Origin: Eledone cirrhosa
Lineage: Eukaryota
Assembly: GCA_964016885.1 (NCBI GenBank)
Contig: OZ024753.1
Span: 20,522,001 to 20,586,000 of the forward strand
Length of the DNA stretch: 64,000 bases
Direction: 5' to 3'
A program made the translations under genes and the position numbers. The notes below the pieces were generated by a model. It was not told the DNA's origin, did not search any database, and was given only the letters and a program-made list of their open reading frames with translations. This document shows, piece by piece, positions 1-64,000 of the stretch; within the stretch, counting starts at the first letter, position 1; the number at the start of each line of letters is the position of its first letter.

Positions 1-3000
1 ACAGTGTATTGTCTGCGGAGTTGGGAATGATGTGTGTGTGGTGTGATACATTGTAGAGTCTGGGGAGTTGGGAAGGATCTGTGTGTGTTGTGATACAGTG
101 TAGTATCTGGGGAGTTGGTAAGTATCTGTGTGTTGTGATACAGTGTATTGTCTGGGGATTTGAGAATGATCTGTGTGTGTTGTGTTACAGTGGAGTGTCT
201 GGGGAGTTGGGAAGGGTATGTGTGTGGTGTGATACAGTGTAGTGTCTGGGGTGTTGGGAAGGATCTGTGTGTGTTGTGATACAGTGTAGTGTCTGTGGTG
301 TTGGGAAGGATCTGTGTGTGTTGTGATACAGTGTAGTGTCTGGGTAGTTGGGAAGGATCTCGGTGCTGTGATACAGTATAGTGTGTGGGGAGTTGGGAAG
401 CGTCTGTGTGTGTTGTGATACAGTGTAGTGTCTGGGTAGTTGGGAAGTATCTGTGTGTGTTGTGATACATAGTATTGTCGGGGGAGTTGGTAAGGATCTG
501 TATGTGTTGTGATACATTGTAGTGACTTGGGAGTTGGGAAGGAGCTGTGTGTGTTGTGATACATTGTAGTATCTTGGGAGTTGGGAAGGAGCTGTGTGTG
601 TTGTGATACATTGTAGTGTCTTGGGAGTTGGGAAGGAGCTGTGCGTGTTGATACAGTGTAGTGTCTTGGGAGTTGGGAAGGATGTGTGTGTGTTGTGATA
701 CATTGTAGAGTCTGGGGAGTTGGGAAGGGTCTGTTTGTATTGTGATACAGTGTAGTGTCTGGGGAGTAGGGGATGATCTGAGTGCAGTGATACGGTGTAG
801 TGTCTGGGGTGTTGGGAAGGATATATGTGTGTTGTGATACAGTGTAGTGTCTGGGGAGTTGGGAGGGATCCGTGTTCGTTGTGATACAGTGTAGTGTCTG
901 GGGAGTTGGGAAGGATCTGTGTGTGTTGTGATACAGTATAGTGTCTGGGGTGTTGGGAAGGATCTGTGTGTGTTGTGATACAGTGTAGTGTCTGGGGTGT
1001 TGGGGAGGATCTGTGTGTGTTGTGATACAGTGTAGTGTCTGGGGTGTTGGGAAGGATTTGTGTGTGTTGTGATACAGTAGGGTGTCTGGGGAGTTGGGAA
1101 GGATCTGTGTGTGTTGTGATGCAGTATAGTGTCTGGGGAGTTGGGAAGGAACTGTGTTTGTTGTGATACAGTATAGTCTCTGGGGATTTAGGAATGATCT
1201 GTGTTTGTTGTGATACATTGTAGAGGCTGGGGAGTTGGCAAGAGTTTCTGTGTGTGTTGTGATACAGTGTAGTGTCTGGGGAGTTGGGAAGGATATGTGT
1301 GTTGTGATACAGTGTAGTATCTGGGGAGTTGGGAAGGATATGTGTGTGTTGTGATACAGTGTAGTGTCTGGGGAGTTGGGAAGGATATGTGTGTGTTGTG
1401 ATACAGTATAGTGTCTGGGGAGTTGGGAAGGAACTGTGTTTGTTGTGATACAGTATAGTGTCTGGGGACTTGGGAATGATCTGTGTGTGTTGTGATACAG
1501 TGTAGTGTCTGGGGAGTTGGGAAGGATATGTGTATATTGTGATACAGTTTAGTGTCTGGGGAGTTGGGAAGGATCTGTGTGTTGGGATAAAGTGTAGTGT
1601 CTGGGGAGTTGGGAAGGATGTGTGTGTGTTGTGATACATTGTAGATTCTGGGGAGTTGGGAATGATCTGTGTGTTGGGAAAATATAGATGTGTTGTTATA
1701 CAGTGTAATGTCTGGGGAGTTGGGAAGGGTCTGTGTGTGGTGTGATACATTGTAGTGTCTTGGGAGTTGGAAAGGAGCTGTGTGTGTTGTGATACAGTGT
1801 ATTGTCTGCGGAGTTGGGAATGATGTGTGTGTGGTGTGATACAGTGTAGTGTCTGGGGAGTTGGGAAGGATCTGTGTGTGGTGTGATACAGTGTAGTGTC
1901 TGGAGAGTTGGGAAGGATCTGTGTGTGTTGTGATACAGTGTAGTGTCTGGGGAGTTGGGAAGGATCTGTGTGTGTTGTGATACAGTATAGTGTCTGGGGT
2001 GTTGGGAAGGATCTGTGTGTGTTGTGATACAGTATAGTGTCTGGGGAGTTGGGAAGGATCTGTGTGTGTTGTGATACAGTAGAGTGTCTAGGTAGTTGGG
2101 AAGGATCTGTGTGTGTTGTGATACAGTATAGTGTCTGGGGAGTTGTGAAGGAACTGTGTTTGTTGTGATACAGTGTAGTGTCTGGGGAGTTGGGAAGGAA
2201 CTGTGTTTGTTGTGATACAGTGTAGTGTCTGGGGATTTGGGAATGATCTGTGTGTGTTGTGATGCAGTATAGTGTCTGGGGAGTTGGGAAGGAACTGTGT
2301 TTGTTGTGATACAGTATAGTCTCTGGGGATTTAGGAATGATCTGTGTTTGTTGTGATACATTGTAGAGGCTGGGGAGTTGGCAAGAGTTTCTGTGTGTGT
2401 TGTGATACAGTGTAGTGTCTGGGGAGTTGGGAAGGATATGTGTGTTGTGATACAGTGTAGTATCTGGGGAGTTGGGAAGGATATGTGTGTGTTGTGATAC
2501 AGTGTAGTGTCTGGGGAGTTGGGAAGGATATGTGTGTGTTGTGATACAGTATAGTGTCTGGGGAGTTGGGAAGGAACTGTGTTTGTTGTGATACAGTATA
2601 GTGTCTGGGGACTTGGGAATGATCTGTGTGTGTTGTGATACAGTGTAGTGTCTGGGGAGTTGGGAAGGATATGTGTATATTGTGATACAGTTTAGTGTCT
2701 GGGGAGTTGGGAAGGATCTGTGTGTTGGGATAAAGTGTAGTGTCTGGGGAGTTGGGAAGGATGTGTGTGTGTTGTGATACATTGTAGAGTCTGGGGAGTT
2801 GGGAATGATCTGTGTGTTGGGAAAATATAGATGTGTTGTTATACAGTGTAATGTCTGGGGAGTTGGGAAGGGTCTGTGTGTGGTGTGATACATTGTAGTG
2901 TCTTGGGAGTTGGAAAGGAGCTGTGTGTGTTGTGATACAGTGTATTGTCTGCGGAGTTGGGAATGATGTGTGTGTGGTGTGATACATTGTAGAGTCTGGG

Positions 3001-6000
3001 GAGTTGGGAAGGATCTGTGTGTGTTGTGATACAGTGTAGTATCTGGGGAGTTGGTAAGTATCTGTGTGTTGTGATACAGTGTATTGTCTGGGGATTTGAG
3101 AATGATCTGTGTGTGTTGTGTTACAGTGGAGTGTCTGGGGAGTTGGGAAGGGTATGTGTGTGGTGTGATACAGTGTAGTGTCTGGGGTGTTGGGAAGGAT
3201 CTGTGTGTGTTGTGATACAGTGTAGTGTCTGTGGTGTTGGGAAGGATCTGTGTGTGTTGTGATACAGTGTAGTGTCTGGGTAGTTGGGAAGGATCTGGGT
3301 GCTGTGATACAGTATAGTGTGTGGGGAGTTGGGAAGCGTCTGTGTGTGTTGTGATACAGTGTAGTGTCTGGGTAGTTGGGAAGTATCTGTGTGTGTTGTG
3401 ATACATAGTATTGTCGGGGGAGTTGGTAAGGATCTGTATGTGTTGTGATACATTGTAGTGACTTGGGAGTTGGGAAGGAGCTGTGTGTGTTGTGATACAT
3501 TGTAGTATCTTGGGAGTTGGGAAGGAGCTGTGTGTGTTGTGATACATTGTAGTGTCTTGGGAGTTGGGAAGGAGCTGTGCGTGTTGATACAGTGTAGTGT
3601 CTTGGGAGTTGGGAAGGATGTGTGTGTGTTGTGATACATTGTAGAGTCTGGGGAGTTGGGAAGGGTCTGTTTGTATTGTGATACAGTGTAGTGTCTGGGG
3701 AGTAGGGGATGATCTGAGTGCAGTGATACGGTGTAGTGTCTGGGGTGTTGGGAAGGATGTGTGTGTGTTGTGATACATTGTAGAGTCTGGGGAGTTGGGA
3801 ATGATCTGTGTGTTGGGAAAATATAGATGTGTTGTTATACAGTGTAATGTCTGGGGAGTTGGGAAGGGTCTGTGTGTGGTGTGATACATTGTAGTGTCTT
3901 GGGAGTTGGAAAGGAGCTGTGTGTGTTGTGATACAGTGTATTGTCTGCGGAGTTGGGAATGATGTGTGTGTGGTGTGATACATTGTAGAGTCTGGGGAGT
4001 TGGGAAGGATCTGTGTGTGTTGTGATACAGTGTAGTATCTGGGGAGTTGGTAAGTATCTGTGTGTTGTGATACAGTGTATTGTCTGGGGATTTGAGAATG
4101 ATCTGTGTGTGTTGTGTTACAGTGGAGTGTCTGGGGAGTTGGGAAGGGTATGTGTGTGGTGTGATACAGTGTAGTGTCTGGGGTGTTGGGAAGGATCTGT
4201 GTGTGTTGTGATACAGTGTAGTGTCTGTGGTGTTGGGAAGGATCTGTGTGTGTTGTGATACAGTGTAGTGTCTGGGTAGTTGGGAAGGATCTGGGTGCTG
4301 TGATACAGTATAGTGTGTGGGGAGTTGGGAAGCGTCTGTGTGTGTTGTGATACAGTGTAGTGTCTGGGTAGTTGGGAAGTATCTGTGTGTGTTGTGATAC
4401 ATAGTATTGTCGGGGGAGTTGGTAAGGATCTGTATGTGTTGTGATACATTGTAGTGACTTGGGAGTTGGGAAGGAGCTGTGTGTGTTGTGATACATTGTA
4501 GTATCTTGGGAGTTGGGAAGGAGCTGTGTGTGTTGTGATACATTGTAGTGTCTTGGGAGTTGGGAAGGAGCTGTGCGTGTTGATACAGTGTAGTGTCTTG
4601 GGAGTTGGGAAGGATGTGTGTGTGTTGTGATACATTGTAGAGTCTGGGGAGTTGGGAAGGGTCTGTTTGTATTGTGATACAGTGTAGTGTCTGGGGAGTA
4701 GGGGATGATCTGAGTGCAGTGATACGGTGTAGTGTCTGGGGTGTTGGGAAGGATATATGTGTGTTGTGATACAGTGTAGTGTCTGGGGAGTTGGGAGGGA
4801 TCCGTGTTCGTTGTGATACAGTGTAGTGTCTGGGGAGTTGGGAAGGATCTGTGTGTGTTGTGATACAGTATAGTGTCTGGGGTGTTGGGAAGGATCTGTG
4901 TGTGTTGTGATACAGTGTAGTGTCTGGGGTGTTGGGAAGGATCTGTGTGTGTTGTGATACAGTGTAGTGTCTGGGGTGTTGGGAAGGATTTGTGTGTGTT
5001 GTGATACAGTAGGGTGTCTGGGGAGTTGGGAAGGATCTGTGTGTGTTGTGATACAGTATAGTGTCTGGGGTGTTGGGAAGGATCTGTGTGTGTTGTGATA
5101 CAGTATAGTGTCTGGGGAGTTGGGAAGGATCTGTGTGTGTTGTGATACAGTATAGTGTCTGGGGAGTTGGGAAGGATCTGTGTGTGTTGTGATACAGTAT
5201 AGTGTCTGGGGTGTTGGGAAGGATCTGTGTGTGTTGTGATACAGTGTAGTGTCTGGGGTGTTGGGAAGGATCTGTGTGTGTTGTGATACAGTGTAGTGTC
5301 TGGGGTGTTGGGAAGGATCTGTGTGTGTTGTGATACAGTATAGTGTCTGGGGAGTTGGGAAGGATCTGTGTGTGTTGTGATACAGTATAGTGTCTGGGGT
5401 GTTGGGAAGGATCTGTGTGTGTTGTGATACAGTGTAGTGTCTGGGGAGTTGGGAAGGATCTGTGTGTGTTGTGATACAGTGTAGTGTCTGGGGAGTTGGG
5501 AAGGATCTGTGTGTGTTGTGATACAGTGTAGTGTCTGGGGAGTTGGGAAGGATATGTGTGTGTTGTGATACAGTGTAGTGTCTGGGGAGTTGGGAAGGAT
5601 CTGTGTGTGTTGTGATACAATATAGTGTCTGGGGTGTTGGGAAGGATCTGTGTGTGTTGTGATACAGTGTAGTGTCTGGGGTGTTGGGAAGGATCTGTGT
5701 GTGTTGTGATACAGTATAGTGTCTGTGGAGTTGGGAAGGATCTGTGTGTGTTGTGATTCAGTATAGTGTCTGGGGTGTTGGGAAGGATCTGTGTGTGTTG
5801 TGATACAGTGTAGTGTCTGGGGAGTTGGGAAGGATTTGTGTGTGTTGTGATACAGTGTAGTGTCTAGGGAGTTGGGAAGGATCTGTGTGTGTTGTGATAC
5901 AGTATAGTGTCTGGGGAGTTCGGAAGGATCTGTGTGTGTTGTGATACAGTATAGTGTTTGGGGTGTTGGGAAGGATCTGTGTGTGTTGTGATACAGTGTA

Positions 6001-9000
6001 GTGTCTGGGGTGTTGGGAAGGATCTGTGTGTGTTGTGATACAGTGTAGTGTCTGGGGTGTTGGGAAGGATTTGTGTGTGTTGTGATACAGTGTAATGTCT
6101 GGGGAGTTGGGAAGGATCTGTGTGTGTTGTGATACAGTATAGTGTCTGGGGAGTTGGGAAGGATCTGTGTGTGTTGTGATACAGTATAGTGTCTTGGGTG
6201 TTGGGAAGGATCTGTGTGTGTTGTGATACAGTGTAGTGTCTGGGGAGTTGGGAAGGATCTGTGTGTGTTGTGATACAGTGTAGTGTCTGGGGAGTTGGGA
6301 AGGATCTGTGTGTGGTGTGATACAGTGTAGTGTCTGGGTAGTTGGGAAGGATCTGGGTGCTGTGATACAGTATAGTGTGTGGGGAGTTGGGAAGCGTCTG
6401 TGTGTGTTGTGATACAGTGTAGTGTCTGGGTAGTTGGGAAGTATCTGTGTGTGTTGTGATACAGTATAGTGTCTTGGGTGTTGGGAAGGATCTGTGTGTG
6501 TTGTGATACAGTGTAGTGTCTGGGGAGTTGGGAAGGATCTGTGTGTGTTGTGATACAGTGTAGTGTCTGGGGAGTTGGGAAGGATCTGTGTGTGGTGTGA
6601 TACAGTGTAGTGTCTGGAGAGTTGGGAAGGATCTGTGTGTGTTGTGATACAGTATAGTGTCTGGGGAGTTGGGAAGGATCTGTGTGTGTTGTGATACAGT
6701 ATAGTGTCTGGGGTGTTGGGAAGGATCTGTGTGTGTTGTGATACAGTGTAGTGTCTGGGGAGTTGGGAAGGATCTGTGTGTGTTGTGATACAATATAGTG
6801 TCTGGGGTGTTGGGAAGGATCTGTGTGTGTTGTGATACAGTGTAGTGTCTGGGGTGTTGGGAAGGATCTGTGTGTGTTGTGATACTGTATATTGTCTGGG
6901 GAGTTGGGAAGGATCTGTGTGTGTTGTGATTCAGTATAGTGTTTGGGGTGTTGGGAAGGATCTGTGTGTGTTGTGATACAGTGTAGTGTCTGGGGATTTG
7001 GGAAGGATCTGTGTGTGTTGTGATACAGTGTAGTGTCTGGGGGGTTAGGAAGGATCTGTGTGTGTTGTGATACAGTATAGTGTCTGGGGAGTTGGGAAGG
7101 ATCTGTGTGTGTTGTGATTCTGTATAGTGTCTGGGGAGTTCGGAAGGATCTGTGTGTGTTGTGATACAGTATAGTGTTTTTGGTGTTGGGAAGGATCTGT
7201 GTGTGTTGTGATACAGTGTAGTGTCTGGGGTGTTGGGAAGGATCTGTGCGTGTTGTGATACAGTGTAGTGTCTGGGGTGTTGGGAAGGATCTGTGTGTGT
7301 TGTGATACAGTGTAATGTCTGGGGAGTTGGGAAGGATCTGTGTGTGTTGTGATACAGTATAGTGTCTGGGGAGTTGGGAAGGATCTGTGTGTGTTGTGAT
7401 ACAGTATAGTGTCTTGGGTGTTGGGAAGGATCTGTGTGTGTTGTGATACAGTGTAGTGTCTGGGGAGTTGGGAAGGATCTGTGTGTGTTGTGATACAGTG
7501 TAGTGTCTGGGGTGTTGGGAAGGATCTGTGTGTGGTGTGATACAGTGTAGTGTCTGGGTAGTTGGGAAGGATCTGGGTGCTGTGATACAGTATAGTGTGT
7601 GGGGAGTTGGGAAGCGTCTGTGTGTGTTGTGATACAGTGTAGTGTCTGGGTAGTTGGGAAGTATCTGTGCGTGTTGTGATACAGTATAGTGTCTTTGGTG
7701 TTGGGAAGGATCTGTGTGTGTTGTGATACAGTGTAGTGTCTGGGGAGTTGGGAAGGATCTGTGTGTGTTGTGATACAGTGTAGTGTCTGGGGAGTTGGGA
7801 AGGATCTGTGTGTGGTGTGATACAGTGTAGTGTCTGGAGAGTTGGGAAGGATCTGTGTGTGTTGTGATACAGTGTAGTGTCTGGGGAGTTGGGAAGGATC
7901 TGTGTGTGTTGTGATACAGTATAGTGTCTGGGGAGTTGGGAAGGATATGTGTGTGTTGTGATACAGTATAGTGTCTGGGGAGTTGGGAAGGATCTGTGTG
8001 TGTTGTGATACAGTATAGTGTCTGGGGTGTTGGGATGGATCTGTGTGTTGTGATACAGTGTAGTGTCTGGGGAGTTGGGAAGGATCTGTGTGTGTTGTGA
8101 TACAATATAGTGTCTGGGGTGTTGGGAAGGATCTGTGTGTGTTGTGATACAGTGTAGTGTCTGGGGTGTTGGGAAGGATCTGTGTGTGTTGTGATACAGT
8201 ATAGTGTCTGGGGAGTTGGGAAGGATCTGTGTGTGTTGTGATTCAGTATAGTGTCTGGGGTGTTGGGAAGGATCTGTGTGTGTTGTGATACAGTGTAGTG
8301 TCTGGGGGTTTGGGAAGGATCTGTGTGTGTTGTGATACAGTGTAGTGTCTAGGTGGTTGGGAAGGATCTGTGTGTGTTGTGATACAGTATAGTGTCTGGG
8401 GAGTTGGGAAGGATCTGTGTGTGTTGTGATACAGTATAGTGTCTGGGGTGTTGGGAAGTATCTGTGTGTGTTGTGATACAGTGTAGTGTCTGGGGTGTTG
8501 GGAAGGATCTGTGTGTGTTGTGATACAGTATAGTGTCTGGGGTGTTGGGAAGGATCTGTGTGTGTTGTGATACAGTATAGTGTCTGGGGAGTTGGGAAGG
8601 ATCTGTGTGTGTTGTGATACAGTAGAGTGTCTAGGGAGTTGGGAAGGATCTGTGTGTGTTGTGATACAGTATAGTGTCTGGGGAGTTGTGAAGGAACTGT
8701 GTTTGTTGTGATACAGTGTAGTGTCTTGGGAGTTGGGAAGGAACTGTGTTTGTCGTGATACAGTGTAGTGTCTGGGGATTTGGGAATGATCTGTGTGTGT
8801 TGTGATGCAGTATAGTGTCTGGGGAGTTGGGAAGGAACTGTGTTTGTTGTGATACAGTATAGTCTCTGGGGATTTAGGAATGATCTGTGTTTGTTGTGAT
8901 ACATTGTAGAGGCTGGGGAGTTGGCAAGAGTTTCTGTGTGTGTTGTGATACAGTGTAGTGTCTGGGGAGTTGGGAAGGATATGTGTGTTGTGATACAGTG

Positions 9001-12000
9001 TAGTATCTGGGGAGTTGGGAAGGATATGTGTGTGTTGTGATACAGTGTAGTGTCTGGGGAGTTGGGAAGGATATGTGTGTGTTGTGATACAGTATAGTGT
9101 CTGGGGAGTTGGGAAGGAACTGTGTTTGTTGTGATACAGTATAGTGTCTGGGGACTTGGGAATGATCTGTGTGTGTTGTGATACAGTGTAGTGTCTGGGG
9201 AGTTGGGAAGGATATGTGTATATTGTGATACAGTTTAGTGTCTGGGGAGTTGGGAAGGATCTGTGTGTTGGGATAAAGTGTAGTGTCTGGGGAGTTGGGA
9301 AGGATGTGTGTGTGTTGTGATACATTGTAGAGTCTGGGGAGTTGGGAATGATCTGTGTGTTGGGAAAATATAGATGTGTTGTTATACAGTGTAATGTCTG
9401 GGGAGTTGGGAAGGGTCTGTGTGTGGTGTGATACATTGTAGTGTCTTGGGAGTTGGAAAGGAGCTGTGTGTGTTGTGATACAGTGTATTGTCTGCGGAGT
9501 TGGGAATGATGTGTGTGTGGTGTGATACATTGTAGAGTCTGGGGAGTTGGGAAGGATCTGTGTGTGTTGTGATACAGTGTAGTATCTGGGGAGTTGGTAA
9601 GTATCTGTGTGTTGTGATACAGTGTAGTATCTGGGGAGTTGGTAAGTATCTGTGTGTTGTGATACAGTGTATTGTCTGGGGATTTGAGAATGATCTGTGT
9701 GTGTTGTGTTACAGTGGAGTGTCTGGGGAGTTGGGAAGGGTATGTGTGTGGTGTGATACAGTGTAGTGTCTGGGGTGTTGGGAAGGATCTGTGTGTGTTG
9801 TGATACAGTGTAGTGTCTGTGGTTTTGGGAAGGATCTGTGTGTGTTGTGATACAGTGTAGTGTCTGGGTAGTTGGGAAGGATCTGGGTGCTGTGATACAG
9901 TATAGTGTGTGGGGAGTTGGGAAGCGTCTGTGTATGTTGTGATACAGTGTAGTGTCTGGGTAGTTGGGAAGTATCTGTGTGTGTTGTGATACATAGTATT
10001 GTCGGGGGAGTTGGTAAGGATCTGTATGTGTTGTGATACATTGTAGTGACTTGGGAGTTGGGAAGGAGCTGTGTGTGTTGTGATACATTGTAGTGTCTTG
10101 GGAGTTGGGAAGGAGCTGTGCGTGTTGATACAGTGTAGTGTCTTGGGAGTTGGGAAGGATGTGTGTGTGTTGTGATACATTGTAGAGTCTGGGGAGTTGG
10201 GAAGGGTCTGTTTGTATTGTGATACAGTGTAGTGTCTGGGGAGTAGGGGATGATCTGAGTGCAGTGATACGGTGTAGTGTCTGGGGTGTTGGGAAGGATA
10301 TATGTGTGTTGTGATACAGTGTAGTGTCTGGGTAGTTGGGAGGGATCCGTGTTCGTTGTGATACAGTGTAGTGTCTGGGGAGTTGGGAAGGATCTGTGAG
10401 TGTTGTGATACAGTATAGTGTCTGGGGTGTTGGGAAGGATCTGTGTGTGTTGTGATACAGTGTAGTGTCTGGGGTGTTGGGGATGATCTGTGTGTGTTGT
10501 GATACAGTGTAGTGTCTGGGGTGTTGGGAAGGATTTGTGTGTGTTGTGATTCAGTAGGGTGTCTGGGGAGTTGGGAAGGATCTGTGTGTGTTGTGATACA
10601 GTATAGTGTCTGGGGTGTTGGGAAGGATCTGTGTGTGTTGTGATACAGTATAGTGTCTGGGGAGTTGGGAAGGATCTGTGTGTGTTGTGATACAGTATAG
10701 TGTCTGGGGAGTTGGGAAGGATCTGTGTGTGTTGTGATACAGTATAGTGTCTGGGGTGTTGGGAAGGATCTGTGTGTGTTGTGATACAGTGTAGTGTCTG
10801 GGGTGTTGGGAAGGATCTGTGTGTGTTGTGATACAGTGTAGTGTCTGGGGTGTTGGGAAGGATCTGTGTGTGTTGTGATACAGTATAGTGTCTGGGGAGT
10901 TGGGAAGGATCTGTGTGTGTTGTGATACAGTATAGTGTCTGGGGTGTTGGGAAGGATCTGTGTGTGTTGTGATACAGTGTAGTGTCTGGGGAGTTGGGAA
11001 GGATCTGTGTGTGTTGTGATACAGTGTAGTGTCTGGGGAGTTGGGAAGGATCTGTGTGTGTTGTGATACAGTGTAGTGTCTGGGGAGTTGGGAAGGATCT
11101 GTGTGTGTTGTGATACAGTGTAGTGTCTGGGGAGTTGGGAAGGATCTGTGTGTGTTGTGATACAATATAGTGTCTGGGGTGTTGGGAAGGATCTGTGTGT
11201 GTTGTGATACAGTGTAGTGTCTGGGGTGTTGGGAAGGATCTGTGTGTGTTGTGATACAGTGTAGTGTCTGGGGTGTTGGGAAGGATCTGTGTGTGTTGTG
11301 ATACAGTGTAATGTCTGGGGAGTTGGGAAGGATCTGTGTGTGTTGTGATACAGTATAGTGTCTGGGGAGTTGGGAAGGATCTGTGTGTGTTGTGATACAG
11401 TATAGTGTCTTGGGTGTTGGGAAGGATCTGTGTGTGTTGTGATACAGTGTAGTGTCTGGGGAGTTGGGAAGGATCTGTGTGTGTTGTGATACAGTGTAGT
11501 GTCTGGGGAGTTGGGAAGGATCTGTGTGTGGTGTGATACAGTGTAGTGTCTGGGTAGTTGGGAAGGATCTGGGTGCTGTGATACAGTATAGTGTGTGGGG
11601 AGTTGGGAAGCGTCTGTGTGTGTTGTGATACAGTGTAGTGTCTGGGTAGTTGGGAAGTATCTGTGTGTGTTGTGATACAGTATAGTGTCTTGGGTGTTGG
11701 GAAGGATCTGTGTGTGTTGTGATACAGTGTAGTGTCTGGGGAGTTGGGAAGGATCTGTGTGTGTTGTGATACAGTGTAGTGTCTGGGGAGTTGGGAAGGA
11801 TCTGTGTGTGGTGTGATACAGTGTAGTGTCTGGAGAGTTGGGAAGGATCTGTGTGTGTTGTGATACAGTGTAGTGTCTGGGGAGTTGGGAAGGATCTGTG
11901 TGTGTTGTGATACAGTATAGTGTCTGGGGAGTTGGGAAGGATATGTGTGTGTTGTGATACAGTATAGTGTCTGGGGAGTTGGGAAGGATCTGTGTGTGTT

Positions 12001-15000
12001 GTGATACAGTATAGTGTCTGGGGTGTTGGGAAGGATCTGTGTGTGTTGTGATACAGTGTAGTGTCTGGGGAGTTGGGAAGGATCTGTGTGTGTTGTGATA
12101 CAATATAGTGTCTGGGGTGTTGGGAAGGATCTGTGTGTGTTGTGATACAGTGTAGTGTCTGGGGTGTTGGGAAGGATCTGTGTGTGTTGTGATACTGTAT
12201 AGTGTCTGGGGAGTTGGGAAGGATCTGTGTGTGTTGTGATTCAGTATAGTGTCTGGGGTGTTGGGAAGGATCTGTGTGTGTTGTGATACAGTGTAGTGTC
12301 TGGGGATTTGGGAAGGATCTGTGTGTGTTGTGATACAGTGTAGTGTCTGGGGGGTTAGGAAGGATCTGTGTGTGTTGTGATACAGTATAGTGTCTGGGGA
12401 GTTGGGAATGATCTGTGTGTGTTGTGATTCAGTATAGTGTCTGGGGAGTTCGGAAGGATCTGTGTGTGTTGTGATACAGTATAGTGTTTTGGGTGTTGGG
12501 AAGGATCTGTGTGTGTTGTGATACAGTGTAGTGTCTGGGGTGTTGGGAAGGATCTGTGCGTGTTGTGATACAGTGTAGTGTCTGGGGTGTTGGGAAGGAT
12601 CTGTGTGTGTTGTGATACAGTGTAATGTCTGGGGAGTTGGGAAGGATCTGTGTGTGTTGTGATACAGTATAGTGTCTGGGGAGTTGGGAAGGATCTGTGT
12701 GTGTTGTGATACAGTATAGTGTCTTGGGTGTTGGGAAGGATATGTGTGTGTTGTGATACAGTGTAGTGTCTGGGGAGTTGGGAAGGATCTGTGTGTGTTG
12801 TGATACAGTGTAGTGTCTGGGGTGTTGGGAAGGATCTGTGTGTGGTGTGATACAGTGTAGTGTCTGGGTAGTTGGGAAGGATCTGGGTGCTGTGATACAG
12901 TATAGTGTGTGGGGAGTTGGGAAGCGTCTGTGTGTGTTGTGATACAGTGTAGTGTCTGGGTAGTTGGGAAGTATCTGTGTGTGTTGTGATACAGTATAGT
13001 GTCTTTGGTGTTGGGAAGGATCTGTGTGTGTTGTGATACAGTGTAGTGTCTGGGGAGTTGGGAAGGATCTGTGTGTGTTGTGATACAGTGTAGTGTCTGG
13101 GGAGTTGGGAAGGATCTGTGTGTGGTGTGATACAGTGTAGTGTCTGGAGAGTTGGGAAGGATCTGTGTGTGTTGTGATACAGTGTAGTGTCTGGGGAGTT
13201 GGGAAGGATCTGTGTGTGTTGTGATACAGTATAGTGTCTGGGGAGTTGGGAAGGATATGTGTGTGTTGTGATACAGTATAGTGTCTGGGGAGTTGGGAAG
13301 GATCTGTGTGTGTTGTGATACAGTATAGTGTCTGGGGTGTTGGGAAGGATCTGTGTGTGTTGTGATACAGTGTAGTGTCTGGGGAGTTGGGAAGGATCTG
13401 TGTGTGTTGTGATACAATATAGTGTCTGGGGTGTTGGGAAGGATCTGTGTGTGTTGTGATACAGTGTAGTGTCTGGGGTGTTGGGAAGGATCTGTGTGTG
13501 TTGTGATACAGTATAGTGTCTGGGGAGTTGGGAAGGATCTGTGTGTGTTGTGATTCAGTATAGTGTCTGGGGTGTTGGGAAGGATCTGTGTGTGTTGTGA
13601 TACAGTGTAGTGTCTGGGGGTTTGGGAAGGATCTGTGTGTGTTGTGATAGAGTGTAGTGTCTAGGTGGTTGGGAAGAATCTGTGTGTGTTGTGATACAGT
13701 ATAGTGTCTGGGGAGTTGGGAAGGATCTGTGTGTGTTGTGATACAGTATAGTGTCTGGGGTGTTGGGAAGTATCTGTGTGTGTTGTGATACAGTGTATTG
13801 TCTGGGGTGTTGGGAAGGATCTGTGTGTGTTGTGATACAGTATAGTGTCTGGGGTGTTGGGAAGGATCTGTGTGTGTTGTGATACAGTATAGTGTCTGGG
13901 GAGTTGGGAAGGATCTGTGTGTGTTGTGATACAGTAGAGTGTCTAGGGAGTTGGGAAGGATCTGTGTGTGTTGTGATACAGTATAGTGTCTGGGGAGTTG
14001 TGAAGGAACTGTGTTTGTTGTGATACAGTGTAGTGTCTTGGGAGTTGGGAAGGAACTGTGTTTGTTGTGATACAGTGTAGTGTCTGGGGATTTGGGAATG
14101 ATCTGTGTGTGTTGTGATGCAGTATAGTGTCTGGGGAGTTGGGAAGGAACTGTGTTTGTTGTGATACAGTATAGTCTCTGGGGATTTAGGAATGATCTGT
14201 GTTTGTTGTGATACATTGTAGAGGCTGGGGAGTTGGCAAGAGTTTCTGTGTGTGTTGTGATACAGTGTAGTGTCTGGGGAGTTGGGAAGGATATGTGTGT
14301 TGTGATACAGTGTAGTATCTGGGGAGTTGGGAAGGATATGTGTGTGTTGTGATACAGTGTAGTGTCTGGGGAGTTGGGAAGGATATGTGTGTGTTGTGAT
14401 ACAGTATAGTGTCTGGGGAGTTGGGAAGGAACTGTGTTTGTTGTGATACAGTATAGTGTCTGGGGACTTGGGAATGATCTGTGTGTGTTGTGATACAGTG
14501 TAGTGTCTGGGGAGTTGGGAAGGATATGTGTATATTGTGATACAGTTTAGTGTCTGGGGAGTTGGGAAGGATCTGTGTGTTGGGATAAAGTGTAGTGTCT
14601 GGGGAGTTGGGAAGGATGTGTGTGTGTTGTGATACATTGTAGAGTCTGGGGAGTTGGGAATGATCTGTGTGTTGGGAAAATATAGATGTGTTGTTATACA
14701 GTGTAATGTCTGGGGAGTTGGGAAGGGTCTGTGTGTGGTGTGATACATTGTAGTGTCTTGGGAGTTGGAAAGGAGCTGTGTGTGTTGTGATACAGTGTAT
14801 TGTCTGCGGAGTTGGGAATGATGTGTGTGTGGTGTGATACATTGTAGAGTCTGGGGAGTTGGGAAGGATCTGTGTGTGTTGTGATACAGTGTAGTATCTG
14901 GGGAGTTGGTAAGTATCTGTGTGTTGTGATACAGTGTAGTATCTGGGGAGTTGGTAAGTATCTGTGTGTTGTGATACAGTGTATTGTCTGGGGATTTGAG

Positions 15001-18000
15001 AATGATCTGTGTGTGTTGTGTTACAGTGGAGTGTCTGGGGAGTTGGGAAGGGTATGTGTGTGGTGTGATACAGTGTAGTGTCTGGGGTGTTGGGAAGGAT
15101 CTGTGTGTGTTGTGATACAGTGTAGTGTCTGTGGTGTTGGGAAGGATCTGTGTGTGTTGTGATACAGTGTAGTGTCTGGGTAGTTGGGAAGGATCTGGGT
15201 GCTGTGATACAGTATAGTGTGTGGGGAGTTGGGAAGCTTCTGTGTGTGTTGTGATACAGTGTAGTGTCTGGGTAGTTGGGAAGTATCTGTGTGTGTTGTG
15301 ATACATAGTATTGTCAGGGGAGTTGGTAAGGATCTGTATGTGTTGTGATACATTGTAGTGACTTGGGAGTTGGGAAGGAGCTGTGTGTGTTGTGATACAT
15401 TGTAGTATCTTGGGAGTTGGGAAGGAGCTGTGTGTGTTGTGATACATTGTAGTGTCTTGGGAGTTGGGAAGGAGCTGTGCGTGTTGATACAGTGTAGTGT
15501 CTTGGGAGTTGGGAAGGATGTGTGTGTGTTGTGATACATTGTAGAGTCTGGGGAGTTGGGAAGGGTCTGTTTGTATTGTGATACAGTGTAGTGTCTGGGG
15601 AGTAGGGGATGATCTGAGTGCAGTGATACGGTGTAGTGTCTGGGGTGTTGGGAAGGATATATGTGTGTTGTGATACAGTGTAGTGTCTGGGTAGTTGGGA
15701 GGGATCCGTGTTCGTTGTGATACAGTGTAGTGTCTGGGGAGTTGGGAAGGATCTGTGTGTGTTGTGATACAGTATAGTGTCTGGGGTGTTGGGAAGGATC
15801 TGTGTGTGTTGTGATACAGTTTTGTGTCTGGGGTGTTGGGGAGGATCTGTGTGTGTTGTGATACAGTGTAGTGTCTGGGGTGTTGGGAAGGATTTGTGTC
15901 TGTTGTGATTCAGTAGGGTGTCTGGGGAGTTGGGAAGGATCTGTGTGTGTTGTGATACAGTATAGTGTCTGGGGTGTTGGGAAGGATCTGTGTGTGTTGT
16001 GATACAGTATAGTGTCTGGGGAGTTGGGAAGGATCTGTGTGTGTTGTGATACAGTATAGTGTCTGGGGTGTTGGGAAGGATCTGTGTGTGTTGTGATACA
16101 GTATAGTGTCTGGGGTGTTGGGAAGGATCTGTGTGTGTTGTGATACAGTGTAGTGTCTGGGGTGTTGGGAAGGATCTGTGTGTGTTGTGATACAGTGTAG
16201 TGTCTGGGGTGTTGGGAAGGATCTGTGTGTGTTGTGATACAGTATAGTGTCTGGGGAGTTGGGAAGGATCTGTGTGTGTTGTGATACAGTATAGTGTCTG
16301 GGGTGTTGGGAAGGATCTGTGTGTGTTGTGATACAGTGTAGTGTCTGGGGAGTTGGGAAGGATCTGTGTGTGTTGTGATACAGTGTAGTGTCTGGGGAGT
16401 TGGGAAGGATCTGTGTGTGTTGTGATACAGTGTAGTGTCTGGGGAGTTGGGAAGGATCTGTGTGTGTTGTGATACAGTGTAGTGTCTGGGGAGTTGGGAA
16501 GGATCTGTGTGTGTTGTGATACAATATAGTGTCTGGGGTGTTGGGAAGGATCTGTGTGTGTTGTGATACAGTGTAGTGTCTGGGGTGTTGGGAAGGATCT
16601 GTGTGTGTTGTGATACAGTGTAGTGTCTGAGGAGTTGGGAGGGATCTGTGTGTGTTGTGATTCAGTATAGTGTCTGGGGTGTTGGGAAGGATCTGTGTGT
16701 GTTGTGATACAGTGTAGTGTCTGGGGATTTGGGAAGGATCTGTGTGTGTTGTGATACAGTGTAGTGTCTAGGTGGTTGGGAAGGATCTGTGTGTGTTGTG
16801 ATACAGTATAGTGTCTGGGGAGTTGGGAAGGATCTGTGTGTGTTGTGATACAGTATAGTGTCTGGGGAGTTCGGAAGGATCTGTGTGTGTTGTGATACAG
16901 TATAGTGTTTGGGGTGTTGGGAAGGATCTGTGTGTGTTGTGATACAGTGTAGTGTCTGGGGTGTTGGGAAGGATCTGTGTGTGTTGTGATACAGTGTAGT
17001 GTCTGGGGTGTTGGGAAGGATCTGTGTGTGTTGTGATACAGTGTAATGTCTGGGGAGTTGTGAAGGATCTGTGTGTGTTGTGATACAGTATAGTGTCTGG
17101 GGAGTTGGGAAGGATCTGTGTGTGTTGTGATACAGTATAGTGTCTTGGGTGTTGGGAAGGATCTGTGTGTGTTGTGATACAGTGTAGTGTCTGGGGAGTT
17201 GGGAAGGATCTGTGTGTGTTGTGATACAGTGTAGTGTCTGGGGAGTTAGGAAGGATCTGTGTGTGGTGTGATACAGTGTAGTGTCTGGGTAGTTGGGAAG
17301 GATCTGGGTGCTGTGATACAGTATAGTGTGTGGGGAGTTGGGAAGGATCTGTGTGTGGTGTGATACAGTATAGTGTCTGGAGATTTGGGAAGGATCTGTG
17401 TGTGTTGTGATACAGTGTAGTGTCTGGGGAGTTGGGAAGGATCTGTGTGTGTTGTGATACAGTATAGTGTCTGGGGAGTTGGGAAGGATATGTGTGTGTT
17501 GTGATACAGTATAGTGTCTGGGGAGTTGGGAAGGATCTGTGTGTGTTGTGATACAGTATAGTGTCTGGGGTGTTGGGAAGGATCTGTGTGTGTTGTGATA
17601 CAGTGTAGTGTATGGGGAGTTGGGAAGGATCTGTGTGTGTTGTGATACAATATAGTGTCTGGGGTGTTGGGAAGGATCTGTGTGTGTTGTGATACAGTGT
17701 AGTGTCTGGGGTGTTGGGAAGGATCTGTGTGTGTTGTGATACAGTATAGTGTCTGGGGTGTTGGGAAGGATCTGTGTGTGTTGTGATACAGTGTAGTGTC
17801 TGGGGATTTGGGAAGGATCTGTGTGTGTTGTGATACAGTGTAGTGTCTAGGTGGTTGGGAAGGATCTGTGTGTGTTGTGATACAGTATAGTGTCTGGGGA
17901 GTTGGGAACGATCTGTGTGTGTTGTGATACAGTATAGTGTCTGGGGTGTTGGGAAGTATCTGTGTGTGTTGTGATACAGTGTAGTGTCTGGGGTGTTGGG

Positions 18001-21000
18001 AAGGATCTGTGTGTGTTGTGATACAGTGTAGTGTCTGGGGTGTTGGGAAGGATCTGTGTGTGTTGTGATACAGTGTAGTGTCTGGGGAGTTGGGAAGGAT
18101 CTGTGTGTGTTGTGATACAGTGTGTTGTCTGGGGTGTTGGGAAGGATCAGTGTGTGTTGTATATACAGTATAGTGTCTGGGGAGTTGAGAAGGATCTGTG
18201 TGTGTTGTGATACAGTATAGTGTCTGGGGAGTTGGGAAGGATCTGTGTGTGTTGTGATACAGTATAGTGTCTGGGGTGTTGGGAAGGATCTGTGTGTGTT
18301 GTGATACAGTATAGTGTCTGGGGAGTTGGGAAGGATCTGTGTGTGTTGTGATACAGTATAGTGTCTGGGGTGTTGGGAAGGATCTGTGTGTGTTGTGATA
18401 CAGTGTAGTGTCTGGGGTGTTGGGAAGGATCTGTGTGTGTTGTGATACAGTGTAGTGTCTGGGGTGTTGGGAAGGATTTGTGTGTGTTGTGATACAGTAT
18501 AGTGTCTGGGGTGTTGGGAAGGATCTGTGTGTGTTGTGATACAGTGTAGTGTCTGGGGATTTGGGAAGGATCTGTGTGTGTTGTGATACAGTGTAGTGTC
18601 TAGGTGGTTGGGAAGGATCTGTGTGTGTTGTGATACAGTATAGTGTCTGGGGAGTTGGGAAGGATCTGTGTGTGTTGTGATACAGTATAGTGTCTGGGGA
18701 GTTCGGAAGGATCTGTGTGTGTTGTGATACAGTATAGTGTTTGGGGTGTTGGGAAGGATCTGTGTGTGTTGTGATACAGTGTAGTGTCTGGGGTGTTGGG
18801 AAGGATCTGTGTGTGTTGTGATACAGTGTAGTGTCTGGGGAGTTGGGAAGGATCTGTGTGTGTTGTGATACAATATAGTGTCTGGGGAGTTGGGAAGGAT
18901 CTGTGTGTGTTGTGATACAGTATAGTGTCTGGGGTGTTGGGAAGGATCTGTGTGTGTTGTGATACAGTGTATTGTCTGGGGAGTTGGGAAGGATCTGTGT
19001 GTGTTGTGATATAGTGTAGTGTCTGGGGAGTTGGGAAGGATCTGTGTGTGTTGTGATACAGTGTAGTGTCTGGGGAGTTGGGAAGGATCTGTGTGTGTTG
19101 TGATACAGTGTAGTGTCTGGGGAGTTGGGAAGGATCTGTGTGTGGTGTGATACAGTGTAGTGTCTGGGTAGTTGGGAAGGATCTGGGTGCTGTGATACAG
19201 TATAGTGTGTGGGGAGTTGGGAAGCGTCTGTGTGTGTTGTGATACAGTGTAGTGTCTGGGTAGTTGGGAAGTATCTGTGTGTGTTGTGATACAGTATAGT
19301 GTCTTGGGTGTTGGGAAGGATCTGTGTGTGTTGTGATACAGTGTAGTGTCTGGGGAGTTGGGAAGGATCTGTGTGTGTTGTGATACAGTGTAGTGTCTGG
19401 GGAGTTGGGAAGGATCTGTGTGTGGTGTGATACAGTGTAGTGTCTGGAGAGTTGGGAAGGATCTGTGTGTGTTGTGATACAGTGTAGTGTCTGGGGAGTT
19501 GGGAAGGATCTGTGTGTGTTGTGATACAGTATAGTGTCTGGGGAGTTGGGAAGGATATGTGTGTGTTGTGATACAGTATAGTGTCTGGGGAGTTGGGAAG
19601 GATCTGTGTGTGTTGTGATACAGTATAGTGTCTGGGGTGTTGGGAAGGATCTGTGTGTGTTATGATACAGTGTAGTGTCTGGGGAGTTGGGAAGGATCTG
19701 TGTGTGTTGTGATACAATATAGTGTCTGGGGTGTTGGGAAGGATCTGTGTGTGTTGTGATACAGTGTAGTGTCTGGGGTGTTGGGAAGGATCTGTGTGTG
19801 TTGTGATACAGTATAGTGTCTGAGGAGTTGGGAGGGATCTGTGTGTGTTGTGATTCAGTATAGTGTCTGGGGTGTTGGGAAGGATCTGTGTGTGTTGTGA
19901 TACAGTGTAGTGTCTGGGGATTTGGGAAGGATCTGTGTGTGTTGTGATACAGTGTAGTGTCTAGGTGGTTGGGAAGGATCTGTGTGTGTTGTGATACAGT
20001 ATAGTGTCTGGGGAGTTGGGAAGGATCTGTGTGTGTTGTGATACAGTATAGTGTCTGGGGTGTTGGGAAGTATCTGTGTGTGTTGTGATACAGTGTAGTG
20101 TCTGGGGTGTTGGGAAGGATCTGTGTGTGTTGTGATACAGTGTAGTGTCTGGGGTGTTGGGAAGGATCTGTGTGTGTTGTGATACAGTGTAGTGTCTGGG
20201 GAGTTGGGAAGGATCTGTGTGTGGTGTGATACAGTGTAGTGTCTGGAGAGTTGGGAAGGATCTGTGTGTGTTGTGATACAGTGTAGTGTCTGGGGTGTTG
20301 GGAAGGATCTGTGTGTGTTGTGATACAGTATAGTGTCTGGGGAGTTGGGAAGGATATGTGTGTGTTGTGATACAGTATAGTGTCTGGGGAGTTGGGAAGG
20401 ATCTGTGTGTGTTGTGATACAGTATAGTGTCTTGGGTGTTGGGAAGGATCTGTGTGTGTTGTGATACAGTGTAGTGTCTGGGGAGTTGGGAAGGATCTGT
20501 GTGTGTTGTGATACAGTGTGTTGTCTGGGGTGTTGGGAAGGATCTGTGTGTGTTGTATATACAGTATAGTGTCTGGGGAGTTGAGAAGGATCTGTGTGTG
20601 TTGTGATACAGTATAGTGTCTGGGGAGTTGGGAAGGATCTGTGTGTGTTGTGATACAGTATAGTGTCTGGGGTGTTGGGAAGGATCTGTGTGTGTTGTGA
20701 TACAGTATAGTGTCTGGGGAGTTGGGAAGGATCTGTGTGTGTTGTGATACAGTATAGTGTTTGGGGTGTTGGGAAGGATCTGTGTGTGTTGTGATACAGT
20801 GTAGTGTCTGGGGTGTTGGGAAGGATCTGTGTGTGTTGTGATACAGTATAGTGTCTGGGGAGTTGGGAAGGATCTGTGTGTGTTGTGATACAGTATAGTG
20901 TCTGGGGTGTTGGGAGGGATCTGTGTGTGTTGTGATACAGTGTAGTGTCTGGGGAGTTGGGAAGGATCTGTGTGTGTTGTGATACAGTGTAGTGTCTGGG

Positions 21001-24000
21001 GAGTTGGGAAGGATGTGTGTGTGTTGTGATACAGTGTAGTGTCTGGGGAGTTGGGAAGGATCTGTGTGTGTTGTGATACAGTGTAGTGTCTCGGGAGTTG
21101 GGAAGGATCTGTGTGTGTTGTGATACAGTATAGTGTCTGGGGTGTTGGGAAGGATCTGTGTGTGTTGTGATACAGTGTAGTGTCTGGGGTGTTGGGAAGG
21201 ATCTGTGTGTGTTGTGATACAGTATAGTGTCTGGGGAGTTGGGAAGGATCTGTGTGTGTTGTGATACAGTATAGTGTCTGGGGTGTTGGGAAGGATCTGT
21301 GTGTGTTGTGATACAGTGTAGTGTCTGGGGAGTTGGGAAGGATCTGTGTGTGTTGTGATACAGTCTAGTGTCTGGGGAGTTGGGAAGGATCTGTGTGTGT
21401 TGTGATACAGTATAGTGTCTGGGGAGTTGGGAAGGATATGTGTGTGTTGTGATACAGTATAGTATCTGGGGAGTTGGGAAGGATCTGTGTGTGTTGTGAT
21501 ACAGTGTAGTGTCTGGAGAGTTGGGAAGGATCTGTGTGTGTTGTGATACAGTATAGTGTCTGGGGAGTTGGGAAGGATATGTGTGTGTTGTGATACAGTA
21601 TAGTGTCTGGGGAGTTGGGAAGGATCTGTGTGTGTTGTGATACAGTATAGTGTCTTGGGTGTTGGGAAGGATCTGTGTGTGTTGTGATACAGTGTAGTGT
21701 CTGGGGAGTTGGGAAGGATCTGTGTGTGTTGTGATACAGTGTAGTGTCTGGGGAGTTGGGAAGGATCTGTGTGTGTTGTGATACAGTGTAGTGTCTGGGG
21801 AGTTGGGAAGGATCTGTGTGTGTTGTGATACAGTATAGTATCTGGGGAGTTGGGAAGGATCTGTGTGTGTTGTGATACAGTGTAGTGTCTGGGGAGTTGG
21901 GAAGGATCTGTGTGTGTTGTGATACAGTATAGTGTCTGGGGTGTTGGAAAGGATCTGTGTGTGTTGTGATACAGTATAGTGTCTGGGGAGTTGGGAAGGA
22001 TCTGTGTGTGTTGTGATACAGTATAGTGTCTGGGGAGTTGGGAAGGATCTGTGTGTGTTGTGATACAGTGTAGTGTCTGGGGTGTTGGGAAGGATCTGTG
22101 TGTGTTGTGATACAGTGTACTGTCTGGGGTGTTGGGAAGGATCTGTGTGTGTTGTGATACAGTATAGTGTCTGGGGAGTTGGGAAGGATCTGTGTGTGTT
22201 GTTATACAGTATAGTGTCTGGGGTGTTGGGAAGGATCTGTGTGTGTTGTGATACAGTGTAGTGTCTGGGGAGTTGGGAAGGATCTGTGTGTGTTTTGATA
22301 CAGTGTAGTGTCTGGGGAGTTGGGAAGGATCTGTGTGTGTAGTGATACAGTATAGTGTCTGGGGAGTTGGGAAGGATATTTGTGTGTTGTGATACAGTAT
22401 AGTGTCTGGGGAGTTGGGAAGGATCTGTGTGTGTTGTGATACAGTATAGTGTCTTGGGTGTTGGGAAGGATCTGTGTGTGTTGTGATACAGTGTAGTGTC
22501 TGGGGAGTTGGGAAGGATCTGTGTGTGTTGTGATACAGTGTAGTGTCTGGGGAGTTGGGAAGCATCTGTGTGTGTTGTGATACATTGTAGTGTCTGGGGA
22601 GTTGGGAAGGATCTGTGTGTGTTGTGATACAGTATAGTATCTGGGGAGTTGGGAAGGATCTGTGTGTGTTGTGATACAGTGTAGTGTCTGGGGAGTTGGG
22701 AAGGATCTGTGTGTGTTGTGATACAGTATAGTGTCTGGGGTGTTGGGAAGGATCTGTGTGTGTTGTGATACAGTATAGTGTCTGGGGAGTTGGGAAGGAT
22801 CTGTGTGTGTTGTGATACAGTATAGTGTCTGGGGTGTTGGGAAGGATCTGTGTGTGTTGTGATACAGTGTATTGTCTGGGGAGTTGGGAAGGATCTGTGT
22901 GTGTTGTGATACAGTGTAGTGTCTGGGGAGTTGGGAAGGATCTGTGTGTGTTGTGATACAGTATAGTGTCTGGGGTGTTGGGAAGGATCTGTGTGTGTTG
23001 TGATACAGTATAGTGTCTGGGGAGTTGGGAAAGATCTGTGTGTGTTGTGATACAGTAGAGTGTCTGGGGAGTTGGGAAGGATCTGTGTGTGTTGTGATAC
23101 AGTATAGTGTCTGGGGAGTTGGGAAGGAACTGTGTTTGTTGTGATACAGTGTAGTGTCTGGGGAGTTGGGAAGGAACTGTGTTTGTTGTGATACAGTGTA
23201 GTGTCTGGGGATTTGGGAATGATCTGTGTGTGTTGTGATGCAGTATAGTGTCTGGGGAGTTGGGAAGGAACTGTGTTTGTTGTGATACAGTATAGTCTCT
23301 GGGGATTTAGGAATGATCTGTGTTTGTTGTGATACATTGTAGAGGCTGGGGAGTTGGCAAGAGTTTCTGTGTGTGTTGTGATACAGTGTAGTGTCTGGGG
23401 AGTTGGGAAGGATATGTGTGTTGTGATACAGTGTAGTATCTGGGGAGTTGGGAAGGATATGTGTGTGTTGTGATACAGTGTAGTGTCTGGGGAGTTGGGA
23501 AGGATATGTGTGTGTTGTGATACAGTATAGTGTCTGGGGAGTTGGGAAGGAACTGTGTTTGTTGTGATACAGTATAGTGTCTGGGGACTTGGGAATGATC
23601 TGTGTGTGTTGTGATACAGTGTAGTGTCTGGGGAGTTGGGAAGGATATGTGTATATTGTGATACAGTTTAGTGTCTGGGGAGTTGGGAAGGATCTGTGTG
23701 TTGGGATAAAGTGTAGTGCCTGGGGAGTTGGGAAGGATGTGTGTGTGTTGTGATACATTGTAGAGTCTGGGGAGTTGGGAATGATCTGTGTGTTGGGATA
23801 AAGTGTAGTGTCTGGGGAGTTGGGAAGGGTATGTGTGTGGTGTGATACAGTATAGTGTCTGGGTAGTTGGGAAGGATCTGTGTGTGTTGTGATACAGTGT
23901 AGTGTCTGGGGAGTTGGGAAGGATCTGTGTATGGTGTTATACAGTGTAGTGTCTGGTGAGATGGGAAGCGTCTTTGTGTGTTGTGATACAGTGTAGTGTC

Positions 24001-27000
24001 TGGAAGTAGCTCAGGATCTGTGTGTGTTGTGATACAGTGTTTTGTCTGGAGAGTTGGTAAGGATCTGTGTGTTGTGATACAGTGTAGTGTCTGGGGAGTT
24101 GGGAAGGATATGTGTGTGTTGTGATTCAGTAGAGTGTCTGGGTAGTTGGGAAGGATCTGTGTGTGTTGTGATACAGTGTAGTGTCTGGGGAGTTGGGAAG
24201 GATCTGTGTGTGTTGTGATTCAGTAGAGTGTCTGGGTAGTTGGGAAGGATCTGTGTGTGTTGTGATACAGTGTAGTGTCTGGGGAGTTGGGAAGGATCTG
24301 TGTGTGTTGTGATTCAGTAGAGTGTCTGGGTAGTTGGGAAGGATCTGTGTGTTTTGTGATACAGTGTAGTGTCTGGGTAGTTGGGAAGGATCTGTGTGCT
24401 GTGATACAGTATAGTGTCTGGGGAGTTGGGAAGCGTCTGTGTGTGTTGTGATACAGTGTAGTGTCTGGGTAGTTGGGAAGTATCTGTGTGTGTTGTGATA
24501 CATAGTATTGTCTGGGGAGTTGGTAAGGATCTGTATGTGTTGTGATACATTGTAGTGACTTGGGAGTTGGGAATGAGCTGTGTGTGTTGTGATACATTGT
24601 AGTATCTTGGGAGTTGGGAAGGTGCTGTGTGTGTTGTGATACATTGTAGTGTCTTGGGAGTTGGGAAGGAGCTGTGCGTGTTGATACAGTGTAGTGTCTT
24701 GGGAGTTGGGAAGGATGTGTGTGTGTTGTGATACATTGTAGAGTCTGGGGAGTTGGGAAGGGTTTCTTTGAGTTGTGATACATTGTAGTGTCTTGGGAGT
24801 TGGGAAGGATATGTGTGTGTTGTGATACAGTATAGTGGCTGGGGAGTTGGGAAGGGTCTGTTTGTATTGTGATACAGTGTAGTGTCTGGGGAGTAGGGGG
24901 ATGATCTGAGTGCAGTGATACGGTGTAGTGTCTGGGGTGTTGGGAAGGATCTATGTGTGTTGTGATACAGTGTAGTGTCTGGGGAGTTGGGAGGGATCCG
25001 TGTTCGTTGTGATACAGTGTAGTGTCTGGGGAGTTTGGAAGGATCTGTGGGTTGTGATACAGTGTAGTGTCTGGGAGTAGGGAAGGGTGTGTGTGTTGTG
25101 ATACACTATAGTGTCTGGGAGTAGGTAAGGATCTGTATGCGTTGTGATACAGTGTTTTGTCTGGGGAGTTGGGGAGGATCTGTGTGTGTTGTGATAAAAG
25201 TATAGTGTCTGTGGAGTTGGGAAGGAACTGTGTGTGTTGTGATACAGTATAGTGTCTGGGGAGTTGGGAAGGATCTGTGTGTGTTGTGACACAGTATAGT
25301 GTCTAGGGAGTTGGGAAGGATATGTGTGTGTTGTGATACCGTATAGTGTCTGGGGAGTTGGGAAGGATCTGTGTGTGTTGTGACACAGTATAGTGTCTGG
25401 GGAGTTGGGAAGGATCTGTGTGTGTTGTGATACATCGTAGTGTCTGGGTAGTCGGGAAGGATCTGTGTGCTGTGATACAGTATAGTGTCTGGGGAGTTGG
25501 GAAGGATCTGTGTGTGTTGTGACACAGTATAGTGTCTGGGGAGTTGAGAAGGATCTGTGTGTGTTGTGATACAGTATAGTGTCTGTGGAGTTGGGAAGCA
25601 ACTGTGTTTGTTGTGATACAGTATAGTGTCTGGGGATTTGGAAATGATCTGTGTGTGTTGTGATACATTGTAGAGGCTGGGGAGTTGGCAAGAGTTTCTG
25701 TGTGTGTTGTGATACAGTGTAGTGTCTGGGGAGTTGGGAAGGATGTGTGTGGTGTGATACAGTGTAGTGTCTGGGGAGTTGGGAAGGATCTGAGTGTTGC
25801 GATACAGTGTAGTGTCTGGAGAGTTGGGGAGGGTCTGTGTGCGTTGTGATACAGTGTAGTGTCTGGGGAGTTGGGAAGGGTCTGTGTGTGTTGTGATAGT
25901 GTGTAGTGTCTGGGAAGTTGGGAACAAACTGTCTGTGTTGTGATACCGTGTAGTGTCTGGGGATTTGACAGGATATGTGTTTGTTGTGATACAGTGTAGT
26001 GTCTGGGGAGTTGGGAACGAACTGTCTGTGTTGTGATACTGTGTAGTGTCTGGTGTGTTGGGAAGGATATGTGTGTGCTGTGATACAGTGTAGTGTCTGG
26101 GGAGTTGGGAAGGATATGTGTTGGGATAAAGTGTAGTGTCTGGGGAGTTGGGAAAATATATGTGTGTTGTTATACAGTGTAATGTCTGGGGAGTTGGGAA
26201 GGGTCTGTGTGTGGTGTGATACAGTATAGTGTCTGGGAAGTTGGGAAGGATCTGTGTGATGTGATACAGTATAGTGTCTGGGTAGTTGGGAAGATCTGTG
26301 TGGTGTGATACAGTATAGTGTCTGGGAAGTTGGGAAGATCTGTGTGGTGTGATACAGTATAGTGTCTGGGAAGTTGGGAAGGATATGTGTGCGTTGTGAT
26401 ACAGTGTAGTGTCTGGGGAGTTGGGAAGGGTCTGTTTGTTATGTGATACAGTGTATTTTCTGGGGAGTTGGGAAGGATATGTGTGTGTTGTGAAACAGTG
26501 TATTGTCTGGGGAGTTGCGAAGGATCAGTGTGGTGTGATACAGTGTATTGTCTTGGCAGTTGTGAAGGATCTGTGTGTGTTGTGATAGATTTTATTGTCT
26601 GGGGAGTTGGTAAGGATCTGTGTGGTGTGATACAGTGTAGAGTCTGAGGAGTTGGGAAGGGTCTGTGTGTGTTGTGATAATGTGTAGTGTCTGGGAAGTT
26701 GGGAACGAACTGTCTGTGTTGTGATACCGTGTAGTGTCTGGGGATTTGGGATGGATATGTGTTTGTTGTGATACAGTGTAGTGTCTGGGGAGTTGGAAAC
26801 GAACTGTCTGTGTTGTGATACATTGTAGTGTCTGGGGAGTTGGGAAGGATCTGTGTGTTGGGATAAAGTGTAGTGTCTGGGGGATTTGGAAAAATATATG
26901 TGTTTTGTTATACAGTGTAATGTCAGGGGAGTTGGGAAGGTTCTGTGTGTGATGTGATACAGTGTAGTGTCTGGGGAGTTGGGAATGATTTGTGTGTTGT

Positions 27001-30000
27001 GTTACAGTGTAGTGTCTGAGCAGTTGGTAAGTATCTGTGTGTGTTGTGATACAGTATAGTGTCTGGGGAGTTGGGAAGGATGTGTGTGTGTTGTGATACA
27101 GTATAGTGTCTGGGCAGTTGGGAAGGATGTGTGTGTGTTGTGATACAGTTTATTGTCTGGGGAGTTGGGAAGGATCTGTTTGTGTTGTGATACACTGTAT
27201 TGTCTGGGGAGTTGCTAAGGATCTGTGTGTTTTCATTCAGTGTAGTGTCTGGGGAGTTGGGAAGGATATGTGTGTGTTGTGATACAATGTATTGTCGGGG
27301 GATTTGGGAAGGACCTCTGTGCGTTGTGATACAGTGTATTGTCTGCGGAGTTGGTAAGGATCAGTGAGTGATGATACAGTGTAGTGCCTGGGGAGGTGGG
27401 AAGGATCTGTGTATGGTGTGATACTGTGTAGTGTCTGGGGAGTTGGGAAGGATCTATGTGTTGTGATACACAGTAGTGTCATGGGAGTTGGGAAGGTTCT
27501 GTGTGTGTTGTGATACAGTGTAGTATCTAGGTTGTTGGGAAGGATCTGTGTGTGTTGTGATACAGTGTAGTGTCTGGGGAGTATGGAAGGATCTATGTCA
27601 GTTATGATTCAGTGTAGTGTCCGGGGAGTTGGGAAAGTTATGTGTCTGTTGTGATACAGTGTAGTGTCTGGGAAGTTGGGAAGGATATGTGTGTGCTGTG
27701 ATACATTGTAGAGTGTGGGGAGTTGGGAAGGATCTATGTGTGTGTTGTGATACAGTGTATGGTCTGGGGAGTTGGGAATGATCTGTGTGTATTGAGATAC
27801 AGTGTAGTGTCTTGGGATTTGGGAAGGATATGTGTTTGTTGTGATATAGTGTATTTTCTGGTGAGTTGGGGAGCGTCTTTGTGTGTTGTGATACAGTGTA
27901 GTGTCTGGGGAGTTTGGAAGCGTCTTTGTGTGTTGTGATACAGTGTAGTGTCTGGGGAGTTGGTAATGATCTGTGTGTTGTGATACAGTATAGTGTCTGG
28001 GAAGTTGGGAAGGATATGTATGTGTTGTGAAACAGTGTAGTGTCTGGGGAGTTGGGAAGGATCTGTGTGTGTTGTGATACAGTATAGTGTCTGGGAAGTT
28101 GGGAAGGATATGTATGTGTTGTGAAACAGTGTAGTGTCTGGGGAGTTGGGAAGGATCTGTGTGGTGTGATACAGTGTAGTGTCTGGGGAGTTGGGACGGG
28201 TCTGTTTGTGTTGTGATACAGTGTATTGTCTTGGGAGTTGTGGACGATCTGTGTGTGTTGTGATACAGTGTAGTGTCTTTGGGAGTTGGGAAGGATCTGT
28301 GTGTGTTGTGATACATTTTATTGTCTGGGGAGTTGGGAAGGATCTGAGTGTTGCGATACAGTGTAGTGACTGGGGAGTTGGGAAAGGTCTGTGTGCGTTG
28401 TGATACAGTGTAGTGTCTGGGGAGTTGGGAAGGATCTGAGTGTTGCGATACAGTGTAGTGACTGGGGAGTTGGGAAAGGTCTGTGTGCGTTGTGATACAG
28501 TGTAGTGACTGGGGAGTTGGGAAAGGTCTGTGTGTGTTGTGATAGTGTGTAGTGTCTGGGAAGTTGGGAACGAACTGTCTAGGTTGTGATACCGTTCAGT
28601 GTCTGGGGATTTGGGATGGATATGTGTTTGTTGTGATACAGTGTAGTGTGTGGGGAGTTTGGAACGAACTGTCTGTGTTGTGATACAGTGTAGTGTCTGG
28701 GGAGTTGGGAAGGATATGTTTGTGCTGTGATACATTGTAGAGTCTGGGGATTTGGGAAGGATTTGCGTGTTGTGATACAGTGTAATCTCTGGGCAGTTGG
28801 GAAGGTTCTGTGTCTGGTGTGATACAGTATAGTGTCTGGGTAGTTGCTAAGTATCTGTGTGTGTTGTGATACACTGTATGGAATGGGGAGTTGGGAATGA
28901 TATGTGTGTTGTCATTCAGTGTAGTGTCTGGGGAGTTGGGAAAGATCTGTGTGCGTTGTGATACAGTGTATTGTCTGGGGAGTTGGTAAGGATCTGTGTG
29001 TGGTGTGATACAGTGTAGTGTCTGGGGTGTTGGGAAGGATCTGTGTATGGTGTGATACAGTATAGTGTCTGGGGAGTTGGGAAGGATCTGTGTGTTGTGA
29101 TACACTGTAGTGTCATGGGAGTTGGGAAGGGTTTGTGTGTGTTGTGATACACTGTAGTATCTAGGGAGTTGGGAAGGATCTGTGTGTGTTGTGATACAGT
29201 GTAGTGTCTGGGAGGTATGGAAGGATCTATGTTAGTTATGATACAGTGTAATGTGTGGGGAGATAGGAATGACCTGTGTGTGTTGTGACACCGTATGTCT
29301 GGGTACTTGCGAAGGGTCTGTGTGTTGTGATACAGTGTATAGTCTGGGGAGTCGTGAATGTTCTGTGTCTGTTGTGATACAGTGTAGTGTCTGGGAAGTT
29401 GGGAATGATCTGTGTGTTGTGATACAGTGTAGTGTCTGGGGAGTTGGGAAGGATATGTGTTTGTTGTGATACAGTGTAGTGTCTGGGGAGTTGGTAAGGA
29501 CCTGTGTGTTGTGATACAGTGTAGTGTCTGCGAAGTTGGGAAGGATATGTGTGCGTTGTGATACAGTGTATTGTCTGGGGAGTTGGTAAGGATCTGTGTG
29601 TTGTGATACAGTATAGTGTCTGGGAAGTTGGGAAGGATATGTGTGTGTTGTGATACAGTATAGTGTCTGGGGAGTTGGGAAGGATATGTGTGGTGTGATA
29701 CAGTGTAGTGTCTGGGGAGTTGGGAAGGGTCTGTTTGTGTTGTGATACAGTGTATTGTCTTGGGAGTTGTGAAAGGATCTGTGTGTGTTGTCATACTGTG
29801 TAGTGTCTGGGGTGTTGGGAAGGATCTGTGTGTGTTGTGATACAGTGTAGTGTCTGGGGAGTTGGGAAGGATCTGTGTGTGTTGTGATACAGTATAGTGT
29901 CTGGGGTGTTGGGAAGGATCTGTGTGTGTTGTGATACAGTATAGTGTCTGGGGTGTTGGGAAGGATCTGTGTGTGTTGTGATACAGTATAGTGTCTGGGG

Positions 30001-32850
30001 TGTTGGGAAGGATCTGTGTGTGTTGTGATACAGTGTAGTGTCTGGGGAGTTGGGAAGGATCTGAGTGTTGCGATACAGTGTAGTGTCTGGAGAGTTGGGA
30101 AGGGTCTGTGTGCGTTGTGATACAGTGTAGTGTCTGGGGAGTTGGGAAGGATCTGAGTGTTGCGATACAGTGTAGTGTCTGGAGAGTTGGGAAGGGTCTG
30201 TGTGCGTTGTGATACAGTGTATTGTCTGGGGAGTTGGGAAGGGTCTGTGTGTGTTGTGATAGTGTGTAGTGTCTGGGAAGTTGGGAACAAACTGTCTGTG
30301 TTGTGATACCGTGTAGTGTCTGGGGATTTGACAGGATATGTGTTTGTTGTGATACAGTGTAGTTTCTGGGGAGTTGGGAACGAACTGTCTGTGTTGTGAT
30401 ACTGTGTAGTGTCTGGTGTGTTGGGAAGGATATGTGTGTGCTGTGATACATTGTAGAGCCTGGGGATTTGGGAAGGATCTGTGTGTTGGGATAAAGTGTA
30501 GTGTCTGGGGATTTGGGAAAATATATGTGTGTTGTTATACAGTGTAATGTCTGGGGAGTTGAGAAGCTTCTGTGTGTGGTGTGATACAGTATAGTGTCTG
30601 GGTAGTTGGTAAGTATCTGTGTGTGTTGTGATACGATGTAGTGTCTGGGAAGTTGGGAATGATATGTGTGTGCTGTGATACAGTGTAGTGTCTGGGGAGT
30701 TGGGAAGGATCTGTGTGTGTTGTGATACATTTTATTGTCTGGGGAGTTGGTAAGGATCTGTGTGGTGTAATACAGTGTAGAGTCTGGGGAGTTGGGAAGG
30801 ATCTGTGTGCGTTGTGATACAGTGTAGTGTCTGGGGAGTTGGGAAGGATCTGTGTATGGTGTGATACAGTGTAGTGTCTGGGGAGTTGGGAAGGATCTGT
30901 GTTTTGTGATACACTGTAGTGTCATGGGAGTTTGGAAGGGTCTGTGTGTGTTGTGATAGTGTGTAGTATCTAGGCAGTTGGGAAGGATCTGTGTGTGTTG
31001 TGATACAGTGTAGTGTCTGGGGAGTATGGAAGGATCTATGTCAGTTATGATACAGTGTAGTGTCTGGGGTGTAGGGAATGACCTGTGTGTGTTGTGGCAC
31101 CGTATGTCTGGGTAGTTGCGAAGGGTCTGTGTGTTGTGATACAGTGTAGAGTCTGGGGAGTTGTGAAAGTTCTGTGTCTGTTGTGATACAGTGTAGTGTC
31201 TGGGAAGTTGGGAATGATCTGTGTGTTTTGATACAGTGTAGTGTCTGGGGAGTTGGGAAGGATCTGTGTGTTGGGATAAAGTGGAGTGTCTGGGGAGTTG
31301 GGAAGGATCTGTGTGTGTTGTGATACAGTGTAGTGTCTGGGGAGTTGGGAAAATATATGTGTGTTGTTATACAGTGTAATGTCTGGGGAGTTGGGAAGGG
31401 TCTGTGTGTGGTGTGATACAGTGTAGTGTCTGGGTAGTTGGGAAGGATCTGTGTGTATTGAGATACAGTGTAGTGTCTGGGGATTTGGGAAGGATCTGTG
31501 TGTTGTGATACAGTATAGTGTCTGGGAAGTTGGGAAGGATATGTGTGTGTTGTGATACAGTGTATTTTCTGGAGAGTTGGGAAGGATATGTGTGTGTTGT
31601 GAAACAGTGTATTGTCTGGGGAGTTGGGAAGGATCTGTGTGTGTTGTGATACAGTGTAGTGTCTCTGGGAGTTGGGAAGGATCTGTGTGTGTTGTGATAC
31701 ATTTTATTGTCTGGGGAGTTGGTAAGGATCTGTGTGGTGTGATACAGTGTATTGTCTGGGGAGTTGGGAAGGGTCTGTGTGCGTTGTGAGACAGTGTAGT
31801 CTCTTGGGAGTTGGGAAGGATCTGAGTGTTGCGATACAGTGTAGTGTCTGGGGAGTTGGGAAGGGTCTGTGTGCGTTGTGATACAGTATAGTGTCTGGGG
31901 TGTTGGGAAGGGTCTGTGTGTGTTGTGATAGTGTGTAGTGTCTGGGAAGTTGGGAACGAACTGTCTGTGTTGTGATACAGTGTAGTGTCTGGGGTGTTGG
32001 TAAGGATCTGTGTGTTGTTATACAGTGGAATGTCTGGGGAGTTGGGAAGGATCTGTGTGTGTTGTGATACAGTGTATTGTCTGGGGAGTTGGTAAGGATC
32101 TGTGTGTTGTTATACAGTGGAGTGTCTGGGGAGTTGGGAATGATCTGTGTGTGTTGTGATACAGTGTGTTGTCTGGGGTGTTGGTAAGGATCTGTGTGTT
32201 GTTATACAGTGGAGTGTCTGGGGAGTTGGGAAGGATCTGTGTATGGTGTGATACAGTGTAGTGTCTGGGGAGTTGGGAAGGGTCTGTGTGTTGTGATACA
32301 GTGTAGTGTCTGGGGAGTTGGGAAGGATCTGTGTGTATTGAGATACAGTGTAGTGTCTGGGGAGTTGGGAAGGATCTGTGTGTGTTGTGATACAGTGTAG
32401 TGTCTGGGGAGTTGGGAAGGATCTGTGTGTGTTGTGATACAGTGTAGTGTCTGGGGAGTTGGGAAGGATCTGTGTGTGTTGTGATACAGTGTAGTGTCTG
32501 GGGAGTTGGGAAGGATCTGTGTGTTTTGTGATTCAGTGTATTGTCTGGGAGTTTGGAAGGATATGTGTTTGTTGTGATACAGTGTATTGTCTGGGGAGTT
32601 GGTAAGGCTCTGTGTGTGTTGTGATACAGAGTAGTGTCTGGGGAGTTGGGATGGAAGGATCTGTGTGTGTTGTTATACAGTATAGTGTCTGGGCAGTTGG
32701 GAAGGATCTGTGTGTGTTGTGATACAGTTTATTGTCTGGGGAATTGGGAATGATCTGTTTGTTGTGATACAGTGTAGCGTCTGGGGTGTTGGGAAGTAAG
32801 CGTCTGTGTTGTGATATTGTGCCGTGTCTGGGGAGTTGGGAAGAAAGGAT
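1..32850. repeat. 47-bp tandem satellite array (consensus gtgtgtgttgtgatacagtgtagtgtctggggagttgggaaggatct), continuing beyond the left edge of the window
   Basis: Monomer visibly repeated head-to-tail for ~32.8 kb with occasional 45-48 bp variants; abrupt end near 32845-32850. Confidence 0.99.
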
Positions 32851-33379
32851 TTAAACTAAACTGAACTAAGAACTGTTGCAGGCAAATTGATAAACATCGT
32901 TTAGTTTTATAAACTATATAGAAACAAAGATTTCACCAAATAATGATTATTGAAACTGATTAGCTTGTAATTGTAGATAATTGAAAGGGAGGAAAAGATA
33001 ATTGAAAAGAATATTTATCGTTGTCAATTAATGCAATTACAATCATTTTGAAATAAAAAAATCATTACACTCAGATATTGTATCTGACGTAAACATTTTT
33101 AATCACGCGATAAATTTTATTTGACGTAAGAATTGAGGAAATTATTTTGTGTCTAAATCAACCATTTTATAATTACGTTTAGCGAATAATGATAATTAAA
33201 TATCTAACATTTCGAGAATGCATGGTGTCCGGCTGAATGATTGAGGTGACATTTAGGTAGTTAAACAGTCAAAGGTGCTTAACGTGGCAGAATATTTTAG
33301 TAGAAATTGTCAAAGAAGAAAAGAAAAACATATAGTTATACAATTTCAGCACTAGTATATTCCTAGGATTGTAGAGGCA

Positions 33380-33837
33380 GATATATATATATAGATATAT
33401 ATATATATAATCGTATTTATATATATACATATTTATATATATGCATACATACATATATATAATTGTATTAATATATATATATACATACATATAATTGTAT
33501 ACATATAATTGTATATATATATAATATATATATATATACACATACATACATACATATAATTGTATTAATATATATATACATAGATAGATATATACATACA
33601 TAGACATATATAATTGTATTAATATATATATATATATATACATATATATAATTGTATTAATATATATATATACATACTTATAATTGTATTAATATATATA
33701 TGCATATAATTGTATTAATATATATACATATATACATACATATAATTGTATATATATATACATACATACATATATATCATTGTATATATATATATATACA
33801 TACATATATATCATTGTATATATATACAAATATATAT

Positions 33838-33900
<63 letters not shown>

Positions 33901-34020
33901 CATACATATATATTATTGTATTAATATATATATATGCATACATACGTATAATTGTATATATATACATACTTGCATATAATTGTATTAATATATATATACA
34001 TACATACATATAATTGTATA
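33380..34020. repeat. AT-rich compound micro/minisatellite ((TA)n with recurring ataattgtatta / atcattgta units)
   Basis: Direct inspection. Confidence 0.9.
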
Positions 34021-34689
34021 TAAGCTTGAAACTAGTAGATAAGCTTGAAACTAGTACAGCGTTCCTTTGTCTGTGTTGAACCAACGAGCAGCGATGGTTG
34101 CTAGACTCTACGGCTTAATGCGGGATGTTTGTTTACAAAGACACCGAGCATTATAACAAATGTTCGGTGAATCCATACGTACATATATATATATGTGTGC
34201 ATGTATGTATATATATATACATACTACTGTACGTCTGTATACATATATGTATGTACGTGTACATACTTATATTTAAGTAACAGCCGTACTAAGAGTAGGA
34301 AATGAAATTTCGTTTCATTTTTTACATTTATCGTTTTCGGTGCACCCGGCCGATTAACCCACTCGATATGCAAATTGTGCTACTCAGCCGTTAATATGCA
34401 TAAGGTAAGTATATACTTTCAGACGTTCAACAATCTGGCGGGAAGGTATACTTTGCTGATGATAGCTAATAAGCTTGAAACTAGTACAGCGTTCCTTTGT
34501 CAGTGTTGAACAAAGGAGCAACGATGGTTGCTAGACACTACGGCTTAATACGGGATGTTTGTTTACAAACACACCGACCATTATAATAAATGTTCAGTGA
34601 ATACATACGTACATATATATATGTGTGCATGTATGTATATATATATACATACTACTGTACGTCTGTATACATATATGTATGTACGTGTA

Positions 34690-34690
<1 letters not shown>
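34021..34690 (+). mobile_element. Retrozyme-like non-coding tandem unit (~430-nt monomer bounded by hammerhead family E), ~1.5 copies
   Basis: 34040-34260 recurs at 34470-34690; aagcttgaaactagta ends at 34056 and 34486 (430 nt apart); full hammerhead at 34449-34493; no coding capacity. Confidence 0.7.
34449..34493 (+). ncRNA. Type I hammerhead ribozyme motif, family E
   Basis: CTGATGA-t-agct-aata-agct-t-GAAA-ctag-TA-cagcgtt; palindromic stem III (actagt); GUA site; stem I imperfect in this copy. Confidence 0.75.
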
Positions 34691-35143
<453 letters not shown>

Positions 35144-35347
35144 GTATTAAGTATACTATTTATGGTTATGCAAATACAAAAACCTGTTGTAGTTATATAT
35201 ATTTTTAAAAACCCTAAATAGTGGTAGGCAGTAATATATTACTACCTTATTACCAGTAAGTTAATTAGCTCAATGTAATAACATCAGATGATTTACAGAG
35301 CAGTTATATGAATAATAAGAATCAAAGAACTGTTCAAAACATTTTTA

Positions 35348-35394
35348 TGCTGACAACTGTTTCCACCAAACCGAGGTTTGGTTTCTTCGGAGCA
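35348..35394 (-). ncRNA. Hammerhead-like motif, family F (CCGAAGA core variant, GUC site)
   Basis: Minus strand: tgct-CCGAAGA-a-accaaacc-tc-ggtttggt-g-GAAA-cagttg-TC-agca. Confidence 0.6.
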
Positions 35395-35852
35395 ATTTAT
35401 TATTGAATGAAAATGTCGCAGTGCATGAAATCCATATCATCGCTTCGCTACGCATTTCCAATATGTTTTATGCTTACATTATTTTTAATGCTTATATTAT
35501 TTCTCCACGCACAGGCTATAACAATCATATAAAGAATTCATTACCAAATCATCCCCCTTAACACTCTTGATCACCTGTTTAAGTGCTTCTATTACACGTA
35601 ACTCTCTGCCACACTATATAAACAAGACGCACGTGCTTGCCACACGTATAACTATTGAACTCTATAACCGCTTAATTTCATGTTGTATTTTAAGCTGTAT
35701 TTTTGATTGTATCTTTTAATATGAATGTAATCTCTAAATGTGTACTGCCACACTAAATGCTGTAATGAATGTTGACCCACAATATTTGCATATGTATCTG
35801 TATGTCTCTTGGGTGAAAAGGAGGTCATATAAGTTTTCATTCAATAATAAAT

Positions 35853-35899
35853 TGCTCCGAAGAATCCAAACCTCGGTTTGGAGGAAACAGTTGTAAGCA
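35853..35899 (+). ncRNA. Hammerhead-like motif, family F (CCGAAGA core variant, GUA site)
   Basis: tgct-CCGAAGA-a-tccaaacc-tc-ggtttgga-g-GAAA-cagttg-TA-agca. Confidence 0.6.
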
Positions 35900-35942
35900 T
35901 AAAAAATGTTTTAAACAGTTCTTCGATTCTTATTATTCATAT

Positions 35943-36667
<725 letters not shown>

Positions 36668-36706
36668 ATATATAAGAACAATTGATGGTTAAAAGAGTTC
36701 CATGTA

Positions 36707-36773
36707 TTTTATTATGCGCATTTCAAAAACAAATATCATCATGCAATAATATTTGTGTTTTCATCAGATAAAA
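36707..36773 (-). ncRNA. Type I hammerhead ribozyme, family A
   Basis: Minus strand: ttttat-CTGATGA-long stem II (aaacacaaatattattgcatgatgatatttgttttt)-GAAA-tgcgca-TA-ataaaa. Confidence 0.85.
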
Positions 36774-37785
36774 CAGGAAGACATGATATGAAGGTTAAAA
36801 AACACTTGTGGATAGTTCCGTTTTAAATCAACATATGAGAAGTAGTTTTAGATTGATGTGTGATATTGGGAAAAAATATTTTATTTAGAGGGGGGTGGAA
36901 AGGATGAAAAAAAGGAGATGAGAGTGAAGGTGGAGAGGGAGGAGTATAATGAGGAAGGATGAGATAGGAGGAGAGATGGGTGATAGAGAGAGAGAGATAG
37001 CTTTTATAACTGAGAAAGATATATTGTTTTACATAGAGAGGTTGAAAACCGTTGGAAGATAATGTATGAATTAAAAGAATTTGAAAATTAACGAAGAGAA
37101 AAATAATGTAAAGTTAAGGTTTGTATATTGAGGGGTTTGATATGTGCGAAGAAAAAGAAAGAGTTAATATGTATTGAGAATAATGAGTTAGATGATAGGG
37201 AGAAAAGAATAATGAATTGAGGATGAATAATCTAACGTAAAAAAAAATGTATATGTTTACGAAGGATTTTTACAAGGTGATATAGAGTAAGAATGTGTTG
37301 TATTATGTAATAATTGATTCTATGTCAGGCAAGAGTGAGAAAAGGTACAGATTAGGGGTTAGATATTAGAAGAGAAGAAAAGGAAGTGATAAATATGGGT
37401 GATGTAGAAAGAGTAAACAAGTATTATAGAATTTGAAAATTAACGAAGAGAAAAATAATGTAAAGTTAAGGTTTGTATATTAAGGGTTTGATAATATGTG
37501 CGAAGAAAAAGAAAATGTTAATATGTATTGAGAATAATGAGTTAGATGAAAGGGAGGAAAGAATAATGAATTGAGGATGAATAATCTAACGTCAAAAAAA
37601 ATGTATTTGTTTACGAAGGATTTTTACAAGGTGATATAGAGTAAGAGTAATGAGTAAACAAGTATTATAGAATGTATAATAACCTTTGAAATAAGGTAGA
37701 AAGATGGGTATATTTTTAAAAGAAGTGTATATATATATATATGTGCCTTTGAGAAAAAGATTCTAAATTGATAAAGAATTGAATA

Positions 37786-38796
37786 TTAGCTGTATACTTT
37801 GTGAAATGTTTTATGGAATTTATGCAAGCAGATAGAAAACAAGTCAGTGCGTCTATTTATTATAGAATCTAGATTAGAGATAATGGTAAATTTCTCATTT
37901 AGACAGAGATTGCAGATTTTAGATAGAGAACTGTTCAAGTATGGAGACGCAGAAGAAACCTTCTTCCAAAAGATGCTATATTTAATGTTTTTGTCTTTCA
38001 AGGGCCATATGAGTTCTGAGAGAGCCGTATTGGTTCTTTTAAGTTTGTATTTAAAAGACGAATGATGGTTATAAAGACGAGCTTTAAAAGAGGTGGAAGT
38101 GGAGCCAAAATAGGTGAAGGAATTGGTGTCAGTTATAACTTTACATTCGTAAATTAGGTTTTTATCAAGACAATGGTTGTTGAGAGGACATTTATTTTTA
38201 ATAGGGCAATTGCAATTGCAATTAGAGAGATTATTAAGTGACCTAGTGTTATCTATAGAAGGAATTGGATTGGAGAAGTTGTTTGCGATAGGAATAATAG
38301 TTTCTTGATTTAGAATGGGATTATGAATATTTAGCGAAGTTGTGTTTGACGTTGTATTTGGGTTTGTAGAAATTAGCCTAGGGTTTACAATGACGTCGGG
38401 AGTACTATTATTATGAAATTCAGTGTTGGAAGGAAGAGATTTAGTATTTAGTATTTTATTGTTGTGTTTAGAGATAATGTTGGAAATGTTTGAGGACGTA
38501 GAATAAGAAAATGTTATGGTGTGTTTGTTAAATATTTTACTATAGATATGTGAGGGAGGGAAGCATTTATTTAAGGTACTAAAGAATAATTTAGGAATAT
38601 TGTTATTAATAGAGATGGAGAAAGGAGCATTATACCAGATTATGTTTTTGTATCTAGGTCTTTTATTAAAGTTATTGGAATGATCATGATTAATTATTCT
38701 ACTGTAAGATCTTCTAGAATTTGTTTCTTTACTATATTTGATTTTATCAGGATAGCCGGCTTTAGAAAGCGCGTTATTATAGTAATTGGCGTGAGC
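37786..38796 (-). pseudogene. C-terminal fragment of PLE ORF (RT thumb/linker plus GIY-YIG endonuclease)
   Basis: [51 protein letters not shown]; the N-terminal IYIY stretch of the ORF track is microsatellite. Confidence 0.9.
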
Positions 38797-38799
38797 CAA

Positions 38800-38830
<31 letters not shown>

Positions 38831-38884
38831 ATATATATATACACATATATATATATATGTATATATGTATATATATATATATAC

Positions 38885-38964
<80 letters not shown>

Positions 38965-39172
38965 GTATATATGTATATATATATATATATATACATATAT
39001 AGATATATATGTATATATGTATAATTATATACATATATAGATATATATATATATGTATATATATATATACATATATATATATATGTATATATATATATAC
39101 ATATATAGATATATATATGTATATATATATATACATATATAGATATATATATATATATGTATATATATATAT
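38797..39172. repeat. Imperfect (TA)n microsatellite
   Basis: Direct inspection. Confidence 0.95.
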
Positions 39173-39298
39173 GTAGGAGGTGAGTTTTATTGTAGTACAA
39201 TAAAGCAATGCAGATATCGGATAAGAAGCACTCTACAGTTTGTAGGACTGGAGTATGCATAATATAAGATCAAAAGATGGTTAAAGGAGTTCCATGTA

Positions 39299-39365
39299 TT
39301 TTATTATGCGCATTTCAAAAACAAACATCATCATGCAATAATATTTGTGTTTTCATCAGATAAAA
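39299..39365 (-). ncRNA. Type I hammerhead ribozyme, family A (inverted arm)
   Basis: Reverse complement of 42486-42552. Confidence 0.85.
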
Positions 39366-40132
39366 CAGGAGAACATGATATGAAGGCTAAAAAACACTTG
39401 TGGATAGTGCAGTTTTAAATCTACATATGAAAAGTGGTTTTAGATTGATGTGTGATATTGGGAAAAATATTTTATTTAGAGAGGGGGGGGTGGAAAGGAT
39501 GAAAAAGGGGGAGGAGATGAGAGGGAGAGATGGGTGATAGAGAGAAAGAGATAGCTTTTATAACTGAGAGGAGATATACTGTCCCACACAGAGAGGTTGA
39601 AAACCGTTGGAAGATAATGTATAAACCCCCAAAAAATTTTTGAAAATCAACGAAAGGAGGATATGTGCGAGGAAAAAGTATTTTATTTAAGGAGGGGGGC
39701 TGGAAAGGATGAAAAAAAGGGGGAGGAGATGAGAGTGAAGGTGGAGAGGGAGAGATGGGCGATAGAGAGAAAGAGATAGTTTTTATAACTGAGAGAAAGA
39801 TACATTGCCTTACACAGAGAGGTTGAGAAACCGTTGGAAGATAATGTATAAATTAAAGGTATTTGAAAATTAACGAAGGGAATTTATGTATGAAGATAGA
39901 GAGAAGAAATAATAATTGTGGATGAATATTCTAACGTCAAAAAAAGGGTATGTTGTGGCAATTTCAAAATTAACGAAGAGAAAAATTATTAAGGTTTGTG
40001 TAGAAGGATTTGAGAAAAATAATGTGAAGTTAAAGTTTGTATATTGGAGGAATTGATAATATATGCGAATAGAGTTGATATGTATTAAGAATGAGTTCGT
40101 TGATGGGGAGAAAAAAAATATATATATATATA

Positions 40133-41425
40133 GTTAACCTTAATATTATTAAGAACAATATACGTAATCTCTTTAACCAACATAACCTAAAAATTGATTT
40201 TGATAATAGTATCAAACTAGCTAATTTCTTGGATGTATCTCTTAATCTTGACACTGGCCTATATTACCCTTACCATAAAAACAATGAGAACCTTAATTAT
40301 GTTAACTTTAAATCTAACCATCCTACCAATATCAAGAATGCTATAGTTAATAATATTGGAAATAGAATATCTAACATATCTTCTAATAAAAACATCTTTG
40401 ATGCTAACGCCAATTACTATAATAACGCACTTTCTAAAGCCGGCTATCCAGATAAAATCAAATATAGTAAAGAAACAAATTCTAGAAAAACTTACAGTAG
40501 AATAATTAATCATGATCATTCCAATAATTTTAATAAAAGACCTAGATACAAAAACATAATCTGGTATAATGCTCCTTTCTCCATCTCTATTAATAACAAT
40601 ATTCCTAAATTATTTTTTAGTGCCTTAAATAAATGCTTCCCTCCCTCACATATCTATAGTAAAATATTTAACAAACACACCATCAAATTTTCGTATTCTA
40701 CATCCTCCAATAGTTCCAACATCATCTCTAAACACAACAATAAAATACTAAATACTAAATCTCTTCCTTCCAATATTGAATTTCATAATAACAGTAATAG
40801 TACTCCCGACGTCATTGTAAACCCTAGGCTAACTTCTGTAAACCCAAATACAACGTCAAACACAACTTCGCTAAATGTTCATAATCCAACTCTAAATCAA
40901 GAAACTATTATTCCTATTATTCCTATCGCAAACAACTTCTCCAATCCAATTCCTTCTATAGATAACACTAGATCACTCATTAATAATCTCTCTAATTGCA
41001 ACTGCCGCATTAAAAATAAATGTCCTCTCAACAACCATTGTCTCGATAAAAACTTAATTTATGAATGTAAAATTATAACTAGCACCAATTCCTTCACCTA
41101 TTTTGGCTCCACTTCCACCTCTTTTAAAGCTCGTCTCTATAATCATCATTCATCTTTCAAATACAAACTTAAAAGAACTAACACTGCTCTCTCAGAACTC
41201 ATATGGTCCTTAAAAGACAAAAACATTAAATATACCATCTTTTGGAAGAAGATTTCTTCTGCATCCTCATACTTGAACAGCTCTCTATCTAAAATCTGTA
41301 ATCTCTGCCTAAATGAAAAATTTACCATTATCTCTAACCTAGATTCTATAATAAATAGACGCACAGATTTGTTTTCTATCTGCCTGCATAAATTCCATAG
41401 AACTTTTCACAAAGTATACAGTTAA
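40133..41425 (+). pseudogene. 5'-truncated, otherwise open PLE ORF (RT C-terminus, thumb, GIY-YIG endonuclease)
   Basis: [60 protein letters not shown]; RT catalytic motif missing because of truncation. Confidence 0.9.
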
Positions 41426-42485
41426 TATTCAATTCTTTATCAATTTAGAATCTTTTCTCAAAGGCACATATACATACACCTCTTAAAAATATACCCGTCT
41501 TCCTACCATACTTTAAAGGGCTTTATACATTCTATAATACTTGTTTACTCATTACCCTCACTCTATCTTCACCTTGTAAAATCATTCATAACATATACAT
41601 GTTTTTTTTTGTTTTTTTTTTTGACGTTAGAATATTTATCCGCAATCATTATTTTTTTCTCTCACTCATAAATCTTTTTAATCTCAATTTCATCCTTAAT
41701 TTATTTTTTTTTATTTTTATTTATTTTTTTTTTTTTTCTCCTCATCAACGAACTCATTCTTAATACATATTAACTCTATTCGCATATATTATCAATTCCT
41801 CCAATATACAAACTTTAACTTCACATTATTTTTCTCAAATCCTTCTACACACAAACCTTAATAATTGTTCTCTTCGTTAATTTTGAAATTGCCACAACAT
41901 ACCCTTTTTTTGACGTTAGAATATTCATCCACAATTATTATTTCTTCTCTCTATCTTCATACATAAATTCCCTTCGTTAATTTTCAAATACCTTTAATTT
42001 ATACATTATCTTCCAACGGTTTCTCAACCTCTCTGTGTAAGGCAATGTATCTTTCTCTCAGTTATAAAAACTATCTCTTTTTCTCTATCGCCCATCTCTC
42101 CCTCTCCACCTTCACTCTCATCTCCTCCCCCTTTTTTTCATCCTTTCCAGCCCCCCTCCTTAAATAAAATACTTTTTCCTCGCACATATCCTCCTTTCGT
42201 TGATTTTCAAAAATTTTTTTGGGGTTTATACATTATCTTCCAACGGTTTTCAACCTCTCTGTGTGGGACAGTATATCTCCTCTCAGTTATAAAAGCTATC
42301 TCTTTCTCTCTATCACCCATCTCTCCCTCTCATCTCCTCCCCCTTTTTCATCCTTTCCACCCCCCCCCTCTCTAAATAAAATATTTTTCCCAATATCACA
42401 CATCAATCTAAAACCACTTTTCATATGTAGATTTAAAACTGCACTATCCACAAGTGTTTTTTAGCCTTCATATCATGTTCTCCTG

Positions 42486-42552
42486 TTTTATCTGATGAAA
42501 ACACAAATATTATTGCATGATGATGTTTGTTTTTGAAATGCGCATAATAAAA
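42486..42552 (+). ncRNA. Type I hammerhead ribozyme, family A
   Basis: ttttat-CTGATGA(42492)-stem II-GAAA(42535)-tgcgca-TA-ataaaa; palindromic stem III typical of dimer-forming PLE hammerheads. Confidence 0.85.
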
Positions 42553-42712
42553 TACATGGAACTCCTTTAACCATCTTTTGATCTTATATTATGTATATAT
42601 ATATATATGTATGAATGAAGTAATTCCGTCGGAAAAGTCCAGGAAAAAAGAGTGCTCTATGTAAGCAACAGAGCTTAATTATTATTATGTAATAAACAAC
42701 ATCAGGCAATTA

Positions 42713-42772
42713 TTCCATTTACCAGTGGTTTCTTAAAAGCAAAAGGTTTTGCTTTCAATCCTCAGAATGAAA
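42713..42772 (-). ncRNA. Type I hammerhead ribozyme, family D (inverted arm)
   Basis: Reverse complement of 44366-44425. Confidence 0.8.
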
Positions 42773-42904
42773 AAATCCTGGTTTGTTTATTGAATTTGGA
42801 TCTTAAAAACAAAAAAGCAAGCTATATGAAAGTGAGGCTGGAGAAGGGAGAAGGAAAGGAAAAATAAAAATAAAATAAGACTACCCATACAACCACACAT
42901 ACAC

Positions 42905-42947
<43 letters not shown>

Positions 42948-43378
42948 ATTCTGGGTTGAATCGGAGGCAGCCACACGTTTGTATTTATGTATATATATGT
43001 GTGTTTAAGTATGCATATATGTGTGTGTGTGCATATAGTTGTATACACATGTGTGTGTGTATAGATTGTACACTTATGCGTGGTTATGCATGTATGCGTA
43101 TGTATGCGGTTATGTATTTGTATTTAAAATTTTTTTTATGTGTGAGAGTGTGTGAATGCGTTGACTATTTCGTGCGTATGTATATGTGCTTTTGTGTGTG
43201 TTTCTTACCACGCTTGTCTGTCCAGTTTGTTGCCTTATGTAACGGTCTCAATATTTTTATAATATATATATATCTATTTTTTCTTATATTTATTTGCGTG
43301 TGTGAATATGTAGAGGAGTGCATTTATGTATGTGTATGCATGTACGTGTGTATATATGCTTGATTGTGTGAATGTATG

Positions 43379-43429
<51 letters not shown>

Positions 43430-43514
43430 GTGTATATGTATGCGTGTGTATATGTGTGTGTGTATGTATGTGTGTGTATATATGCATGTGTGTGTGTGTA
43501 TGTGTGTGTGTGTA

Positions 43515-43545
<31 letters not shown>

Positions 43546-43564
43546 GCGTGTGTGTGTGTAGATA

Positions 43565-43612
<48 letters not shown>

Positions 43613-43981
43613 AATGTTTGTTCTTAGAGGAACAAAGGCAGACAGATTTCTGTATTCAGATTGGAGCCAATCCTTGTCTTTAGCTTTCTCTTTAGCTTAC
43701 AGGTGTCTGTAAGATCAGTATGGGGTCAGTCATGGTAGATAGTTTTGGAGGAAGGGGAGATTCCTTAAAAGCTAAATTCTTAAAGGTTCTAGTAAATTGA
43801 CGAAGGTTTAGGGAATTCTGTAGACAATTTCTAAGTATAATCTATACAACTGTAGCCATAAATTCACGAGACACTTTCAACAGAACATACCCTGCGCGTA
43901 TGCGCGCATGCACGCACACACATGTGTATGGGGGAAATATATTTATATTTGTATACGCGTGCGTGCGTGCGCGCATACACA

Positions 43982-44026
<45 letters not shown>

Positions 44027-44147
44027 TTGTATACATACACAGATTCTCATCTGTATTATAACCTTCATGCTCTGCGGTGTACTGAGTGCCTTGCTTACTG
44101 TGGCTGCCTCCGATTCAACCCAGAATAACGTGTGTGTGTATGCGCGC

Positions 44148-44231
<84 letters not shown>

Positions 44232-44365
44232 GTGTATGTGTGGTTGTATGGGTAGTCTTATTTTATTTTTATTTTTCCTTTCCTTCTCCCTTCTCCAGCC
44301 TCACTTTCATATAGCTTGCTTTTTTTTGTTTTTAAGATCCAAATTCAATAAACAAACCAGGATTT

Positions 44366-44425
44366 TTTCATTCTGAGGATTGAAAGCAAAACCTTTTGCT
44401 TTTAAGAAACCACTGGTAAATGGAA
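44366..44425 (+). ncRNA. Type I hammerhead ribozyme, family D
   Basis: tttcatt-CTGAGGA-ttgaaagcaaaa-cc-ttttgcttttaa-GAAA-ccactgg-TA-aatggaa. Confidence 0.8.
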
Positions 44426-44451
44426 TAATTGCCTTATGTTGTTTATTACAT

Positions 44452-44921
<470 letters not shown>

Positions 44922-44963
44922 GCAATATTAAATAAATGGAAACTATATTTATAAAACCATATT

Positions 44964-45029
44964 TATTTCATTATATATATTTCAGGGATATCATATTAAC
45001 AATATGCTATGCCTTCCTCAGACAAAATA
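44964..45029 (-). ncRNA. Type I hammerhead ribozyme, family C
   Basis: Reverse complement of 48047-48112, in sense orientation downstream of the ORF. Confidence 0.8.
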
Positions 45030-46391
45030 CAATATAAACAGTTTTATAGATAAATAGATTTGACATACCGTAACAACATCGACTTGTATTTGAAAAGTTG
45101 AATTGGCAGTGAAAAGATTGTACACAGAGAGAAAGAAAGAGAGAAAAAAGGAAACAAAGACAGAAAACGAAGAAAAAGAAGAAAAAAGAAGAAATGCATG
45201 GAACAAAATAGAGAGATGGAAAGATAGATAAAGAGAAGAACCTCATGTAAAGAAACAGAGAGATATATATATATAGAGAGAGAGAGAGGAAATAGAGATA
45301 GATATACATATATAGAAAACTAGGTAGTGGGACGTCCGTTGAGTAAACGTATCAATGATACATTTATTTATTTATTTATTTATTTAGCTCTAGTATTAAT
45401 GTAAGGGAGATATATGTGGTTAGGATAGAAACCAGCTGTTATATAGAGAGAAAAATTAAAAATAACCAGACATAGGCGAGGCATAAAAATCCTGTTTTAA
45501 TGTAGAGGTATTAGTATGTATAAAATAAAAACCAGCCACTATATTGTAAATATCAGTATTCCTGAATGAGACATGTACCCATAATGTGTGAAAAGTAATG
45601 ATCCTATGTTTAGTTTTTTTTTTTAAATTCATATGTTTATGTGATAACTACAAACATCTATGTGAATTTACATGATCAACTCTGCAAACCCTAAGTTCAC
45701 GGAAAACATTCTCATTGTGCTATAAAAATTTAAGTATACATATATGTGTATATATATACACACAAATATATATAGAGTCAATATTACTACTATTCCTGTC
45801 TTTACTCTACAAGATTATCTATCAAGCAGAAATAGAGAGCAGATTTCAATATACTAATAAAAACATAAAAATATATATCAGAAACAAAACCAAAAAATAA
45901 CAATAATAATAATAATAATAAGTAATAATAAAATAGAAAACTAAAAAATATTACGAAAGAATATTACATATTAAAAATATTACATATTAAAAATATTAAA
46001 AATAAAAATATTAGAAAATACTACAATAATAAAAATAAACCACAAAGATCAACCCTTCAAAATTAATTGACAATATATTGCCAAGTTCATTATAAGCATC
46101 AGAGTCGAAAAACAGATAAAGCCAAAAATTATTCATCAAATCGCATCTAGCAAAGATCATTTCAAAAAGTTTAGGATGCCCATTTGGTCTACATGTGTTC
46201 TTATATTTAATATAGAAGTTTATCTAGTGTAAGGTTTATTCGAAATATTTGGAGCATCAAATTTTAGGGTAGCTTAATTTTTCATGAAGAATGTTTAAAT
46301 AAAAATAAAAATAAAAATAAAAAGAATAAAAAGAAGAAATCAAAGATTTATCGGCTAGTTTCCCATATAATTATAAATCAAACTAAATATA

Positions 46392-47450
46392 CTACATTTT
46401 AAATTTAAATTTATATTTAAACGTTGAGTTTAATCTATGTTTGCAGCAACTGAATAAATTTGTCCGTAGATTAAGGGAATTTTTAGATTTTAGTATAAAG
46501 AATATCTCCTCTGCGCAGAGGTCACATGTCTCAGAGGATGAATTAAAAGGAATCCCTCTTGAGACTATATTCCAAGCCGTCGAATATCTAACGTTATCTA
46601 GCTTAAGTTGCCAGAGTACGCCTGATAGTGCCGTTGAAGATTTTTTGCTTGGATCTGTGAAAGAATTCTTGTGGTTATTATAGCGAAGTTTAAATTCCGT
46701 CGATGTGGAACCGACGTAGTTAAAAGAATTAGAGTCAGTTGTAACATTACAATTGTATACTATATGTTTAACTAAGCAGTTGTTATTTAACGGACATTTA
46801 GATCTATCTCTACAGTTACATTTGTTAACTTGTATATTATTTATGCTATTATCACTAGGTTTTAAGTTCCTATTTATTCTATTAATATTTTGTGCTAAAT
46901 TTTTGGTGGATGAGTAGGTTAATTTTATTGTATGTCTATTGAAAATTGAGTGATACCTGTGTTCTAGGGAAGCGATTATCAAGAGCTTTAAAAAATAGTT
47001 TAGCGATGTGGGTTTTAATGTTTAGTGAGAAAGGGGGGGCAAACCAAATAATGTTCCTAGTTCTATTTCTTTTTTGGCCTTTGGAATTATTGTAATGCTT
47101 TCTATTATAGTTGTTAAGGTTGTTGCCGTAATTAAAATAGTTGTTATTTTGTTTAGTTTGTCTATCATTATCTATGTACATAATCTTATCAGCATATCCT
47201 GCTCTAGCTAATGCTTCATTGTAGTATTGGGCTTTTTCGTCGAAAATCTTTCTATTCGACGAGATCCTAGAGATACGTTTTTGAACAGAGTTTACTATAG
47301 TGTTTTTGACAGATCTGGGGTGGTTAGAGTTAAAGTTGACATAGTTTAAGTTTTCATTCAACTTGTGAAAAGGATAGTGAAGACATGTGTTGAGATTTAA
47401 TGTTATATCTAGGAAATTGACTATTCTATGGTTGTTCTCAATTTCTATTT
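46392..47450 (-). pseudogene. PLE ORF fragment (RT C-terminus, thumb, GIY-YIG) with one frameshift near 46960
   Basis: NFLDITLNL, YVNFNSNHP, IIWFAPPFS; second frame CNCRDRSKCPLNNNC, VYNC..YVGSTSTEFKLRYNNH, CDLCAEE. Confidence 0.9.
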
Positions 47451-48046
47451 TAAAAAAAACTAAACATAGGATCATTACTTTTCACACATTATGGGTACAT
47501 GTCTCATTCAGGAATACTGATATTTACAATATAGTGGCTGGTTTTTATTTTATACATACTAATACCTCTACATTAAAACATAGGGTTTTTATGCCTCGCC
47601 TATGTCTGGTTATTTTTAATTTTTCTCTCTATATAACAGCTGGTTTCTATCCTAACCACATATATCTCCCTTACATTAATACTAGAGCTAAATAAATAAA
47701 TAAATAAATAAATGTATCATTGATACGTTTACTCAACGGACGTCCCACTACCTAGTTTTCTATATATGTATATCTATCTCTATTTCCTCTCTCTCTCTCT
47801 ATATATATATATATCTCTGTTTCTTTACATGAGGTTCTTCTCTTTATCTATCTTTCCATCTCTCTATTTTGTTCCATGCATTTCTTCTTTTTTTCTTCTT
47901 TTTCTTCGTTTTCTGTCTTTGTTTCCTTTTTTCTCTCTTTCTTTCTCTCTGTGTACAATCTTTTCACTGCCAATTCAACTTTTCAAATACAAGTCGATGT
48001 TGTTACGGTATGTCAAATCTATTTATCTATAAAACTGTTTATATTG

Positions 48047-48112
48047 TATTTTGTCTGAGGAAGGCATAGCATATTGTTAATATGATATCCCTGAAATATA
48101 TATAATGAAATA
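48047..48112 (+). ncRNA. Type I hammerhead ribozyme, family C (inverted arm)
   Basis: tattttgt-CTGAGGA-aggcatagcatattgttaatatgatatccct-GAAA-tatata-TA-atgaaata. Confidence 0.8.
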
Positions 48113-48245
48113 AATATGGTTTTATAAATATAGTTTCCATTTATTTAATATTGTAAATATACTCCAAATACTTGTCGAGTGCTTTTATATCAGTTATAAA
48201 TATTTACTAGTTGTAACCCAACAATTTAAATATAACTTTCCATGT

Positions 48246-48360
48246 ATATATATATATGTATATTTATATATATACATATATATATATATGTATATATATA
48301 AATATACATATATATATATGTATATATACATATATACATATATATATATGTATATATGTA

Positions 48361-48392
<32 letters not shown>

Positions 48393-48444
48393 CATATATA
48401 TATGTATATATGTATATTTATATATACATATATATATATATACG

Positions 48445-48477
<33 letters not shown>

Positions 48478-48540
48478 GTATATATATATACATATATATA
48501 TATAAACGTATATATATATATACATATATATATATAAACG

Positions 48541-48593
<53 letters not shown>

Positions 48594-48610
48594 GTATATA
48601 TATATATACA

Positions 48611-48665
<55 letters not shown>
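48246..48665. repeat. Imperfect (TA)n microsatellite
   Basis: Direct inspection. Confidence 0.95.
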
Positions 48666-48670
<5 letters not shown>

Positions 48671-49200
48671 TACTCAATACAATAACAGAGAAAGCCTTAA
48701 GCTATACTCTGACTGGCTACCATCCCACTCAACAAACATTAGGATATACCTTAGTATAATCCCAATTTTGTGTTTGGGGTGCTAACTATATCTATTTTGT
48801 GGAAAGCGAATTGTATTATTTTATATGAGATATAATTAAAATTAAAATATATCTCTCTTTCCAAACAATTGTTTCATTATAAGTTTTCTACAAGTTGGGA
48901 GAATGTGTCCGGTTTATGTAGACGTCTGCATATTTTTCTGTAAGAACATATGCAGGTGGGCACTTATAAATCATCAGTGGATGCCCGTCAAACATTGATA
49001 TAAGAAAAAATTTCTTACCGCATTTATTTTTCGTGTCAGCAAATTGTCCTTCCACTCATCATAATGACCGCCAAATTTGAAATTCCAACAGTCTCAGAAT
49101 GAGGAATTTCACAGCGTCACAAAGCTGAAAAGGGAGGCAATCGCGATATATATGTGTATATATATATATATACATATATATATATACATATATATATATA

Positions 49201-49387
49201 TTAGAAATTAGAAATTATAAGCTTTCACCGTATGTTAGACTAAATAAATTTCTAGCCTTATAGTGGGGTTTATAACCCTCGGAGAAATGGAAAAAGATGA
49301 GTGTTGCCGTACATGGGAGTCGAACCCACATCTTTGGTTATCCAGACCACTGTCCTACCACGGTGAAAGCTTATAGTTTCTAATTTC
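49201..49387 (-). mobile_element. tRNA-derived SINE-like element, 5'-truncated, with 28-bp terminal inverted repeat
   Basis: Minus strand has B-box GGTTCGACTCC (49316-49326), a tggt/acca stem with 7-nt loop and a partial A-box TGGTAG; tail atttcta-atttcta; 49204-49231 and 49360-49387 are inverted repeats (1 mismatch). Confidence 0.6.
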
Positions 49388-49932
<545 letters not shown>

Positions 49933-50005
49933 GTTGTTATACTTTGGGAGGGTCATGTTTCCAATAAGAAACACACGCACCAGTTGCTTTCACTTCAATT
50001 TATTA

Positions 50006-50823
50006 TCTATATATATAAAACTGTGGTTGTCTGTCTGTCTATCGATTTTTGGCACACATCTCCTCTTAGAATCTCTCACGGAATTGCACCGAAATTGCTA
50101 TACTTGTACATTGAGCCCTAGCGAAGACATCGGAAAAAAAAATTTCAAATTGACCCACCCTATGTGACGAAATCGAATATAATGTATCGATTTTTGAGCG
50201 TAAGTTATCAGTTATTTCCCTTTGTTCTGTTTACATTGAGCGACTTACGTAAAAAATTACGCTGGCTTTCTCAGCGTTTAAAATGACATTAACACAATAC
50301 ACGAACAGACAGTTGTCGAGCCAGCAAAATATTGACCTGCAAAATTCATCAGTTCCAACACTAAGCTTCCGTTTTGCTTCAGTTCCATTTAAAAGCATTT
50401 TAAAACAATATTTTTACTTGAAAACAAGTCTATTTAAAGACTACGTAAAACAAGCAAATATTTCAGGCGTGCAGACAGACAGTCGTGCAGAGAGGTGATA
50501 TAGGCGTGCAGACAGACATAACTGATAATTTGGTTACGCTAATGTTTTTCTCTGCGTTACAGTGTTTACATTTTCGATCTTTGTTAATAAATAACCAGTG
50601 CAGTTTTTATCCCCAGCATCCTCTTTTGTTATAACATTCGGGTTATCGTTATGTTTTCTTAACTTCATAAGGCATATTGTTGGTTGAGGGAATATTAATC
50701 GAAAACACCACATGCAAGTCTGCACAGTAGAGACTACAGTTTTTAAGCCAAGAAAGAAACTTAACATTGTAACTTTAACACAGCTACTGAGCGACCCCGA
50801 GCAACGCCGGGCTTTACTGCTAG
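50006..50823 (+). mobile_element. Non-autonomous Helitron
   Basis: Starts TCTATATATATAAAA after A; (TGTC)n near the 5' end; GC hairpin cccgagcaacgccggg (50796-50811); ends CTAG before T; no TSD. Confidence 0.85.
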
Positions 50824-50918
50824 TATATTTATAAACTTATAAATCTACAAATTTACAAACTTATAAATTTCTGGTTGGTTGGTTGGTTCCACAACCAGAT
50901 AGTTGTTTATATATATAT

Positions 50919-50963
50919 AGTCATAGTCCTTTCGTCACACACTCTGTGACCTCTTCAGTGACT
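50919..50963 (-). ncRNA. Type I hammerhead ribozyme, family B
   Basis: Minus strand: agtca-CTGAAGA-g-gtcaca-gagtg-tgtgac-GAAA-ggac-TA-tgact. Confidence 0.75.
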
Positions 50964-51270
50964 GGGGATTCCTTTCTTCGTTTCTGTGCCTTTCCTTTCT
51001 TCTATCCTACGCCATTTTGTTTCTGTGTGTGTGTTGTGTGCTCAGTTTGCGCATGCGCCACATCCGGGTGTCTGTGTGTGTTTGTGTTCATTTTTCTATT
51101 TTTATATTTATATTTTTCTATTTGTTTATTTATTTATTTATTTATTGTTGGTTGGTTGTTTGTTCTATGTGTGTGTGTGTTTTCATTTTGTCCTGTGTGT
51201 GTTTTCATTTTGTGTGTGTTTTCAATTGTAAGTTGTTTGTTCTATGTGTGTGTGTGTTTTCATTTTGTCC

Positions 51271-52410
51271 TTAATTGTAAGTTGTGATGTTGCTGTTCCA
51301 CTCATATTTTCTATTTAATTTTGGTTTTAATTCTTTTATGCTTACTGCCTCTGTAATTTGCCTAAACATTGCGTCTCTTCTGTGTGTGGATTCTATTTTT
51401 ATTTCTATGCTCTCTAATCTACCCCTGTGTTCTATCTTAGCATGTTGGTAGAGCACAGATGATTCTTTATTATCTTGGAGGTCTCGCCAGTGTTCATTTA
51501 TTCGTTCCCCTATACTACGAGCTGTCTCACCTATGTACACTATATTTTTGTTTCTACATTGTCCTTCAGTACATCTTATGCTATACACTACATTTCTAGT
51601 TTTACAGTTAATATGGGGGCTTATTTTACAGGTTATACATTTCTTATCTATACATGAGGGTCTTTGGAACGGGTATGTCTTGCTAATAAGTGTTTTTACG
51701 GAGGTACCAGGTCTTTCTACTATCTTAATATTGAGATTATGTTTATTTAGGGCCCTTCTAAATTTGTAGGCTAGTTCGCCTCTAGGGGTTGTATTGATGA
51801 ACATTACACTCTGGTATTTATTGCTATCATACCATGAGTTTATTCTATTGGCCTTGTTCCTAGTTCTTTCTATTCTATTCCAAAATTTGCTCCTATACAA
51901 GGGGCAGGTCCCATTTATGTCATTATTTACCATTTTTTCCCATTTGGTTCTGGCTCCTTTATACACTCTGATTCTATCTCTCTGATTGTAGCCAGAGAAC
52001 TGCATACGGTGGATGAAGTGTTGTATGTGTCTCTCTAGTTGTTCGGGGTTGCACATGCGGCACACATTTCTCATCACCCGTACCAAATCCGCAATCAGTA
52101 TGTTGATTTTGGTATGGTCCGAAATGGCCGAGTTTCGGTGGATCAGATGTTTGGAAGTCATGGGCTGGCATAATGGGAATGGAGGATTTGTTTTTGGTTG
52201 TTAATGGTATCTAACCAGAGCTCTGTGTCTAGTACAGGTAATCGATGGTTGGGGTGTCTACTTGGGTAGTCTATAGTAACTCTAATGCTCTGGTGGATGG
52301 AGTTTGCTATTTGCTGGATGCTTTCCATTGTGTTTTTCTCTAGTTCCTGACTGTTCTTTAGTGGGGGTGTCATAACTACGATGTTTATATCATCTACGTA
52401 GCGGGAGTAC
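51271..52410 (-). pseudogene. PLE RT (from YVDD) plus GIY-YIG endonuclease, frameshift near 52160
   Basis: YSRYVDDI, LPVLDTELW; then CIDKKCITC, VVYSIRC..VYIGETARSIGERINEH, RQITEAVSI..LNRKYEW. Confidence 0.9.
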
Positions 52411-54562
<2,152 letters not shown>

Positions 54563-54889
54563 GATAAATCTACCAAAAGTTTACGGTAGTGTCCAATCCG
54601 TATGAAGAACTCAATGTAATCCGGATATCATGAAAAGAGAAGATGCATTCAAAAACTACTTTCGGTGAAAAATAAACGGAAAACAGAGTCAAGATAAATT
54701 ATTAAAAAAATAATGAATAAACAAAGAAACAGTTCCTTATATTAAACAAAAAAAGTTCATTATTTTACGATCGTTCCTCGGATATATATGTGTTAGAATT
54801 AGTATGCATATTCTATAGATCTATGTACAATATTTATACAAACTATCAGAGGGAATATACATACCTTCACATATATATGCTGTCTTCAG

Positions 54890-54974
<85 letters not shown>

Positions 54975-54997
54975 TATGTATATATATATATATATAT

Positions 54998-56943
54998 GTG
55001 TGACTGGTGGTTGATCTACCCTCTCTGAAGCCGTTCTGGTTGTCCCTGAGCTTCTTCTCCATCTCAGGCTGGATTCTGTTAAGAATCATCCTGTTGAGGG
55101 TCTTTGCCACAAGTGACGTCAGTGAGATCCCCCGGTAGTTGTTGGTGTTAGAGAGATCTCCCTTCTTTGGCACTGGGACGATGTTACTGATCCTCCACTG
55201 ATTCGGGGCAACTCCTTTCTCCAGTGCCCCGTTACAGAACCCCAGGATGATATCATCAAAATCACACCTCTTCATCACCTCTGATGCCACTCCATCTTCT
55301 CCATGAGCCTTGCCCTCCTTGATCTTCTTCTTGGCTCTCTGAAGCTCCTCTCTGGTGAAGGGCTCTGTCTCAACATCCAGTTCCTCAAACAGCAGCCTGA
55401 TCTCCCCAGTGCTCTGGGCTGTGGAGGGTGGCTCTCCTAGTAGGGTCCTAAAATGGTCTAGCCATTTCCTCTTCCTATCCTCGGGCCCCGTTCCCTGGAT
55501 CTGACTCGAACACCTTTTCTTTCTCCCTGTGATCTCGTTGATGATCATCCAGCTCTCCTTACATCCAGATCTGTCAACCGCTCTCTCCACACTTCTGATC
55601 TTCTCTATCAGTGCCTCCTCTCTGACCTCAGTGTAAGCGGTACAGAGCTCTTCCCTCATCACCTCGACAGTCTCCATCCTCTCCTCCGTAGGATCAGCAT
55701 AGAATTGGTCCCTGGCAGCTTTCAGGTGTTCTCTGGCTGCACACACTTTTGGGTTTGCAGAGCTGACGTGCTTCTCTTTGTTCTTTTTCCTCGGCACCAG
55801 GGTTTCACTTGCTTTCGCCTCTGCATTGGTGAAGTGCCCGTACCTCCTCGTCACACTCTCCCCAGTCCATCCAATCTCTCTCTCCTCTGACTCTCCACAC
55901 AGAGCACTAAACCTGTTTCTCACTTCCACTGTGAACCTCTCCTGTAGCTTATCATCTTCCTTGAAAGCTCCCCAGTCATAGATTGTTCTCCGGGGCTGAG
56001 CCTTGCTCTTTCTTAAGTTCACGCGGACCTCACTCATAACAAGCCGGTGGTCACTACCCAGTGTACTGAAATAGCTGTATGGTTCCGTGTTCAGACCACT
56101 ATTCCGCCACTTTTTCCTCACCAGAATGAAATCAATTTGGGACTTGGACAGGTGCATATCTGAGATGTAGGTCCACATCTTCCCCAGATTCTTCCTAAAC
56201 CTTAGGTTGGTCGCCATCAAGTTCGCCTCCAGCAGGGTGTCTCTCAGTAGTCTTCCATTTCGGTTGGTGTTGTTATGGAAGTACCAGCAAGGATCTTCAC
56301 TGCCCTCCTTACTCAGATGTGCATTGAAGTCCCCCAAAACAAGCAGGATATTGTGTGCCTGAGTGGTGTTGACAGCTCTACACACCTCCTCATGGAACTC
56401 CTCGGCATTCACATCACTGTCCCCCTCGGTTGGACTATAGGTTGAGATGACTGTCAGTCTTGGGTTTCCATTGAAGGTCACCCTCAACACTCGCGGGGAG
56501 ATAGGCATTATTTCCCTCACCAACAGATTGGATTTTGCACTGAACACAAAACCCACTCCTCCTACTGCAGCATTTGTTGTGTTCTTCACTGCCGATGTAG
56601 TGATGAGCTGGCTCTTCCTCCCGATCATCACACTCCTCACGGGCTCATCGTGTAGAATCCTGTGTTCTTGGATCGCAAGTATCTGTATACCACTCTCCTC
56701 GAACAGATGTCCCAACTCCTCTCTCTTCTCCAGCGTTCGAATAGTCCTCACATTCAAAGTGCCCATTTTGATGGCTCTTCTGCAGGACAAAACTGCATTC
56801 TTTATATTTGTCTCAGAGACAGCTGATCCATCATCCACTGGCCCTCACTGTGGCTCTAAGCCAGCAGAGTCATGACGACCAGGCTGCTCCTTGACAGTGT
56901 AATTAGGGGCTCTAACCCTAGTGCTGTTAGATCGACTCTCCAT
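54998..56943 (-). pseudogene. LINE ORF 5' part: AP endonuclease plus RT N-terminus (ATG 56943, in-frame TGA at 56845-56847)
   Basis: GTLNVRT, IQEH, YSPT, GDFNAH, IDFIL, SDH; PVPKKGD..NYRGISL, QNGFR. Confidence 0.9.
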
Positions 56944-57150
56944 ATTTCTTTTCAATGGCTGACAATACCTTACCGGCGCCACTCGAATAAGGTAGTTATT
57001 TAACCCATAAATGGAGCCCTAACAGGTACTACCACCCCGGGCCAGGGCAGACCTGGGAGTCATGACAACTAAGGGGTAACTCCACATTCCCCACATCTCC
57101 TGAACTCCCGAATTGGAGCCTTGCCACTGGATGTGGTTTAATGTCATACC

Positions 57151-58299
57151 CTGATACTGAGGAGGATATTAGAGGGAGCTAGAGCAAAGTGCCTTCCTGC
57201 GGTCATGGTTTTCATTGACTTTAGGAAGGCCTTTGATTCTGTGGACGGTTACTGCCTGATGAAGATCTTACAGGCTTATGGAATCCCCAAGAGGATAGTG
57301 GACATGATATCACTGCTCTACACCAACACCAAAGCCCAAGTCATTACACCTGATGGGATGACAGAGTTCTTTGAGATAATGGCTGGAGTGCTCCAGGGAG
57401 ATACATTGGCTCCCTACCTTTTTATCATCGCAGTGGACTATTGTATGCGCCTTGCACTGGAGAAACACCAGGACTCTGGCTTTACTGTAGCACCGGCTCA
57501 GAGCAGGAGAGTTCGGGCGAAAAAGGTATCGGATGCTGAATTTGCCGACGACATAGTTTTGGTGACAAATACAGTGAAGGAGGCAGAGGATTTGATGCGG
57601 GAGGTTGAGACTGTGTCGATGAGTGTGGGGCTTAGAATGAATGAGACTAAAACAAAATATCTGGTAGAGAATGTTGAGAAGCCAGAGGGGATCACTAATG
57701 TAGGCGGGAAGCCGCTGGAATTGGTTGAGGACTTCCTGTATTTGGGAGCAAAGATTGGGAATACGGAAGATGATGTGGTTGAGAGGAAGAGCAAGGCCTG
57801 GGCGGCGTGTCACAGCTTGAGATCGGTGTGGAAGTCGGACCTTCGTAGAGACCTGAAAATCCGCCTCTTCATTGCTGTAGTGGAGTCTGTGCTGCTGTAT
57901 GGGTCTGAGACTTGGACACTGACCAAGAGACTCACTCAGATGGTGGATGGGTGCTACACGAGAATGCTGAGGATGGCTCTGAACATTAATCAGTATACCC
58001 TGAGGATGAAAATCTCAGAGCTGTATGGGAGCATCCCAAAAGTCAGCTCAAATGTGACACAGAGGAGACTGAGTTTGGCTGGACCTGCTCACCGACATCC
58101 AGAGTTGACATTGCACTCAGTGCTCCTTTGGGAGCCCCTACATGGACACACTAGAAAAGGAAGACCAAGGTTAACATATGTTGATGCCCTAAGGACAGAC
58201 ACTGGTCTGTTGGAGATGCAGGATATGGCAGCGATAATGAGGGACAGAAACCGCTGGAGAGAACTCGTCCATGGATCTCGGGAATTTTACCCGCCTTAG
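57151..58299 (+). pseudogene. LINE ORF 3' part: reverse transcriptase core and C-terminus
   Basis: FIDFRKAFDSV, GVLQGDTLAP, FADD, FLYLG, LLYGSETW, RKGRPR. Confidence 0.92.
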
Positions 58300-58332
58300 A
58301 TAGATAGATAGATATATATATGTATATATATA

Positions 58333-58382
58333 TTGAGTACCTTACTTACTGTGGTTACCTCCGATTCAACCCGGAATAACGT
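58333..58382 (+). repeat. Short fragment of the family D element
   Basis: ttgagtaccttacttactgtggttacctccgattcaacccggaataacg resembles 44082-44130. Confidence 0.65.
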
Positions 58383-58401
58383 ATATGTATATATATATAT
58401 A

Positions 58402-59131
58402 TAGTATTAATAGTATTAATTATACTATTTATGGTTATATAGATACAAAAACCTTTTGCAGTTATATATATGTTTTTATACAAACCCTAAATAGTGGTAG
58501 GCAGTAATATATTACTACCCTATTACCAGTAAGTTAAGTAGCTCCATGTAAAAACATCAGATGATTTACAGAGCAGTTATATGAAATATAAGAATCAAAG
58601 AACTGTTTAAAACATTTTTATGCTTACAACTGTTTCCTCCAAACCGAGGTTTGGATTCTTCGGAGCAATTTATTAATGAATGAACACTTATATGACCTAC
58701 TTTTCACCCAAGAGACATACAGATACATATGCAAATATTGTGGGTCAACATTCATTACAGCATTTAGAGTGGCAGTACACACTTAGAGATTACATTCATA
58801 TTAAAAGATACAATCAAAAATACAGGTTAAAATACAACATGAAAATAAGCGGTTATATAGTGCAAATGTTATATGTGTTGCAAGCACGTGCGTCTTGTTT
58901 ATATAGTGTGGCAGAGAGTTACGTGTAGTAGAAGCACTTAGGTAGGTAAACAAGAGTGTTAGGTTGGTTGATTTGGTGGCAAATTCTTTATATGATTGTT
59001 ATAGTCTGTGTGTGGTGAAATGATATAAGCATTAAAAATAGTGCAAGCATTAAGAATATTAAAAATATTTAAAATATTGGAAATGCACAGCGAAGGGATG
59101 TTATGGACTTCATGTACTTCGACATTTTCAT
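58402..59131 (-). mobile_element. Second, unrearranged copy of family F
   Basis: Similar to both arms of 35141-35942. Confidence 0.7.
58621..58667 (-). ncRNA. Hammerhead-like motif, family F (CCGAAGA core variant)
   Basis: Same motif as 35853-35899. Confidence 0.6.
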
Positions 59132-59259
59132 AGTCAGGGGAATGTATTTTTCAGATTATATGCCCCTCACATAATCCACGACAATTCGATATTGAGCGTT
59201 TGACAATCCAGTTAGAGAATCGTAGTCTGATGTTCTTTAGTTCAATACAGGAGGATGTT

Positions 59260-62200
59260 ACGTTTCGAGAATCGACATTGAAATACTACCCGGAAGTGTG
59301 TGTGTGGCTAAGGGGAGTTAATGCATGAGGGGAGGTAACTCCGAGGTTTCTATTTCTAACTATTAAATGTGTCTCAAAAAGCCCCCCTCATAACACACTA
59401 CTTAACTCCTTTGAAAATGACCTAGTTAAACTAGTTAAGAACATTAAATACAATAAGCACCATAATAGAAGCAACACATTCTTAAACAAACTTAACACCT
59501 CTATTAATGGATTCAAAACTAGTAATAAAATTATTGTACACGCAGATAAAACTAATAACATATACAGCCTAGATTATAATACTTATAGAAAGTTTATATA
59601 TAATGAACTACATAAAAGCTACAAGAAGACCACCTTGAAAAACTTAGAAGATATTAATATAGAGGGATATAATATAGTGTCTAAACTAGGACTTCAGAGG
59701 CATACACAACCATTCACCCCAAACCCCCCTAGATTCTCTCTGAAGGACCATAAGGAGGACTTCATCAGCAACCCCTCGATAAGACTTATCTGCCCTTCCA
59801 AGTCCGACATTGGTATTATCAGCAAGAAAATTTTAGATAAAATCATCCCACAAATTAAACACAAGATACACCTTAAACAATGGGGTAATACGGGTGAAGT
59901 GATTGAATGGTTCAAAGATATCAAGAATAATAAGGACAAAAAATTTATTCAATTTGATATCAATTCATACTACACCTCTATTTCCCCTATCCTATTAAAT
60001 AAGGCACTAATCATGGCCACGAACAATAGCGACCTGACTAGAGCCCAGATTGATGTCATCCTTGCGGCCCGTAAAACCACAATCACCTTCGAGGACCAAC
60101 TATGGACACGCAAGGATACGCACAACAACTTCGACATAACCATGGGATCTTGTGACTCGGCGCAGGTCACTGATTTGGTCGGCCTATACCTTCTTAATGA
60201 AATCCATAAGGACCTCCCTTACCTCAACGGTGGTTTGTACCGCGATGATGCACTTCTACTTATAGAATATAAAAAATTTAATATAGAAAGAACTAGAAAA
60301 CTATTGCACAAGACATTCAAAAACTTTAACCTTAGTATCACCATGGACAAAAACACTAAAAATGTTAACTTTCTAGACGCCACACTATACCTAGACTCAA
60401 AAATATATACACCTTTCCATAAGCCTAACAAAAAACTCATTTAGCTAGATACCAAGTCTAATCACCCAAGATCAATATTAAACTCTATCTCTAAGGGGGT
60501 ATCCAATAGAATCTCTTATCTATCCTATGACGCAAACATATTTAGCAAAAACTCACAATATTGCAATCAAGCATTAGCTAGATCCGGCCATAATATAGAA
60601 ATTGAGTTCCTACCTAAGAAAACACATAGCTACAACATCATCTCGCACAACATGTCCATGAGGAAATCTAATAATAGGAATAGCAACCACAAGTACACCA
60701 AAGCGGAGGGTGCCACCGGAAGTAACCATTACCACGGAAACTACCGTAGTGCCTTAGGAAGAAACAACACACCAAACACTAAAAACAAAAATAGAAGAAG
60801 AAATAATACATTTTTCAACCCTCCTTTCAACCTAAATGTCTCCACCAACATACCTAGGGCTTTCTTCTCACTACTAGATAAAAACTTCCCTCTAGGACAC
60901 AAGTACCACAACCTTTTAAACAAAAACACTATTAAAATCTCTTACTCTACGACGCCTAACTTAGCATACCACATAGCTAGCAGCAATAAAAGTAAAATTA
61001 ATTCTTACTTCCAACAAACGAAATCACAACAGGATGTAAACCTTCTAAATACCTCTGTAGCAAGCAACCATAGTAACGGCAGTAACAATAGAAATAACAC
61101 TAGTATAAGAAATAACACCGGGGTCGACAACCCGAATGTCCAAAATCCTATAGCTACCACCCAGACTTCTGCACTGCATTATAACCAGCAGACTAACACA
61201 CAGGATAATTGTAACTGTAGAGCTAATAGAACCTGCCCTTTAGATAAAAAATGCCTAAACAAGGATATCATATACTCATGCACCGTCACAACTAGCAACT
61301 CTTCAGAAACCTATGTAGGCTCCACTTCTAACTGCTTCAAAATCAGATATAATTCGCACATCCACTCGTTCAAAAAGCACAGTCTAGCCCAACTCCACCT
61401 CACTATCTAGCTACATACACTATCTAAAAACTAAAAATAAACCTTACACACTCAAATGGGAAGTGATAGGTAGCGCGACTTCGTACGAACCACCTAATAA
61501 ATTTTGTAACCTCTGTATACTAGAGACCCACAATATTATCTTCTCTAACCGTAACCTACTTAACAAAAAATCTGAAGTGTTTGCAACTTGCCAGCACCGC
61601 TTCAGACATTCCTTCCACAACTTTAAGCCCAATATATAGCAATGTCGGACTTGAACCAAACACCACCTCTAGCATCAAACACCAGGGGCACACCTTATAC
61701 CACATACCCAACACTAATTGATCTAATATAACACAAACAGCGACATCCCTCTTGAACCCTTCGCAGGGCGAATACCCATTTATACCTCTATGTTAGGTGT
61801 GACAACATCCACCCACTTGAACTGCACTACACCGCTCTATAGGTAATTTAAGCATGAATTGATTGTCTTGTTAGTGTTGTGCGGAGGAAGTGCCTTCGTT
61901 GGACAGATGAAAAACGATTTAATCTAGTAACGCTGTTGAGAAGTATGACCGGTACGCTGAGTGCAGAGAATGAATGTATTGCAACTGGCGTACGGGTTGT
62001 ACATATATGGATGATTTGATGGTTTGAGTGGGGTCATGAGGACTGCGGATTGACCTCTGGTCGGCCCTGGTGATGATTATCTTTCGACATCCAATGTAGC
62101 AAGCGATGACCCAGAGCTTACCAGAGATCATTATTGTGTTGAAGTGATTCTGCAATCACCGCGCCTGGTCCTATGAGTAGACTACAACCACAGAGATCAT

Positions 62201-62500
62201 TAATTTAGAATCCTCGCTCATCGTCTATAATATTCATTTGTGGCACTCTACGATGGGGGTCAATTCACCATAATAATACGAACACCTTCAGCACAACTTA
62301 ATAGACTACTCTATATTTAAAACACTTTATGCTTTAGAAATTTTTTAGAAGTTGCGCATAACCATAGAAATTAGGGTCTGTTTTGAGACACATTTAATAG
62401 TTAGTAATAGAAACCTCGGAGTTACCTTCCCTCATGCATTAACTCCCCTTAGCCACACACACACTTCCGGGTAGTATTTCAATATCGATTCTCGAAACGT
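59260..62500 (+). mobile_element. Naiad-type Penelope-like element, nearly complete ORF, ~120-bp terminal inverted repeat
   Basis: 59260-59379 and 62381-62500 are inverted repeats flanking an RT+GIY-YIG pseudogene and a ~860-bp 3' region. Confidence 0.88.
59377..61639 (+). pseudogene. Naiad PLE RT plus GIY-YIG ORF with premature TAG (60442-60444) and frameshift near 61400
   Basis: FENDL, ADKTNNIY, RLICPSKSDIG, FDINSYYTSI, FDITMGS, GLYRDDAL, NFLD, SNHP, CNCRANRTCPLDKKC, IIYSC..YVGST, CNLC. Confidence 0.92.
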
Positions 62501-62729
62501 GTGAAAAACATGACTCTTCCAAAAGAAGACCAGCAACAGCTAGGGTCTGACCCTGGGATTTGTTGATAGACGTTGCAAAGCTGAGACGGTTCGGCAAATG
62601 GTTCGTTGGTTGTCTGTTTCAAGTGCTCTTCTGGTGGCAGTACGTTCAGCATCTTGCGACCGTCGAATAGCAGATTCCACTGACGATTCGTTTGCCCGCC
62701 CTTTTCTGTAATATCTGTACACGAATATA

Positions 62730-62803
<74 letters not shown>

Positions 62804-63099
62804 TGACAGTTTAAATTTAAGCAAAGAATCGCTGCTTTCACCCTTAACGGGATTTTTTGAAACTAAAAAAAATCAAACTGTGAACGCAGAAGTAAATATT
62901 TCGAAAAACGTGGTAACCGAAGGAAAAACAGCAAGACGATACTGTGGTTTGTGAAGACGTTCCCTGGCAATGAACGGAAAATAGCGAAGATAATACGTCA
63001 GTAATGAGAACAATTTGTGTCATAATGTCGTAAGACCGACATCCAGACAGATATAGGGGCGCGACGTTATAGTTATGTATCTATCTAAAAAGACAGACT

Positions 63100-63104
<5 letters not shown>

Positions 63105-63168
<64 letters not shown>
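63105..63168. repeat. (AG)n microsatellite
   Basis: Direct inspection. Confidence 0.95.
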
Positions 63169-63169
<1 letters not shown>

Positions 63170-63175
<6 letters not shown>

Positions 63176-63349
63176 GCGCCTAGCACCCCTTTAACAACAG
63201 AAAATTGAAAAATAAAAGCTGCAGTTAATATCTTTAGACCGTAAGGAATAGATAAATGCAAGCTTGAAGTCAATCGGAGTAGAGATGTGGATTTGTGTAG
63301 ACTTTGCAAAAATTTGGACAGACACGCACGCACACGCACACACACACAG

Positions 63350-63380
<31 letters not shown>

Positions 63381-63404
63381 TTCAGTTTTATATATATGTA
63401 TAGA
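63170..63404 (-). mobile_element. 5' part of a second non-autonomous Helitron-like element
   Basis: Minus strand starts TCTATACATATATATAAAACTG followed by (TG)n/TGTCTGTC, like the 5' end of 50006-50823; 3' end not clearly defined. Confidence 0.55.
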
Positions 63405-63583
63405 TAGATAGATATATAATTAGAATTTCGCTTCAAGCATAGCTGTATACAGTTTCGTATAGGAATTTCTTATTTCTAAAGAAACACGGTATGTTTACAG
63501 GTAAATATTTAGAAATCCGTAGCTATACAAAAAAACACCGAGGCTAACGCTCTCTGGTGTTGTCCAACAGAAGCAAGGGGGCA

Positions 63584-63627
63584 ATTTTCGATGCATTTTG
63601 AACTTAACTGCTTCTCATCAGGACGAT
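63584..63627 (-). ncRNA. Degenerate hammerhead, family G
   Basis: Minus strand: atcgtc-CTGATGA-gaagcagttaagttc-AAAA-tgca-TC-gaaaat. Confidence 0.55.
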
Positions 63628-63740
63628 CCCTCACACGCTTGCAACTGCTGGACTTTGAAAACAGGCGATAATATAATTTGCATATGAAGCTGTATAAGTT
63701 GGCTCAACTTATAATAGAATACAGCTATACCTGAAGCTAA

Positions 63741-63784
63741 ATCCTAATGATGAGGATCAGTTAAGTTCGAAATGCATCGACGAT
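63741..63784 (+). ncRNA. Degenerate hammerhead, family G (inverted partner)
   Basis: atccta-ATGATGA-ggatcagttaagttc-GAAA-tgca-TC-gacgat; combining both copies restores the core and a perfect atcgtc/gacgat stem I. Confidence 0.55.
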
Positions 63785-64000
63785 TGCCTCCGGTGCTTCT
63801 GCTGGACTCTATAAGCACACCGTGTTTCTTTAGAAATACGAAATCCTACACACATATATATATATTACAAAGAAAGAGTGGTAAGGATCCAAGTGGACCA
63901 TAACGCACCGGAGTACTCAATACTTAGGGTAATAGAGAGGGTAATAGGAAAAGAGTCAGGACCGCGACGGCTGGGGCTCCGGCCGTTTTGACAGCTAGAT

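What the first reader, a model, noticed from the sequence alone, without database searches (positions are those of the whole stretch)
35348..35899. Hammerhead family F has a recurrent non-canonical core (CCGAAGA, U4C) with a compensatory stem II change
Seen: all three copies (35348, 35853, 58621) read CCGAAGA instead of CUGANGA and have an A.G apposition at the base of stem II. One copy swaps a stem II pair (t-a to a-t) and GUA to GUC, both of which keep the structure. Inference: the fold was under selection after U4C arose, so this may be a natural active or attenuated core variant that standard searches miss. It could instead be a dead lineage, and stem I is only 4 bp.
Basis: partly seen in the sequence, partly recalled or inferred. 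Interest (0 to 1): 0.7.

Follow-up and report, generated by a model that had tools for sequence, protein, structure and literature searches.

The report
Retrotransposon hammerhead with fixed altered core
About 7,000 copies of one branch of jumping genes in this animal genome carry a hammerhead RNA motif in which a near-universal core letter is changed from U to C, and because the rest of the fold stayed conserved while the branch diversified, it likely still cuts itself, probably slowly; cutting is untested.

Summary
C4 is not a quirk of three copies: genome-wide the family reads C in 4,485 copies and U in 39. A wider clade pattern gives 6,922 C against 359 other letters. The U copies match neutral CpG decay (46 C-to-T at a loop CpG). 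The motif is the pLTR hammerhead of a 4.19-kb Hydra-clade Penelope-like element with intact ORFs. Three lineages, 57-73% identical in protein, form one clade, and all have C4. Better evidence supports the conclusion: stem II and the palindromic (dimer) stem III covary between lineages, free positions vary, and stem I extends beyond 4 bp. Most likely a slow, dimeric, probably protein-assisted ribozyme; cleavage is untested and no RNA data were available. Natural U4C is known from one viroid variant, and this scan noted it earlier in phage hammerheads. I found no report of it fixed across a retroelement clade, but could not read the key 2017 survey.

The parts
35348..35394 (-). Type I hammerhead motif, copy 1. 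C4 at 35389; private A10.2 (35382) and U11.2 (35365); GUC with predicted cut after 35352
35853..35899 (+). Type I hammerhead motif, copy 2. C4 at 35858; GUA with predicted cut after 35895
58621..58667 (-). Type I hammerhead motif, copy 3. C4 at 58662; predicted cut after 58625 on the minus strand
58604..58686 (-). Approximate reach of the predicted extended stem I around copy 3 (CAUU 58678-58675 with AAUG 58616-58613, plus an outer helix that is weakened in this copy)
   Evidence: on close relatives (predicted); this copy's own MFE does not form it
35141..35409 (-). 3' end (pLTR) of the Hydra-clade element, 89.6% identical to unit positions 3921-4189 of L073
35407..35943 (+). Inverted, 5'-truncated half of the same insertion, 79% identical to unit positions 3468-4025
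58410..59377 (-). 3' UTR/pLTR part of the second insertion (unit positions 3248-4189, 83%)
59377..62500 (+). Inverted ORF-bearing part of the second insertion (unit positions 241-3363, 92%); RT plus GIY-YIG-type ORF broken into three frames (59329-60444, 60445-61410, 61388-61639)
34613..35137 (.). (TA)n target microsatellite left of the first insertion
35939..36674 (.). (TA)n target microsatellite right of the first insertion

Best explanation
This is the pLTR hammerhead of a Hydra-clade Penelope-like retrotransposon whose whole three-lineage clade carries C at core position 4, and it likely still self-cleaves, probably slowly and as a dimer. Shown: the motif lies on the sense strand about 250 nt before the ORF and about 1.4 kb after it, so tandem units place two copies 4.17-4.20 kb apart. 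Inferred: in a read-through transcript the two copies would pair through their self-complementary stem III octamers and exchange stem I strands. Each would cut after GUA or GUC, releasing a unit-length RNA of about 4.19 kb. U4C and the unpaired 10.1-11.1 position are expected to lower the rate; the extended stem I and the element's own protein could offset this. The window's copies are inverted or truncated single motifs and are probably inert.
For: C4 fixed: 4,485 vs 39; 6,922 vs 359 in the wider clade; 90 of the first 100 of 475 in subfamily F2b; 25 of 25 motifs found in 30 loci ranked mainly by ORF DNA. U4 copies equal neutral CpG decay (39 vs 46 at the loop II CpG). Intact 832-aa frames between direct-repeat motifs in L071, L073 and L074; L073 and L074 differ at 4 of 281 four-fold sites, so C4 elements moved recently. 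The 8 C4 protein rows form one clade (SH-aLRT 100), and four-fold sites differ by 0.44-0.68 between lineages. Across that distance 28 of 45 motif positions are identical in five representatives, against 26 of 175 upstream and 17 of 95 downstream. Variation falls where a hammerhead allows it: N7 is A or U; position 17 is A 111, C 102, U 6, G 1 of 220; loop II is free. One stem II pair is A-U in 13 and G-C in 6 of 19 rows. Stem III is ACAAUUGU, ACAGUUGU, ACGAUUGU, ACAGCUGU or ACGAUCGU in 202 of 220 copies, all self-complementary. A natural U4C viroid variant is described as weaker in vitro but sufficient in vivo (PMC3088659). A PLE hammerhead cleaved only with its protein (PMC11167929).
Against: No cleavage was measured. 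In a deep mutational scan all single CUGA mutants had low activity (PMC9901934 passage). Minimal PLE hammerheads with a canonical core are already weak in vitro (PMC4209133), and F1 adds an A.G at 10.1-11.1. Hammerhead mutants did not impair insertion in vitro for another PLE. The 95 nt downstream are also conserved between F1 and F2 (76 of 95), so part of the constraint may be general to the pLTR. Both repeats of one tandem element carry a G5 change (C2:328474395 and 328478584), so a core-mutated template can insert at least once. Covariation counts come from 19 hand-picked, related rows and are inflated by relatedness. The computed active dimer is never the dominant fold (0.7-13.9 kcal/mol above the dimer ensemble with C4).
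Confidence: 0.6

Rival explanations
1. The motif no longer cuts. Its fold is kept as a binding or folding element for the element's RT/endonuclease or for translation, which let the catalytic core drift at position 4 and at 10.1-11.1.
For: Hammerhead cleavage was dispensable for insertion in vitro in a Poseidon PLE and no read ends were seen at its cut site. Two departures from consensus coexist in F1. The region downstream is conserved too. The 10.2-11.2 pair is often broken (30 of 220 sampled copies unpaired).
Against: Position 17 changes among A, C and U between subfamilies but is G in 1 of 220. G5, A6, G8, A9, G12-A15.1 and U16.1 are the same in all lineages, and the stem III palindrome covaries. 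This is the pattern that catalysis demands. Caveat: my patterns required most core letters, so within-sample invariance is partly circular.
Confidence: 0.2
2. C4 is adaptive: in this sequence context U4 would pair with stem III (CUG:CAG) or with the cleavage strand (CUGA:UCAG) and trap the core, so the C4 form is as active as, or more active than, the canonical one.
For: In silico U4 raises the cost of the active dimer by more than 0.3 kcal/mol in 10 of 19 representatives (2.2-5.1 in the ACAG-type F1 rows), and the misfolds appear in the monomer MFE. No U4 lineage has spread although C-to-T is the commonest change at this CpG (73 of 100 listed).
Against: The effect is near zero in 7 of 19 and reversed in 2 of 19. 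C4 creates its own competing pair with G16.2 (probability up to 0.83 in monomers). Five of 25 published Hydra hammerheads combine CUGA with ACAG. By my arithmetic (about 1.4 changes per neutral site over the three-lineage tree), one site staying unchanged has a chance near 0.25, so retention of C4 alone does not show preference.
Confidence: 0.13
3. A dead relic: C4 killed the ribozyme in one founder, and the motif has only hitchhiked with a successful element.
For: A young burst can copy any neutral change thousands of times.
Against: The three lineages are separated by 0.44-0.68 differences at four-fold sites, and most of the 3' UTR no longer aligns. Yet the core, stems and palindrome persist with two-sided changes.
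Confidence: 0.07

Closest known systems
Hammerheads of Hydra-clade Penelope-like elements (Craig et al. 2021, PMC8557442; section 11 and supplementary File S2 read)
   Same: Sense-strand type I motif near the 3' end; short self-complementary stem III; frequent mismatch at 10.1-11.1 (U.U in 14 and U.C in 1 of 25 families); (TA)n targets; protein with RW[K/R], DKT, CxCx5C, CxxC and CxH motifs.
   Different: All 25 listed families read CUGA (their descriptor required it); this clade reads CCGA. The unit is 4.19 kb, against mostly under 3 kb. The 10.1-11.1 apposition is A.G, U-A, A.A or C.A.
Minimal PLE hammerheads of metazoans (Cervera and De la Pena 2014, PMC4209133; parts 1-2 of 4 read)
   Same: Long helix II (7-8 bp), short proximal helix I (4-5 bp), palindromic stem III, predicted dimer, opposite-strand pairs 100-700 bp apart.
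   Different: They report a conserved G10.1-C11.1 and, as a core variant, U3-A8. No C4 appears in the parts I read; supplements were not seen.
Natural U4C viroid hammerhead (Ambros and Flores 1998; not held; known only through the passage and reference in PMC3088659)
   Same: Same core change; described as much weaker in vitro but sufficient in vivo.
   Different: A single viroid sequence variant, against a fixed state of about 7,000 copies in three retroelement lineages, in a dimer-type motif.
Sporadic U4C hammerheads in phage contigs (earlier scan notes; my check)
   Same: Complete hammerhead folds with CCGAUGA: 4 of 121 sampled C4 matches, against 1 of 120 for A4, 0 of 120 for G4 and 76 of 134 for U4.
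   Different: Minority variants with G10.1-C11.1 and a monomeric stem III; unrelated sequence.

Membership tests
Hammerhead ribozyme (type I) | Three helices around the core in type I order | tested here: met
   stem III only as an intermolecular palindrome
Hammerhead ribozyme (type I) | Core C3, G5, A6, G8, A9, G12, A13, A14, A15.1-U16.1, H17 | tested here: met
   (partly fixed by the search patterns)
Hammerhead ribozyme (type I) | U at core position 4 | tested here: not met
   C in 6,922 vs other letters in 359; hence filed as a core variant, not as a canonical member
Hammerhead ribozyme (type I) | Paired 10.1-11.1 (usually G-C) | tested here: not met
   A.G 105, U-A 80, A.A 18, C.A 15, A-U 1, U.U 1 of 220 sampled; paired in most F2/F3 copies, not in F1
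Hammerhead ribozyme (type I) | Site-specific self-cleavage 3' of H17 | not testable with these tools
   needs an in vitro assay or RNA end data
Rfam hammerhead models | Match at any threshold | tested here: not met
   no hammerhead family at E<=10 for 58450-58800; the same for U4 families A and B
Dimer-type PLE hammerheads | Located in the pLTR, sense to the ORF, repeated in tandem units | tested here: met
   L073 motifs at 2798 and 6987 flank ORF 3054-5552; likewise L071 and L074
Dimer-type PLE hammerheads | Self-complementary stem III | tested here: met
   98.7% of cells paired in 19 rows, 2 of 4 pairs with two-sided change; self-duplex -3.4 to -11.1 kcal/mol in 18 of 19
Dimer-type PLE hammerheads | Cleavage as dimer, not monomer | not testable with these tools
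   inferred from PMC4209133 and PMC6765202 passages
Hydra clade of Penelope-like elements | Single ORF, RT followed by C-terminal GIY-YIG-type endonuclease | tested here: met
   832-aa frame with YRDD and VIY...TYVG read by eye; Pfam gave no hit above cutoff; 304 full-length-range homologues at E<=1e-20
Hydra clade of Penelope-like elements | RWK, DKT, CxCx5C linker, CxxC and CxH around the terminal E and N | tested here: met
   RWR (variant of RWK), DKT, CNCRANRTC, CNLC, CQH, against the list
Hydra clade of Penelope-like elements | (TA)n insertion preference and inverted 5'-truncated partners | tested here: met
Hydra clade of Penelope-like elements | Phylogenetic placement with the published Hydra proteins | not tested
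   published proteins were seen only as truncated supplement text and were not in my tree

The most novel reading that the evidence does not exclude
An entire, still mobile retrotransposon clade runs on a hammerhead whose supposedly invariant U-turn reads CCGA and whose 10.1-11.1 pair is free. C4 is kept because the canonical U would misfold here, or because slow cutting suits the element. Hammerhead cores would then be tunable by natural selection, and CUGANGA-based surveys would have missed whole PLE lineages.
Probability: 0.2. Interest if true: 0.75.

Novelty: new variant of a known kind. Interest (0 to 1): 0.52.

Why it matters
Whether PLE hammerheads must cut for the element to spread is open: they are weak in vitro, and one study found them dispensable for insertion. 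This clade is a natural experiment. It has thousands of copies, intact recent elements, and a fixed core change with the rest of the fold conserved across deep lineages. A simple assay of natural against C4U RNA, with and without the element protein, separates slow-but-needed, compensated and non-catalytic readings. It also shows that descriptors requiring CUGANGA can miss whole families.

Tried and rejected
Compensatory a-t pair as proof of selection: rejected, singleton; hairpin-templated copying can also create such pairs, and one L022 copy shows a perfected hairpin. A hidden U4 source lineage: none in F2b (7 T of the first 100 of 475); U4 copies fall in all sampled subfamilies; other subfamilies were not counted separately. 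A second, unrelated C4 family: a loose pattern (287 matches, 135 in the control) suggested one with a GGAU/AUCC stem, but it is a U4 family (33 T, 3 C, 2 A, 1 G of 39). C4 as the cause of the Rfam miss: rejected; whole-window and whole-locus Rfam scans were swamped by (TA)n matches. Expression: no RNA holder listed; the runs laid were contigs of unrecorded kind and cannot show ends. Their holders under two other organism labels are low-depth or partial and were not interpreted. Metagenome pattern scan: 0 matches. Covariation of the extended stem I: mostly invariant or one-sided pairs, and a 2-nt register shift in F1 lowers the count to 53.5%; it is supported by folding (P>=0.69 in 16 of 19), not by strong covariation. 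The careful protein tree did not finish; the quick tree was used. Papers not held: Lunse 2017, Ambros and Flores 1998, Scott 2013.

Full report
Observation. A relaxed scan of the window gave 13 rows: two weak chance rows in the satellite, eight motifs with canonical CUGANGA in three families (here A, B, C), and the three CCGAAGA motifs at exactly the stated coordinates. The a-t swap, the GUC triplet and the A.G apposition are as described. The copies at 35348 and 35853 are the inverted halves of one roughly 800-bp insertion in (TA)n. The copy at 58621 belongs to a second, ORF-bearing inverted insertion.

C4 is the family state. The window lies in a 3.0-Gb genome. A 20-nt pattern has 4,485 matches with C4 and 39 with T4, with 0 in the reversed controls. 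A looser pattern covering related subfamilies has 6,922 with C4 and 359 with another letter (73 T, 16 G, 11 A in the 100 listed). The same pattern has 209 with a changed G5 (73 A in the 100 listed). In F1, the free CpG of loop II shows 46 C-to-T changes (of 56 non-C), close to the 39 at position 4, so U4 copies are ordinary decay. In subfamily F2b the first 100 of 475 matches are 90 C, 7 T, 2 A, 1 G. In 30 loci ranked mainly by ORF DNA, 18 held motifs, and 25 of 25 had C4. Read-derived contigs agree (T at depth 71 of 231,466 in X2), but these may come from the assembled sample and drop rare variants.

The element. Same-strand motifs 4.17-4.20 kb apart flank an intact 832-aa frame in L071, L073 and L074. 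A fourth candidate, L075, held mostly (TA)n. The motif is sense to the ORF, about 250 nt upstream of it and about 210 nt before the 3' (TA)n junction. The protein has RWR, DKT, YRDD, CxCx5C, a GIY-YIG-like pair, CxxC and CxH, which match the Hydra clade description (PMC8557442 section 11). Pfam gave nothing above cutoff. L073 and L074 differ at 4 of 281 four-fold sites, so C4 elements were recently mobile.

Depth of the C4 clade. F2 motifs (CCGAUGA, GAAA-type loop, ACGAUUGU, GUC) lie about 1.1 kb behind, or about 270 nt before, their own ORF in many loci. An F3 motif (CCAGAC/UCUGG) lies 1.3 kb behind an ORF in L199 and further behind one in L198; the F3 link rests on these two loci. In a quick ML tree of 35 rows (8 C4, 3 U4 from the window, 4 unassigned, 20 of the 120 listed homologues), the C4 rows form one branch with SH-aLRT 100. 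The sister group is unresolved and the root is a midpoint. Protein identity between lineages is 57-73% (lowered by frameshifts), and to U4 families A and C 32-41%. Four-fold sites differ by 0.44-0.49 (F2) and 0.57-0.68 (F3) from F1. Published Hydra motifs and the window's outgroups have U4, so C4 is most simply one derived change at the base of this clade (inference).

Selection on the fold. In five representatives, 28 of 45 motif positions are identical, against 26 of 175 upstream and 17 of 95 downstream. The pairwise F1-F2 downstream figure is high (76 of 95), so part of the constraint is regional. I tallied 220 distinct sampled copies, deliberately enriched for position 4 and 5 mutants, so those two columns are not frequencies. 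Position 17 is A, C or U in 219; N7 is A or U in 217; and 202 carry one of five self-complementary stem III octamers. On 19 hand-picked rows (four of them U4 copies and one a G5 mutant standing in for their subfamilies), 12 cells change on both sides, 0 of 500 shuffles reach that, and slid controls give 3-5. Related rows inflate this. Further stem II variants appear. Stem I continues past an internal loop: predicted probability is at least 0.69 in 16 of 19 rows, with a 2-nt register shift in F1. The 35348 copy is one of the three exceptions.

The compensated pair is private: 1 of the 100 listed (120 total) A10.2 copies has U11.2, and it is the window's own. The sampled rate of T at 11.2 is 2 of 220, so chance suffices. 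A mismatch at 10.1-11.1 is usual in Hydra motifs (15 of 25 families), and a U.U there is noted as tolerated (PMC3088659 section 8). Rfam misses both C4 and U4 families.

Mechanism. Shown: position, orientation, tandem spacing, conserved fold. From the literature: PLE motifs are weak and cleave as dimers (PMC4209133; PMC6765202 passages). One PLE motif cleaved only with its protein and was not needed for insertion in vitro (PMC11167929 passages). U4C lowers activity but sufficed for a viroid (PMC3088659 passage). All single CUGA mutants were low in a deep scan (PMC9901934 passage). Inferred: a double hammerhead in tandem transcripts cuts slowly to give unit-length RNA (0.6). In silico, U4 makes core-trapping helices that penalise the active dimer in 10 of 19 rows, is neutral in 7 and helps in 2. 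C4 makes a competing pair of its own, and five published U4 families have the same ACAG context, so the adaptive idea is a lead only (0.13). Retention of C4 itself is not significant on three lineages (about 0.25 by my arithmetic).

Novelty. Full-text searches found U4C together with hammerhead only in PMC3088659; none of the six papers listed for CCGAUGA (of 170 holding two of three terms) contained it. I read parts 1-2 of 4 of PMC4209133; passages and section 8 of PMC3088659; passages, section 11 and supplement part 2 (with File S2) of PMC8557442; part 1 of 5 of bioRxiv 10.64898/2026.07.22.740005; and passages of PMC11167929, PMC9901934, PMC6765202 and PMC6155905. Lunse 2017, the main survey of PLE hammerhead variants, was not held, and the supplements of the 2011 and 2014 papers were not seen; either could hold a prior C4 case. 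The hammerhead position numbering is recalled. Earlier scan notes report sporadic U4C in phage hammerheads. My capped samples gave full folds in 4 of 121 C4, 1 of 120 A4, 0 of 120 G4 and 76 of 134 U4 matches, which fits C being the tolerated substitute, on small numbers.

Verdict. A real, clade-wide core variant of a known ribozyme kind in a known retroelement clade, well suited to a simple decisive assay. Activity is not shown. Interest 0.52.

Noticed in passing
window 36705-36775(-), 39297-39367(-), 42484-42554(+), 53207-53277(+); 42713-42772(-), 44366-44425(+); 44964-45029(-), 48047-48112(+): Three further hammerhead families with canonical CUGANGA, A-U or U-A at 10.1-11.1 and palindromic stem III; A and C sit beside Hydra-type ORF fragments. 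Rfam misses A and B.
   Followed up: partly
L022:2287-2363: One copy has stem II extended into a perfect hairpin (the 5' core sequence copied into the 3' side), a likely template-switch product that destroys the motif.
   Followed up: no
L073:6932-7077, run X5 record 14: One low-depth contig has 26 differences in 146 nt, about ten of them A-to-G on the sense strand. It could be an A-to-I hyper-edited transcript, a genomic copy of one, or a diverged copy; the run's kind is not on record.
   Followed up: no
G000, F1 copies: In F1, G5-to-A copies outnumber C4-to-T copies about three to one over the same stretch (about 35 vs 12 by hand count), while in F2/F3 the ratio looks reversed. Unexplained.
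   Followed up: partly
G000: T-to-A at 10.2 occurs in 120 F1 copies across all three stem III types, about three times the CpG rate at position 4; a mutation hot spot or a tolerated mismatch.
   Followed up: partly
G000, (L693-L702): An old, diverse U4 hammerhead family with a 4-bp GGAU/AUCC stem II flanked by variable appositions and many palindromic stem III variants.
   Followed up: partly
window 1-32843: A 47-bp satellite of about 700 copies with a strong G/T strand bias.
   Followed up: no
window 54886-56844(-) and 57142-58299(+): A LINE-type element (endonuclease plus RT frames) split and inverted around a (TA)n tract; a further PLE-like fragment at 51271-52200(-) (read by eye).
   Followed up: no
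L260, L264, L286, L289: Phage-contig stretches that fold as complete type I hammerheads with CCGAUGA.
   Followed up: partly
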